Shown: positions 1 to 64,000, counted from the first letter of the stretch. The stretch: 64,000 nucleotides of DNA from Nitrosopumilaceae archaeon (GCA_965214835.1 CBDCCK010000002.1:2848001-2912000); one strand, 5' to 3'. The notes: a model not told the origin generated them from the sequence alone. Made by a program: numbers and translations.

Positions 1-125
1 CTGGGCGCTTTAAATAGGACCTGAAGTTGTACCTGCATTCTCCGAGGCAGCGCGTTCAAAGATGCCGAATCCGGTTATGCACCGCGAGGAATCGTCAAGA
101 TATGCCACCAGATTGAGCTTTTCTA

Positions 126-236
126 GTAACAGCTCGGGCTCTGGAAGCTGTTTCTGATTTTAGGCACAAATTCTGTTTGAACAGCCCTTTTTGGTGACAA
201 AATTCGTGCCTGAACTTCCAGAGCCCGAGCTGTTAC
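126..236. mobile_element. MITE family A (IS66-like ends GTAAC...GTTAC)
   Basis: TIR gtaacagctcgggctctggaag / cttccagagcccgagctgttac; 8-bp TSD cttttcta on both sides. Confidence 0.9.
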
Positions 237-405
237 CTTTTCTAGGCGTGAATCCTTCATTTCGTGCCAGTCTGTATGCCACATTGCGTTGGAATACATG
301 CGCTCATAGCGCAGCCATTTGGGCCGGCTTGTGACACCAGACGCCAGAAAGTGAAACATACCCAATCTCTGACGCTAAGATGGGCTCAGCCGCTACACGG
401 TAAAT
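237..405 (-). pseudogene. IS481-like transposase fragment
   Basis: RPKWLRYERMYSNAMWHTDWH, the start of an rve integrase core; bounded by MITEs. Confidence 0.65.
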
Positions 406-409
406 ATCA

Positions 410-486
410 GACCTTATGCGTAATTGCCAAAAATGACGCAAAAGCTGCCTGATTTTTTTTGATTTTAACCGATTACGCATAAGGTC
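410..486. mobile_element. MITE family C (IS5/ISL2-like ends)
   Basis: TIR gaccttatgcgtaat / attacgcataaggtc; same ends as the DDE_Tnp_4 element at 34701/38490. Confidence 0.85.
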
Positions 487-586
487 TATCATTTCAATCC
501 GGAGAAGATCCAGGCTTCATGTCCAGAAGATTGCACAGAACCCTGCAAAACAAGCTTCTTAACCCTAAATCGAACCCACAAGTATC

Positions 587-2242
587 ATGCGAGACAGGGC
601 AATCATAACCAGCGCGCTTCCGTATGCCAACGGCGAGATTCATCTTGGCCACGTTGCATCGACCTATCTGCCGGCCGATGTCACCACCAGGTTCTTGAGG
701 CAGAAAGGCGTTGAGGCATACTATTTCTGCGCATCTGATGATTTCGGGACTCCGATTCTAATCCAGTCAGAAAAACAGGGAAAAACCCCCCAAGAGTACG
801 TCGCACACTGGAACAGGCGCGACCGTGAGGACTTTGCCTCCCTTAACATCGGGTTTGACTCCTTTTGCAGCACCAGCTCCCGCGAAAACATAGAGTTCGT
901 ACAGCAGGTATTCAACAAGCTAAATGATGCCGGGCACATCTACGAGTCCGAAATCATTCAGTTTTTCTGTGAGAATGACGGCAAGTTCCTGCCTGACCGG
1001 TATGTGAGGGGAACCTGCCCGCATTGCAGGGCAGAAGACCAGTACTCAGACCTCTGTGAGAGCTGCGGCCGCGTGCCTGATGCCATAGACAGCCCCAAAT
1101 GCTCCATCTGCGGCCAGACCCCGGTTAAGAAAAAGACCAGCCACTATTTTTTCAGGCTCAAAAGCTTTGGCGATGCCCTAGGCAGGTGGCTGGAGGAAAA
1201 CGGCAACCTGCAGGGGGACGTAAAAAAATACGTCCAAAACTGGATCAATGCCGGGCTGGTCGACTGGGATATCACCCGCGACATAAAGTGGGGCGTCCCG
1301 ATCCCTGCCGAAAAGGCCGGCGGGCAGGTCTTTTACGGCTGGTTTGACAACCACCTGGCCTACATTTCCACCGCAGTCAAGTTTCTAAGCGACAGGGGGA
1401 TTGACGGAAAGGAGTTTTGGAATTCTGCGGACGTTTACCACTTTATAGGAAAGGACATTGTATACCACCACTATCTGTTTCTGCCCGCAATGCGCCTGGG
1501 CATATCCGAGGAATACAAGCTTCCGGACTTTATTCCCACCCGCGGACACCTCACACTGGGGTCTCGGAAGATCTCCAAGAGCAGGAACTGGTATATAGGC
1601 CTCAGGGAGTTTTTGGGGTACTATCCTGCCGACTATCTGCGGTACTATCTGATATCGATCAACCCGTACTCCCAGGACGACCTCAACTTTGACTGGGACG
1701 AGTTTGCCACAAGAATCAACTCCGAGTTGATTGGAAACTTGGGGAATTTCGTAAACCGTGCGCTGGGGTTTGCCGCAAAGAGCTTTGACGGCGTGGTTCC
1801 GTCACCCGGGGAGCTGGATGACGACGACAGGGCAGCAGAGTCCAAAATCATGTCGCTGGCATCGGAGCTCGGAGCCCTGATGGAGCAAAACCACCTGGAT
1901 CGCGCACTCAAAAAAATCCTTGACTTTACAGGCCACTTTAACCAGTACTTTCAGCACAAGGAGCCCTGGAGGGGGGGCTCTGGTACCGGCACCTGCGTGT
2001 TCTTGTCGGCAAACGCAACTGCGAGTCTTGCAATAGCTCTGAGCCCGTTCCTGCCTGAATCCTCGCAGAAGATCTGGGAGCAGGCAGGACTCAGGGGAAG
2101 ATCCTCTGAGCGGTCCTGGGACTCGATGTCTGAGCTGTGCCTCAAGCCAGGCCACAGGCTGGCAGCCCCATCCCCGCTGTTCTCCAAGGTCGAGGATGGC
2201 GATATCACAGAACACAAGCAGCGGCTGGGCGCAAGGCAATGA
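587..2242 (+). CDS. metG: methionine--tRNA ligase
   Basis: TSALPYANGEIHLGH (HIGH), zinc knuckle, FIGKDI, KISKS. Confidence 0.98.
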   Translation: MRDRAIITSALPYANGEIHLGHVASTYLPADVTTRFLRQKGVEAYYFCASDDFGTPILIQSEKQGKTPQEYVAHWNRRDREDFASLNIGFDSFCSTSSRENIEFVQQVFNKLNDAGHIYESEIIQFFCENDGKFLPDRYVRGTCPHCRAEDQYSDLCESCGRVPDAIDSPKCSICGQTPVKKKTSHYFFRLKSFGDALGRWLEENGNLQGDVKKYVQNWINAGLVDWDITRDIKWGVPIPAEKAGGQVFYGWFDNHLAYISTAVKFLSDRGIDGKEFWNSADVYHFIGKDIVYHHYLFLPAMRLGISEEYKLPDFIPTRGHLTLGSRKISKSRNWYIGLREFLGYYPADYLRYYLISINPYSQDDLNFDWDEFATRINSELIGNLGNFVNRALGFAAKSFDGVVPSPGELDDDDRAAESKIMSLASELGALMEQNHLDRALKKILDFTGHFNQYFQHKEPWRGGSGTGTCVFLSANATASLAIALSPFLPESSQKIWEQAGLRGRSSERSWDSMSELCLKPGHRLAAPSPLFSKVEDGDITEHKQRLGARQ

Positions 2243-2997
2243 CGAGAAGGCCATTTCCTAGAATTTCAACTAGGGGGTACTATGATCTGGAGACCGGGAA
2301 CACGCTAAAGACATCTCCGTACCACCTCTATCCCAAATCCTTCTTTGACTCGCTTGCCGGGTCGGTGGAGCTGGTAATAATGATGCACGGGCTGAGAAAC
2401 GACAGTGCAGGTGCACTGAACAAGTTCGTAATCGCGCAGAGGCGCCTTCGGCAGATTGGATATGGGCACCCCGTCGTCGGATACAGCTATGACTCAAACA
2501 CCAGGGGCGCCCACCTGGCAAAATCTGCCCTCAAGGCACTGCATGTAGGCCAGAAAATCGCCAGAAAGAACGGCAGGAACCTCTCAAAATTCATCCTGGA
2601 TTTCGCAAGGCATAGTCCGGAGACGAAGATCCGGCTGATGGGCCACTCCCTGGGCTCGCAGGTAATCCTGCACGCAGTCGAGAGCCTGGCAAAGAGTCCG
2701 AAAAACGACTCTGCCATCGAGTCCGTCTACTTTTTTGGGGGCTCTGTTGCCGCAGAGGTGCTCTCGTCTGCAAAATACTCCGGGATGCTGCAGAGGGTTG
2801 TGAGCTCCAAGATTGTGAACTATTTTAGTCCCGGAGACGAGGTTCTCAAGCACGCCCACGACTGCGGGGCCGTCTTGAACCCCGTCGGATACCTCGGATG
2901 CAGGCCAAGGAACCTCCCAAAGTACACCCAAAAGAGGGTATGGCCGGAAAACCACAGGTTTGCAAGCTATGCTGCAACCATCAGGTCATTCCCATAG
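2239..2997 (+). CDS. alpha/beta hydrolase family protein (DUF726/DUF900-like)
   Basis: MHG, GHSLG nucleophile elbow; ATGA overlap with metG stop. Confidence 0.8.
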   Translation: MTRRPFPRISTRGYYDLETGNTLKTSPYHLYPKSFFDSLAGSVELVIMMHGLRNDSAGALNKFVIAQRRLRQIGYGHPVVGYSYDSNTRGAHLAKSALKALHVGQKIARKNGRNLSKFILDFARHSPETKIRLMGHSLGSQVILHAVESLAKSPKNDSAIESVYFFGGSVAAEVLSSAKYSGMLQRVVSSKIVNYFSPGDEVLKHAHDCGAVLNPVGYLGCRPRNLPKYTQKRVWPENHRFASYAATIRSFP

Positions 2998-3035
2998 TCA
3001 AGCAGTTAAATCCCATTGATTCTGGCTATACCGGT

Positions 3036-3947
3036 ATGAAGTCCGCAAACTTTGTCGTCCTAGGTGATCAGGGCATTGCAGCCGGCCTCGGAAGGAAGGG
3101 AACCGAGACCGATCTTACGCTGTATGACAAAAAAGAGTCCGGCATCATCCGCACGTGGGTAGTCCCAAACGGGTTTCCAGAAAAGATCCAGCCGCTGTTC
3201 CAGGCAATCAACCTGGCCGAGTTTGCAGTACTGCACATAGCTGCGCTTGACAGGTTTGCCGGAGAGCAGATTGTGGCACTAGACATGCTAGGCAAAAAGG
3301 CAGGAATCCTGAGCCACTCCTACGAGGTTGACGAGGATACCCTAGGCGCAATGATCAGGGGGACCGTCGTCGAGGGCTATGTCGCAGCCGAGCCCGGCAG
3401 AGTCCGCCAAGAGCTGGAAAAAATCGAGCCGGTATCCGTAGGGGGCAAAACCCGGATCGTAGTTGATCACTGCTTTGATGTCAAAGGCGCAGGCACCGTT
3501 GTTTTAGGAAAGGTCGCCTCTGGATCTGTCAAGCAATACGACAGTCTCAGGCTGCTCCCCTCAGGCGCCGAGGTCACGGTAAGGTCAATCCAGATGCATG
3601 ACGAGCCAGTAGATACGGCATCATCGCCCGCCCGGGTCGGCCTGTCCCTCAAGGGTGCAAGGCCAGACGAGGTCGGTCGCGGGGATGTCCTGTGCGAGGA
3701 TGGCTCGGCTAGGGTCGCCGACGAAATAGATCTGGATTTTTCAAAGACTCCGTACTACAAGGGAGAAATCTCCGAGGGACAGATGTGCCTGGTCAGTACC
3801 GGCCTCAAGATAATGGCCGGAAAGCTCGCCTCAACATCCCCCTTCAAAATAAAGCTGGACAAACCCGTTGTGTGTGATGAGATAGGCGTCGTCCTCAAGC
3901 CCGAGTCGGCCGGCATACGCATCATGGGCAGCGGCAAAATCAAATGA
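3036..3947 (+). CDS. archaeal SelB-like / EF-Tu domain 2 protein (aSelBL-like)
   Basis: DHCFDVKGAGTVVLGKV, VRSIQMHD, RVGLSLKG, RGDVL; degenerate G domain. Confidence 0.85.
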   Translation: MKSANFVVLGDQGIAAGLGRKGTETDLTLYDKKESGIIRTWVVPNGFPEKIQPLFQAINLAEFAVLHIAALDRFAGEQIVALDMLGKKAGILSHSYEVDEDTLGAMIRGTVVEGYVAAEPGRVRQELEKIEPVSVGGKTRIVVDHCFDVKGAGTVVLGKVASGSVKQYDSLRLLPSGAEVTVRSIQMHDEPVDTASSPARVGLSLKGARPDEVGRGDVLCEDGSARVADEIDLDFSKTPYYKGEISEGQMCLVSTGLKIMAGKLASTSPFKIKLDKPVVCDEIGVVLKPESAGIRIMGSGKIK

Positions 3948-3981
3948 CATCATTTAATTAAATCGCAGTCCTGCCTTCTGC

Positions 3982-4512
3982 ATGCGCGCACTAATGATGG
4001 GGCGATTCCAGCCCTTTCACCTGGGCCACTTGGACTTGGTAAGGCAGGTCCTCGGTGAGAACGACGAGGCGATCATCGCCGTGACCAGCTCCCAGTTTAA
4101 TTATCTCTTAAAGGATCCCTTCACGTCAGGCGAGAGAATCGAGATGATCCACAGTTCTCTGCGTGATGAGGGCGTTGACATCTCAAGATGCTACGTCGTT
4201 GCAATCGAGAACCAGCCCAACATTGCAACATGGGCAGGCTACCTGAAATCCTCGCTTCCCCCCTTTGGAAGGGTGTACAGCGGAAACAAATACGTCTCCA
4301 TGCTGCTCGGGGACTCGGACATCGATGTAGTCCTTCCCGAGTTCCTGGAGCGCGAAAGGCTCACGGCCACTGCCATTCGAGACATGATGATTCATGGCGG
4401 GGACTGGAGGTCATGCGTTCCTGCGGCAGTATCTGAAATAATCTCCAGAATCGGCGGAGTAAACCGACTAAGGACCATGGCAGCCTCTGACACCAATCCG
4501 ATCGAGCATTGA
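3982..4512 (+). CDS. nadM: nicotinamide-nucleotide adenylyltransferase
   Basis: GRFQPFHLGH, PFTSGERIEMI, TATAIR. Confidence 0.93.
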   Translation: MRALMMGRFQPFHLGHLDLVRQVLGENDEAIIAVTSSQFNYLLKDPFTSGERIEMIHSSLRDEGVDISRCYVVAIENQPNIATWAGYLKSSLPPFGRVYSGNKYVSMLLGDSDIDVVLPEFLERERLTATAIRDMMIHGGDWRSCVPAAVSEIISRIGGVNRLRTMAASDTNPIEH

Positions 4513-4631
4513 CTGAGCCGGTACGCGCATGTCCCATCTGTCCCGAGTGCGGCTCAAGGCGGTTTGAGCGGCTTGCCGGCCCTGGGATGGCCGTAAAATG
4601 CCGAAAATGCGGCAAAATCATGCAGATCTGA
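4509..4631 (+). CDS. 40-aa CPxCG zinc-finger microprotein (not in ORF track)
   Basis: TTG start overlaps nadM stop; MTEPVRACPICPECGSRRFERLAGPGMAVKCRKCGKIMQI. Confidence 0.7.
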   Translation: MTEPVRACPICPECGSRRFERLAGPGMAVKCRKCGKIMQI

Positions 4632-4671
4632 GGCTTCATAGTTAATATTTGCAGTATGCTGCCCCCCTCAC

Positions 4672-5670
4672 ATGGCACAAACGTGGAAGGATGCCGACAT
4701 TAGCCTTGACCCGATAAGGGATCAAAGGATAGCCGTGATCGGCTATGGAATCCAGGGCCATGCTCAGGCAAACAACATGAGGGACTCTGGCCTTGATGTC
4801 GTCGTCGGCCTCAGGGAAGGCGGAGACAGCTGGAAAAAGGCCGAGGCCGACGGCCACAGGGTAATGTCCGTTGCAGATGCCACAAAGGCTGCCGACATTG
4901 TTCACATTCTGATTCCCGACATGATTCAGGGCCGCGTATACGGGGATCAAATCGGGCCCAATCTTTCTGAGGGAAAGGCGCTGTCGTTTTCCCATGCCGC
5001 GGCAATCTACTGGAAGTGGATTGAGGCTCCCCCCAATGTTGACCTGATAATGGTTGCGCCAAAGGGTCCGGGCTCCAAGGTAAGGGAGACCTATCTTGAA
5101 GGCTTTGGAACGCCCTCCATCGTTGCAGTCGAACGGGACTTTTCAGGCGGGGCCTGGGACAGGACGCTGGGGATTGCAAAGGCCGTCGGGAGCGCAAGGG
5201 CAGGGCTGATCAGGACAACCTTCAAGGAGGAGGTCGAGACCGACTGGTTCGGCGAGCAGGCAGACCTGTGCGGAGGCGCCGCCTCCATGGTGACCAACGC
5301 GTTTGAAACCCTGGTTGAGGCAGGATACCAGCCAGAAATTGCATACTTTGAGGTCTTGCACGAGCTCAAGCTCATCGTGGATATGATCCAGAGGTATGGA
5401 ATCAACGGGATGTGGAGGCGCGTGAGCGAGACTGCCAGATACGGCGGCCTGACACGCGGCCCGATGGTAATGGATGCGGCAAACAAGGAGAACATGAAAA
5501 AGATCCTGGCCATGATTCAGGACGGCACCTTCAACGGCGAATGGATATCCGAGTACCAGAAAAACGGCAGGGACGCATTTGACAAGTACATGAGGCAATA
5601 CGACGAGCACCAGATTGAAAGGGTCGGCAGGCAGATGCGAAAGATGATGTGGCCTGATTCCACGGAATAA
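4672..5670 (+). CDS. ilvC: ketol-acid reductoisomerase
   Basis: IAVIGYGIQGHAQANN, VAPKGPG, EEVETDWFGEQ, SETARYG. Confidence 0.98.
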   Translation: MAQTWKDADISLDPIRDQRIAVIGYGIQGHAQANNMRDSGLDVVVGLREGGDSWKKAEADGHRVMSVADATKAADIVHILIPDMIQGRVYGDQIGPNLSEGKALSFSHAAAIYWKWIEAPPNVDLIMVAPKGPGSKVRETYLEGFGTPSIVAVERDFSGGAWDRTLGIAKAVGSARAGLIRTTFKEEVETDWFGEQADLCGGAASMVTNAFETLVEAGYQPEIAYFEVLHELKLIVDMIQRYGINGMWRRVSETARYGGLTRGPMVMDAANKENMKKILAMIQDGTFNGEWISEYQKNGRDAFDKYMRQYDEHQIERVGRQMRKMMWPDSTE

Positions 5671-5678
5671 CCCCCTTT

Positions 5679-5777
5679 GTAACAGCTCCCACTTGAAGCC
5701 ATTCCTGATTTTAGGCACGGATTACGCCCGGCCGGGATGGCAAAATTCACGCCCGAATTTGGAGTCCGAGCTGCTGC
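5679..5777. mobile_element. MITE family A, degenerate copy
   Basis: gtaacagctc...ccgagctgctgc with internal gattttaggcac; imperfect TSD. Confidence 0.7.
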
Positions 5778-5785
5778 CCCTTTTT

Positions 5786-6208
5786 CTATATTTTCCGCAG
5801 TCTGCCCACGCCGGTTGTGATGTGATCAATGATTGTTGGAAGCGGCGTTCCCGGCCCGAATACGTGGTCTACTCCAGACTTTATCAGTCCCTTGTGGTCG
5901 ACCTCTGGAATGACTCCGCCGCCGACTATTAGGACGTCCTTGATTCCCTTTTTTTTGAGTGCCTTTACCACTCTGGGGAAAAGCGTCCCGTGCGCCCCGT
6001 TTAGCAGACTCATTGCTACTGCGTCAACGTCCTCGTCCTCTGCAATCTGGGCAACCCTCTCAGGCGTGGCAAACAGCCCCGAATAGACCACCTCCATTCC
6101 AGCATCCCTAAACGCCCTGCAAAGAACCAGAGCTCCACGATCGTGTCCGTCAAGGCCCAGCTTTGCCACCAGAATCTTGACCCTGCGTGATGCGGTCTCT
6201 TGCTTCAT
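5786..6208 (-). CDS. methylmalonyl-CoA mutase, cobalamin-binding subunit
   Basis: KLGLDGHDRGA (DxHxxG), GGGVIP, VFGPGT. Confidence 0.95.
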   Translation of the reverse strand: MKQETASRRVKILVAKLGLDGHDRGALVLCRAFRDAGMEVVYSGLFATPERVAQIAEDEDVDAVAMSLLNGAHGTLFPRVVKALKKKGIKDVLIVGGGVIPEVDHKGLIKSGVDHVFGPGTPLPTIIDHITTGVGRLRKI

Positions 6209-6527
6209 CGATCTAGCGTAAACCTGACACCTTTATTTGATTTTCCCAGTAAGAGCTTGCCACTCGGGCGGCCTTGCCGGCAGGGGCCTTGATCACCATG
6301 CCCCCTCACGCCGTATCTCCGGGCCGGCGGTAGCTCGGGCTCGAGGTTCAGGCGTGGGTTTTGCCGCAAGCCTCTCGGGCAACGCCTCTATCCAGCAGGA
6401 GGATTTAGAAAAATCACAACACGGAGATCACGGGACTTGCTTTCCAAGCATTGGTCGGGGATCCTGACATTACGTATGTGGACAGGAGCAATCCCGGCGT
6501 GATCCGCCCGTTTGAGCAAAGTCAGGT

Positions 6528-6616
6528 GTAAGAGTTTGCCTCCCGGCGACACTGCTGGCCGGAGCCTTCATGGTACGCCTACCACGCCGTATCTCAGTGG
6601 AGGGGCAAGCTCTTAC
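6528..6616. mobile_element. MITE family B (GTAAGAG...CTCTTAC)
   Basis: ends match the IS66-like element at 15124-16643; related copies near 6248, 14622, 41631, 50255. Confidence 0.8.
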
Positions 6617-6632
6617 GGATATGGCGTGAGAG

Positions 6633-6741
6633 GTAACAGCTCGGGCTCGAAGTGATTTATGATTTTAGGCACAAATTACATCTGCGAAGATCCCTTTGGC
6701 GATAAAATTCATGCCTGAACTTCCAGAGCCCGAGCTGTTAC
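6633..6741. mobile_element. MITE family A
   Basis: TIRs as at 126-236; perfect 8-bp TSD cgtgagag. Confidence 0.9.
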
Positions 6742-6924
6742 CGTGAGAGGGAGTGCTTTGAGTGGGATTCCCTCCGGATTGAACGATAGTCTGACGGTCT
6801 TATCATCGAAATACCTGTACTTGGGTATGAACGTAAAGGACCTTGATTTGTCACCCTTCTCATCAGGCTCGATGCTACCTTGTTTCTTGTCTTTGCTTTT
6901 AATCTTGCCCGTCTTGTATATTTC

Positions 6925-7416
6925 GACAAGCTCCACCATCACAACAACGACGGCGAGAGGGCGCTGCACACGATGGCCGCGATACGAAAGATCCCGTACG
7001 GAAACAGGTCAGAGAAGGGAATGAGGGTGACTGAGACCATGTGTGCCGTATACACCACCTGCGAGATGCACGGCGTCAGCTTTTGCTCGTTCGAAGTCTA
7101 TCTTGACGGCAAGGTTATCAGCACCCCGATGCCGGTCCAGCGTGTCGGTGCAGCGGCGGCATAATGAGCAGGGATACAACAAACCCTGCCGGCACGCCCT
7201 AGAACCGCTCCAGATGTGCAGAACCGCGGCCGGGGCACGGTGACATAATGGCGACAGTGGCGGTAAACAGTACGCAGATTCGGTTTCGATCCGGCGCCGC
7301 TACAGCTCGGATTCCGAAAAGCATGGCAGGCTTGTGCCAAAATCCGGCTTCCAGAGACCGATCAGACAGATTCGTGCCTAGAATCAGGAGCGGCTTCCAG
7401 AGCACGAGCTGTTACC
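6925..7416 (+). pseudogene. IS66-like transposase C-terminal fragment with right end (likely parent type of MITE A)
   Basis: NNDGERAL...RKIPYGNRSEKG; ends in gagcacgagctgttac. Confidence 0.7.
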
Positions 7417-7469
7417 AAGACTCGGCTGATTGTAACCCTTAATTCACAGGCAAACCAACCCAGCACAGG

Positions 7470-7658
7470 TTGCAGGCGCACAGGAGATTGATGCTGCTCG
7501 GAGGAATGCTGCTCATCTTGACGTTTTTGATAAACGACTATCACGGGCAAGATTCCGTAGACGGATTCAACTATGCATACGTTACCGGAGCAGCCATGAT
7601 TGCGGTGTTTTTGGCTAGTTTCTACCTGTTTTATTCAAAAAATGGCAGAAACAGGTAG
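7470..7658 (+). CDS. small two-helix membrane protein
   Basis: two hydrophobic segments in 62 aa. Confidence 0.55.
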   Translation: MQAHRRLMLLGGMLLILTFLINDYHGQDSVDGFNYAYVTGAAMIAVFLASFYLFYSKNGRNR

Positions 7659-7933
7659 CACTATTCGCTTGGCATGAGGCGCACCAAGACGCCCATGATG
7701 GCATTCCTAGGCCGGAAGGCCTCAGAAGCAATCAGGAAAAGCGACCCAAAATGGATGGACACCGGTGATGATGCGACATAATTTTCATACAACACATGCA
7801 GTGTGCTGAGACTTGAACCGTCTTTTATGACCGCCCGACGGCCGGTACGATGGTATGTCATCCGTCAAGCCAGCAGGTCCGAGTTTTACTGGTTCAGCAG
7901 CGATCAAAACCGCAGCTGGGGGGTGTTCAAAAT

Positions 7934-9166
7934 CTACCAGCTGTTGGCATACTCTACTTGCTCTGGGGTCAGCCTGTCAATTTTGACGCTCATTGCCCTG
8001 AGGGCGTCGCGCGCTACCTGAACGTCGATCTCTTCGGGCACGACTATTGCCTTGTTTTCCATCTTCTTGTGGTTTTTGAGTATGTACAGAATCGAGAGGA
8101 TTTGGTTTGAAAAGGACTGTGCCATCACCTCGGGTGGGTGTCCTTCGGCAGCAACAAGGTTTGCCAGCCTGCCCTTTCCAATCAGGTACACTCGCCTGCC
8201 GTTGCGCAGGCGGCACTCGTCTAGGTTCGGCCGCACCTCCCTTGCGGACTTTGTCAGTAGGAACTTGGTATCAATCTCAACATCAAAGTGGCCTACATTT
8301 CCCATGACTGCACCGTCCTTCATCTTGAGTATGTGCTCCCTTCGGATTACGCCGGTCATCCCGGTACAGGTGACAAAGATGTCGCCCACCCTGGAGGCCT
8401 CGGACATGGGCATTACCTCGTATCCGTCCATGTGTGCCTCCAGAGCCCTGACGGGATCAACCTCGGTGACTATGACCCTGCCCCCCATTCCCGCACAACG
8501 GGATGCCACGCCTTTTCCAACCCAGCCATATCCGGCTACTACGATCCTCTTTGTCGCAATGAGCAGATTCATTGCACGTAGGTAGCCGTCAATGGTGCTC
8601 TGTCCTGTGCCGTATCGGTTATCAAACATGTGCTTTGTATGGGCCTCGTTTACCATAATCACAGGATAGCGAAGCTTGCCCTGGTTTTCTATGGCCTTTA
8701 TTCTGGTAACCCCTGCAGTAGTCTCCTCGGTTGCGCCCAGGATGTCGAGTCCCTGGTGCTTTTTGTCAAAATGTGCCTTGACATTCATGTCTGCCCCGTC
8801 ATCTGTCAGGATGGCAGGTTTGTGTTTTAGAACCTGGTCAATACACCAGTCATATTCCTTGCTTGTCTGATCATTCCACGCATAAACATGAATTCCCTGC
8901 GATGCCAAAAATGCGGCGATGTCATCCTGGGTGGTCAGCGGGTTTCCGCCGCATGCTGCAACGTTTGCCCCCAGCTCCTTTGCACCCATCAAAAGTACGG
9001 AGGTCTCTTTTGTGATGTGCAGGCAGAACCCGACGGTCACGCCTTTGAGTGGCTTTGATTTTTTTAATCGGTTAATGGTATTATCCAAGATTTGCATGTG
9101 AGAGCGGGCCCATTCGTAAGAAAGCCCCCCCTGTTTTGCAAGCCTTGGGTTCCTGACTTTGCTCAA
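7934..9166 (-). CDS. ahcY: adenosylhomocysteinase
   Basis: CLHITKET, TEETTAG, KHMFDNRYGTGQS, GYGWVGKG, EGHP; likely TTG start at 9166. Confidence 0.97.
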   Translation of the reverse strand: MSKVRNPRLAKQGGLSYEWARSHMQILDNTINRLKKSKPLKGVTVGFCLHITKETSVLLMGAKELGANVAACGGNPLTTQDDIAAFLASQGIHVYAWNDQTSKEYDWCIDQVLKHKPAILTDDGADMNVKAHFDKKHQGLDILGATEETTAGVTRIKAIENQGKLRYPVIMVNEAHTKHMFDNRYGTGQSTIDGYLRAMNLLIATKRIVVAGYGWVGKGVASRCAGMGGRVIVTEVDPVRALEAHMDGYEVMPMSEASRVGDIFVTCTGMTGVIRREHILKMKDGAVMGNVGHFDVEIDTKFLLTKSAREVRPNLDECRLRNGRRVYLIGKGRLANLVAAEGHPPEVMAQSFSNQILSILYILKNHKKMENKAIVVPEEIDVQVARDALRAMSVKIDRLTPEQVEYANSW

Positions 9167-9353
9167 TGGTTTTGGCTTTTGATCATTGTATAAAATTCTA
9201 TCATTGCATGGGGCGCCGTCCATAATCGTGATTAAGGACATGATTTTTGCGGTGATCGGCGCCAAGCCATGACGTAATGATCACCAATACTGGGACGGAT
9301 CCATGCGGCGATCTGGACTGTGCAGCCATCGATTGTGTTTTTGCGCGGTACTG

Positions 9354-10592
9354 TAGTAACTATGTGTATTAACCAATCACAAAAAGGACAAGAAATTTTC
9401 ACCAAAATACCCAGATACGATACAGTGAAGCAATACGCATGAAACCAGACGACTCAATGATACCAACAGGGGGCAAGTTTCTTCCCAACGTCTCGGCCCC
9501 GTCCCTCCTTGAGAGGTACAAAAATGAGACCGACTCCAAGGCCGCAGCCAGGCTGATGGCCTACATACGGCGCAAAAAAGGCGACTCGATACGCCAGATA
9601 GCCGAGCATCTCGGCCGGGGGTACTCTACGATACGCGACTGGCTGATACGGGCCATGCAGCTTGGCATACAGGGCAGGTACGACATCAAGAGGCCCGGCA
9701 CCAAGATGTGGCTGGATGCAGGGCAGCTCAAGCAGGTGCGCGCCGACCTGATTGCGGGCCCGCGCAGCTGCGGATTAGAGTCGGAGGTGTGGACCGCACC
9801 GCTGCTTGCGGTACACATCAAAAAGAAATACAAGGTAGAGTATGTGGTCACGTCCCCTTACTAGCTAGACACGAAGATCACAATCATTCATACTAATTCG
9901 TGCCTAACTGATGGGGGTAGGTGACCTCGTACAAGGTAGACTATGCCGTCTCCAGCGTATACAAGATACTGCACATGCCTAGGCTTTTCATGCAGAAAGC
10001 CCCCCGCCCAAAGCACCCAAAACCAGCCTCAGAATCCGAGAAAGAGGAATTCAAAAAAAAGCTAGGTGGCACGTAAGGTACCATTCAAAGAGGGGGTACA
10101 CGGCAATGATAGGGGACGAGGCCTCGTTCATCCTTGGGTGGAACGTCAAGAACAGCTGGTATCCCGTGGGAAGGCCCGGTCTTTGCGCCGTCCAACCTGT
10201 CAAAGGAGAGGTTCTATTCGATCGGGGCCCTGTCGGCAAACGGACTTGACTGCCGCTTTTACAAAAAGGCCAAGTACACGTTCATCAGGTTTCTCAAGGT
10301 GCTGCGTCGCAAGTACGGCAAGGTGCTGCTGTTTGTCGACAACGCATCGTATCATAGGGCCACACTGGTCAGGGAGCAGCTAACAGAATGGAGTGGTAAT
10401 GTGGTGCCAAAGTTCCTGCCGCCGTACACGCCGGAGCTGAGCTCGATAGAGGGGCAGTGGCACGGGTTCAAAAAGTCAACTGCAAACCGCCTGTATCAGA
10501 CCGTCGGCGAGATGCAAAAGTCCATACGCGTCATGTTGCACAGGGGCGAGATCAAGATCTGCGAGATGGGTGGTTATCTCAGCTAGATACTA
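9354..10592 (+). mobile_element. IS630-family element, split ORF, interrupted by MITE D
   Basis: HTH ORF 9439-9864 and DDE ORF (DEA..DNASYH..LPPYTPEL); TIR tagtaacta/tagatacta; A-run at the ORF junction. Confidence 0.9.
9840..9932. mobile_element. MITE family D (93 bp, GTATGTGGTCAC...GTGACCTCGTAC)
   Basis: 8-bp TSD aaggtaga; same sequence at 47018. Confidence 0.92.
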
Positions 10593-11095
10593 CAGTTATG
10601 TCCATGGCCCTCCCGCACCTGCACACCGGCGAGCACGTCCCGTCGTTGTCCCGGAACGTGTGAAGCACCGTCTTCTGGGGGTCGTGTCTTCTGGATGTCC
10701 CCTTGTGGTCCCTCTGGCCTCCCGGCTTTTTGCCGGTGCCACTATTGCTGCCGTTGCCACGGTTACTGGCCCTTTCCCTTTTCCGCTGCGCCTTTTGCCT
10801 CTTGTACTATAGTGATCCTGCAGACGGTGGCGAGTTCTTGTTCTCGTAGTACCGGAGCCGCCTGTCTTGCTCCTCGATTGTCCTGTCCTTCTCCTTTATC
10901 ATCCTGCACATTGCCTTTTGGTTATTTTCTAGCGTGCTTATTCTGTCTGTGAATGATACAATTGTGGCCTCTAGTTCGCGGTATGTGGGTCGACGGCCTT
11001 TCATGTTGATGCTATACAGGCATCGTATTTGATCAGCATGATCGCAATATGTTAAGCAGGTTGTCAAAACACGTCAAAACTAGGTGACCTCGTAC
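10593..11095 (-). mobile_element. IS66-like element, left-end fragment
   Basis: same left end and 5' ORF as 14795 and 56000; truncated at the IS630 end; abuts an ISH3 right-end remnant (ctaggaagtactg, 11096-11108). Confidence 0.85.
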
Positions 11096-11181
11096 CTAGG
11101 AAGTACTGACATGGTTACTGGGACTTGGCACTATGGAAGACTTGGAATCTTCTTTTTATTTCACAACTGCACAATTAACAC

Positions 11182-12066
11182 ATGACCAAATCGTGCAGGC
11201 GGCATTTTGCCATTACCGACTCTGACAGGGGGGAGACAATTTGTAACTTCTGCGGCGTGGTTCTGACTGAAAAGCTAGTTGACAGATGCCACGAGAATAA
11301 TTACTTTGAGGAGTTCTCTACAAAGAACAATGCCAGGACAGGGCCTGCCACATGCCTGTCGATGTATGACAAGGGTCTTTATACCGTAATTGGAAGCAAC
11401 ACTGACTCGTCCGGCCACCTCCTTTCAGGCAAGACAAAGTCCAGCTTTGAGCGTCTGCGAGTCTGGGACAGGCGCAGCAAGTCCGTTTCGTTGGGGCGTA
11501 ACTTCGGCACCGCGTTTGTCCAGCTTGACGCCATCAAGGCCAAGCTTGGCATTCCTGACAGCGTCATGGAGGAGACCGCATACCTGTATCGCAAGGTTGT
11601 AGCCAGGCGGCTGCTTCGTGGCAGGCCGATCGCCCATGTAATGGCAGCCTGCTTGTATGCCTCCTGCAGGGCCACCAACACCCCTCGGAGCATAGACGAT
11701 ATTGCAAGAACCGCCAACATCAGGAGGACATCTGTATCCAGAACCCTCCGGCTGCTGCTTTGCGGGCTGAACATGAGGCTGGAACAGTACGACATCCGGG
11801 ACTTTGCCGTAAGGCTGGCAAACAACCTGGGCCTAGGCGAGAAGACCAAAAGGCGCGCGCTGGAAATTCTGGCCGACTCTAAACGGCAGGGCATGCCTGC
11901 AGGCAAAAACCCCGTGGGGTTTGCCGCGGCCTCCGTATACCTTGCATGCCTGGAATGCGGGGAGGAGGTATCCCAGACGCTGGTCTCTGGCCGGTCCGGG
12001 ATTTCCTGCGTGACGATTCGCAACACGGCTGCCCAGATAAGAAAAAGGATCACTCTTCGGCTCTGA
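11182..12066 (+). CDS. tfb: transcription initiation factor IIB paralog
   Basis: zinc ribbon (GETICNFCG), two cyclin repeats, GKNPVGFAAASVY. Confidence 0.95.
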   Translation: MTKSCRRHFAITDSDRGETICNFCGVVLTEKLVDRCHENNYFEEFSTKNNARTGPATCLSMYDKGLYTVIGSNTDSSGHLLSGKTKSSFERLRVWDRRSKSVSLGRNFGTAFVQLDAIKAKLGIPDSVMEETAYLYRKVVARRLLRGRPIAHVMAACLYASCRATNTPRSIDDIARTANIRRTSVSRTLRLLLCGLNMRLEQYDIRDFAVRLANNLGLGEKTKRRALEILADSKRQGMPAGKNPVGFAAASVYLACLECGEEVSQTLVSGRSGISCVTIRNTAAQIRKRITLRL

Positions 12067-13441
12067 TCACCTCTTTTTTGACCCACGTAGTTTGAGATTT
12101 ATGATCCAGCAGCTCTACATTCAGAGACGCAATCTCGTCCCTGATCCTGTCTGCCTCCTCGTACCGCCCTGACCGTCTTAGCTCCTCCCTTTTTACAATC
12201 ATCCCGTTTATGGATCTTACCTCCTCGTCTGAGATTTCTGGAATGGACAGGCCTAGCACCTCCATGTACCTCTCGATCTCCGGCCTTGCAGCCTCGCTGA
12301 CGCTCTTTGTCAGCTGCTCGCCTGCGGCCAGCCTGTTGATTTCCCTGACCAGCCTGAAAAATGCCGACAATGCCTCGTGCGTGTTAAAGTCGTTTTCCAG
12401 GCATCTGTCAAACTCAAGGCCGCATCCCCTTATGATCTCCTGAATCTCCTTGGTGCCCCCTCCGCCTCGTGCATGAACCAGCTCAAAATACGCCGTCTCT
12501 GTCTGCCTCCACTTGACCAGGCTTTCCCTGAGCAGCCCCTCAGAATAGTCAATCGGCTTTGAATAATGTCCCGACAGGCAAAACAGCCTGATGACATTTG
12601 GGCCCCAGTCCCCCAAGAGCCGTCCTACGGACTTTACGTTTCCAAGCGACTTTGACATCTTCTCGCCGTTGACTGTGACCATCCCAACATGCATCCAGGA
12701 TTTTGCAAGCTGCCCGCCTGCATGCGCCTCGGACTGTGCAATCTCGTTTTCATGGTGCGGGAAGATCAGATCCCTTCCACCGCCGTGGATGTCAAAGCCG
12801 CCTCCAAGGTACCTGAGGCTCATGGCCGAGCACTCTATGTGCCATCCGGGCCTGCCTGCGCCCCACGGACTGTCCCATCTTGGCTCCGTATCTGCTAGCT
12901 TCCACAGTGCAAAGTCCAAGGGATCCCTTTTGTCCTCGTCAATTACCACCCTTGCGCCTGACTGCAGCTCGCCGATCCTCTTTTTGGACAGCTTGCCGTA
13001 TTGGGGAAACTCTGACACTGCAAAATATACGCCATTCTTGCTTACATAGGCGGCCTTTTTCCTGATCAAGTCCTCGATGAATCGGATCATGTCTGGGATG
13101 TGTTCTGTGGCCCTCGGATATGCAGTGGCCCTCTTGACGTTGAGCCCGTCAAAATCGCGATGGTAGCCTTTGATGTATTTCTCGCTGATTCCTGCTGCTG
13201 TCTTCCCCTCCACCTGTGCGCGGCTGATGATTTTGTCGTCGATGTCCGTAAAGTTCTGTACCATCTCGACTCTGTGACCCCTGCCCTCCAGATGCCTGCG
13301 CAGGACGTCAAAGACGACAATGGTCCTTGCGTGTCCTATGTGCGAGTCATCATAGACGGTGACCCCACAGAGGTAAATCCCGACCCTGTCCCCAAGCTGC
13401 AGCTCCTTTTCCTGTGCCGATAACGTGTCTGCTATCCTCAT
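12050..13441 (-). CDS. cysS: cysteine--tRNA ligase
   Basis: CGVTVYDDSHIGHAR, GRPGWHIECSAM, KMSKSLGN. Confidence 0.98.
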   Translation of the reverse strand: MRIADTLSAQEKELQLGDRVGIYLCGVTVYDDSHIGHARTIVVFDVLRRHLEGRGHRVEMVQNFTDIDDKIISRAQVEGKTAAGISEKYIKGYHRDFDGLNVKRATAYPRATEHIPDMIRFIEDLIRKKAAYVSKNGVYFAVSEFPQYGKLSKKRIGELQSGARVVIDEDKRDPLDFALWKLADTEPRWDSPWGAGRPGWHIECSAMSLRYLGGGFDIHGGGRDLIFPHHENEIAQSEAHAGGQLAKSWMHVGMVTVNGEKMSKSLGNVKSVGRLLGDWGPNVIRLFCLSGHYSKPIDYSEGLLRESLVKWRQTETAYFELVHARGGGGTKEIQEIIRGCGLEFDRCLENDFNTHEALSAFFRLVREINRLAAGEQLTKSVSEAARPEIERYMEVLGLSIPEISDEEVRSINGMIVKREELRRSGRYEEADRIRDEIASLNVELLDHKSQTTWVKKEVIRAEE

Positions 13442-13442
13442 T

Positions 13443-14234
13443 TTATATCTCCGGGGCCCCTGGCACTGGCTCCCTTTTGTGCCTGCTGTCCTGATTCATC
13501 TGGCGGATTCTGTTGATTTTTCCCCTTGCGATTCCAGTCTCCTTCTCGGTTTGCTCAACTGACAGCCTCCTGTCTATCAGGCAATGAAGGATTGGGTCTG
13601 TCTCCTCATATGTCAGGCCAATCTCCACCTCTGCGTCGTGGCCCTTCCACAGGTTGGGACTGCTTTTCTTTTTGATGATTTCCTGCGGAACCCCTAGGTA
13701 TTCTGCTAGCCTTCTTACCTGAGTCTTGTACAGTGAGGCGATTGGCATTGCATCTGAGGCGCCGTCCCCATATTTTGTAAAGTATCCTATCAAAAGCTCG
13801 CTTCTGTCGCTGGATCCCAACACGAGATAGTTTCTGATGTTGGCATAGTAATAAAGAACACTTGTGCGGATCCTTGCCCTGAGGTTTCCGGCACCCATCT
13901 GGTTTGGCTCCAGCACCTTTGTAAACTCTCTTACTATCAGGTTGATGTCCAGCAGCTTGTAATCCAGGCCTAGGCTGCCTGCCAGGCCCAGGGCGTCACG
14001 GGTCTCCTCGCTGGGAGATACCTTCGAGTCCGGCAGAATCATGGCAAGCGAGTTTTTTGGAAAGCATCTTTTTGCCAGCACCGCGGTGACCGCCGAGTCA
14101 ACCCCGCCGCTCAGGCCCAGCACCACTCCATCCTTTTTGGCCTGCCATACCCGCTCCCTGATAAAGTCCTCTATGGTCCTGGCTGCCCCGGCATAGTCTT
14201 TGGCGGTCATGCGATCCAGAATCTCTTGGCTCAC
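13443..14234 (-). CDS. nadE: NH3-dependent NAD+ synthetase
   Basis: GLSGGVDS, NLRARIR, GYFTKYGDG. Confidence 0.97.
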   Translation of the reverse strand: MSQEILDRMTAKDYAGAARTIEDFIRERVWQAKKDGVVLGLSGGVDSAVTAVLAKRCFPKNSLAMILPDSKVSPSEETRDALGLAGSLGLDYKLLDINLIVREFTKVLEPNQMGAGNLRARIRTSVLYYYANIRNYLVLGSSDRSELLIGYFTKYGDGASDAMPIASLYKTQVRRLAEYLGVPQEIIKKKSSPNLWKGHDAEVEIGLTYEETDPILHCLIDRRLSVEQTEKETGIARGKINRIRQMNQDSRHKREPVPGAPEI

Positions 14235-14269
14235 GGACTAGGCTGGGTTATTTTGGCATAAAAATTATG

Positions 14270-14572
14270 TCAAACGTCGATATAGACCCCGTCGCCTTTT
14301 TCCTCTACCGGGTATGTCTGCAGCCTGATGCCCTTGAGATAGTCAAGCAGGTCTCCGGTTTTCAGGTTATAGTGCCAGAAGTGGTGTGGGCACTCTACGA
14401 CGTCGCCTTCTATGCTTCCGCATGCTATTGACTGATCCTGATGCACGCACATTGCATCTAGCGCATAAAATCCGTCCTTGTTGAATACGGCTATTCTTTT
14501 GCCGCCAACCTCAACCTCTGTGCCCCCTCCGGACTCGATGGATCCCTTTTCTGCAACCTTTGTCCAGGCCAA
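14270..14572 (-). CDS. Rieske 2Fe-2S ferredoxin
   Basis: CVH...CPHH Rieske motifs. Confidence 0.92.
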   Translation of the reverse strand: MAWTKVAEKGSIESGGGTEVEVGGKRIAVFNKDGFYALDAMCVHQDQSIACGSIEGDVVECPHHFWHYNLKTGDLLDYLKGIRLQTYPVEEKGDGVYIDV

Positions 14573-14794
14573 TGCCTTTTGGCCATTCTTGGCACTTATT
14601 TAGATTCCCACGCAATGGCGCGTAAGAGCTTGGACCCCTCCCGAAAATACGGCAGTGTGCACGGTGATCAAGGCCTTGGCCTGCAGTGCTGTGGGGCAAA
14701 CTCTTGCCGTTGACACCGTCCCGGATTTTTCCAGAAATCCGCCGATGGGCTTGTGTATCGTGAGTGCGGGATGTGACGGCCTTGTGGATCCACG

Positions 14795-17157
14795 GTACGA
14801 GGTCACCTAGTTTTGACGTGTTTTGACAACCTGTTTAACATATTGCGATCATGCTGATCAAATACGATGCCTGTATAGCATCAACATCATGAAAGGCCGT
14901 CGACCCACATACCGCGAACTAGAGGCCACAATTGTATCATTCACAGACAGAATAAGCACGCTAGAAAATAACCAAAAGGCAATGTGCAGGATGATAAAGG
15001 AGAAGGACAGGACAATCGAGGAGCAGAGCAGGATGATGAAGGAGAAGGACAGGACAATCGAGGAGCAGAGCAGGATGATGAAGGAGAAGGACAGGACAAT
15101 CGAGGAGCAGAGCAGGCGGCTCCGTATGAGTTTACCCCTTCACCTACTTGGTGAATTCTTCCTGACCACCCGATCTATAAGATAGCATTACCTAGAAAAA
15201 CGCATGTCATCCGGCTCGGAGGTCAAGATACTGCGCGACGAGATAGCCCGCCTCATAGCGGAGATTGGCAAGATGAAAAGGGAGTTTGCCACAAGAAACG
15301 GGGAGCTGGCCACACAGCTGGCCGAGGCCATGGCACGAATCGCGATGCTGGAGGCAGAAAACCTGCAGCTCAGACAGCACATCAAATATTACGAAAACCC
15401 GCACACCCCCTCCTCGCAGAACTCGATTCCGACCAGGCAGAAAAAGGCCGCCGCCGCAAAGGCATCAGGCGGCGTGCCCGCACCTGCAAAGGCAAAACCG
15501 GGCCGCAAATCGGAACACGAGGGGGTATCACACAAGAGAAAGCCGACCGAGTTTGTAAAGCACTGCCCCAAAAAGTGCGGCAAGTGCGGCGGCACCAACA
15601 TGAAAAAGCCCGAAAAGATGTTCTCCAAGCTTGTGACCGAGACCCCTAGGAGGCCCGAGCCGGTCACGACACAGCACACCGCATACAGGCGCAAATGCGC
15701 CGACTGCGGCCACGAGTCCGTCGAGGACGACAGGTCATGGAACGTGCCGGGAACAGAATTTGGACCAAACATCACGGGGATGATGACTGCAATACACGTG
15801 GCACCTGCCTCCATACAGGCCACGGCCACGCTGTGCTCTGAGATCCTGGGCATGGACGTCTCAGAGGCAGGCGTGCTGCAGTGCCTGAGGGCCGGCGCCA
15901 ATGCGATAAAGCCCGGCGTAGAGAGCATCAAGCAGGCCATCAGGGATTCTGATTATCTGCATATTGACGAGACTGCCATGCCATACAACGGCAGGACGGC
16001 CCGCATATGGGTGGTCGTGGGAAGAAAAGGTGACGGCACCGTCACCGGGATCCACACGCTGGCCGCACCCAGCAGGGGCAGGGCCGTAGTTGACATGAAC
16101 TTTCCATATTATGACAAACCGGTCACAGTCGACGGGTACGGCGTATACGCCGCATTCAAGATCAGGCAGTGGTGCCGGATCCGCATACTCCGGGAGGCCA
16201 GGGAGGCCGGCAAGGTTTCCCGGCAGGCCCACGCGCTGTATGTGGCCCTCAAGAAAAAGTTTATCCATGCCAAGGGGCTGGGGCCGCCGGAGGGCGCCGC
16301 CCAGCACGACATGCTGGTGGCAGAAACGCGCGGGCTGGCCGAGGCATTCGGCAGGGAGGCCGGATGCGAGAGCTTTGCCACAAAGCTTGGGAACGCCTCG
16401 GAATACCTGTACACGTTCGTGCTATACCCGGGCATGGAGCCCACCAACAACCTGGCCGAGCGCATGCTGAGGCCGTCCGTAATTGCACGCAAGATATTCC
16501 AGGGACTCCGTACCATGGAAGGCATGGAGATGTTCACCGTACTGATGACATGCGCGATGAACTGGCGCGCCCGGGGATGCGGCGTGAGGGAGATGGTCGT
16601 CAAGACCCTGACTGGCAGCGTCGCCTGAGGGGTAAACTCTTACGGCGGCTCCGGTACTACGAGAACGAGAACTCGCCACCGTCTGCAGAATCACTAGAGT
16701 ACAAGAGGCAAAAGGCGCAGCGGAAAAGGGAGAGGGCCAGTAACCGTGGCAACGGCAGCAGTAGTGGCACCGGCAAAAAGCCGGGAGGCCAGAGGGGCCA
16801 CAAGGGGACATCCAGAAGACACGACCCCCAGAAGACGGTGCTTCACACGTTCCAGGACAACGACGGGACGTGCTCGCCGGTGTGCATGTGCGGGAGGGCC
16901 ATGGACATAACTGCCCTGATACGGGACATCATCGACTTTGAACCGGTTCGGATGACAGAGACGAGGCACATAACCGAGCGTGCTACATGCAGACTGTGCG
17001 GCATTACGATATCAGCAGACGACGGACTCCCAAGGAGGGGCAGGTACGGCAAGCACATGATCTCCCTTGTGTCTGCCTTGCGCGCAAGGCACATGCCGCT
17101 GCAGTCCGTGGCAGACACACTCAAGGATTTTACCGGCAGGAGCATCGCCAAATCGAC
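14795..17157 (+). mobile_element. IS66-like element (family 1), interrupted and truncated
   Basis: left end gtacgaggtcac; split by the 15124-16643 insertion; cut off at 17158. Confidence 0.88.
15124..16643 (+). mobile_element. IS66-like element (family 2), transposase 15204-16628
   Basis: TIR gtatgagtttaccc/gggtaaactcttac; 9-bp TSD ggcggctcc; HIDET, VDGY, PTNNLAER. Confidence 0.93.
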
Positions 17158-18792
17158 GTATGAGGTCACCTACCCCTCACAATAGGGTAAACATTACTGA
17201 CGGTGCTGATCCTTATACTATGATCGCGTAGACTAGGCATTGTGAAAGGTCAGCCCTCCGCATGCTGCGAGATCGAGGCATCTACAGCATCGCCCACGGA
17301 GACGATAAGGAATCTAAAAAAGGATCTCAAGGAGCGCGACAATATCATTGAGGAGCAGGGCAGGACCATTGAAAAGCTAAACAAGACACTTGAAAAGCGC
17401 GACAAGACCATCAGGGAGCAGGACAACCGGCTCCGATACTACGAGAACAAGAACTCGCCCCCGTCAGCAGACTCGCTGGAGTGGAAGAGGCAAAAGGCAC
17501 AGAGGAGAAAGGAGAGGGCTAGGTCCGATGCTGCAGCCGGGGATGACGGCACCGGGGAGGACAGAAAAAAGCCCGGCGGCCAGAAGGGCCACAATGGCGT
17601 ATCGCGCACCCACCGGCCCACCAGGGTACAGAAACACTGCTTTCCGGGTGGACGGGCGCCGGAGTGCAAGTGCGGCACCACCACAGAGATCATGAAAAAG
17701 CCGCAGGTGCGCGACATGATAGGATTCAAGATAAAGTACACCGAGACGCGCCACGAGACACAGAGGGCAGTGTGCCCGAAATGCGGCACCATGCATACTG
17801 CCCCCGACGGCCTGCCCCGACGCGGCAGCTATGACACGAGCGTGGTCACAGCCGTCACAAAGCTGCGCAGCGAGGGCGTCCCACACAACAGGATCCCGGG
17901 TATAATGTCAGATATCCTGGGCGTGCACATGTCAAAGTCAACTGCAATCAACAGCATAGGACGCGTCTGCGACGCCGCAAAGGCGCCTGCCGAGGCCATC
18001 GCAGAGGAGGTAAGAAGCTCAAAGACGGTCTGCATAGACGAGACGGGGATCAACCTGGCAGGCAGACTGGGATGGGCGTGGGCCATGCTGTCGGCGGTGG
18101 GCGTGTTCATGATATATGCAGACACCAGGAGCGCCCGGATCCTGGACCAGTACATGGGCGGGTACGGGGGCGCCGTCACATCGGACGGATATCCCGCATA
18201 CAAGAGGTTCGGGCTGCTGGGAAGGCTCCAGCGGTGCTGGGCGCACGAGCTGCGGTTCCTCCTGTATGGCTCGCAGAAAAAGGGTGCCCTGCTGTTTGCA
18301 GGAGTCCTGTACCGGCAGATGCAGCAGCTGTTCAAGGATGCTAGGGAGTGTCTTGAGGGCTGGGACAAGCTGTCCGGGGAGGATCTCCGGGAGCTCGAGG
18401 AGAGGACGGGGATAAGCAGTGCCGGCGGGCTGATGGGGCGGCACTCGCCGGAGCTGCGCCGGCGGTTTGAGACCAACATGCAGAACATGCTGTTCGGATA
18501 CGTTGATGCATGGGGCGGCCCGCTGGAGCCCCTTCTCAAGAGGATGCACAGGGCCCTGCCGTGCATGTTTGCGTTTCTGGAATACGAGGGTGTCGAGCCG
18601 ACCAACAATGGTGCAGAGCGGGCGCTGCGCCCCGTCGTGCTTCAATTCAAGATAAGCGGCCAGATCAAGGGCGGCCTGGTCTGGACGGAAAGGCATGGAT
18701 GGCTCAATACATGCGTGTCGACATGGAAGCTGCAGGGCAAGTCCATCATGGATGAGGTGGCCAAAATAATCTAGGGGTAGGTGACCACATAC
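17158..18792 (+). mobile_element. IS66-like element (family 3), transposase 17242-18774
   Basis: TIR gtatgaggtcacctacccc/ggggtaggtgaccacatac; IDETG, SDGY, QRCWAH, PTNNGAERALR. Confidence 0.93.
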
Positions 18793-18825
18793 GAATACTT
18801 TACCCTTTGCCGATCAGGAAAAACG

Positions 18826-19149
18826 ATGAAAAAGGCAGCGCTTACAGAGCGGCAGATAAAATACGCTACAAGGCAGCGAGAGAAGGGCAGGACGCTGAAG
18901 GCAATAGTAAGGGAGCTGGAGGTGACGCCCCGGTACGTGGGCAGGCTGCGCCGAGTCCGAAAGGACCGGCACGGTGCACGTGCAAAGGAGTCCCGCCAAG
19001 CCCGCATCGCCGCCGCCCTTAAGCGACAAGGTAGAGGCGGTGCTTCGACTGCACGCCGGGCAGGACATCGGCGCGGTGCGCACGACCAGCGCGAGCCCCT
19101 CCCTGCACAGGATCCCATCGGGAGAGACGCCGGCTGCAAGCTGCTTTAG
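18826..19149 (+). pseudogene. IS481-like transposase N-terminal fragment
   Basis: HTH-like N-terminus, then frameshift. Confidence 0.5.
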
Positions 19150-19404
19150 CTGGGGCGGCACCTCCGCATGCGCGGTGGCAATGGCAGCTGTTGCCAGAAC
19201 GAGAGAGTCCTGCCGCGGCAAGGCGTCTGATCATGGCATGCCTACAGGCATGTTTCCAAAAAGATTGTCGCCGCGTACGAGGCCGCCTTCCCCTCAGATA
19301 GTTAAGCGCGGGTTGCATGCAACGGTGATTTGCACGCCCGGCAGTGGTGGAATGCGGCCTCGTACGCTTGAGCCATCCTGCAAAGGCTCCGGCCAGGCAC
19401 CAAG

Positions 19405-20532
19405 CTACGCATACAGCTCCTTCATCAAGTAGACATGCTCTGGGGTTGCACCGTTTAGAATATTTTTGTTAAAGGGAACAGAATCAGGCATAGAATTGCG
19501 GCAGGATTCAGCCTCAGAGGCCGGATCTGAGATGTTGTTGTTTTCCATGTCGTTGATTTTCGATATTATCCCGTGCATGGATGCAGAGGACGCATCAGCA
19601 GAACGTGTGCCATCAAAAATTCCCCCGACATGCTGGATCAGGATTTTGATTAACAAGATGTCAGAAACGTGTCTGGTCTTCTTATAACTTGCATCCTTTG
19701 AGATATAGGTTCCCTGGAAATCAGAATGCCGCTTTGCCTGTGCTGCGGTAATGCTCACAGCGGAAGTCAGATCCAGAAAGCCATCCACCGAACAGGAGAT
19801 GTTTTGAACTATGTCATCGACGGCATACTTTGGAGAATGAAAGTGCGCAGTCTTAAAACCAGTGAGTCTTGGAAAGATATCAACTGCTTCCCGTATGTCA
19901 TGCTTGTCGGACAGTCGCATTAGCGCAGCAATGTCGTAGATTTGCTTGGCAATCTCCGTCTGTCGGGTGGGCTTCAGTCCGATTGTGCCCAGTGCCAGGG
20001 TGGTAATCTTGTCAGCCAAAAGAGCGCCCTTGGAGAGAATGTTCATCTCCGCAGTTGTGGAAAAGCCAAAAACGGTGGTGCCTAGAGGCACCGTCCTTGT
20101 GGACAGCGGCAAGCCAGACTCGCAGAGAAAGTCAACCTTGACGGATCCTCTGCCGCCCAGGCACGAGTCATAGGATACCTTGTAGGTGATCAGGTTGTCA
20201 AGAGGGTAGGGATTTGACGGATGGTACTCCTTACATGCAAGCTCATCCATGGCATCAATGCCGACCATTGCATCTCGGACATCATCAAGCGTGCCGGGGG
20301 TCATCAGATCGATGTCGATGCTCAGCCGCTTGGCGGCATCTGGCAAATGAAACGGCATGCACATGCCTCCCCTGACTATGCAGCCAAGACTGCCTGAAAC
20401 ATGGCGATACACCTCAAAGTCCATCATGAATTTTTCAACGGAAGATCTATCAACAAAGCCATACCGGACCGCGACTGCACCAACGTTTTCAGCTGTCAGA
20501 TATCGGGATAATGATAGTGGCAAGTCACTCAC
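19405..20532 (-). CDS. AbiEii-family nucleotidyltransferase toxin
   Basis: VRGGMC, RLSIDIDL, VKVDF, LLADKI, KQIYDI match AbiEii/DUF1814 motifs. Confidence 0.85.
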   Translation of the reverse strand: MSDLPLSLSRYLTAENVGAVAVRYGFVDRSSVEKFMMDFEVYRHVSGSLGCIVRGGMCMPFHLPDAAKRLSIDIDLMTPGTLDDVRDAMVGIDAMDELACKEYHPSNPYPLDNLITYKVSYDSCLGGRGSVKVDFLCESGLPLSTRTVPLGTTVFGFSTTAEMNILSKGALLADKITTLALGTIGLKPTRQTEIAKQIYDIAALMRLSDKHDIREAVDIFPRLTGFKTAHFHSPKYAVDDIVQNISCSVDGFLDLTSAVSITAAQAKRHSDFQGTYISKDASYKKTRHVSDILLIKILIQHVGGIFDGTRSADASSASMHGIISKINDMENNNISDPASEAESCRNSMPDSVPFNKNILNGATPEHVYLMKELYA

Positions 20533-22414
20533 TTTGCAGGTACATTTCGACAGAATCTATAATCTTCCTGTGGCGAGCCAGCGAGCGCAGTCTGTCCGAG
20601 TCAAGCAGTCTGCAATCAAGCAGCTCGTCCATGATAGATATCAGCTCATCCTTGTACAGTGTGAGCCTGTTTTTGACGACCTCCACATAAAGATCCAGCC
20701 AGGCCTTTTCAGGGATGGCCCAGGTGGAGGACAGCCTTGCAGCGTATTCACGGATTAGGATCACCTTACTGTGGGGGGAGACCCTTAGCAGCGCCTGAAG
20801 CTCGTGTGGCTTTGGATCCAGCAGGACGGCGAATCCCTTGGCGTATTCAGATACGACCTCCGACAGGGACTGCCCGGATCCATTGGTGGTCTGAATGTTG
20901 TAGACTATTTTGCTGTACGAGTTTTGCAAGAATGGAAAAAGGGTGCTCAAGCCGGTGAACTGAAAGCCATGGGCAAAGCTTTCCTTCAGGTGATCATGCA
21001 GTGGCATGAGCTCGCCGTTCAGGGAGTAGTTTGTGAGGTGGTACAGATTTTGCCCGCGGCGTGACTGCAGGATGCCTGCGGCAGGCATAGAATTCGTTAT
21101 GAACTCGGCCCACCGCCTGTTTCGCGTCATGACAAAATCCGGATCCCTAGCCGACATGAGCAGTCTTGCCTCAATCCCTATCAATCCAAGAAGAGTCAGG
21201 GGGTTCTTGAATGCGCCAAATGCGGGGCTGCCTCTGTTGATTTTTACAGTCACCTCGTTTTCCCGGGCTGTCAAGCCATAGATCTCAGATCCAGAGTCCT
21301 CGAACTCAAAATTCAGCCGTGAGCTGCCCTCGCTTATGCTAAAGGATTCGGCCTTTCGAAGGAGCATCTTTGCATTTGCTGCACTGATGCGGGTATTGAG
21401 GGCCGGGGTGCTATTTTTGCCGGCACCTGACAGTACGGACCGGATTTCCGAGGGGCTGACCTGCCTGGAGGCGGCGCTGCGCAGTGCCTTGATCACGGCA
21501 GGGTCGTTTTTGAACCCGGAAACGGCCTCCCTGTATTCAAGGGAGTCCTCCAGGAATCCGGTCTTGTGAAAGTTGACAGGAACGTGATCAAGTGACAGCT
21601 CCCCTGCAATCTTTGCGACCTCGGGATGATGCCTGATGCCGAATTTAGCATAGGCCTTGATCAGCCTGCCCTTGCGGTACAGGTGGATCCCGTAATCTCC
21701 CTTGATCGAGCGCCTTTCTAGCAGTCCGACCCAGCCGGAAATGGCATGGCCGCTGGGAAGACTGACTGTGACTTCTTGCTTTGTATCATCCTTCAGTTCA
21801 GGGGCAGCATGAATGCAGTCGCGCGAGTTTATGCGTATCCTGACTTGGTTGCTCTTCAGATAGGGCCCGTATCTGATGCCAAACCGCTTTTTAAAACCAG
21901 AGATTTGGTTTGGGTACAGTGGAATCTTTAGCTTGCAGATTACAATTGTTGTGCCGTGCCAGGTGCCGGTCTTTTCCTCCTCGATCTCAAAGTTTGTCCA
22001 GCCCTTTGAGGAATCATCCAGCCACCGATCCTCGTCGTACCTGGCAGTGAATTGGGATTCAGAGCCGGGAGTGGCAGTCGTTATGGTAAAGGATTTTCCA
22101 AGGTGGGAGCAGGCGCTTTTCATGCCCAGGCCAAACCGTCCCAGCTTTTCACCCTCTGCCTTGGTTTCCCTTGCAATGGTAAGCGCATCCCCTAGTCCGT
22201 CCAGTTCCATCCCATGGCCGTTATCAGAGACGGTGATTTGTTTTTGATCAAAGTCAAGGTCTATGTCGATTTTTTCAACCCCACCTGCAAGCCTGGCATC
22301 TATCGAGTTGTCGACTAGCTCCGCTATGGCCTGCTCGGTCCGATATCCTGTCATCCCCAGTTTTTTAATCAGGCTCTTATCAGGGGCTATGTCGACTCTG
22401 GTCTTTTTTGTCAT
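20525..22414 (-). CDS. GHKL (MORC/HATPase_c_3-like) ATPase with C-terminal AbiEi-like domain
   Basis: AELVDNSIDA, DNGHGM, GRFGLGMK, GT; C-terminal FTGLSTL...PEKAWLDL. Confidence 0.8.
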   Translation of the reverse strand: MTKKTRVDIAPDKSLIKKLGMTGYRTEQAIAELVDNSIDARLAGGVEKIDIDLDFDQKQITVSDNGHGMELDGLGDALTIARETKAEGEKLGRFGLGMKSACSHLGKSFTITTATPGSESQFTARYDEDRWLDDSSKGWTNFEIEEEKTGTWHGTTIVICKLKIPLYPNQISGFKKRFGIRYGPYLKSNQVRIRINSRDCIHAAPELKDDTKQEVTVSLPSGHAISGWVGLLERRSIKGDYGIHLYRKGRLIKAYAKFGIRHHPEVAKIAGELSLDHVPVNFHKTGFLEDSLEYREAVSGFKNDPAVIKALRSAASRQVSPSEIRSVLSGAGKNSTPALNTRISAANAKMLLRKAESFSISEGSSRLNFEFEDSGSEIYGLTARENEVTVKINRGSPAFGAFKNPLTLLGLIGIEARLLMSARDPDFVMTRNRRWAEFITNSMPAAGILQSRRGQNLYHLTNYSLNGELMPLHDHLKESFAHGFQFTGLSTLFPFLQNSYSKIVYNIQTTNGSGQSLSEVVSEYAKGFAVLLDPKPHELQALLRVSPHSKVILIREYAARLSSTWAIPEKAWLDLYVEVVKNRLTLYKDELISIMDELLDCRLLDSDRLRSLARHRKIIDSVEMYLQSE

Positions 22415-22430
22415 TATATGATTCAAGATT

Positions 22431-22517
22431 TGCGAATTTTATATATTTTCGCAAATTTTACTCGTAAGATTATAAAATTCAATTGGGTTTTATATGCGAA
22501 AATACCCATTATTCGCA
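22431..22517. promoter_or_regulatory. TATA box plus two TGCGAA-N11-TTCGCA inverted repeats
   Basis: repeats at 22431-22453 (spanning minus-strand TATATAAAA) and 22495-22517. Confidence 0.65.
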
Positions 22518-22731
22518 AAAGCAAATTGCGAAGACAGCCTCAAAACCATAGAAAATGCGGCCAATTGCCCATCGGGGGCGTAGCAACAAGCGAATCCTCT
22601 GGCGCTACGGGGAGCCGGCCTGATTTCCATCACATCGTGTCGGCTCCCAAAGGTCAGCCCTGCAAAACAGTTAAGCATCTAGAGCCCAGGATACGCGCAA
22701 GGCACGAGCGTGGAGTGGACCCCATAAAATA

Positions 22732-23446
22732 GGGTAATACGTAGTCATTTGGCCGAGCAAAAAACAGATAATACGACCAGCATTCGTGCAAGTCGTGCCT
22801 AGCACAGATCCAATAAAACTGGCCAACAGCATGTCAAAAAGTAGGGTCTATTTTCGACACGCCAGATGGAATGGAAGGAGGACATGTCCCAAATGCGAGT
22901 GCAGGGGGGGTCTATCGCACAGGAGATCGATTCCGGTGTAAAAGATGCTGGTATAGGTTCGACGAGTTTACTGGCACATACTTGGCAAGGATCAGGCTTC
23001 CACCCAACACGGTAATCCTTTTGCTGTATCTGTTTTCGGTAGGAGTTCCGGCATACAGGTTGCGATTTAGCATAAACGTCAGTCTTAGGTCCATAGAACA
23101 TGCGTTCATGGTGTTTCGCGATGCCATATACGAGGCCGCAATCAGAGAGATGAAAATGCTGTCTGGAGACATAGAATTTGATGAGGCGATGTTCGGGGGA
23201 CATCGTAAAGGAAAGCGTGGCTGGGGTGCCGAAGGCAAGACGATCGTATTTGGAATATATGCGAGAAGCGGACAGGTAATGACGTTTCCAGTACCTGACC
23301 GAAAACGCACCACTCTCCGGCCGCTGATCGAAAAGCACACCGAGGCAGGTTCGCTATACTATACAGACGAGCATACTGCATATGCGTTTCTCTCCACCAG
23401 GGGAATGCACAAGACGGTAACCCACAGCAACGACGAGTTTGTACGT
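22732..23446 (+). pseudogene. IS1595-family transposase, truncated by ISH3-like insertion
   Basis: CPKC zinc ribbon, EFDEAMFGG..KRGWGA..K, YTDE. Confidence 0.85.
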
Positions 23447-24863
23447 CAGTAGTTCCTCGATGTACTTTTGCAGGCACGATAATTACGCAATTTGCCGAGA
23501 TTTTTTGACCATCATACTATAGATCAGGCGGTGTGCCAACCATCATCATGTCAGTAACACAAAACGACGTGTTTGCACACCAGTTTGACATAACATCGAG
23601 ACAGTTTAAAACATTGCGACGGCGGTTTCCCAAGCTCGGGCTGGCCGTCTCAAAGAGTCGCAACGCAGTGTATGACCACATCGACGCACTGCGCGTTCTA
23701 TATTTCATGTCTGAGAGGAGGATGTTTGCAGAATCTGCCGTGACGCACCTTCGCAGGCGGGCCTCAAAATGCAGCAGGCAGCAGCATGACGACGGGGCTG
23801 CCTCCAAGGGCGGCGCGTATAGTTGCCGTACGCCTAGTCCGGACTGGATCCTAAAGGCGATCCGGGGCGTCAGCCTGGATGATGCGCAAAAGTGGTGCAG
23901 CTCCATGCTGCAGCATACGGTAAGGTGCGCCCGCAGGTCAGGCATGCTGCACAACACGGACGTCGTGGCAGTGGACGTTACCGACGTGGAATACTATGGC
24001 AAGGGCCTGGAGGATATCGCCAGAAAGTCAAAGCCCAAGAACGGCACGTCGACGTTTCTCTCGCACATTACCATGCACGGAATAGGATCAGATGACGGGT
24101 CTGACCTCGTGCTTTCCTCGCTGCAGCTTCCAAAAGAGGCAAAACTGGCCGATTTCGTGCCTAAAATGATCCGCAAGGCGTCCAGATCAGGGATGAGGAT
24201 CAAGACGTTCCTGTATGACCGCGGGTTCTTTAACGTGGACTGCATGAGGGCTGCAGAAACAAGCACGGGCAGCTACATCATGCCTGCCGTCAAGAACAGG
24301 AGGATAGTGGCGGCAATAGAGGAGCATGACCGCGGAGAACGCGGTGCGGTATCAAAATATACAATGACCAACAAGGACGGCAAGAGCGCCACATTCAGGC
24401 TAGTCATTGTGGAAAAGGACGAGGTAGAAAAGGACGGCACGGCAGCAGCAAAGAAGGACAAGGCAGAAGAGACCATAGCCGACAGGTACCAGGGTCTTTG
24501 CCACCAACATGTCTGCTAAAAGTGCAGAGGCAGTCATTGAGCAGATACCGGAGGAGTACCGCAGTCGGTGGGGAATCGAGACCGGGTTCAGGGTGATCAA
24601 GGGGATAATGGGCAAGACGTGCAGCAATTCCCCGGTCGTCAGGCTGCTGCTGTTCTATATGTCTGTCATACTGTACAACCTGTGGAGGACTGCCGTGTTC
24701 ATAGACGTGGAATCCAAGTGGGACGGATTTGCAGGAGGGAAGGGGTTTACCATGATGCTGTTTGTCGCGTGCATTGTCGATGCGGCCGACTCGTTTGTAA
24801 ACGATCGCGGAAAGTAGCGGCGGTGCCGTGCCCGGTCTGCAAAGGCACACCTAGGAAGTAACC
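23447..24863 (+). mobile_element. ISH3/IS4-like element copy 1 (frameshifted, damaged right end)
   Basis: left end cagtagttcc; DDE with YRSRWGIETGFR. Confidence 0.9.
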
Positions 24864-26083
24864 ATATGTGAAGACATCGAAAGTGCAGTGATCAGGTGGT
24901 ACCTCCACTGATACGCCAAAGCCCAGGAAGGCGTCAGGGAAGGCAAACAAACTCATTACCCATCGACGTAGTAAGGGCATGATATACGTGGGACTGGACG
25001 TTCACAAGGAATCCGTCCAGATGGCAACGATTGACGGGGACGGAAAGCTCCTGTCCAACAAGAAGATCCCAAGCGACTTTGAATCAGTATCAGAGGCCGT
25101 CTCGAAGATCCCAAAGAAGGCAAAGTACGTCAGAGTCCTCCTCTGTGTGGTACGGGCTGTATCGGTACATGACTGATACCCTCAAGCTGGACGTGGTTCT
25201 GTCAAACCCGTACGCCACCAAGATGATAGCGGCATCCCTGAAGAAGACGGACAGGATAGACGCGCACAAGCTTGCCGAGCTGCTGCGGGGCGGATACATA
25301 GCAAAATGCTATGTCCCCGATGAGAGGATCGTATACCACAGGCAGCTGACCAGGCACCGGAACAAGATAGTGAGGGTCAGGACCAGGATGAAGAACCTGA
25401 TCCACGGCATAACACTGCAGGCCGGATTCAAGAGCAAGGCGCCGTATCCGTTCTCGCCCGCACACGTGGCAGAGCTCAAGGGTCTGCATGACTATAGGAT
25501 AGACTCGTACCTGAGGGAGATAGACATGCAGAACGTGGAGGTTGCAAAGGCAGACATGATGATACGCAAGGCAGTCGATGAGAGCCCCGGTGCGCAGCTT
25601 CTCACGTCGATCCCCGGGTTTGGGCAGTACACTGCACTGGTTGTAATAGCCGAGATAGGCGACATTGAAAGGTTTCCGGACTCTCACAAGCTGTGCGCGA
25701 ATGCGGGGATTGTCCCGTCGGTGCGCAACTCTGCAGACAAGGTATACCACGGGCGCATAACCAAGCGGGGAAGCAACATGATGCAGTGGGTGCTCGTCGA
25801 GGCAGTACACACGCATGTAAGGTGTGCGCCCAACAGCAGCATTACGAGATTCTACAAGCGGCTTGCCAAGAGCAGGGGAACCTCCAAGGCCACCGTGGCA
25901 ACCGCCGCCAAGCTGCTGCGGGTCATCTACTGGATGCTAAAGGAGAATAGGAAGTTCGTAGAATGGCTGTGACCGTATGTACTGCACTGCGGGGATGGTG
26001 GGGTGACCCTGCATGGTGCGGTCGTTGTAGTGGTGTCCACCCCCTAGCCCCCACCCACCCACCCAATGATCTTATAGGATATG
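24864..26083 (+). mobile_element. IS110-family element, frameshifted recombinase 24979-25972
   Basis: GLDVHK, ESS, KTDRIDA, SIPGFG, GIVPSVRNSA; boundaries approximate. Confidence 0.85.
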
Positions 26084-26299
26084 CTTGCACCCGACGGCAT
26101 GAAACGTTTCAAATGGATATCATGGTTAGGAATTTACCGCGTTATCAGTATGAGGATAATGCCTCGGGAAGTAACTGCGGGATCGCCTAACGAATGGATG
26201 AAGATGGTACTGGGGGAAAGCCCCGAATGGATACGTGTCCGCCCATCCTTTGGAAGTGGATCAACCCTAGCGAAAGCCATGCACCATGTCACGAAATCC

Positions 26300-27126
26300 A
26301 GGAAAATGCTTAAAAAGAATTCACATGGATACTGATGTGCCTCTTTTTTCTTCCCGTGTACCGTGTCTTTCTTGCGGTCTTGTCCCCGGGCCTGGCTACG
26401 GGAGTAAGGGTCCCGTCAACTAGGAGGCGTCCTTTTTGGGATCAGTTCCTCTATCCTGTCTGCCGGGGTTTTGCGGATGACGTCTGCTATCTTTTCGGCG
26501 GTAGGCAGTATCTTGCGCAGTATCACGATACAGTACCGGAGGTACCTAGACATCGTGGACTGGTCGACGTCGAACGTTGCGGCCAGGTGGTGCTGCGTCG
26601 CACTGGTCCTCAGGCTCATGAGTTCTGCAAGCAGCGCGTGCCTGATGTGCAACTTGCACCGGTTTCCGGCATCGCTGCGGCTCATGTCGTCCTCCCAGAA
26701 CAGGGGCCTGTCCCTGTCGGCCATGACCGCCTCTGTAAAGCGCTCCAGTATGGTTCTCAAATGACTTCTTTGTGCATCCGGTGACGCTGCAAAGGCGCGC
26801 CGGGCCGCCGATTATGCCGTCTGTAAGCTCGATTGCATGCATCCGCAGTGCCCGGCCGCCGCGCACGATTCTTTCCGTTTTGTTTTCCTCGGACTGCCAC
26901 AGTGAGTCCTCAAACGCAAGCCGGTTCCTCAGATGCTCGTTTTGCTTGGAGAACGGGCATGTTTTGTTCTACCAGACTCTTGTTTTGCTCTTGCAGTGTT
27001 TGGAGAAGGTTGTCATTTGAACTCATACCGTCAAAGAATCATACTGATCTTTATGGTTGTAGGTATACAAATCATGATCTATTGTGTTGTATTTTTAGAT
27101 CAGATTTGCCAATTACGCATAAAGTC
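26300..27126 (-). pseudogene. IS5/ISL2-like (DDE_Tnp_4) left end and decayed transposase
   Basis: GNRCKLHIRHALL homologous to the 35725 ORF; terminal attacgcataaagtc. Confidence 0.8.
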
Positions 27127-27183
27127 TTACATGAATGCCAGCTCCGTGTAGCGATCATGCGCGGCAGGCGGTGGAAGGAAAAG

Positions 27184-27483
27184 ATGGATGATGTCGGAGG
27201 CCTCAAGATGATGCTGGCATTTGCCGCCGGCATATTCGTAGAGGTCACAGTCATATCATCACTGCTGTCCTCTGATTTGGATTCTGTTATCGGCATTTCA
27301 CTGGCCGTTTTTATACCAATCATCATTCTCCTGATCGCCTTGATTCTAAGCAAGAAGGACAAGAATGAAATCATGGGAAGGCTTGAGACGATGGACAAAA
27401 AGCTGGACAGGCTTGACGAGATGTCAGAGACCCTCAAGGAGATGCGTGACACGCTAAACGAGATCAACCGGAAGCTGAAATAG
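27184..27483 (+). CDS. small membrane protein with C-terminal coiled coil
   Basis: 2 TM segments + EIMGRLETMDKKLDRLD heptads. Confidence 0.7.
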   Translation: MDDVGGLKMMLAFAAGIFVEVTVISSLLSSDLDSVIGISLAVFIPIIILLIALILSKKDKNEIMGRLETMDKKLDRLDEMSETLKEMRDTLNEINRKLK

Positions 27484-27493
27484 CCGCGAATCC

Positions 27494-27712
27494 GTGCTCA
27501 TTTCGGCTTTATTTGCCTTGCTGCTTTTCATGGTCAACTTGTGGCTGAACAACAACGGCAAGAAGGAGATCATGGAAAAACTTGAGACGATGGACAAAAA
27601 GCTGGACAGGCTTGACGACATCGTGGAGGAGAACAGGGCGCAGACAAAAAAACTGGACAAGATACTGGACATACTGGAGGAAATACGCGACATCCTCAAG
27701 TCACGGGGCTGA
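27494..27712 (+). CDS. small membrane protein with coiled coil (paralog of upstream gene)
   Basis: 1 TM + EIMEKLETMDKKLDRLD. Confidence 0.7.
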   Translation: MLISALFALLLFMVNLWLNNNGKKEIMEKLETMDKKLDRLDDIVEENRAQTKKLDKILDILEEIRDILKSRG

Positions 27713-27911
27713 GGACGGCCGCACGGACGCGGACAGCTGTCAGATGCCCATCATTGCATTCTCGGACAAGACGGCCACCCGGACGCGGACAGGAAATCAG
27801 GCCGCAACGGATGCAGGAAAAGGCATCAGTGGGCAGCGGACATTGTTCCCATACAATGCAATCCAGGGCCGGATTGACAAAGTATAAACACGGACAAAAA
27901 ACCCACCATGC

Positions 27912-28490
27912 GTGGAATCACCCTATGCCGGACTGGATGAGACAGAATGGGCGAACAAGACAGGCGAACTGATCAGCAGGCATCCGCTGAGGCCAGAAGA
28001 AATCACGGGAATAGTAACTAACTGCTGGGACTGCATACTGAACACGGTCATAGGGGACTACAAGATAGGCACGGACATCTTTCCTAGGCCGCAAATCATG
28101 GGGTTTTTTCTGCACGAGCTGATCTGCTTGGAAATATCAAAGCTTGACCCTGAAACATGGGGATGCGAGAAAAAACCAAGCGACAAGGACATTGTCAACC
28201 TAAAAGACGACACGTATTCCATAGAGGTCAAGACATCGTCCCACAAATCAAAAATTTTTGGAAACCGGAGTTACGCGCAAGATACCACAAAACCCAGAAA
28301 GTCGAAATCCGGCTACTATCTGACAATAAACTTTGAAAAATTCAAATCCGGCAGGACAAGGCCGAAGATTACAAAGGTCAGATTTGGCTGGCTGGATCAT
28401 GAGGACTGGGCCGGCCAGAAATCACAGTCGGGACAGCAGGCCCGCCTGCCGCCAAACGTTGAAAAGTCAAAACTGCTGGAGATCCTGTGA
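27912..28490 (+). CDS. type II restriction endonuclease, ScaI-like
   Basis: SPY..W..KT.ELI.RHPL, PQIMGFFLHELI, D...SIEVKTSS, FGNRSYAQ, RFGWLDH. Confidence 0.85.
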   Translation: MESPYAGLDETEWANKTGELISRHPLRPEEITGIVTNCWDCILNTVIGDYKIGTDIFPRPQIMGFFLHELICLEISKLDPETWGCEKKPSDKDIVNLKDDTYSIEVKTSSHKSKIFGNRSYAQDTTKPRKSKSGYYLTINFEKFKSGRTRPKITKVRFGWLDHEDWAGQKSQSGQQARLPPNVEKSKLLEIL

Positions 28491-29315
28491 CTGCCGCCGT
28501 ATCCTGTCTATTGCAATGTCCAAATAATCCTCGTTTGTGTCACACCCCACGACCTGTCGGTTGTTCATGATTCCTGCTATGGCAACGCTGCCTGATCCCA
28601 TGAATGGATCAAATATCAGATCATGCTCGTTGCTTGATGATTTCACTATCCTGTCCAGTATTGCCAGCGGAAACTGGGCGGGGTGGTCCACTCTTTCCCT
28701 GGATGCCCTGTTCCTTCCAGACGTCACTTTTGGTATCTCCCAGACGTTGGTGGGGTTTTTCCCCAAAGGATTGCATTTTAATCTTCCATTCTTCTTCTGG
28801 TTGGGGTACTTTACGTCGGGATCCCTTATGGAATCCAGGTTGAACGTGTACCGGTCCCGGTTTTTTACATACCACAGGTACTTTTCATTTCTCGGGGAAA
28901 AGTATCTCTTTGTCGCCACTCCGGCCTTGTAGTACCACACGATTTCCTGCATGAAATAGAAATCCGTCTTGTCCCACAGCAGATAGTTTATGGGAACGGC
29001 CTTGCCTATGTCCTGCAGTTCAAAGTACCCCAGGTTGAGCCAAAAGGCGCCATTGCGATCTGTCATTTCAAAAACCTGATTCAGCCATTTCCTGCACCAC
29101 TTTAGGTAGTCCTTTGGGTCCTGCACCCTTTCATACTCCTTGCCTATGTTGTATGGCGGCGAGGTTATTGTCAGGTTCATCAGGGGTGATTTTACTTTAT
29201 CCATGAATTCCACGCAGTCAATATTGTACAGCAGTACGCGGTCATCAGAGTAATAGGGGTCGCCAATCTCCTGCCTTATTGAATCCAGTTTTGACATCTG
29301 TTTCAGGTTGCTCAT
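28467..29315 (-). CDS. N4-cytosine DNA methyltransferase (beta class)
   Basis: TSPPYN, HPAQFP, DPFMGSGS; convergent with the REase. Confidence 0.92.
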   Translation of the reverse strand: MSNLKQMSKLDSIRQEIGDPYYSDDRVLLYNIDCVEFMDKVKSPLMNLTITSPPYNIGKEYERVQDPKDYLKWCRKWLNQVFEMTDRNGAFWLNLGYFELQDIGKAVPINYLLWDKTDFYFMQEIVWYYKAGVATKRYFSPRNEKYLWYVKNRDRYTFNLDSIRDPDVKYPNQKKNGRLKCNPLGKNPTNVWEIPKVTSGRNRASRERVDHPAQFPLAILDRIVKSSSNEHDLIFDPFMGSGSVAIAGIMNNRQVVGCDTNEDYLDIAIDRIRRQSQDLQQF

Positions 29316-29562
29316 CGCTCATCGCTCCGTTTCTTCACTGTGATTTTTCACCACGGGCTTTCGCGCGTCTTTCATGAAACTGTTACCATGCGACTCTACT
29401 TATATTTTCAGCTAGGTGCCGGAGATGGAAATGTGATCCGGGTGGCGGCAGACTCGCCGGATCACATGATCAACTTTGACGGGGAGAGGTTTCTCGGGCC
29501 GTAACATGCGGCATACGGACTGCGGCGTGATGCCGGTCATCCCCGGTCTCCGGCCGGCAAGT

Positions 29563-30979
29563 CAGTAGTTCCTCGATGTACTTTTGCAGGCACGATAATT
29601 ACGCAATTTGCCGAGATTTTTTGACCATCATACTATAGATCAGGCGGTGTGCCAACCATCATCATGATACCAACACAAAACGACGTGTTTGCACACCAGT
29701 TTGACATAACATCGAGACAGTTTAAAACATTGCGACGGCGGTTTCCCAAGCTCGGGCTGGCCGTCTCAAAGAGTCGCAACGCAGTGTATGACCACATCGA
29801 CGCACTGCGCGTTCTATATTTCATGTCTGAGAGGAGGATGTTTGCAGAATCTGCCGTGACGCACCTTCGCAGGCGGGCCTCAAAATGCAGCAGGCAGCAG
29901 CATGACGACGGGGCTGCCTCCAAGGGCGGCGCGTATAGTTGCCGTACGCCTAGTCCGGACTGGATCCTAAAGGCGATCCGGGGCGTCAGCCTGGATGATG
30001 CGCAAAAGTGGTGCAGCTCCATGCTGCAGCATACGGTAAGGTGCGCCCGCAGGTCAGGCATGCTGCACAACACGGACGTCGTGGCAGTGGACGTTACCGA
30101 CGTGGAATACTATGGCAAGGGCCTGGAGGATATCGCCAGAAAGTCAAAGCCCAAGAACGGCACGTCGACGTTTCTCTCGCACATTACCATGCACGGAATA
30201 GGATCAGATGACGGGTCTGACCTCGTGCTTTCCTCGCTGCAGCTTCCAAAAGAGGCAAAACTGGCCGATTTCGTGCCTAAAATGATCCGCAAGGCGTCCA
30301 GATCAGGGATGAGGATCAAGACGTTCCTGTATGACCGCGGGTTCTTTAACGTGGACTGCATGAGGGCTGCAGAAACAAGCACGGGCAGCTACATCATGCC
30401 TGCCGTCAAGAACAGGAGGATAGTGGCGGCAATAGAGGAGCATGACCGCGGAGAACGCGGTGCGGTATCAAAATATACAATGACCAACAAGGACGGCAAG
30501 AGCGCCACATTCAGGCTAGTCATTGTGGAAAAGGACGAGGTAGAAAAGGACGGCACGGCAGCAGCAAAGAAGGACAAGGCAGAAGAGACCATAGCCGACA
30601 GGTACCAGGGTCTTTGCCACCAACATGTCTGCTAAAAGTGCAGAGGCAGTCATTGAGCAGATACCGGAGGAGTACCGCAGTCGGTGGGGAATCGAGACCG
30701 GGTTCAGGGTGATCAAGGGAATAATGGGCAAGACGTGCAGCAATTCCCCGGTCGTCAGGCTGCTGCTGTTCTATATGTCTGTCATACTGTACAACCTGTG
30801 GAGGACTGCCGTGTTCATAGACGTGGAGTCCAAGTGGGACGGATTTGCAGGAGGGAAGGGGTTTACCATGATGCTGTTTGTCGCGTGCATTGTCGATGCG
30901 GCCGACTCGTTTGTAAACGATCGCGGAAAGTAGCGGAGGTGCCGTGTCGGGTCTGCAAAAGTACATCTAGGAAGTACTG
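29563..30979 (+). mobile_element. ISH3/IS4-like element copy 2 (frameshifted)
   Basis: TIR cagtagttcctcgatgtacttttgcag / ctgcaaaagtacatctaggaagtactg. Confidence 0.93.
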
Positions 30980-31288
30980 ATGTGCAGTTTGTGCCAAAGT
31001 CCAGTCTCCAGACCGATCAAATAGACTCGTGCCTGAAATCAGGAGTTGCTTCGAGTCCGAGCTGCTGCCTTTCTCTGCCTTTATATCGAGACGATTTTTC
31101 CTCCAGTCTTTTCTTCGTATTTTTTGATTGGTGCAGCCTAAAACAATCCAAGTACGCCTGATCTTAGGCGGAACCAATTTTCGTACAATACACTGTATCG
31201 CTTCTATGGAGGGCGCCATGATGAAGGCTCCCGTGAAATGGCTGCAACGCAGCTAAATTTAAGGGTAGATGGCTAGCTTTAGTAGTAG

Positions 31289-31810
31289 TTGGAATCATTT
31301 GACTTGGTCATTCCATGGATAGGCGAGGTTTTAGGGGAGCACCTATACGAGGGGATCTTCCTGGCGGCCCTGCTTGAGACGGTCATTCCCCCGGTTCCCA
31401 CACTGGCAGTCTTTCCAACCGCCGGACTGATAGCGTCTCAGAACGGACTGTCAGTCTTCGAGGTCATCCCCATGATATTCCTAGGCGCGCTGGGTGCGAC
31501 CATCGGAACCACGGGGATCTACCTGATTGCGCTAAAGCTTGGCAGGAGCGTACTGCTGCGTTACCTGCGCCTTTTGAAAATTTCCGAGAAGAGGCTGGAA
31601 CGTGCAGAAGGATGGTTTGAAAGGCACGGGGACAAGGCAGTATTCATCGGACGGGTGGTGCCGGTAATGAGGGAGATGGTTTCGGTTCCCGCTGGACTCC
31701 TGGGCATGAAGACCCCAAAGTTTGTCCTGTATACATTCGGGGGATCAACGGTCTGGTCGGCAGGAACCATCCTGGCAGGGTACTATTTTGGCGCAGCATG
31801 GAATGCGTAG
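31289..31810 (+). CDS. DedA family membrane protein
   Basis: LETVIPPVP, GRVVPVMREMVSVPAG. Confidence 0.9.
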   Translation: MESFDLVIPWIGEVLGEHLYEGIFLAALLETVIPPVPTLAVFPTAGLIASQNGLSVFEVIPMIFLGALGATIGTTGIYLIALKLGRSVLLRYLRLLKISEKRLERAEGWFERHGDKAVFIGRVVPVMREMVSVPAGLLGMKTPKFVLYTFGGSTVWSAGTILAGYYFGAAWNA

Positions 31811-31866
31811 CAGTGCTTGTGGATACGCGTATGGGGCAGGCTCAAACCAAAGACATGTGCGGACGG

Positions 31867-32316
31867 TCAGATCAGGGGCTTTGTAAAGGACAGCGAGTTT
31901 TGCTCGAATCCAAGACGGAGGTAAAACCTGTGGGATCCTTTCCGCTGGTTTCCAGACTCCAGTCTGATCCTGTGGCACCCGTGCTCGACACCCAGAGAAA
32001 TGCTGGACTCGACTAGCCTCCGCCCTATTCCCCGGTTTCGGTACCTTTCAAGCACGATCAGCTCGGGCATATACAGCTCTGTGCTTTTGTGGTTTAGCCT
32101 TGGCAGAAACACAAGGCTTGCCATGCCGGCAATATCCACGTCATCTACCACCGCAACAAGAACCTGCTTGTCTGAGTCCCTGATGTACCGCCTGACCAGC
32201 CTCCTAAAGTCATCCACATCAGAGTCCTGCCTCGGTCTTGGACGGCCCAGCTCATAAGACATTCCAAGAATCAATGGGACGTCGTTCTCAGATGCAGGCC
32301 GGATATCTATCTCCAT
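31867..32316 (-). CDS. GNAT N-acetyltransferase
   Basis: YRNRGIGRRL acetyl-CoA motif, FYLRLGF. Confidence 0.88.
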   Translation of the reverse strand: MEIDIRPASENDVPLILGMSYELGRPRPRQDSDVDDFRRLVRRYIRDSDKQVLVAVVDDVDIAGMASLVFLPRLNHKSTELYMPELIVLERYRNRGIGRRLVESSISLGVEHGCHRIRLESGNQRKGSHRFYLRLGFEQNSLSFTKPLI

Positions 32317-32339
32317 CAGATAAACAAGAAGCGAGTGGA

Positions 32340-32700
32340 ATAAAAATTCACTTGAGCTTGCTGGAAACTTCCTCTTTTGCGAGGCAGCCAATACGGACGT
32401 GTTTTTTGACTTTCTCAGGGCGCTGCGCCTCAAGTACGGCAAGGCGCTGCGGTTTGTAGACAATGCGTCGCACCACAAGTCGAGGGAACCCAAGGGAAGG
32501 ATGGACGAGTGGAACATGGACGTGGCAAGGTACCTGCCCCGTACACGCCGGAGACGAACCGGATGGAGGTGCAGTGGCACAGGCTCAAAAAGACAACTAC
32601 AAACTGGCTGTATCCGGACACCGACAGCATGTAAAAGTCAATACGCCTCATGCTGCGCAGTGGCTAGATAAAGGTAGTAGAAATGAGCGAATGGCTGACG
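32340..32700 (+). pseudogene. IS630 transposase fragment
   Basis: FVDNASHH, homology to 10134-10586. Confidence 0.75.
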
Positions 32701-32704
32701 TGAA

Positions 32705-32865
32705 TACTGTGGACTGCCACTGCGTCAATGTTTTCAACTGTCAGGTATCTGGACAATGATGGTGGCAAATCACTCACTTTGCAGATACATCTCAACGGAA
32801 TCAAGAATCTCCCTATGGCGGGCCAGGGAGTGCAGTCTGCCTGAATCAGGCAGGTTGCCATCAAG
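32705..32865 (-). pseudogene. remnant of a second GHKL-AbiEi / AbiEii junction
   Basis: nucleotide homology to 20470-20620; SDLPPSLSRYLTVENIDAVAV. Confidence 0.8.
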
Positions 32866-33440
32866 CCGCATTCTTGAAGGAATCGTCCAAAGAGTCGGGC
32901 TCCGCTACCTCATACAGGCAAAGGCGGTGCAGCACTGGATTCACGGATACGTCAAGAACCCGGAAGACGGCACAGTCGAGATTGTGCGCAAGTGAGGACG
33001 CTGAGACATCGGCGCAATGCTCGAATCCATAAGAAACCTTCCAAGGCCCGTCCTGATCAGAAACATCCGATCCGAGTATTAGACATTATGTGTAATCGGT
33101 GCAGATCAAAAAAATCAGGTAGCTTTTACGCCATTTTTGGCAAATACGCATAAGACCTATTCAGAAGGTACGAGCCGGTGCCCGACTTTTCGCATAGAAC
33201 ATGACGGACTAGACGAGGAACTGTCAAAGAACATGTCGCCATAGAACCAAACGCTTCTCAATGATGCGCGCATCCTTGTGGATGAGGCCAAGGGGTTTCA
33301 GTACCAGCTCCATGTATTTAAAATCCATAGATTCAAAGCAGAACCAGACGGTAGGAGAGATACGCCAACTATCCTCCAATGTCAGCGACATGCTAGATTC
33401 TAAATTTCAAAAGCTGGAAAACGAGATGTTCAAGATGGAG
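32866..33440 (+). pseudogene. acylphosphatase-like pseudogene interrupted by MITE C (33082-33157)
   Basis: GIVQRVGLRY...GYVKNPEDGTVEI then premature stop. Confidence 0.7.
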
Positions 33441-33825
33441 ATCTGGGGGCAGCAGGATCCGGCAGAGAGTATGTACATGATCAGTACAGAGGAGGATCGT
33501 TTGGTGTTCGCTTTGCAGCTGCCGGTTCTCTTTTTCAACCTTCTCCATCCTTTATGTGCTCAAACAGGCAGAGTACGTCTGGACTGTTCCAATCATACTC
33601 GTAATGCCAGGATCCCCGACCAATAATTGGAAAGCAAGTCCTGCAATCTTTATGTACTGTGATTTTTCCAAATCTTCCTACTGGCCAGAGGTGTTGCCCC
33701 GGAGGCTTCAGAGGTGGCAAAATTCACGCTTGCACTTCCAGAGCCCGAGCTGTTGCAAATCAGCAGAATCAGCATTACAAAAGCCCCGATCGTGCCATCC
33801 CGCAGGTATTCCTCAAAATATTAGG

Positions 33826-33900
33826 CGGGCCCGACCGGATTCGAACCGGCGACCTAACGCTCCGCAAGCGTTCGCACTATCCATGCTATGCAACGAGCCC
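33826..33900 (-). tRNA. tRNA-Arg(GCG)
   Basis: canonical cloverleaf gggctcg...cgggccc, anticodon loop TTGCGGA, GGTTCGAATCC. Confidence 0.95.
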
Positions 33901-33947
33901 AGATACACTTGGGGTATACAGGCTTAATTTGGATTGCGATTAGGCAC

Positions 33948-34130
33948 CTAGACATCTCTCATGCCCGCCTTGATTCTTGCAGGATGCTCGTCGGGAATTG
34001 GATCAAATCCATGCCCATCTCTTGCACGGGCACGTACGAGCTCGCCTGATCTTAAATCCAAGCTTTGCGCCAGCACGGACGGAATGACCACAAAAAATGA
34101 AGAGTTGTCCTTGATAGAATCTTTGCCCAT
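33948..34130 (-). CDS. AbrB/MazE-like DNA-binding protein
   Basis: SFFVVIPSVLAQSLDLRSGELV. Confidence 0.55.
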   Translation of the reverse strand: MGKDSIKDNSSFFVVIPSVLAQSLDLRSGELVRARARDGHGFDPIPDEHPARIKAGMRDV

Positions 34131-34700
34131 GTATTTTTTCCATGTCATCAGCAAATGTCGGGGATTCATAAGACTCTGATTCCAAAGGCGCCAAAACACG
34201 GTGCCAAAGGATCCAATCTCCAAGGGGCAGTGGTGGACTTTCAACTCGCGCTACTTTACAAAACACGAAAAACAAGACCAGAACGCCCGGGGCCCCTGAT
34301 CCCACCAGCCTTCTGGGACGTCAGAGTCGTCCCAGTCCCTTGTACCTTGCCTGAGTGAAAAATTCCCCCAGACTCCAGATGACCGTTCCAAACCGACGGC
34401 CGAAATATTTTCATGGGCTGAAACTATTACGATTAATCATGGATGATTAATTTTAAAATTACAATATCATGTCCAAAGGAATATCAAGAATCGTGACAGG
34501 AATCAAATGACACAACACAAGAAATGTCTGAGGGTATTGGATATTTCCCTTTCTATCCTGTCACGATATGCCACACATCTTGGAATCTTTTGAATCTTTT
34601 GATCATCAAAAATCTGTAGTCTAGTCATTCATCGACTGTTACAATATCACCTGAGAAAATTATACTCCCGGGCTCTCCTGTGACATTAATCGACACAATA

Positions 34701-35694
34701 GGCCTTATGCGTAATCGACCGGATCGAAATATTCCGACGGTGGCCGGCCACACATGCAAGGCTGACGGCATCACATGACGTGTATGAGCGCGGCAGAGTC
34801 CGTATATAGTGCAGCTACGGGCAGTTCCAGCTGGTAAAAACTACAGTATAGTGCGGCATCGTGTGGTGCCGCAATGCGTTCTGTATCGTGGTATCAGAAC
34901 CCATGCATGAGCTTCTTGTTCCGCTTGTCCCACAGCAGCCTAAAGTTGGCAAGCCCGGCCGTCACCTGGAACTCCCTGTCGAACTTCTCGGCAGTCCCGT
35001 CGTACGGATCACGCATCCGTTTGTACTGCTTGATGCGTCCTATGGCGTGCTCTACTGTCACCCTCTTGCTGCTTATCCTCCTGTTCTGCGCTTTCTGTTT
35101 CTTTGTAAGCTTGCCTTTCCTTGGCTTCTTGTTGGACTGCACGGATGTGACCCCGGGATACACCTCCTCGATTCCCACGTATCCCAGATCCGAGAACATC
35201 TTTACCTTCTCGTCCTCGGGGTGCTTTCTGTTACTGCGCATCCTGGCAGTCAGGATTCCCAGATCCGGTGGGTTGTTCTTTATCATGGTGAGGTCGTGCA
35301 CGCTTCCGGGAGCCGACTTGCTTGCATACATCGTCAGTCCCTTCTTGCCGGCAATCACCCGGGGTGTTGCGCGTAAAGCTCTTCTTCTTGCCCGAGTACG
35401 CCCCCCTTTCTTGGCTCCTTGTCTGTGGGGCGCTGTATGTCGATGTGTGTGCCGTCTACAATCACGGTCAGATCCGGGACGATCTCCCTGATCCCCTCGA
35501 TCGTGCGGGTGTTTCGTATCTTTCGCGATACGGCGTCCGGCGTGGGCAGTATCTTGAGAAATATCATGTCGCAATACCTGAGGTACCTGCATACGGTACT
35601 CTGGTCTATGCCAAAGAATGCCGCAAGCTGCTCCTGTGTCGGGTTTCCGTACTTGCGCATCAGCGACATCAGCAGGGCGTGGCGGTAGGACAGC
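34701..35694 (-). mobile_element. IS5/ISL2-like (DDE_Tnp_4) element, 3' part
   Basis: VDGTH, SDLGY, VEHAIGRIK; right end at 34701. Confidence 0.88.
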
Positions 35695-38490
35695 AAGGAG
35701 AAGGCGCGGGGCAGGAAGGAGAGGATGCAGTACAGGAAGAAGATCAGAGAGTACGAGAAGAAGAGCAGGCAGGACGGCAGGAGGCACGAGCGGGATCAGG
35801 ATAGGATAGAACAGATGGAGCAGCGGCTGGACGCTGAGCGCCGGATGTGGCCCGCAACCTGGGATGACGACAGGCGCTCCGCGGACAACGCCGCCCTCAT
35901 GCACAGGCTCGAGGTGCTCGATGACATAATAGACGGCGGGTCCCTGCAACCCACCACGTCGATGAACCTCCGCCAGTTTGACTACATATATGACCGGTTT
36001 ACGAAGCTTGCCAAAAAGCACACAGAAGGCCCCCTGTTCTCAGAAGACGAGGACAACTTGCCCGGAAACCGGTGCAAGCTGTCCTACCGCCACGCCCTGC
36101 TGATGTCGCTGATGCGCAAGTACGGAAACCCGACACAGGAGCAGCTTGCGGCATTCTTTGGCATAGACCAGAGTACCGTATGCAGGTACCTCAGGTATTG
36201 CGACATGATATTTCTCAAGATACTGCCCACGCCGGACGCCGTATCGCGAAAGATACGAAACACCCGCACGATCGAGGGGATCAGGGAGATCGTCCCGGAT
36301 CTGACCGTGATTGTAGACGGCACACACATCGACATACAGCGCCCCACAGACAAGGAGCCAAGAAAGGGGGGCGTACTCGGGCAAGAAGAAGAGCTTTACG
36401 CGCAACACCCCGGGTGATTGCCGGCAAGAAGGGACTGACGATGTATGCAAGCAAGTCAGTACTTCCTAGATGTACTTTTGCAGACCCGACACGGCACCTC
36501 CGCTACTTTCCGCGATCGTTTACAAACGAGTCGGCCGCATCGACAATGCACGCGACAAACAGCATCATGGTAAACCCCTTCCCTCCTGCAAATCCGTCCC
36601 ACTTGGATTCCACGTCTATGAACACGGCAGTCCTCCACAGGTTGTACAGTATGACAGACATATAGAACAGCAGCAGCCTGACGACCGGGGAATTGCTGCA
36701 CGTCTTGCCCATTATCCCCTTGATCACCCTGAACCCGGTCTCGATTCCCCACCGACTGCGGTACTCCTCCGGTATCTGCTCAATGACTGCCTCTGCACTT
36801 TTAGCAGACATGTTGGTGGCAAAGACCAGATACCTGTCGGCTATGGTCTCTTCTGCCTTGTCCTTCTTTGCTGCTGCCGTGCCGTCCTTTTCTACCTCGT
36901 CCTTTTCCACAATGACTAGCCTGAATGTGGCGCTCTTGCCGTCCTTGTTGGTCATTGTATATTTTGATACCGCACCGCGTTCTCCGCGGTCATGCTCCTC
37001 TATTGCCGCCACTATCCTCCTGTTCTTGACGGCAGGCATGATGTAGCTGCCCGTGCTTGTTTCTGCAGCCCTCATGCAGTCCACGTTAAAGAACCCGCGG
37101 TCATACAGGAACGTCTTGATCCTCATCCCTGATCTGGACGCCTTGCGGATCATTTTAGGCACGAAATCGGCCAGTTTTGCCTCTTTTGGAAGCTGCAGCG
37201 AGGAAAGCACGAGGTCAGACCCGTCATCTGATCCTATTCCGTGCATGGTAATGTGCGAGAGAAACGTCGACGTGCCGTTCTTGGGCTTTGACTTTCTGGC
37301 GATATCCTCCAGGCCCTTGCCATAGTATTCCACGTCGGTAACGTCCACTGCCACGACGTCCGTGTTGTGCAGCATGCCTGACCTGCGGGCGCACCTTACC
37401 GTATGCTGCAGCATGGAGCTGCACCACTTTTGCGCATCATCCAGGCTGACGCCCCGGATCGCCTTTAGGATCCAGTCCGGACTAGGCGTACGGCAACTAT
37501 ACGCGCCGCCCTTGGAGGCAGCCCCGTCGTCATGCTGCTGCCTGCTGCATTTTGAGGCCCGCCTGCGAAGGTGCGTCACGGCAGATTCTGCAAACATCCT
37601 CCTCTCAGACATGAAATATAGAACGCGCAGTGCGTCGATGTGGTCATACACTGCGTTGCGACTCTTTGAGACGGCCAGCCCGAGCTTGGGAAACCGCCGT
37701 CGCAATGTTTTAAACTGTCTCGATGTTATGTCAAACTGGTGTGCAAACACGTCGTTTTGTGTTACTGACATGATGATGGTTGGCACACCGCCTGATCTAT
37801 AGTATGATGGTCAAAAAATCTCGGCAAATTGCGTAATTATCGTGCCTGCAAAAGTACATCGAGGAACTACTGAAGTCGGCTCCCGGAAGCGTGCACGACC
37901 TCACCATGATAAAGAACAACCCACCGGATCTGGGAATCCTGACTGCCAGGATGCGCAGTAACAGAAAGCACCCCGAGGACGAGAAGGTAAAGATGTTCTC
38001 GGATCTGGGATACGTGGGAATCGAGGAGGTGTATCCCGGGGTCACATCCGTGCAGTCCAACAAGAAGCCAAGGAAAGGCAAGCTTACAAAGAAACAGAAA
38101 GCGCAGAACAGGAGGATAAGCAGCAAGAGGGTGACAGTAGAGCACGCCATAGGACGCATCAAGCAGTACAAACGGATGCGTGATCCGTACGACGGGACTG
38201 CCGAGAAGTTCGACAGGGAGTTCCAGGTGACGGCCGGGCTTGCCAACTTTAGGCTGCTGTGGGACAAGCGGAACAAGAAGCTCATGCATGGGTTCTGATA
38301 CCACGATACAGAACGCATTGCGGCACCACACGATGCCGCACTATACTGTAGTTTTTACCAGCTGGAACTGCCCGTAGCTGCACTATATACGGACTCTGCC
38401 GCGCTCATACACGTCATGTGATGCCGTCAGCCTTGCATGTGTGGCCGGCCACCGTCGGAATATTTCGATCCGGTCGATTACGCATAAGGT
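35695..38490 (+). mobile_element. IS5/ISL2-like element lacking its left end, interrupted by ISH3-like copy 3
   Basis: inverted copy of 34701-35694; right end attacgcataaggtc at 38490. Confidence 0.88.
36457..37872 (-). mobile_element. ISH3/IS4-like element copy 3, intact 427-aa transposase 36503-37786
   Basis: both TIRs; 4-bp TSD aagt. Confidence 0.95.
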
Positions 38491-38550
38491 CTAGTCCCAA
38501 GCCCTATAATTTTCGTAAACTTAATACGTGCGGCACGCCATTGATCACAT

Positions 38551-38694
38551 ATGACACTGAGAGAGGTGGAACCACTGGATGATGAACAGTGGAAGATGTT
38601 GATCGATGCCTTGAACAAAGGACCCACGCCGGAACAAAGGCGGCTTTTGAGAAAGGCCATAGAGAACGGAAAGCAATTCAAGGTAATCCGGTAG
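38551..38694 (+). CDS. 47-aa putative antitoxin (DUF1778 C-terminal-like; not in ORF track)
   Basis: MTLREVEPLDDEQWKMLIDALNKGPTPEQRRLLRKAIENGKQFKVIR; TATA-like cttaata ~25 nt upstream; 15 nt before the GNAT gene. Confidence 0.7.
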   Translation: MTLREVEPLDDEQWKMLIDALNKGPTPEQRRLLRKAIENGKQFKVIR

Positions 38695-38709
38695 CTGGGC
38701 GGAGTCAGA

Positions 38710-39219
38710 TTGACGGTTCGTCCAGCCAATTTTTACAAGGACATACGCATTCACAGGTTGGGCAGGACCGGCTTTGTTCTGAATCGCTTTGAGTGCCGCA
38801 AGCAGCAGTACGCGGACTACCTGAGAGAGGGGGCTTTTGATGATCAGGCCAAGAAAGTCGGCCAGACCTGGCTTTTCGTATACAAGAAAGAGTGCGTGAT
38901 CGGCTATATCACGATTGCAATGGCACATCTGAGCAGACGCGAACACGGTAAACTGGAATCCTTTCCCCATTCCAACGTGCCGGGATTGCTGGTAGGACAG
39001 ATTGCCACGCACAGGAATTTCGAGGGTTTGGGCATTGGAAAGGCGATGATCGACTGGGCCGCTGCGCAGGCAAAAGAGTATCAAGAAGATATGGGCTGCC
39101 GGCTGATCATTGTCAATCCTGACAAGGACGTGGTCGGCTGGTATGAAAAAATAGGATTTGTACGCATACGGCACGAAAGAAAACAAGACATGATGTTCAT
39201 CGACTTGGACTGGGTTTGA
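38710..39219 (+). CDS. GNAT acetyltransferase toxin (AtaT/TacT-like)
   Basis: FEC...DYL, VIGYITI, VPGLLVGQIATHRNFEGLGIG, GCRLIIV, WYEKIGF. Confidence 0.85.
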   Translation: MTVRPANFYKDIRIHRLGRTGFVLNRFECRKQQYADYLREGAFDDQAKKVGQTWLFVYKKECVIGYITIAMAHLSRREHGKLESFPHSNVPGLLVGQIATHRNFEGLGIGKAMIDWAAAQAKEYQEDMGCRLIIVNPDKDVVGWYEKIGFVRIRHERKQDMMFIDLDWV

Positions 39220-39468
39220 AGATGCAAGCTGGCGGAGCCGGGCATGATCATACCAATATCGGCAGACGGAAACGTGCCGCACAAGAGCAGCCGCGACACT
39301 GCGGCGGAAAGGCAGATCCGTCATCTGCAGGAAGGGCGCATATACGATCAGGAAAAGCGGCCCAAACGGATGGAGGAGGACACCGGTGATGATGCGACAT
39401 GATTTTCATATGAAACATACAAACTACCAGATCCCTACTTTTTTATAGAATGTCCAGATAGATTACGG

Positions 39469-39563
39469 CGTTGGCGACGGGAATTGAACCCGCATGAACG
39501 GCCCGTCTCGGGGCCACTCGCCGAGGTCTGAACTCGGTGGGCTTGCCAATGCCCAACGCCAAC
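39469..39563 (-). tRNA. atypical type-II tRNA, anticodon CAG, G73
   Basis: acceptor GTTGGCG/CGCCAAC, D stem GGGC/GCCC, anticodon arm CCGAG-TTCAGAC-CTCGG, 9-bp V stem, T arm GCGGG-TTCAATT-CCCGT. Confidence 0.85.
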
Positions 39564-39771
39564 GTCATTTCTTGGACCTGCTTTGTATATTAGATTAGAA
39601 AAATGCGGGACTTTGGGTAATCATTCAGGAACGGCATTGTTGTACAGATTGACAGACTCAGAACACCATCCAGATTATACGGATTTTCCCTATTGCGATG
39701 TCATCCGAACCCATGAACAGGATGGAACCGGGTTCGTCACAAACATGATATGCAGAACATCACACGCGGCA

Positions 39772-40153
39772 CTATTTCAGACCAAGCCACTGGAGTCCTT
39801 TCAGGTCGGCAAAGAATTGCTTGTAGACTTCCGCCGGTGGCCGGTTATACGGAAAATTCTCAAGCACGTACAGCCTCTGGTCTATTATGCGCACCAACTC
39901 GAGTTGCTGGTTGACACTCAGGTTCTCATAATGCGTCACCTCCACTATGGCACCCTGCAGCTCAGACTGGAAGCGTTCAAACCACTTGTCACGCCAGAAC
40001 AGCTTGTCACTGTCACCCGGAACAGGATTTACGCGCGCTTCAATCTGCTTGAAAAACCTTCTGAGACTGGATATCTCCCTGCCTCTTTTTATTTTCCTGA
40101 TTGCTGCACGAGCGACATCCACTATTATGACAACTATGATTCCCCCTGCAATT
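39772..40153 (-). pseudogene. hypothetical membrane-anchored protein, N-terminus cut by ISH3-like copy 4
   Basis: frame stays open up to the IS junction (IAGGIIVVIIV-DVARAA...). Confidence 0.6.
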
Positions 40154-41570
40154 CAGTACTTCCTAGATGTACTTTTGCAGACCCGACACGGCACCTCCGC
40201 TACTTTCCGCGATCGTTTACAAACGAGTCGGCCGCATCGACAATGCACGCGACAAACAGCATCATGGTAAACCCCTTCCCTCCTGCAAATCCGTCCCACT
40301 TGGATTCCACGTCTATGAACACGGCAGTCCTCCACAGGTTGTACAGTATGACAGACATATAGAACAGCAGCAGCCTGACGACCGGGGAATTGCTGCACGT
40401 CTTGCCCATTATCCCCTTGATCACCCTGAACCCGGTCTCGATTCCCCACCGACTGCGGTACTCCTCCGGTATCTGCTCAATGACTGCCTCTGCACTTTTA
40501 GCAGACATGTTGGTGGCAAAGACCCTGGTACCTGTCGGCTATGGTCTCTTCTGCCTTGTCCTTCTTTGCTGCTGCCGTGCCGTCCTTTTCTACCTCGTCC
40601 TTTTCCACAATGACTAGCCTGAATGTGGCGCTCTTGCCGTCCTTGTTGGTCATTGTATATTTTGATACCGCACCGCGTTCTCCGCGGTCATGCTCCTCTA
40701 TTGCCGCCACTATCCTCCTGTTCTTGACGGCAGGCATGATGTAGCTGCCCGTGCTTGTTTCTGCAGCCCTCATGCAGTCCACGTTAAAGAACCCGCGGTC
40801 ATACAGGAACGTCTTGATCCTCATCCCTGATCTGGACGCCTTGCGGATCATTTTAGGCACGAAATCGGCCAGTTTTGCCTCTTTTGGAAGCTGTAGCGAG
40901 GAAAGCACGAGGTCAGACCCGTCATCTGATCCTATTCCGTGCATGGTAATGTGCGAGAGAAACGTCGACGTGCCGTTCTTGGGCTTTGACTTTCTGGCGA
41001 TATCCTCCAGGCCCTTGCCATAGTATTCCACGTCGGTAACGTCCACTGCCACGACGTCCGTGTTGTGCAGCATGCCTGACCTGCGGGCGCACCTTACCGT
41101 ATGCTGCAGCATGGAGCTGCACCACTTTTGCGCATCATCCAGGCTGACGCCCCGGATCGCCTTTAGGATCCAGTCCGGACTAGGCGTACGGCAACTATGC
41201 GCGCCGCCCTTGGAGGCAGCCCCGTCGTCATGCTGCTGCCTGCTGCATTTTGAGGCCCGCCTGCGAAGGTGCGTCACGGCAGATTCTGCAAACATCCTCC
41301 TCTCAGACATGAAATATAGAACGCGCAGTGCGTCGATGTGGTCATACACTGCGTTGCGACTCTTTGAGACGGCCAGCCCGAGCTTGGAAAACCGCCGTCG
41401 CAATGTTTTAAACTGTCTCGATGTTATGTCAAACTGGTGTGCAAACACGTCGTTTTGTGTTGGTATCATGATGATGGTTGGCACACCGCCTGATCTATAG
41501 TATGATGGTCAAAAAATCTCGGCAAATTGCGTAATTATCGTGCCTGCAAAAGTACATCGAGGAACTACTG
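40154..41570 (-). mobile_element. ISH3/IS4-like element copy 4 (frameshifted)
   Basis: both TIRs; near-identical to the other copies. Confidence 0.93.
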
Positions 41571-41630
41571 ACATGGCCATAAAGACCCTTGCAGGCAATG
41601 TAGCCTGGGGGTAACCTCTTACCGCCGAGC

Positions 41631-41720
41631 GTAAGAGTTTACCCCATAGGCGACGTTGCCGACCAGAACCTTGATCACCGTGCCCACCACGCCGCATTTT
41701 CGGGAGGGGTAAATTCTTAC
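41631..41720. mobile_element. MITE family B
   Basis: gtaagagtttacccc...ggggtaaattcttac. Confidence 0.85.
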
Positions 41721-41745
41721 ATATCACTAAACTAACCCCTTTTTT

Positions 41746-42000
41746 ATGTCTCCAAACAAAATTAAGATAATCTCATATGTTTTATTGGGATATGGAATAT
41801 TTGGATTAATATCGATAATATTAGATCTATCAGGTTTCACATTAGCTGATGAAAATAATCTAGACAGATGGATTAACTTTAATCAAGATACTTTTGGTCA
41901 AACTATCTCAATATTGTATGCAGTTGGACCTTTAATTCCAGGATTGTTACTGCTTAGAAAATATCGAAAAACTTTAAGACCAACAAAATCCAATGTATGA
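41746..42000 (+). CDS. AT-rich small two-TM membrane protein (passenger)
   Basis: 84 aa, two hydrophobic helices, much lower GC than flanks. Confidence 0.65.
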   Translation: MSPNKIKIISYVLLGYGIFGLISIILDLSGFTLADENNLDRWINFNQDTFGQTISILYAVGPLIPGLLLLRKYRKTLRPTKSNV

Positions 42001-42257
42001 TAAGTACAAGTGGTACTAACACATCATTGTCAAAGGTCTCAGTACCTTAACCCTTTCTTTTTCATTATGAGAAAATTAACGATGTTGCTGATCACAGTAT
42101 TACCGTTATATGGAATTTTAATTTTGAACATCACATAACTCAAATGTAAAACGAGTTAGCAAAGCACGATTGCTCCCAACCAAAAGATCTAAAAGATGCG
42201 TTTGGTGACCTATTATCAGCAATGAAAACAAATCACTTGAAACGCAATATGTTAAAC

Positions 42258-43905
42258 GTACGAGTTTACCCCTCAGGCGACGCTGCCAGTCAGGGTCTTG
42301 ACGAGCATTTCCCTCACGCCGCACCCCCGGGCGCGCCAATTCATCGCGCACGTCATCAATACGGTGAACATCTCCATGCCTTCCATGGTACGGAGTCCTT
42401 GGAATACCTTGCGCGCAATTACGGACGGCCTCAGCATGCGCTCGGCCAGGTTGTTGGTGGGCTCCATACCCGGATGCAGTATGAACGTGTAGAGAAATTC
42501 AGAGGCGTTCCCAAGCTTTGTGGCAAAGCTCTCGCATCCGGCCTCCCTGCCGAATGCCTCGGCCAGCCCGCGCGTTTCTGCCATCAGCATGTCGTGCCGG
42601 GCGGCGCCCTCCTCCTCCGGCGTCCCCAGCCCCTTGGCATGGATGAACTTTTTCTTGAGTGTACCATACAGCGCGTGGGCCTTCCGGGAGGTCTTGCCGG
42701 CCTCCCTGGCCTCCCGGAGTATGCGGATCCGGCACCACTGCCTGGTCTTGAATGCGGCGTATACGCCGTACCCGTCGACTGTGACCGGTTTGTCATAATA
42801 CGGAAAGTTCATGTCAACTACGGCCCTGCCCCTACTGGGTGCGGCCAGCGTGTGGACGCCGGCGACGGTGCCGTCCCTGTTCCTGCCCACGACCACCCAT
42901 ATGCGGGCCGTCCTGCCGTTGTATGGCATGGCAGTCTCGTCAATATGCAGATAATCAGAGTCCCTGATGGCCTGCCTGATGCTCTCTACGCCGGGCTTTA
43001 TCGCATTGGCGCCGGCCCTCAGGCACTGCAGCACGCCTGCCTCTGAGACGTCCATGCCCAGGATTTCTGAGCACAGTGTGGTCGTGGCCTGTATGGAGGC
43101 AGGTGCCACGCGTATTGCGGCCATCATCCCCGTGATGTTTGGTCCAAACTCGGTTCCCGGCACGTTCCATGACCTGTCGTCCTCTATGCACATGTTGCCG
43201 CAGTCGGCGCATTTGCGCCTGTATGCGGTGTGCTGTGTCGTGACCGGCTCGGGCCTCTTGGGGGTATCGGTCACAAGCTTGGAGAAGATCTTTTTCGGCT
43301 TCTTCATGTTGGTGCTGCCGCACTTGCCGCACTTTTTGGGGCAGTGCTTTACAAACAAGGTCGGTTTTCTGGCGTGTGAGACCCCCTCGTGTCCCTGTCT
43401 GCGGCCCGGCTTTGCCTTTGCAGGTGCCGGTACATTACCTGATGCCTTTGCCGCGGCGGCCTTTTTCTGCCTGGTAGGAAGAGTTCTGCGATGAGGGGGT
43501 GTGAGGGTTTTCGTAATATCTGATGTGCTGTCTGAGCTGCTGGTTTTCTGCTTCCAGTGCCGCGGTTTGCGCGTCAGGTGCCGTCCCTCCCCGGGGTTCG
43601 CCCTCTGGCCACCCTGGGGCGGGCCCCTTTTGCTTGAACCAGTTGATCTGTGCTGTCTGCATCAGGATTGTCACCGAGGCCTCGGCCAGCTGTTCGGCAA
43701 GCCCGACTATTGCCCGATCCCTGTCTGCGATGATTCCATCCTTCTTGTCTGATTCGGCTATGACGCGGGCCAGCTCGTCGCGCAGTATCTTGATCTCTGA
43801 ATCAGGCAATGAATACAGGTGTGGTCTTGACGTATATGGATCCAGATGGTGATCAAAAGTTGGCCTCGTACTCAACCTAAACTATAGGGAGGGGTAAACT
43901 CATAC
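42258..43905 (-). mobile_element. IS66-like element (family 2), frameshifted
   Basis: ORFs 43435-43875 and 42273-43358; TIRs as at 15124-16643. Confidence 0.92.
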
Positions 43906-44284
43906 CCGCCGAGCGAGCGATTCGTATTTATAGAAAGGCCAGGCTGTACAAGCTGACATCGAATTCAAACCGATTCGGGGAACAAAATGACTGGCAGTCA
44001 GTGCGTGGCTGCCAGCCCCATATTTTAAGCAAAGACTCACACAGTATTCGAGTCCTATCATAGATGGTGGATTGGTGAGAAATCTACTTGTCACTGGAGC
44101 CACCCCTGTTTTCCACACCTGCACGGGTCCCCGGGTTCCTTGCACGCAGCTGCATGCCGGCACCATTTGATGAGCGCATTGATTTTGCAAACATGATACT
44201 CACTGGAGCAGGTGCCTCGTCTGATGACCTAGCAACCATGCATGGTAGCCGATCACAAAAAGGACAGAAAACCTCCACCCGGGG

Positions 44285-45360
44285 ATCTAGATTATACCCA
44301 ATGATGCAGGCAAGCATAAGACCAGATGATTCAATGATTCCAGTCAGAAGCTTCCCAACGTCCCGGCCCCGTCCCTCCTTGAGAGGTACAAAAATGAGAC
44401 CGACTCCAAGGCCGCAGCCAGGCTGATGGCCTACATACGGCGCAAAAAAGGCGACTCGATACGCCAGATAGCCAAGCAGCTCGGCCGGGGGTACTCTACG
44501 ATACGCGACTGGCTGATACGGGCCATGCAGCTTGGCATACAGGGCAGGTACGACATCAAGAGGCCCGGCACCAAGATGTGGCCGGATGCAGGGAATCTCA
44601 AGCAGGTACGCGCCGACCTGATTGCGGGCCCGCGCAGCTGCGGATTAGAGTCGGAGGTGTGGACCGCACCGCTGCTTGCGGTACACATCAAAAAGAAATA
44701 CAAGGCAGACTATGCCGTCTCCAGCGTATACAAGATACTGCACATGCCTGGGCTTTTCATGCAGAAAGCCCCCCGCCCAAAGCACCCAAAACCAGCCTCA
44801 GAATCCGAGAAAGAGGAGTTCAAAAAAAGCTAGGCGGCATGTAAGATATTACTCGAAGAGAGGGTACACGGTAATGATAGGGGACGAGGCCTCGTTCATC
44901 CTTGGGTGGAACGTCAAGAACAGCTGGTACCCCGTGGGAAGGCCCGGTCTTTGCGCCGTCCAACCTGTCAAAGGAGAGGTTCTATTCGATCGGGGCCCTG
45001 TCGGCAAACGGACTTGGCTGCCGCTTTTACAAAAAGGCCAAGTACACGTTCATCAGGTTTCTCAAGGTGCTGCGCCGCAAGTACGGCAAGGTGCTGCTGT
45101 TTGTCGACAACGCATCGTATCACAGGGCAGCACTGGTCAGGGAGCAGCTGGCAGAATGGAATGGTGATGTAGTGCCAAAGTTCCTGCCGCCGTACACGCC
45201 GGAGCTGAGCTCGATAGAGGGGCAGTGGCGCGGGGTCAAAAAGGCAACTGCAAGCCGCCTGTATCAGACCGTCGGCGAGATGCAAAAGTCCATACGCGTT
45301 ATGTTGCGCAGGGGCGAGATCAAGATCTGCCAGATGGGCGATTATCTTAGCTAGATACTA
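44285..45360 (+). mobile_element. IS630-family element (homolog of 9354-10592), decayed left end
   Basis: ORFs 44426-44833 and 44902-45354; right end tagatacta. Confidence 0.88.
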
Positions 45361-45370
45361 AGCAATGACT

Positions 45371-46027
45371 CTAGACTTCAATTTTTTTCCGGGTCCATTT
45401 TCTTCTGTAGTGTACAAACGTGGCAGTCAGAACTGCTGCAGCGATAGTTACAGCTATCATTGTGTTGAAGACGGCATCCATGTTTGCGCCATCCTTCTGC
45501 ATTGGTAGAGTTTGCGGCTGTACTGTAACTGCTGTGTGTTCCTGTTTTATTTCCCTCTGTATATGCTCTGGGTGTTCCTGTATCGGTAGAGTTGGGACGG
45601 GTTCTGGGTGTAGTAAAACATTATCTACGTTGTCGAGTGCTGCCAGCCTGACCAAATCAGAAGGCGAAACTAAAATCACCGTATCGTAGCCCCCATAAGA
45701 CAGATAACATGATTTTGCCACCACACCTAATTCCTTTGGTATTGTACAGTCATCAGATTCAAACTTCACCAAAACATACAATCTTTCGCCATGAATGCTT
45801 TTTTCTGAGACATGCCTGCTCCCCATCACGCCGGTTTCCTCGTGATCCAGATAAAGCTGATACAGGCCATATGCAAGTCCGTTTCTTACGGCATCAGGTA
45901 TGTCCTCTCGCATCTCGTCTGGTTCGGTCTCCGTGGAGTTGGTCTGGACAAAGACAGGCGACATGATTAAAGGTATGAGCGCTAATAACAGCAACAGAAC
46001 AGTCCTGTTTTTGCCCAACGTTGCCAT
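45371..46027 (-). CDS. surface protein with signal peptide and C-terminal TM anchor
   Basis: MATLGKNRTVLLLLLAL signal; C-terminal TM + RRKW; central segment resembles a subtilase propeptide. Confidence 0.7.
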   Translation of the reverse strand: MATLGKNRTVLLLLLALIPLIMSPVFVQTNSTETEPDEMREDIPDAVRNGLAYGLYQLYLDHEETGVMGSRHVSEKSIHGERLYVLVKFESDDCTIPKELGVVAKSCYLSYGGYDTVILVSPSDLVRLAALDNVDNVLLHPEPVPTLPIQEHPEHIQREIKQEHTAVTVQPQTLPMQKDGANMDAVFNTMIAVTIAAAVLTATFVHYRRKWTRKKIEV

Positions 46028-46099
46028 TGTTGATACTGCATGGCTCTGCCTAATAAGATAGACATCGCAGGTTCTGTGTAATCTTCGAGACCTGAAATA

Positions 46100-46560
46100 T
46101 AGATCTTCTCTGAAATTATCATACCTGAATTCTTCTTCTTTCAATGATGTCTGTTCCCCGTATGTCGAAAAGTCCCCCAAGTGAGAACTTGAACTGTAGC
46201 ATCCGGGCAGTTGGTTTTCCACCGTCATCGCCTTTTCTTTGGATCGTCAGTTCGTCGAGTTTGAGGTCTCCCCCATCCGTGATTGAGGCCTCACCCATAC
46301 AATATTCTATGACTTTGTCAACTGGCAGGACTGCCGACCTGACGGGTGGGTTCTGTGTAATCTTCGTGATATGGATCTTCTCTGAATTGAACCCAATCTG
46401 TTCTCTTATGGGCTATGTGACGTTGCCGGGACGTGAGAGGATGCAACCATTCTGTATGCCTTTGCAACCTACAATGCTTCCCAAAACAGTCAGAATATCC
46501 TTCAAATCGCGTGACTGAACCGATATCGGAGATTTCCCGCATTCGAAACTTTCCAGAAGA
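46100..46560 (-). pseudogene. HinP1I-like restriction endonuclease remnant
   Basis: LTIQRKGDDGGKPTARMLQFKF at ~46183-46262; stops and frameshifts. Confidence 0.65.
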
Positions 46561-46665
46561 AATCAGTTCCTGTTAACTTACTAGTTCCGATCTACCGACA
46601 CTTTCCAGTGAGAATCATCTACCGTAAACTTTCCAGTTCCTTGTAATGGTACAATATTATATGGT

Positions 46666-46748
46666 AGACGAGTAAGTCCACGGGAAACCGTGTTCCACAA
46701 AGGAATGGGAGGGGTTCATGCCCAATCGGGAATACCGTGGGGTCGTCT
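46666..46748 (-). ncRNA. putative structured RNA downstream of the DUF3800-like gene
   Basis: nested stems AGACGA/TCGTCT and CCACGG/CCGTGG enclosing two small hairpins. Confidence 0.45.
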
Positions 46749-46754
46749 TTCTTA

Positions 46755-47155
46755 CTATCTCCAAAGTATTCTTTCACCACTGCCGATCTTTTTTGAATGA
46801 AGAATGTTCGAATACGCCCACTCATTATTTTCAAATTTATGATAATACGAACCAGATACCATATCTGCGGCCCATATTCCTGCTTCTAAAACTGAAGAAG
46901 TATCAATTGACGGAGACAATCTACCTCGATATTTCCTCCGTCCCCCATATTGAAAATAATTAATACTTACAGCATGGGTATTGAATTTTGTAGCTTTTGA
47001 TACAGATAACCTTTCTTGTATGTGGTCACGTCCCCTTACTAGCTAGACACGAAGATCACAATCATTCATACTAATTCGTGCCTAACTGATGGGGGTAGGT
47101 GACCTCGTACCCTTTCTTTGTCATAATAGACTGTGGGAGGATTTGGTGGAGACAT
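46755..47155 (-). pseudogene. DUF3800-like protein C-terminal half, interrupted by MITE D
   Basis: removing 47018-47110 plus one TSD restores an ORF with TVYYDKER...SSVLEAGIWAADMVSG. Confidence 0.65.
47018..47110. mobile_element. MITE family D
   Basis: 8-bp TSD cctttctt. Confidence 0.92.
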
Positions 47156-47159
47156 TTTA

Positions 47160-47235
47160 GACCTTATGCGTAATTGCCAAAAATGACGCAAAAGCTGCCC
47201 GGTTTTTTTGATTTTAACCGATTCCGCATAAGGCA
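47160..47235. mobile_element. MITE family C
   Basis: near-identical to 410-486; TA flanks. Confidence 0.85.
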
Positions 47236-47264
47236 TATTTAACATAAAAGTACCGTTTTTATTT

Positions 47265-47282
47265 AGTTAATAATTATTAACT
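47265..47282. promoter_or_regulatory. perfect 18-bp palindrome (putative operator)
   Basis: agttaataattattaact, 20-37 nt upstream of ATG 47302. Confidence 0.55.
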
Positions 47283-47301
47283 GATAGGAAATATTGGTTT
47301 T

Positions 47302-48300
47302 ATGAGTACAGAGACGGTATTGGTTGAAAGAATGGGAAAATACTTTGAAAGAAAAGGATGGATTGTAAGAAGGGACGTAAAGATCAGGGGGAGGATTGCT
47401 GACATTGTTGCAGTAAAAGGCAACAAGATTACAACAGTAGAGGTAAAGGGTTCGAGGGGGGATATTGAAAGAGGGATAATGCAGTCACTGCACCAAAAGG
47501 GTGCTGTGAATTTTTCCTATCTAGCTATACACAAAGATATGTTTGCAAAATCGGTAAAAGAGACATGTCAGAATCTCGGCATTGGTCTTATTTTGGTAAA
47601 TGAAGACATAGAAGAGATAGTCAAGCCAGAACACACATCATCACTGGAGTCTGTCAAAAAAAAGATATTCAAAGAAAAACCAGTGATTAAAAAGAAAGCT
47701 ATTGAAACTAAAAGCTTACTTGGTTCCATATTTCATGCAAAAAGCCAGATCCTAATTCTCAAACTGTTCTTTCTGAATCCTACAAAAGAGTTTCATCTAA
47801 GCGATATCGCACGCAGGACAGACCTTACATCACCTGCAGTATCAAAAGAGATGACAAATCTGACAAGAGTAAATCTTGTCACGAGAAGGGATCAAGGCAA
47901 TTTGTCATTTTACAGAATAAACACAAAAAGCATAATCTTTGATGAGATGAAAAGAATATTCCTAAAGTATGAAATCTTTAGCGAGCTTCTTTCAAAGGAA
48001 CTTGCAAGAGAGGCGACAAAGTATGCATTAATCTATGGTTCATTTGCAAAAGGAACGGAAAAAGAAGGAAGCGATATCGACTTGCTTGTTATCGGAGATG
48101 CAAAAGAAGAATATCTTCTCAAGACTATTCCCAAAATAGAACGAAACACAGGTCGTGAGATTAACTTTATACTCTGGACTGAAAAGGAATTTTTTGAGAA
48201 AATAAAAAAGAACATACCACTAATCAAAGAAATCTTCAAGACTCCCGTAATCATGATTGTTGGTGATGAGGATGAATTTAAGCGACTTGCTAAGGAATGA
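47302..48300 (+). CDS. PD-(D/E)xK nuclease-like + wHTH + minimal nucleotidyltransferase fusion
   Basis: ADIVAVK...VEVKGS; HLSDIARRTDLTSPAVSKEM; YGSFAKG...SDIDLLVIG. Confidence 0.85.
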   Translation: MSTETVLVERMGKYFERKGWIVRRDVKIRGRIADIVAVKGNKITTVEVKGSRGDIERGIMQSLHQKGAVNFSYLAIHKDMFAKSVKETCQNLGIGLILVNEDIEEIVKPEHTSSLESVKKKIFKEKPVIKKKAIETKSLLGSIFHAKSQILILKLFFLNPTKEFHLSDIARRTDLTSPAVSKEMTNLTRVNLVTRRDQGNLSFYRINTKSIIFDEMKRIFLKYEIFSELLSKELAREATKYALIYGSFAKGTEKEGSDIDLLVIGDAKEEYLLKTIPKIERNTGREINFILWTEKEFFEKIKKNIPLIKEIFKTPVIMIVGDEDEFKRLAKE

Positions 48301-48706
48301 TCTAGTAGAGGAATTTCAATCTGATAAAGAACAGATTAAAAACGAGATAAAGAATGCAGAAAAACAAATAAAATCATCTGGCAAGATGTTTGGAATTGAT
48401 GAGTGGGGATACGCACATACTGCCTCGTATACTGCCATGCTTCATGCAGGAAGGGCATTAATGTTTTCAAAAGGATACAGGCCCAAAAGCCATGATCATC
48501 ATGTTGCAGTAATATCGTTTTCGTGGGCCGTTTTTTGGAGGAAGTTTGATAATCACGTACTTGAAGCCTTTGACAAAGGACGAAGGAGAAGACACGAGTT
48601 TCAATACGATGATGCAGATGCAATATCAGAGACTCAGGCAAGAAATTTGGTTGAAACTGCCAAAATCTATGTAAGCAAAGCCAAAGAAATTTTGAGCATG
48701 GTCTAA
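48272..48706 (+). CDS. HEPN domain protein (toxin)
   Basis: YTAMLHAGRAL, KSHDHH, RRRHEFQY (Rx4Y-type); overlaps the MNT gene. Confidence 0.88.
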   Translation: MNLSDLLRNDLVEEFQSDKEQIKNEIKNAEKQIKSSGKMFGIDEWGYAHTASYTAMLHAGRALMFSKGYRPKSHDHHVAVISFSWAVFWRKFDNHVLEAFDKGRRRRHEFQYDDADAISETQARNLVETAKIYVSKAKEILSMV

Positions 48707-48903
48707 CCCATTGCAGAGACTGTTTTGTCCACTTCCTACTGTTCCTACAGGGTAATCGTATGTGGTCACGTCCCTTGCTAGCTAGGCGTGAAGATCACAA
48801 TCATTCATGCTAATTCGTGCCTGACTGGCGGGGGTAGGTGACCTCGTACGGGTAATCAGTTTTGTCTTATAGTCTAACCCATTGCAGAAACTGTTTTGTC
48901 CAC
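48701..48903. repeat. 32-bp direct repeat pair
   Basis: gtctaacccattgcaga(g/a)actgttttgtccac at 48701 and 48872. Confidence 0.85.
48758..48849. mobile_element. MITE family D
   Basis: 8-bp TSD gggtaatc. Confidence 0.9.
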
Positions 48904-48981
48904 GCTGAATTGAGCCATCTGAAGTGGTTCAGCCTTCACAGAAGTTCCCCATAAGACGGCGCCAGGCTCAATAATTCAGAC

Positions 48982-50077
48982 TATACTGATGATCATTGAA
49001 AATTTCGCCTGATTACACATCTTGTAAAGGTTTATAGCTCCCCACCATGTCACTCCCGGCATGAACAAGACGAAAATCCTCACGGATGCCATGCATGTCG
49101 AAAAGGATCTCAAGATTCACACCAGAATCATGGCGGTGCGCTCCGTACTGCTTGGCAACACCACCGCACAGACTGCAGAGATTGCCGACGTGACACAGCG
49201 TACCGTACAGATGTGGATCAAGAGATTCGAGCTTGACGGCATCGACGGCCTCCGTGACTCCTAACAGGGACAAAAAACCAAAGGTTCCGGTCGGCAGGAT
49301 AAAAAAGATCGCCACAAAGTTGCGTAGGATGGAAAAGCTCACCCCGAAGAAGCTGTGCAACCGGGTGCGCCGCAGGCTGCATGTCACATACAGCGTGGGA
49401 AGCATCAGAAGAATCCTACGCACGATGGGATTCTCGCCAAAGACGTCAACCACCAGGCTTGCAGATGCTGCCGACGCAAAGGCGGTAAGACGGTGGCAGG
49501 GGGCGGCAAGAACCGCGATCAAGCTTGCAAAAAGGCGCGGATTTAGGATAGCCGTACAGGACGAGTCGATATTCGTCAGTACGGGAAGGGACGGCAGAAA
49601 GTTCTGGTCGCCCGTGGGGGACAGGATCGAGGTGCAACGATCCGGCAGAAGGGAGCGCGTCGCGGTATACGGAACGATTGCAGACGACGGAACCCGGCTG
49701 ATGCGCACATACGACAAGTTCAACAGCGCAAACTTTGTGCATTATCTCAAGCAGGTGCACAAAAAGCGGGGAAAGGTTCTGATTGTGATGGACAACGCAG
49801 CACAGCACAAGACCGGAAAGGTCCGCAGGTACCTGAAGAAAAATCCAGACGTCGTCCTGCTGTACCTGCCGGTAGCCAGGCCGGAGCTGAGCGTCATAGA
49901 GGCAGTCTGGAAGGATGCCAAGTACGGGCCGGTCACGTCGGCATTTTACGAGACGGTAGATCACCTCAAAAGGGCCGTCTCGGAATACTTTAGGACGTGT
50001 TCCATCAAGGTTGACATCTATAGGTACCTTGAGCGCAGCTTGTAAGGGAGGCGAAATTTTCAATGGTCATCAGTATA
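48982..50077 (+). mobile_element. IS630-family element (second type), split ORF
   Basis: TIR tactgatgatcattgaaaatttcgcct; TA flanks; QDES, DNAAQH, PELSVIE. Confidence 0.92.
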
Positions 50078-50405
50078 GGCTGCATGCAGATCCGCATGTC
50101 ACCATCTAAACTACAAGTCTGATTACGTAACAGATCGGCCTCGAAGTTCAGGCGTGAGTTTTGCCGCCAAAGAGGCATTTGCAGATGTAATTCGTGCCTA
50201 AAATCGTAAATTATCTATGTGTCGTGTTTATAAGGATTCCACGCATAACCGGGGGTAAGAGTTTACCCCCTCCAGAAGATACGGCATGGTAGGCCATGGT
50301 GATCAAGTGCCTAGCCTACAGTGTCGCCTAGCGAGTCCGGGCATTACAGCAGGCAATAGGCATTCGCAGACAGAGATTTTTATCATGCAGGGCGCTGCCA
50401 AAGGC

Positions 50406-50660
50406 ATGATCGAGTCAGAGGACGCAGTCAGGGTCATCGAGGTGCTGACAAGGAACCTGGAAGGAATCGCAAAGAATCCGGCAAACTTTCAGAGACTACC
50501 GGACAGCTTTTGGGGGTATTACGCAAGGGGGCACGACGGCAAGGGAAGGTTTGGCGTGATTGTTACATACTCGGAGGACGAGACGGACGTCGATGATGTG
50601 ATGAGGATGTACGAGGCATGGCTTGCGAAAAACAGGTCGCGCCCAGAAGACCCGCAATAA
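50406..50660 (+). CDS. hypothetical protein
   Basis: host-like ORF in operon with the next gene. Confidence 0.65.
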   Translation: MIESEDAVRVIEVLTRNLEGIAKNPANFQRLPDSFWGYYARGHDGKGRFGVIVTYSEDETDVDDVMRMYEAWLAKNRSRPEDPQ

Positions 50661-51049
50661 GGGATAAATTTCCCAGTGGTGCAGGGCTGCATGTGGACAG
50701 GTGCGGCTATTGCAGCTCGGCATTTGGGGACAGGAGGTGCTACTTTTGCCAGACGGTGTGCTGTACAGGCTGCATGACAGACGACAGATCACGCTGCAAG
50801 CGGTGCTATATCAAAAAGGCGAGGCTTGGATGGAGGCAGGTTCTGGGGAGAAACAAGGCCGTCCTGGCGTTCGTTGCAGGGCTGTGGCTGTACGCGGTGT
50901 TTCCAGGGCCGCTGATGCCGGGGCTGGATCCGACGTTTTATGCAGTCTCAGTCGCCGCGGCCGTGCTAATAATGATACCAGTGTGCCTGGCCATGTTTTT
51001 CTGGTCGCTGAACCCGCCGTCCTCGGATCTGAGGAGGGGCAAAGACTAG
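50618..51049 (+). CDS. zinc-finger membrane protein
   Basis: four CxxC pairs then two TM helices; start uncertain. Confidence 0.75.
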   Translation: MACEKQVAPRRPAIRDKFPSGAGLHVDRCGYCSSAFGDRRCYFCQTVCCTGCMTDDRSRCKRCYIKKARLGWRQVLGRNKAVLAFVAGLWLYAVFPGPLMPGLDPTFYAVSVAAAVLIMIPVCLAMFFWSLNPPSSDLRRGKD

Positions 51050-52056
51050 GCCAGCCTTGCAACCACGTCCCCGGTAAACTCGGCAGTCGACTTTGAGCCT
51101 CCGATATCCCGGGTCATGGAGCCGGCCCTGATGGCATCATGCACGGCATTAGTGATTTTCTCAGAGATCTCCACGCACCTAGAGTCGTTGTGCTTTTGCC
51201 CCAGCCACTCAAGCATCAGCCTGGCAGAAAGTATGAATGATACGGGATTCGCAACGTTTCGTCCTGCAATGTCAAACGCCGCGCCGTGTACGGGCTCAAA
51301 GATTGCAAAGTCATCGCCCACATTGGAGGAGGCCGCCATTCCCAGGCCGCCGGCAACCTCCGATGCCTCGTCAGAGAGGATGTCGCCAAAGAGGTTTGTA
51401 GTCACGATGACGTCAAACCGGTGCGGCCTCCGGACCAGATCCATGGCACACGCATCGACATACATCTGCTCAAGCTCCACATCCGGATAGTCCCTGCCTA
51501 CCTCCGCGCAGGACCGGGAAAACAGTCCGTCGGTGAGGCGCATGACGTTTGACTTGTGGACGCACGTCACCCTCCGGCCACGCCTCTCTGCCAGCTCAAA
51601 GGCATGCCTGGCAATGCGTCTTGAGGCATGCTCGGAGATTATACGCAGTGCCACGGCAGAGTCTCCCAGGGAGAACTCCTTGCCGGTGTAAAGATCCTCG
51701 GTATTCTCGCGCACTATTACCATATCAACGTCCCTGGCGGCGGCGGGCATAAAGTCATAAGACTTTACGGGCCTTATGTTGGCATAAAGATCCAGGGCCC
51801 GACGCAGCACCACGATCACGTCTGCGGCGCTCTCGCCCACGGGCGCCTTGAGGCAGGCATCAGAGCCCCTTATCGCGCCAAAGGTATCATCAGGAAGCGC
51901 CTGTCCGGTATCACGCAGCGCAGCGTCGCCTGCGGGAAGCCTGGCCACGTCAAGCCTCAATCCAAGCCTGTCGTTGACTGCCTCAAGCACGGAGGAGACA
52001 GAATCGGACAGCTCCGGGCCGATGCCGTCGCCGGTAATCATGGAGATTCTGTACAC
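51046..52056 (-). CDS. leuB: 3-isopropylmalate dehydrogenase family protein
   Basis: GDGIGPE, VRENTE, NLFGDILSD, EPVHG; in leu/ilv operon. Confidence 0.9.
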   Translation of the reverse strand: MYRISMITGDGIGPELSDSVSSVLEAVNDRLGLRLDVARLPAGDAALRDTGQALPDDTFGAIRGSDACLKAPVGESAADVIVVLRRALDLYANIRPVKSYDFMPAAARDVDMVIVRENTEDLYTGKEFSLGDSAVALRIISEHASRRIARHAFELAERRGRRVTCVHKSNVMRLTDGLFSRSCAEVGRDYPDVELEQMYVDACAMDLVRRPHRFDVIVTTNLFGDILSDEASEVAGGLGMAASSNVGDDFAIFEPVHGAAFDIAGRNVANPVSFILSARLMLEWLGQKHNDSRCVEISEKITNAVHDAIRAGSMTRDIGGSKSTAEFTGDVVARLA

Positions 52057-52135
52057 GGATCTCCTCAGGGGGAAGGGGATTTAACGATTTGTCACTTGGC
52101 CGGATCCTGCAGTGCCGTGCTCTGGTTCCAGCAAG

Positions 52136-53650
52136 TCATGACGCCTGCTTTTCAGAGAGGGTCTTTTTGAGCATGATTCGGTTGATGCCGTCAATGACTG
52201 CCTGGACGCTGGTCGTGACAATGTCCTCGCCTACGGCCTTGGCAGATGCCTTGTTTCTGGCAGCGTCCTCGACCTTGATGGTCACCTCGCACATTGCGCT
52301 GGAGCCACCCGAGATCGAGGCCAGTCCGTAGTCTTTGATCCTGACCTCGGCAATCTCCCCGGTGATCTTCTGGATTGCGTTGAGGGCAGCATCGACGGGC
52401 CCTACGCCATAGTCTGTGGCAGTAAAGTCCTTGCCGTCTATGTTCAGCCTGACAAACGCATACGGCATTGTTCCGATTCCCGTCGAGACCGAAAAGCCGA
52501 CTAGGTGCACGAGACGCTTGATTCCCTTGTCGCCTAGGATCTCACTTGCAATGGAGAGCAGCTCCACGTCAGTTACCTGCCTTCCTTGGTCGCCCAACGA
52601 CTTTACCCTTTCAAGGATTTTGCCTCCCTGCGCGTCGTCTGGCCTTATCCCGTACTCCCCAAGCATGGCGTTCATCCCGTGCAGGCCTGCATGCTTGCCG
52701 ACCTGCAGCCACCTCTTGCGCCCGACCAGTTCGGGGCTGATCGGCTCGTAGGTCAGCGGGTTGCTGAGGACGCCGTGGGTGTGAATGCCCGACTCGTGCC
52801 CGAACGCATTGTCGCCCACGATTGCCTTGTTTGCCTGGACGGATATCCCGACAAGCTTTGAGACGAATCTGGAGACCTCATAAATTAGCTGGGAGTGGAT
52901 GTTTGTCTCGTATTTCTGCCCAAAGGGCAGGCACTGCAGTCCCATTACAAGCTCCTCAAGGGACGCGTTGCCTGCGCGCTCGCCTATGCCGTTGATTGTC
53001 ACGTGCGCGCATGCGGCCCCGGCCTGGATTCCGGAGATGGCGTTTGCGACTGCAAGCCCAAAATCGTTGTGGCAGTGGACGCTGACGGGGAGCCCTGCGG
53101 CATCGATTGCGTCCCTCGTGATTTGTGCGATATGCTCCGGGGTGGAGTACCCTACGGTGTCAGGAATGTCTACCCTGTCGGCCCCGGCCCCTGCGACCTC
53201 GCCGAAAACCTTCTTCAAAAAGTCCCTGTCGGTCCGCGTCGCATCCTCGGCCGAGAACTCTACCTGCAGTCCGTGGGACTTGCCGTACTCTACTGCCTCG
53301 ACGGCCTTTGCCAGGCACTCGTCGCGGCTCATGTGCAGCTTGTGCTCCAGGTGGATGTCAGAGGTCGCAATGAACGTGTGGATATAGTCCAGCCCCCCGT
53401 CGATTGCAGCGTCGATGTCCCTCTTGGTGGTCCTTGCAAGGCCACAGACCTCAGCACCGAGGCCCTCGGCTGTGATCATCTTGACTGCCCTGAGCTCGCC
53501 AGAGGAGATTACCGGAAACCCGGCCTCTATGGCATCGACTCCCAGCTCGTCCAGCTTTTTTGCAATGTCCAGCTTTTGCTCCGGCGACAGGGATACGCCG
53601 GGCGTCTGCTCGCCGTCCCGCAGGGTGGTATCAAAGACCCTGACCCTCAT
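52136..53650 (-). CDS. leuA: 2-isopropylmalate synthase (or citramalate synthase)
   Basis: DTTLRDGEQ, HCHNDFG, GIGERAGN, HESGIH. Confidence 0.9.
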   Translation of the reverse strand: MRVRVFDTTLRDGEQTPGVSLSPEQKLDIAKKLDELGVDAIEAGFPVISSGELRAVKMITAEGLGAEVCGLARTTKRDIDAAIDGGLDYIHTFIATSDIHLEHKLHMSRDECLAKAVEAVEYGKSHGLQVEFSAEDATRTDRDFLKKVFGEVAGAGADRVDIPDTVGYSTPEHIAQITRDAIDAAGLPVSVHCHNDFGLAVANAISGIQAGAACAHVTINGIGERAGNASLEELVMGLQCLPFGQKYETNIHSQLIYEVSRFVSKLVGISVQANKAIVGDNAFGHESGIHTHGVLSNPLTYEPISPELVGRKRWLQVGKHAGLHGMNAMLGEYGIRPDDAQGGKILERVKSLGDQGRQVTDVELLSIASEILGDKGIKRLVHLVGFSVSTGIGTMPYAFVRLNIDGKDFTATDYGVGPVDAALNAIQKITGEIAEVRIKDYGLASISGGSSAMCEVTIKVEDAARNKASAKAVGEDIVTTSVQAVIDGINRIMLKKTLSEKQAS

Positions 53651-54129
53651 GCCCCGCTCCTCTGCAAGGCGGCAATCCCGGTCCTGGAGGTCTCCAGGAT
53701 TCCGAACTTCTTGGCAAGATCCTCAAAGGCCTTGATCTGATCCGGGGTCGCAGTCAGCTCGACCATTATGGAGTCCTGCTTTGCGTCATGGATCTTGCCG
53801 CCATACGCGTTTGCAAGCTTGTTGATCTCCATGCTGTCCTCCGGTGACCGTACCCTGATCTTGAATATGACCAGCTCCCTGAACACGGTCTTGTGCTCGT
53901 CTAGCTGGCGCACCTCCACGGTGTCAATCATCTTGTCAAGCTGCTTTACGATTTGTTGTATATGCTTTTCATCGCCGATGGTGATAATGGTCATCCTGGA
54001 GAACTCTGGATTCTGGGTCACGCCCACAGATATGCTGTCGATGTTAAAGTTACGGGAACGGAAGAGGTGCGTGACCTGGAACAGGATTCCAGGCTTGTTT
54101 TCAACCAGTAATGAGAGAATCGCCCACAT
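53647..54129 (-). CDS. ilvH: acetolactate synthase small subunit
   Basis: ENKPGIL...RNFNIDSISVG ACT domain. Confidence 0.95.
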   Translation of the reverse strand: MWAILSLLVENKPGILFQVTHLFRSRNFNIDSISVGVTQNPEFSRMTIITIGDEKHIQQIVKQLDKMIDTVEVRQLDEHKTVFRELVIFKIRVRSPEDSMEINKLANAYGGKIHDAKQDSIMVELTATPDQIKAFEDLAKKFGILETSRTGIAALQRSGA

Positions 54130-54137
54130 GATAACCA

Positions 54138-55835
54138 CTAAGACGGCAGTATCATCTCCTTCAGGGAGGTTCCGGGGGCCACGAACGGCAGCACGTCCTC
54201 CTCGGGATCTATGGGTATGTCAATTACGGTGGCAACATCGCTGCCCAGCGCGGTCCTGATTGCACCCCCAAGCTCGTCAAGGGACTGTGCGCGTATGCCC
54301 TGGGCGCCATAGGACTCTGCAAGCTTTACATAGTCAGGACAGTGCTGCTGATCCACGCCAATCATCCGCCTGTCATAGAAGGTTCTCTGCCACTGCGCGA
54401 CCATCCCCAGGGTGTAGTTGTTGACGAGGAACACGATTACGGGAATGTCCTCGGTGATGCAGGTCGCAAGCGAGTTCTCCGTCATGTTAAAGCTGCCGTC
54501 CCCCGCAATGTCGACTACGGGAACGTCGGGCCTTGCCACCTTGGCGCCGATGGCTGCAGGAAACCCCCAGCCCATGGTGCCCAGTCCGGTAGAGCTAAAG
54601 AAGGTCCCCGGGGTGATCACGTCATAGAACAGCGACGCCCACATCTGGTGCTGGCCCACCTCGGTGGTGATGATTGCCTCCTTGGGAAGCAGCTCCCTCA
54701 GCTTTCGCAGAATCTTGGCTGCCCCCAGCTCCCCGGGGTGAATCTTGAGGTTCTCGCGCCAATAGTCCTTTACCTCCCTGACATGCCGTATCCATGCGTT
54801 GTCATCTGTGTGTTTTATTGCCTGCTGTGCCAGCATCTTTATCATCACGCGCAGCGATGCACGCACGTCTCCTACGACTGCCACCTGCGTGGTCTGGTTC
54901 TTGCCTATTTCGGCCGGATCTACATCAAGATGGATGATCTTCAGGTTCCTTTCAAACTCCTCGAACGTTCCCACAGACCTGTCAGAGAAGCGGGTTCCGA
55001 TTGCCAGGACGCAGTCGGCCTCACTCATTAGCTTGTTTGCCTCCGCATGCCCATGCATGCCAATCGGCCCCAGTGACAGTGGGTGGCTCTCGGGAAATGC
55101 GCCCTTGCCCTTGAAGGTAGTCACGACTGGAATCACCAGCAGCTCTGCGATTGCCTGCAGTTCTGCAAACGCAGACGAGATGATTGTGCCGCCGCCTGCC
55201 AGTATCATCGGCTTGTCAGAGGATAGCAGTATCTTGATTGCCTTTTCAATGTTGGCAATGTCGGGATCTGTCCACGGATGATAGCCGCGAATCTTAAACT
55301 CCTCTGGAAAGCTCATCTGTGCCTCGTTTTGCTGCACGTCCTTTGGTATGTCAAGCAGTACGGGTCCGGGTCTTCCGGTCTCTGCGATGTAAAACCCCTT
55401 TTTGACGACCTCTGGAATCTCCTGGGCCGATCTGGGCTGGAACGCGTACTTTACGACAGGGTTGGCCATCCCGATGATGTCGCTTTCCTGAAACGCGTCA
55501 CGGCCGATCATGCCTACCGGAACCTGTCCGGTTACTGCGATCATCGGGGAGGAGTCGGCCTGCGCAGTGGCAATGCCGGTCAGTATGTTGGTGGCGCCGG
55601 GCCCGGACGTTGCAAAGCAGACTCCCGGCCTCCTGCTTACCCTGCCGAACCCGTCGGCCATGTGTGCCGCAGACTGCTCGTGTCTGACAAGTATGTGCCG
55701 TATGTCTGACTTGTATAGCTCGTCATACATGGGAAGGTTGGCCCCCCCGGGCAGTCCAAAGACCTCCCTGACGCCCTCCTTTTGCATGGCCCTCATCAGG
55801 GCGGCCGCGCCAGACATTGTTTCCATGTTACCCAT
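54138..55835 (-). CDS. ilvB: acetolactate synthase large subunit
   Basis: FGLPGG, RHEQ, TSGPGATN, GDGSFNM. Confidence 0.97.
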   Translation of the reverse strand: MGNMETMSGAAALMRAMQKEGVREVFGLPGGANLPMYDELYKSDIRHILVRHEQSAAHMADGFGRVSRRPGVCFATSGPGATNILTGIATAQADSSPMIAVTGQVPVGMIGRDAFQESDIIGMANPVVKYAFQPRSAQEIPEVVKKGFYIAETGRPGPVLLDIPKDVQQNEAQMSFPEEFKIRGYHPWTDPDIANIEKAIKILLSSDKPMILAGGGTIISSAFAELQAIAELLVIPVVTTFKGKGAFPESHPLSLGPIGMHGHAEANKLMSEADCVLAIGTRFSDRSVGTFEEFERNLKIIHLDVDPAEIGKNQTTQVAVVGDVRASLRVMIKMLAQQAIKHTDDNAWIRHVREVKDYWRENLKIHPGELGAAKILRKLRELLPKEAIITTEVGQHQMWASLFYDVITPGTFFSSTGLGTMGWGFPAAIGAKVARPDVPVVDIAGDGSFNMTENSLATCITEDIPVIVFLVNNYTLGMVAQWQRTFYDRRMIGVDQQHCPDYVKLAESYGAQGIRAQSLDELGGAIRTALGSDVATVIDIPIDPEEDVLPFVAPGTSLKEMILPS

Positions 55836-55999
55836 CAAACATCATCGCCATAATTTTAATGTGTTATAAAACAAAAATACACTGCCTACAGTGTAAAATC
55901 AGCCAGCAGAAAAAGTGGTGCGCTAGTTTTGATATCTACGTTCATTCTAACCATATTTTTGGCTTGAAGTTGCCTAATAAAGATTGCTGGATGAGGGAC

Positions 56000-57509
56000 G
56001 TACGAGGTCACCTAGTTTTGACGTGTTTTGACAACCTGCTTAACATATTGCGATCATGCTGATCAAATACGATGCCCGTATAGTATCAGCATGAAAGGCC
56101 GTCGACCCACATACCGCGAACTAGAGGCCACAATTGTATCATTCACAGACAGAATAAGCACGCTAGAAAATAACCAAAAGGCAGCGAACAGGACAATCGA
56201 GGAGCAAGGCAGGCGGCTCCGGTACTACGAGAACGAGAACTCCCACCATCTGCAGAATCACTAGAGTACAAGAGGCAAAAGACGCAGCGGAAAAGGGAGA
56301 GGGCCAGTAACCGTGGCAACGGCAGCAATAGTGGCAACAATAATGGCACCGGCAAAAAGCCGGGAGGCCAGAGGGGCCACAAGGGGACATCCAGAAGACA
56401 CGACCCCCAGAAGACGGTGCTTCACACGTTCTAGGACAACGACGGGACGTGCTCGCCGGTGTGCAGGTGCGGGAGGGCCATGGACATAACTGCCCTGATA
56501 CGGGACATCATCGACTTTGAACCGGTCCGGATGACAGAGACGCGACACATAACCGAGCGTGCCACATGCAGACTGTGCGGCATTACGATATCAGCAGACG
56601 ACGGACTCCCAAGGAGGGGCAGGTACGGCAAGCACATGATCTCCCTTGTGTCTGCCTTGCGCGCAAGGCACATGCCGCTGCAGTCCGTGGCAGACACGCT
56701 CAAGGATTTTACCGGCAGGAGCATCGCCAAATCGACCGTAATCAACATGATCGGAGGGGTATGCGACTCTATGCAAAAGCCGTCAGGCGCGATCCTGGGC
56801 GGCATCAAGAGATCATCCAACGTCAGAATAGACGAGACTGCGGCCAGCATGAACGGCAGCCGCATATGGACATGGACTGCCGAGACGGACAACGGCGTGT
56901 TTGTCGAGTACAATACGAGCAGAGGCGCACTGTTCCTGGACAGGCACATGGAGGGGTATGGTGGAATAGTGACATCTGACAAGTATTCGGTGTATGACAG
57001 GTTCAACGGGGAGGACAGGCACCAGCTGTGCTGGTCGCACGAGCTGCGCGTATCAAAATACGCGGCGCAAAAGCAGGGCGCCCCGCTGTTTGCGGGAATA
57101 CTGTACGAGCAGCTTCGGCAGCTGTACCGCAGCGCCGTCAGGGCAAGGAGGAAGGACAGGGGCAAGGATCTGCGCAGAAGGTTCGAGTCCTGGCTGCGCA
57201 ACATACTGTTCGGGTACCGGGAAAGCACGGACGACCCCGTCCTGGGCCCGGTACTGCGCAGACTGACAAGCTCGCTGCCGCACCTGTTTACGTTCCTGGA
57301 GCACGACGGCGTGCATCCCACAAACAACGCCGCAGAGCGTGCCCTCCGTTACGCCGTCGTCTTCCGCAAGATAAGCGGGCAGATCAAGGGAGGGGAACTC
57401 TGGATGAGGAGGTGGTCGCAGTTTATGACGTGCATACTGACATGGAGGGCAAGGGGAAGATCCATAGCAGACGAGGTCATGAAACTGGTTTAGGAACGTG
57501 ACCTCGTAC
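56000..57509 (+). mobile_element. IS66-like element (family 1), full length, inactivated
   Basis: TIR gtacgaggtcac/gtgacctcgtac; frameshift near 56243 and nonsense near 56432; no TSD. Confidence 0.92.
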
Positions 57510-57719
57510 GCGTGCAGAGCCATGGGTGGACAGGGGTACTACCTCGGGGGGTGATCCGTGGCGTACATTTTCAGGTATTGATGGTAGGGAGATTGTCCGA
57601 TTTTTCCCGCCTGCACGTCTGCCCCAAATATGGGTGACATCTAGAAGGGTTGACAGACAGCCAACCCCGTGTGAGAGGCTGACGAAAACTTAAAGCGATT
57701 CAATCTGGAAAAGGCATAG

Positions 57720-58124
57720 ATGTCAGAAAACGAGCAGGTCATCAGGGTCATTGAGGCATTCTTTGATGCAGGAAAAACAAAGGATCTTGCGCCGCTAAGG
57801 GAAATCCAGCTGGATGACCCAAGGTTCTCAAGCTTTAGCGATGTTCCGCCATACGACCTAAAGGACTTTAAGACATCGATTGTGCTAGAGGAGCTAAGAT
57901 TTGTCAGCATCTCAGATTATGACTATCAGATAACCAATCCAAGGATCAGCATATTCGGTGATACTGCCATCGCAGCCTTTGAGCTGATGCAGAAGGGAAT
58001 GCTGGTAGACACCAAAACATACACGGGAGAGCACATGGTGATCAACGGCAGGGCGACGTTTGTCTTGGTCAGGTCAGACGGATGGAAGATTGCACACATC
58101 CACCTCTCAAGGAGCGACGGCTAG
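57720..58124 (+). CDS. NTF2/SnoaL-like protein
   Basis: GDTAIA...GRATFVL..DGWKIAHIHLS. Confidence 0.85.
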   Translation: MSENEQVIRVIEAFFDAGKTKDLAPLREIQLDDPRFSSFSDVPPYDLKDFKTSIVLEELRFVSISDYDYQITNPRISIFGDTAIAAFELMQKGMLVDTKTYTGEHMVINGRATFVLVRSDGWKIAHIHLSRSDG

Positions 58125-58147
58125 ATGGGGCCCGTGCCCGGTTTTCG

Positions 58148-58978
58148 CTATGCTGCCGAATCGCCGCCAGGCTTGCCTAGCCTTTGTGGCTTTTCCTGCG
58201 CAGATAGGCTTTGGTACATGGAATACGCCTCATCCACGGTAGCGTTGCTGTGAACGATTGACCTGACTGCACGAATCATCGCTACGGGGTGATCAGATTG
58301 CCATATGTTTCGCCCCATATCCACACCGACTGCACCTCCCCTGATTGCGTTGTAGGTCAGCTGCATCGCATCACGCTCGGGGATTTTTTTGCCTCCCGCA
58401 ACGATTATCGGAACGGGGCAAGAGTCTACAACCCCCTCAAAGCCATCGCAATAGTACGTCTTTACAATGTGTGCGCCCTGCTCTGCTGCCATCCTGCATG
58501 CAAGCGACAGATACCTTGCGTCCTTGCCAAGCTCCTTTCCCACGGCAGTCACTGCAAGGACGGGAAGTCCGTAGCGCTCTGCCTCGCCGACAAGATTTCC
58601 CAGATTAACAACTGTCTGATACTCGTATTTTGAGCCGACAAACATCGACATTGCCAGTGCGCTTGCGTTGACGCGTAATGCGTCCTCTATGCTGACTGTA
58701 ATGTCTTCGCGGGACAAGTCCTCGCCAATGATGCTAGAGCCTCCGGAGACGCGAAGCACCATCGGAACCGGAGTTTTTGGATCCACGCAGTTTCTCTGTA
58801 TGCCTCTCGTCAGCATCAGGGAGTCGCAGTACTTTAGCAGTGGCGAGATTGTCTTTGCCGCATTCTCCAGCCTCTCGGTCGGACCGAGGAAATAACCGTG
58901 ATCCACTGCAAGCATCAGAGCTCGTCGGTCATGTGGCTTGATTATACCTGCAATCCTGTTTTGTAGACCCCAGCTCAT
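58148..58978 (-). CDS. lsrF: LsrF-type class I aldolase/thiolase
   Basis: MLAVDHGYFLGPT, VKTYY, AGGKK, DMGRNIWQ. Confidence 0.88.
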   Translation of the reverse strand: MSWGLQNRIAGIIKPHDRRALMLAVDHGYFLGPTERLENAAKTISPLLKYCDSLMLTRGIQRNCVDPKTPVPMVLRVSGGSSIIGEDLSREDITVSIEDALRVNASALAMSMFVGSKYEYQTVVNLGNLVGEAERYGLPVLAVTAVGKELGKDARYLSLACRMAAEQGAHIVKTYYCDGFEGVVDSCPVPIIVAGGKKIPERDAMQLTYNAIRGGAVGVDMGRNIWQSDHPVAMIRAVRSIVHSNATVDEAYSMYQSLSAQEKPQRLGKPGGDSAA

Positions 58979-59044
58979 CTATCTTCGATTCTGAAGGAGT
59001 GGTGCGCCTTTCTTAAGCCTTTCTTATTTTGGGAACTGGAAAGT

Positions 59045-60193
59045 TTACGGTAGATGATTCTCTCTGGAAAGCATAGGTAGATCGGATTTGGCGGCATTCT
59101 GGATTATGGTCTTCCACTTGTTGTCTCCCTGAATCCTGATTCCGGCCCTGTCGGCAGGCGTGTCGCCGTCAAGGCCCTGATGCGGGCGGACGTAGTTGTG
59201 GTGGATCTGCATTCCCTTGAAAATTGCAGAGTCGTCTCTTTTGACCCCACGGACCACCTTTTCTCTGGCTCTTAACGTGTTGCCGTTGAATGACTCCATC
59301 TGGTTGTTGTTCATGTCGCCGGAGATGTGGATGTGCCTGTGGTGTTCCGTGTCCTTGTGGAGGAGGTTCTTGGGCCTGTACTGATCCTTCCACGCATGGT
59401 GAAAGTTGGCAGCCCCATCAGAGATCAGCGTCCTGGGAATTTTTCCGGCCTTATTTCTCGCATACCTGAACATCGGAGACACGTCATCGTTTCCTTTGTG
59501 TTCTGCCACCATCTGTGCAAGCCAGAACCGTGTCTCGGAATCCAGCATGGCAAAGAGATACTTGCGATCCCCCTTGATTTTCAGGTACAGTTCATCGGTT
59601 CTCCATACCTCCCCCACCTGCGGCGTGATTTTTTCTAGGTATTTGTCCATGAGTCTGACGTATTTCCTGTTCCAGTTTTGGATCGTTGTGTGGGTTACCA
59701 TAATACCTGTAAGTGCCAATGATTGGGCCACTTTTCTTGAGGATTCCCCGTTAAAGTATAGATTCATGGCAACCGTTATCTGGTCCGGAGTTGCCATCAT
59801 CCTTTCAAATCCGAGATTGACTGAGAACTTTCTCTTGCAGTCGTTGCACCTGAGCATCTGGATATCGTGCTGTTTGTTGTGCCGCACGCCCATCTTTACC
59901 AGCTTTGTGGAATTGCAGTACTTGCACGAATCAAGAGTGAGTTCCGAGATTACCACATCGTCCCTGACCTCCCGGTGAATCCTGATCGAAATTTCAACTG
60001 CATGAATGTGCTTGCAACACGTCCCTCTGAACCGGTGGTCCTCGCAGGAGCAGACCCAGCCACGTTCGGTAGAGACAACATCATGCATCTTGTTCCTTGA
60101 CTGGGATCTGACTGCATAACGGGAACCGTCAAGTCTGGTGATCTGGTCCGGGGTTTCCGCTATCTGTCTTCCTCTGATCTCTCGTGGATTCAT
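59045..60193 (-). mobile_element. IS6-like DDE transposase with N-terminal SWIM finger and zinc ribbon
   Basis: CSCEDH..CKH, CxxC..CxxC, WRTDELY, SDGA, NNNQMESFN. Confidence 0.85.
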
Positions 60194-60395
60194 GCGAAGC
60201 TGACCTCACAAATTATAAGATGGGAGAATGAAGCATGTTCAGATCGTAACAAGTTCGTCAACGGGCGTCCTGTGCCCTTTGATTTTTTTCTCACCGTCGC
60301 GTCTTTCATTAACCTACATTCTTCCCTTCTTCATATAAAGGTTTAGGGAATAAAATAGGTTAAAATATTTATAAAAGTATGATCCATTCAGAATC

Positions 60396-60623
60396 ATGGC
60401 AAAGCAGGAGGTCAAGACGATTAACGGGAATGATTATCTGTATCTCACGTATTACGACAGCGAATCCAAACGGAAAAAAACAGTTTATTGCGGGCCTGAC
60501 GGTGATGCCAGCTCGAAAAGAAAGGCAATTGAGAAGGAAATTGAGCTTATTAGTTATAAGATAAAAGAGCTGCAAGGCCGCAAGAAAGAACTGCAAGAAG
60601 ATCTAAGGACGGGGGCATATTGA
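60396..60623 (+). CDS. small MGE-type protein (beta-hairpin + coiled coil)
   Basis: KTINGNDYLYL...KTVYCG pattern; divergent from the transposase. Confidence 0.65.
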   Translation: MAKQEVKTINGNDYLYLTYYDSESKRKKTVYCGPDGDASSKRKAIEKEIELISYKIKELQGRKKELQEDLRTGAY

Positions 60624-60750
60624 AAGCGATGAGCCTGTTCAGCGGGGCAGGTGGCGGTAGTCAGCAAGGAGATGGGCAGGCGCTATCTCGGGTTTGAGAT
60701 CGCCAAGGAATACTTTGACTTTGCCAAGGAGCGCATAGAAAAGACAGGTG
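60620..60750 (+). pseudogene. collapsed DNA methyltransferase remnant
   Basis: MKAMSLFSGAGG joined out of frame to KEMGRRYLGFEIAKEYFDFAKERI. Confidence 0.7.
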
Positions 60751-61210
60751 CGCAAGGTACCATTCAAAGAGGGACTACGCGGTAATGATAGGCGACGAGT
60801 CCTCGTTCATACTGGGATGGAACGTCAGGAACAGCTGGTACCCCGTAGGAAAGCCGGTCTGCACGCCATCCAGCCTGTCAGACCTATGTGCCTGACGTAA
60901 TTTTGCACAGGGACTCTGAGGTGGGAAAGCCGGTCTGCACGCCATCCAGCCTGTCAGGGAGGAGGTACTGTGCAATAGGGGCCCTCCCAAGGAGCGGGTT
61001 TGACTGCAGCTTTTACGAAAAGGCCGACACGGACACGTTCTTTGACTTTCTCAAGGCGCTGTGCCGCAAGTACGGCAGGGTGTGCTGCTGTTCGTGGACA
61101 ACGCGTCGTACCACAGGTCGGCGGAGCTCAGGAGAAGGATGGCCGGCTGGAAGGGAGACGTGGTGATAAGGCACCTGCCGCCGTACACGCCGGAGCTGAA
61201 CAACACGTCG
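60750..61210 (+). pseudogene. IS630 fragment
   Basis: GDESSF, VDNASYH, LPPYTPELN. Confidence 0.8.
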
Positions 61211-61653
61211 TGGTCCCCCGCAAGGGCGGCTGCTTGGGCTACCTCCTTCTGGTTGCGTGGGTTCTGTATCCCGAGATAGTACATCAGTGTGCTTGTATCA
61301 AATGATATCAACAGGTCTGTGTTCTTTACAGGCATTAGAAGCCAGCCCCTTCAAGGGTGGAATGTATGGAGAAATTCTTCTTAAGCACATGATATGTTTA
61401 GCTTCCATGGGCTATAAGGATAAACTCACATGCGGCACCTCCGGCGATGGCAACAACGATTCCGATCCATACGACGTTCTCCTTTGTTATCTGTACCATT
61501 TGAATCTGCAAATTCGTTTTGCATATAAACACGCAAATCGGTGGCGCGCGTGGGATCATGTCCCAGCGTGGAATGGAACCGTTGGTTATGGCGTGTTAAC
61601 TTCCATGTGAGTCAGAATAAACGTAGTACAGCTAGCCTTGATAGGAAAACATA

Positions 61654-64000
61654 TCATGGAATCGTCATTCCAAACGGGCGCTCATAGTCGTTTCCGTTGT
61701 CGTCTGACGCGCTGATCCATAGCGCGTATGTCCCCGGGGCCAGGGACCCGGAGCTGAGCGTTACCGCTGCGGTGCCGTTGCCATGGTCTGCTACCGACAC
61801 GGACTCTGCCGGCAGCAGCACGTCTAGATGGACTGCGGTGATGGTAACGGCATCGCCCTCCGGATCCTGCGCGGTCACAGCAAACGTGGTGACTGCGTCC
61901 GTTATCACGATCGGTCCGTCATATGCGGCGCCGTCATGGTACAGCTCAAGGTCGGGCTCCTGGTTGTCGCCTGCCTTTTCATTTGCCGCGGCGGGGGGCG
62001 TATCGCCGGATGCCCTTGCAGACGAGCCCGATGCTGCATGCACCGGGCCCAGAGTGATGCCACGGGCGTCATCGATGTTGGCATCGGACAGCTCCACGCT
62101 CGTAGTCGCGTTGAGCCTTACGATGTTGTCGTCGTCCTTGTTTAGGACCAGGAGCATCTGGTGGCCGTCCAGCACTATGCCAAACGGCTCGTCAATCCCC
62201 GATGTCTCCTCGTTGATCAGGGAATTGTCCGCAACGTCGATCTCGTTTATCCTTCCCGAGTCATCTCCTGACATGTACAGGCTGGTGCCCGTCCCGTCAA
62301 ACCCCGTGCCGCAGTCAAGGCCGTATGCCTCGTGCGTGTTGGGTGACGAGGAGTCGATCTCGCCGATGTATGCGCCGTCCGATGCGTCATAGTACAGTAT
62401 CGCATCCCCCACGTAATCGGATACGTACATCCTGTCGTTGCAGAACACGACGTCTGTCGCCAGAACGACCGACGGTATGCTGCTTCCCCGCGGCGGCACT
62501 CTCAGCGCGTCGCCGAACAGCCCGTTGGAGTTGCCATACGAGTCAAAGGACTCGATGCCAAGCGCGTGTGCCACGTACAGCTGGCCGCCATGCCAGGTCA
62601 TTCCGCGCGGCTTGCTCTGCGGCGATGCCCAGGACGCATCTACCAGGGTCCCGTCGCCGCCGTCGTATGCCCTGATCTTGCCGTACCTGTAGTCGGATAC
62701 GTACAGGTCTCCGTCGAGTCCGAAGGCCAGGTCATACGGGCTGTCCAGCCCTCCGACGCCTGCGTCGACGAATGTTCCCGAGTACGTTCCGTCCTGCTGG
62801 TACACCAGGATGTCGTCGTCGTCCGTGTTTGCCACGTAGATGGAATATTCTGTCAGTGCCGTGGTCGTGGCGGTGTCGTCTGGATTGCCCGGCGCCCCCG
62901 TAATCCTGATGGCATCGACCATCAGGTCCTCAGACGAGCTGCTCGCCCTTGCCGTCAGTTTTATCTTGAACGTGTCGGTAAGGTGGCCTGTCAGGTCAAA
63001 CGTCTCGTGATGCCACGCGTCGTCGTCATCGACGTTTCCCTGCCAGTCAAACGCGCTGGTCCATGTCGTGCCGTTGTCTGACGATACGTCGACCCTGAGG
63101 TATTCCCCCGTATCGAGGCTGCGATCCACGTACCTGTACAGAGACAGCTCGGCAAACCCAAACCGTGCCAGGTCTACCGGCTCGGCCAGCGTCAGTATGC
63201 AGTCGCCGTCACAGTCGTCTGCCTCTGCGACAAGATTCGTCGCGGGATCCTGCCCGGGCGGATGCCCGCCCTCGTCAGGCGTTCCGACCCGCCAGTCGGG
63301 CTCGCCTGACTCTGTCCACGCGTCAAGCGAGTCAAAGTCGTCAGAGAACGCCGTCGGCACCTTCTGGCCGTGCACTATGACGTCGTCAATCTCCGCAAAC
63401 TCTGCCGGCTCGCTTGATCTTTCCAGGAACCTTACTGCAAACTGGCCGGTCAGGTACTGCTTTGGCAAGTCATGAGTGTGGCGGTGCCAGGTGTCGTCGT
63501 CCCCGTCCCCGTGCGTAAAGTCGTGCGAGTCGGCCCATGTCGTGCCGTTGTCGTGGCTTATGTGTACCCTCAGGTACTCCCCGCCGTCCATTCCGCTTGA
63601 GACGTACGCCCAAAAGCCAAATGACGCGTTAAGATACTCTGACAGATCGACTGCCGCCGTTCTGATGTGGCAGGATACGGCGCACGCGCCTGCGTGCGAG
63701 ACGTTGTTTGTCTGGCCGTGCCCGGGAACCGCGATCGTGTGGTTTCGGACTGCCCAGTCCCTTCCCGTGTCTGACTGAATCCACTGCGACAGGCCCGCAT
63801 CGAACCTGTCGATGAACGGGAACTCCATTGCGTTGACTGCGTTGACTAGGCCCGTTCCGTGCGTGTTGTTTTTTGGGTGGTAGTCCTTCGTGTTCTGCTC
63901 CAGCGCCTGCCGCACCTGATCGGGGGTATAGTGCGGGTTCTGCTCCTTGATCAGGGCCGCGACTCCCGCGACATGTGGCGTGGCCGCCGATGTTCCTGGA
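61654..64000 (-). CDS. S8 subtilisin-like protease, C-terminal part (continues beyond the window)
   Basis: PGTSAATPHVAGVAAL catalytic-Ser motif at the window edge; two repeated beta-sandwich domains, a beta-propeller and a cadherin-like tail. Confidence 0.9.
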   Translation of the reverse strand, partial: PGTSAATPHVAGVAALIKEQNPHYTPDQVRQALEQNTKDYHPKNNTHGTGLVNAVNAMEFPFIDRFDAGLSQWIQSDTGRDWAVRNHTIAVPGHGQTNNVSHAGACAVSCHIRTAAVDLSEYLNASFGFWAYVSSGMDGGEYLRVHISHDNGTTWADSHDFTHGDGDDDTWHRHTHDLPKQYLTGQFAVRFLERSSEPAEFAEIDDVIVHGQKVPTAFSDDFDSLDAWTESGEPDWRVGTPDEGGHPPGQDPATNLVAEADDCDGDCILTLAEPVDLARFGFAELSLYRYVDRSLDTGEYLRVDVSSDNGTTWTSAFDWQGNVDDDDAWHHETFDLTGHLTDTFKIKLTARASSSSEDLMVDAIRITGAPGNPDDTATTTALTEYSIYVANTDDDDILVYQQDGTYSGTFVDAGVGGLDSPYDLAFGLDGDLYVSDYRYGKIRAYDGGDGTLVDASWASPQSKPRGMTWHGGQLYVAHALGIESFDSYGNSNGLFGDALRVPPRGSSIPSVVLATDVVFCNDRMYVSDYVGDAILYYDASDGAYIGEIDSSSPNTHEAYGLDCGTGFDGTGTSLYMSGDDSGRINEIDVADNSLINEETSGIDEPFGIVLDGHQMLLVLNKDDDNIVRLNATTSVELSDANIDDARGITLGPVHAASGSSARASGDTPPAAANEKAGDNQEPDLELYHDGAAYDGPIVITDAVTTFAVTAQDPEGDAVTITAVHLDVLLPAESVSVADHGNGTAAVTLSSGSLAPGTYALWISASDDNGNDYERPFGMTIP

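Follow-up and report, generated by a model that had tools for sequence, protein, structure and literature searches.

What does a cell do with a tRNA whose anticodon belongs to one amino acid and whose body carries the marks of another? The question is raised by a tRNA gene, here called X, that combines the leucine anticodon CAG with a long variable arm and the discriminator base G73. X lies in a window of 64,000 nucleotides, the whole stretch of DNA analyzed here, taken from the genome of a Nitrosopumilaceae archaeon (3.22 Mb, 52.6% GC, two contigs) that is rich in insertion sequences (IS). A first-pass annotation had described X as a non-canonical tRNA with Ser-like identity elements and had suggested an acquired missense or decoy tRNA. 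X proves to belong to a family, which turns the question from one mutated tRNA into a system.

That X is a tRNA gene is confirmed by several predictions. ARAGORN reported a tRNA-Leu(cag) at window 39467-39563 (-), and the Rfam tRNA model (RF00005) matched X end to end (39469-39563, minus strand) with 47.2 bits and an E value of 4.3e-9, a score obtained in E-value mode over model positions 1-71 and to be read against a gathering score of 29. A gathering-mode Rfam scan of the whole window skipped X at the fast filters; in the whole-genome scan X scored above the cut-off. The covariance model of its own family (R1, see below) gave 117.1 bits. The unconstrained minimum-energy fold is a cloverleaf (-47.2 kcal/mol, z -3.68), and 1 of 200 shuffled sequences folded as well. 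With a length of 95 nt and an acceptor/T branch of 7/5, X has an acceptor stem of 7 bp, all Watson-Crick, followed by U8 U9, a D stem of 4 bp (GGGC/GCCC) with an 8-nt loop containing GG, and an anticodon stem of 5 bp whose loop, UU-CAG-AC, places A at position 37. The variable region consists of one unpaired C, a 9-bp stem with two G.U pairs, a 6-nt loop (CGAGAC) and two unpaired nucleotides. The T stem has 5 bp and the T loop is of GUUCAAUU type. CCA is not encoded after the discriminator G73. The TAATATA box occupies window 39586-39592 on the minus strand, that is, -29 to -23 from the mature 5' end. Every structural feature listed by the first-pass annotation (cloverleaf, G73, A37, U8U9, the 4-bp D stem, the 9-bp variable arm and the TATA-like box at this distance) is therefore present in X. 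The coordinates of the gene, its surroundings and its copies are given in the Table.

Table. Features of the X locus and related genes. Positions without prefix are window positions; those with the prefix C2 refer to the same genome.
Feature	Position	Strand	Basis or remark
Non-canonical class II tRNA gene X, anticodon CAG	39469..39563	-	ARAGORN, Rfam, fold, family model R1
Anticodon of X	39528-39530
Discriminator G73 of X	39469
Leader with TATA-like box TAATATA	39564..39623	-	Conserved; X and B leaders 47/60 identical
3' trailer TAATCTAT ... TATAAAAAAG ... GGGATC	39424..39468	-	Conserved; X and B 39/45 identical
Short dispersed repeat, ~92 nt	39327..39421		Directly downstream of X trailer
3' part of small membrane-anchored protein gene	39772..40152	-	IS removed 5' end; 140 aa intact
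IS with 34-nt imperfect terminal inverted repeats	40148..41575		Repeat search; inserted in gene upstream of X
Copy B, anticodon GAU	C2:1826707
Copy C, anticodon GAU	C2:1824008		7 nt of D arm missing, trailer cut short
Copy D, anticodon GAU	C2:182881		7 nt of D arm missing
Copy E, anticodon GAA	C2:1090322
Copy F, anticodon CAG	C2:914323		More distant copy
Intact paralog of membrane protein gene, upstream of copy B	C2:1826079-1826498
Canonical tRNA-Leu(CAG)	C2:1091389-1091473

Other identities for this structure were considered and rejected. Non-canonical introns are frequent in thaumarchaeal tRNA genes (PMC8450103), and an archaeal intron was one candidate for the variable arm of X. The arm forms one continuous 9-bp helix closed by a hairpin loop; having no bulges, it is not a bulge-helix-bulge intron, and across genera its pairs covary as a long helix. 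A selenocysteine tRNA would have a 9/4 branch, a D stem of 6-7 bp and the anticodon UCA, as against 7/5, 4 bp and CAG in X. The idea of an attachment site was dropped, as the window contains no second copy of the 3' part of X. A leader-trailer pairing of 6 bp in X was likewise set aside, as it is not kept in copies B or C.

Which amino acid would X carry? The rule for class II tRNAs is that G73 together with a long arm specifies SerRS and A73 specifies LeuRS (PMC7609411, PMC5389517). Among the canonical genes that we examined, tRNA-Ser has G73 in 9/9 cases and tRNA-Leu, from three genomes, has A73 in 9/9, in agreement with what the first-pass annotation had stated for leucine tRNAs; canonical Ile(GAU) and Phe(GAA) of the X genome also have A73. 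Its further statement that Leu(CAG) carries G37 applies to the canonical gene of this genome but not to those of two relatives (G007 and G005), which have A37. We built Ser and Leu covariance models from nine canonical genes each. X is non-canonical for leucine, with G73, a variable arm unlike that of Leu and 37.0 bits on a Leu model on which canonical Leu(CAG) reaches 108.5 bits. The Ser-like identity claimed for X holds as regards G73 and the long arm, but the Ser model gives X only 30.8 bits, on which canonical Leu reaches 58.3, and the geometry of the arm differs. Copies B and E score 16 bits on the Ser and 33 on the Leu model, and by these models the family resembles neither isotype closely.

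In the local canonical Leu tRNAs the variable arm has 3 bp, an NNAG loop and a UUC tail, all of which are absent from the family of X; in the local canonical Ser tRNAs it has 5 bp, a GCAA loop and one unpaired nucleotide, and the X arm differs from this as well. The D stem has 4 bp in X against 3 bp in local canonical Ser and Leu. A serine anticodon (NGA or GCU) is absent, CAG standing in its place, and X shares the U32-U33-CAG of the canonical Leu(CAG) loop. Since position 3 pairs as U3:A70 and not as G3:U70, AlaRS is excluded for X. The sequence of the variable loop is not conserved in the family, which fits an enzyme that reads shape and not bases. When the family model was run against the Nitrosopumilaceae, 15 of 26 loci were canonical tRNA-Ser and 2 were canonical tRNA-Leu; in other families of the class the best matches were tRNA-Ser (18/22) and tRNA-Met (4/22), with no tRNA-Leu among the 22. 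The tRNA-Ser of these other families resemble the family of X in having a D stem of 4 bp and two unpaired bases past the arm.

X exists alongside the normal decoders of its host. Canonical genes for tRNA-Leu(CAG), tRNA-Ile(GAU) and tRNA-Phe(GAA) are all present, so that the normal Leu(CAG) gene for which the first-pass annotation had advised a search does exist elsewhere in the genome. We found one SerRS, which has an N-terminal arm domain, and one LeuRS; a second SerRS or LeuRS was looked for in this genome and none was found. In an alignment of DnaK with eight relatives, 85% of the cells facing its 19 CTG codons hold Leu and 1% hold Ser; Ile stands opposite ATC and ATT, and Phe opposite TTC and TTT. 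CTG thus encodes leucine in core genes, and global recoding of CUG, which had been called unlikely, can now be excluded. With the canonical decoders in place and the DnaK codons read normally, X is supernumerary and the core code is standard. CTG is the commonest Leu codon of the genome (37.1 per 1000).

X is one of several related genes. Five further copies of its gene unit occur in the same genome, with almost invariant bodies. A AATCTAATATAC-type box stands at an identical distance in 6/6 copies of this genome, including copies C and D with their 7-nt deletion in the D arm, and also in a same-genus genome (G002) that carries a copy identical to B, flanks included. The 3' trailer of about 45 nt is common to X, B, D and E and looser in F; that of copy C is shortened by an IS66-type end. 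We built a covariance model from the sequences of these two genomes and ran it over 151 Nitrosopumilaceae genomes, of which three unpublished ones (G094, G108 and G109) enter the tallies only. Strong matches were found in a sister genus, with seven in G105 and four in G088, both large genomes with about 69% GC in the fetched flanks, and looser relatives in G049, G090, G122, G061, G160, G124 and G001.

Altogether we collected 31 class II non-canonical genes across the Nitrosopumilaceae, and all 31 have an anticodon of the form NAN, i.e. A35. Thirteen are for Leu (CAG 4, UAG 3, GAG 3, AAG 2, UAA 1), eleven for Ile (GAU 10, UAU 1) and seven for Phe (all GAA); no Val or Met anticodon occurs among them. 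The choice of anticodon follows base composition, in that the CUN-reading Leu anticodons (AAG, GAG, UAG and CAG) are confined to genomes or loci of 51-70% GC, and GAA and GAU dominate at about 35% GC. G73 is found in 30/31 genes, the exception being a degenerate G105 copy with U73 and mismatches in the acceptor. Homologs with A73, which the first-pass annotation had named as a sign of recent pseudogenization, were not seen, and the sharing of G73 by 30 of 31 members argues against a recent A73-to-G mutation of that kind. The 7/5 branch is kept in X and in all 25 non-canonical rows of the family alignment.

Among the genomes searched, the family is confined to the Nitrosopumilaceae. The family model found no member in 70 genomes from other families of the class, and a family-specific pattern had no match in viral contigs and 15 in species-representative genomes, only one of which was a tRNA, that of G002. 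A looser D-arm pattern hit 78 loci in metagenome contigs, none of them a tRNA, and we regard these as chance matches. Two apparent additions were discarded: a 93-nt 'tRNA-Ala(ggc)' that ARAGORN called beside a G105 copy, in DNA of 84% GC, is a false positive, and the extra tRNA clusters of G004 are of unrelated kinds.

The pattern of change within the family bears on whether these genes are functional. In an alignment of 26 matches (25 distinct, including one canonical Leu(CAG)), whose fitting to the model favours structure, 98.2% of cells are paired and both-sided changes occur in 24 of 30 pairs, including 9/9 pairs of the variable stem and 5/5 of the anticodon stem. Compensatory changes are seen in all five helices; none of 500 shuffles reached the pairing values of the alignment, and slid partners gave 38-53% paired. 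Across the family G73, the 7/5 branch, the T loop, G18G19 and a purine at position 37 are kept, and U33 mostly so; U15/U48 and, in the sister genus, A8 deviate from standard tertiary pairing. The comparison of X with copy B is the most telling. The two tRNAs are identical at 91/95 positions, and three of the four changes fall within the anticodon loop, at positions 32, 34 and 36, leaving one difference in 88 positions outside it. The intergenic DNA is identical at 112/149 positions, neutral flanks are about 23% diverged, and the adjacent gene shows a dS of 0.227 with a dN/dS of 0.49. Nearly identical bodies within diverged flanks show that the tRNA body is maintained, by selection or by a conversion from which the anticodon is exempt, and that the anticodon itself varies.

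The surroundings of X are those of mobile DNA. It is enclosed by two copies of an IS that occurs at least 28 times, in near-identical form, in the genome, and IS66- and IS4/IS5-type transposases are found nearby. A contig assembled from sequencing run X2 bridges the IS junction near X, and DNA-type contigs show the X locus, the IS junction and the paralog variants in three runs from two studies. The membrane protein gene, truncated by the IS at X and intact at B, lies upstream of these two only, with the frame open in both, and a 46% paralog is located near another odd tRNA; the 140-aa protein has no assignment in Pfam, PADLOC or Atlas. The dispersed repeat beyond the trailer has about 25 partial matches in the genome (73-86% identity) and is absent at the other tRNA copies. 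Copies B and C lie amid IS66 elements, a methylase fragment and a ParB-like gene. A candidate defence system, PDC-M33 with DndB, is found about 0.5 kb from copy D, whereas copy E has a core-DNA setting with the canonical tRNA-Leu(CAG) 1 kb away.

In G049 and G090, related tRNAs are flanked by a 600-aa membrane protein and a 255-aa coiled-coil protein. The G049 loci are integrated elements, which also encode a TraG/HerA-like ATPase and, adjacent to tRNA-Phe, a tyrosine integrase; these two paralogous elements carry tRNAs with equal acceptor, D and T arms and differing anticodon and variable arms. No protein neighbour common to loci of different genera was found. An IS66-type end lies 10-50 nt downstream of four family members, but only 2 of 16 copies of this end adjoin such tRNAs, so that the tRNA is not IS cargo. 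The idea that the tRNA of an element matches its integration target was also dropped, as it held in one of four loci (40 kb each), the G049 locus in which a class II GAA tRNA lies in an element integrated beside canonical tRNA-Phe(GAA). The view that X was acquired fits the IS-dense DNA and the patchy distribution. Taken together, X is an intact gene with its own promoter, under selection, in a multi-copy family located in mobile or variable DNA.

The NAN constraint on the anticodon recurs in a second scaffold of this genome. Four tRNAs of 72 nt have an Ala-like body with G3:U70 and A73 and carry the anticodons AAG, AAG, GAG and GAA. The G3:U70 pair alone directs AlaRS. Two unrelated scaffolds, both of synthetases that ignore the anticodon, thus carry hydrophobic NAN anticodons in one genome, and the Ala-like tRNAs are the strongest indirect support for a missense reading of X. 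Half-copies of the Ala-like unit also exist in this genome.

On this evidence we tentatively favor the explanation that X is a functional serine-type missense tRNA, linked to mobile DNA and charged by an anticodon-blind SerRS, and we consider it quite possible without being confident of it. The body retained in the family is of the serine type: G73, a 7/5 branch, 4 bp in the D stem, 8-9 bp in the variable arm, and no G3:U70. From these features we infer the expression, serylation, ribosomal use and biological role of X as follows. Transcription would start from the TATA promoter of X, and the RNA would be processed and receive CCA. Serine would then be attached by the one housekeeping SerRS, which is blind to anticodons, and X would compete with canonical tRNA-Leu(CAG) at CUG, placing Ser where Leu is encoded. 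Engineered yeast tRNA-Ser with GAA or GAU is lethal on accumulation (PMC6125640). Since X would be harmful when abundant, its use is likely to be dose-limited or conditional, and its role could be that of a tool in conflict or of a selfish element (toxin-like, addiction or abortive-defence) rather than that of a housekeeping decoder. Low levels, or induction only during conflict, would agree with where the copies lie.

Several points sit uneasily with serylation and should be kept in mind. SerRS may reject X, as the geometry of its 9-bp arm is unlike the local 5-bp Ser arm. The low scores on the Ser model and the irregular tertiary positions (15/48, and A8 in the sister genus) also count against it. 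Serylation does not predict the restriction to hydrophobic NAN anticodons; charging with Leu would make the Ile and Phe variants conservative, which is a simpler account. Copies C and D show that some copies spread or persist without the standard fold. Moreover, several toxic genes under purifying selection would need a control mechanism, and no control element for such strongly toxic tRNA genes was identified. A broader hypothesis extends the serine reading to both scaffolds: mobile elements of ammonia-oxidizing archaea would carry programmable sets of missense tRNAs that, once expressed, put Ser or Ala in place of Leu, Ile or Phe throughout the proteome, as an RNA-only weapon of the toxin or abortive-infection kind. 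We hold this to be rather improbable. Its corollary is similarly doubtful, namely that Ser-type bodies (G73 and a long arm) and Ala-type bodies (G3:U70) have their anticodons swapped among the commonest hydrophobic codons as a fast-evolving target.

The restriction of all 31 anticodons to Leu, Ile or Phe could also be read as the mark of spare or replacement decoders on mobile elements, charged according to their anticodons by LeuRS, IleRS and PheRS, or all with Leu. In the first version charging by LeuRS would rely on the long arm (NAG and UAA members), and charging by IleRS and PheRS on the anticodon (GAU and GAA members, respectively); the genes would supply the most-used hydrophobic codons or survive host nucleases that cut normal anticodon loops. 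The correlation of anticodons with base composition, the rank of CTG among the Leu codons, the loop that X shares with canonical Leu(CAG) and the slightly higher scores of X, B and E on the Leu model all agree with this. An arms race with anticodon nucleases is a mechanism known from phage work, and a fast change limited to the anticodon arm would fit it. We nevertheless consider spare decoders unlikely, in either version and for either benefit. G73 in 30/31 members is opposed to the A73 of canonical Leu, Ile(GAU) and Phe(GAA), the family lacks the Leu arm of the canonical genes, and the nearest canonical relatives under the family model are mostly tRNA-Ser. Neither IleRS nor PheRS is known to accept a class II body. 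In addition, AlaRS would charge the tRNAs of the second scaffold, with G3:U70 and A73, irrespective of their anticodons. The toxicity cost that burdens the serine reading would be avoided if these genes did not translate at all and X were a tRNA-shaped RNA, acting as a decoy or sponge for enzymes of NAN loops (nucleases or modification enzymes), as a regulator or as a primer for mobile DNA. A strongly conserved fold with odd tertiary positions, the maintenance of D-arm-deleted variants together with their promoter, and the four members with a nearby IS66-type end are consistent with this, and the authors of the allo-tRNA study suspected the same for many allo-tRNA(UAU) near transposons and toxin-antitoxin loci (PMC5389517). 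However, the family keeps what a translating tRNA needs (G73, 7/5, the T loop, G18G19, purine 37 and mostly U33), no partner gene is common to loci of different genera, and the strict A35 rule is unexplained without a named enzyme. We regard this possibility, too, as improbable.

The remaining explanations receive less weight. A pseudogene, duplicated and spread by IS activity under relaxed selection, might be expected in a genome so rich in IS, where copies C and D lack part of the D arm, one G105 copy has U73 and acceptor mismatches, the Ala-like unit has left half-copies and an IS has disrupted the gene upstream of X. Such decay is nonetheless very unlikely for X itself, of which every stem is intact and which differs from B at a single position outside the anticodon loop against about 23% in neutral flanks; the promoter box is conserved and the five helices show compensatory changes across genera. 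Local recoding, in which the genes of the carrier element would be written with CUG (or AUY, UUY) meant as Ser, draws on the analogy of suppressor tRNAs in recoded phages and on the mobile context. It is very unlikely here, since the anticodon varies within a single family of elements (GAU in one and GAA in the other of the paired G049 loci), the DNA around X holds IS copies and fragments and no coherent element, and core genes keep the standard meaning.

How does a serine-type X compare with systems already described? The closest known system is that of the bacterial allo-tRNAs (Mukai et al. 2017, PMC5389517). As in the family of X, a long arm with G73 or U73 provides SerRS identity, the anticodons are mostly non-serine and include Leu and Ile(UAU), and the genes lie near transposon-related genes and toxin-antitoxin loci, with active copies beside degenerate ones; in E. 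coli, some allo-tRNAs decoded sense and stop codons as Ser or Ala (PMC5389517). They differ in that allo-tRNAs are bacterial, with anticodons for 35 codons, whereas the family of X is archaeal and 31/31 NAN, and in that the defining branch of allo-tRNAs is 8/4 or 9/3 (12 bp) against 7/5 here (PMC5389517); having neither of those branches, X is not an allo-tRNA in the strict sense. The nev-tRNAs of nematodes and other eukaryotic V-arm tRNAs are likewise of class II and additional to the normal set, with Gly and Ile anticodons, and like X they raise the question of tolerated ambiguity (PMC3333845, PMC4300185). As described in the available text of these reports, they are eukaryotic, charged with Leu in vitro, lineage-wide and not linked to mobile elements, in all of which the family of X differs (PMC3333845, PMC4300185). 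X itself differs from them in combining a Leu anticodon with a non-Leu discriminator.

The canonical Ser and Leu tRNAs of the Nitrosopumilaceae are class II and 7/5 like X, which has G73 in common with Ser and CAG with U32 in common with Leu(CAG); the variable stem of 9 bp sets X apart from both (5 bp in Ser, 3 bp in Leu). In Candida, CUG has been reassigned genome-wide and the Leu decoder is absent, in contrast to the X genome, where CUG means Leu in DnaK and a canonical tRNA-Leu(CAG) is present. The Candida tRNA-Ser(CAG) nevertheless resembles X, as a serine-type class II tRNA that reads CUG (PMC6125640). The literature that we searched (on allo-tRNAs, nev-/nov-tRNAs, mistranslating tRNAs and thaumarchaeal long-arm tRNAs) contained no archaeal tRNAs that break the codon table, and in the available text of a survey of thaumarchaeal mobile elements tRNA genes figure only as integration targets (PMC6563490). 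New with respect to the bacterial, nematode and CUG-clade yeast cases is thus a whole family with a strict A35 rule; also new are the conserved body with a fast-changing anticodon arm and the second scaffold that obeys the same rule in the same genome.

If X is charged as its identity marks indicate, it would represent a natural, codon-targeted mistranslation system on mobile DNA, which would bear on genetic-code drift, on the conflict between archaea and their mobile elements and on the design of orthogonal tRNAs. Charging of the whole family as predicted could provide natural tools for deliberate protein mistranslation. If its members are uncharged, they would constitute a new class of tRNA-shaped RNA with an unexplained constraint on the anticodon. 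In either case the annotation of genomes is affected, in that such genes are labelled tRNA-Leu, tRNA-Ile or tRNA-Phe by their anticodon and inflate tRNA counts. With the Rfam tRNA model, 58 matches are obtained in the X genome, and 42 and 40 in two ordinary relatives of 1.6-1.8 Mb.

The complete set of X-family paralogs, including the variant with a shortened D arm, is present in independent samples. X is the non-canonical class II tRNA gene of the window (anticodon CAG, G73), and five further copies, B to F, lie elsewhere in the same genome. When contigs were compared at the window 39546 region, the 7-nt D-arm deletion known from copies C and D was recovered in a contig of public run X2, which comes from a different study, and other contigs carried the anticodon letters of the paralogs; it is from these observations that the occurrence of the whole set in independent samples follows. 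X itself was overlooked when the whole 64-kb window was scanned with Rfam in gathering mode; the region alone scored 18 bits above the gathering score. Speed filters can drop long-arm tRNAs of this kind.

The genome contains two additional sets of non-canonical tRNAs (see table). One, found outside the window, is a second scaffold beside the Ser-like X family: all four members combine a tRNA-Ala-like body with G3:U70, A73 and a mismatched position 31:39, and their anticodons are AAG, AAG, GAG and GAA. A related unit in a genome of another genus (G052) is 89% identical over 152 nt but has A3:U70, and a relative in G160 has G3:U70 and the anticodon AUC. The other is a class II set with G73 (anticodons UAU, GAA and GAA), whose three members have a trailer with a T-run in common and a body unlike that of the X family.

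Upstream of each of the four Ala-like tRNAs a partial self-duplicate is found at -69 to -33, followed by the TATA region. This half-copy covers both the D and the anticodon arm (tRNA positions 7-42), and at the four loci its anticodon arm covaries, locus by locus, with that of its own tRNA (17 of 17 positions identical at two loci, one and two differences at the others). Orphan half-copies that adjoin no tRNA occur at C2:2276713 and in G002, a genome of the same genus. The half-copy may reflect gene conversion, or it may serve as a regulatory leader or as an anticodon donor.

Upstream of X and B lie genes of a family of small proteins (140 aa) that have a single membrane helix at the N terminus and to which no domain could be assigned. 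A 46% paralog precedes a further odd tRNA, at C2:176244-176317, by approximately 0.8 kb; for that tRNA ARAGORN gives a non-standard anticodon loop. Copy D directly adjoins DndB and the PDC-M33 candidate defence system, one protein of which is also SspD-like; a type I specificity subunit fragment follows, and then IS3- and IS4-type transposases.

Among the relatives, a 4.3-Mb genome of the same genus, G004, has a total of 63 Rfam tRNA matches, including clustered extra genes for Thr, Gln, Arg and Asn with bodies unlike the archaeal set. These are class I tRNAs and were rejected as relatives of the X family. In one integrated element of G049, a canonical tRNA-Phe(GAA) is followed by a tyrosine integrase and then, after another 2.4 kb, by a class II G73 tRNA whose anticodon is also GAA. 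Three other loci were examined and did not show this match between target and cargo anticodons.

IS66-family elements end 10-50 nt downstream of four non-canonical tRNA genes of the genome, always facing the tRNA. These tRNAs occupy well under 0.1% of the genome, yet 2 copies of one such IS end, out of 16, adjoin them, a pattern suggestive of target preference or shared hot spots. A nested IS structure was also observed within the window, at 34699-38493.

Coordinates of the features (C2, contig of the genome under study)
Feature	Position	Remark
140-aa protein gene	window 39772-40152 (-)	at X
140-aa protein gene	C2:1826079-1826498	at B
140-aa protein gene	C2:175052-175468	46% paralog
DndB and three-gene PDC-M33 system	L023 (C2:170001-190000), 6601-12348	
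Ala-like class I tRNAs, 72 nt, n=4	C2:66616-66687 (-); C2:2756709-2756780 (+); C2:3019690-3019761 (+); C2:2234423-2234494 (+)	L138-L141
Third class II set, n=3	C2:381279-381363 (-); C2:702318-702405 (+); C2:2806142-2806225 (+)	L142-L144
tRNA copies with IS66-family end downstream	C2:1826801; C2:1824095; C2:914409; C2:702405	
Extra tRNA clusters, G004	C3:492800-494600; C4:790800-807500	L133, L134
Integrated element	G049:C1:464414-472498	L089
Inverted arms, 621 nt	window 34699-35319 with 37873-38493	perfectly complementary; nested IS
Inverted arms, 380 nt	window 35315-35694 with 36078-36457	perfectly complementary; nested IS
IS copy	window 36452-37874	identical to IS at window 40148-41575
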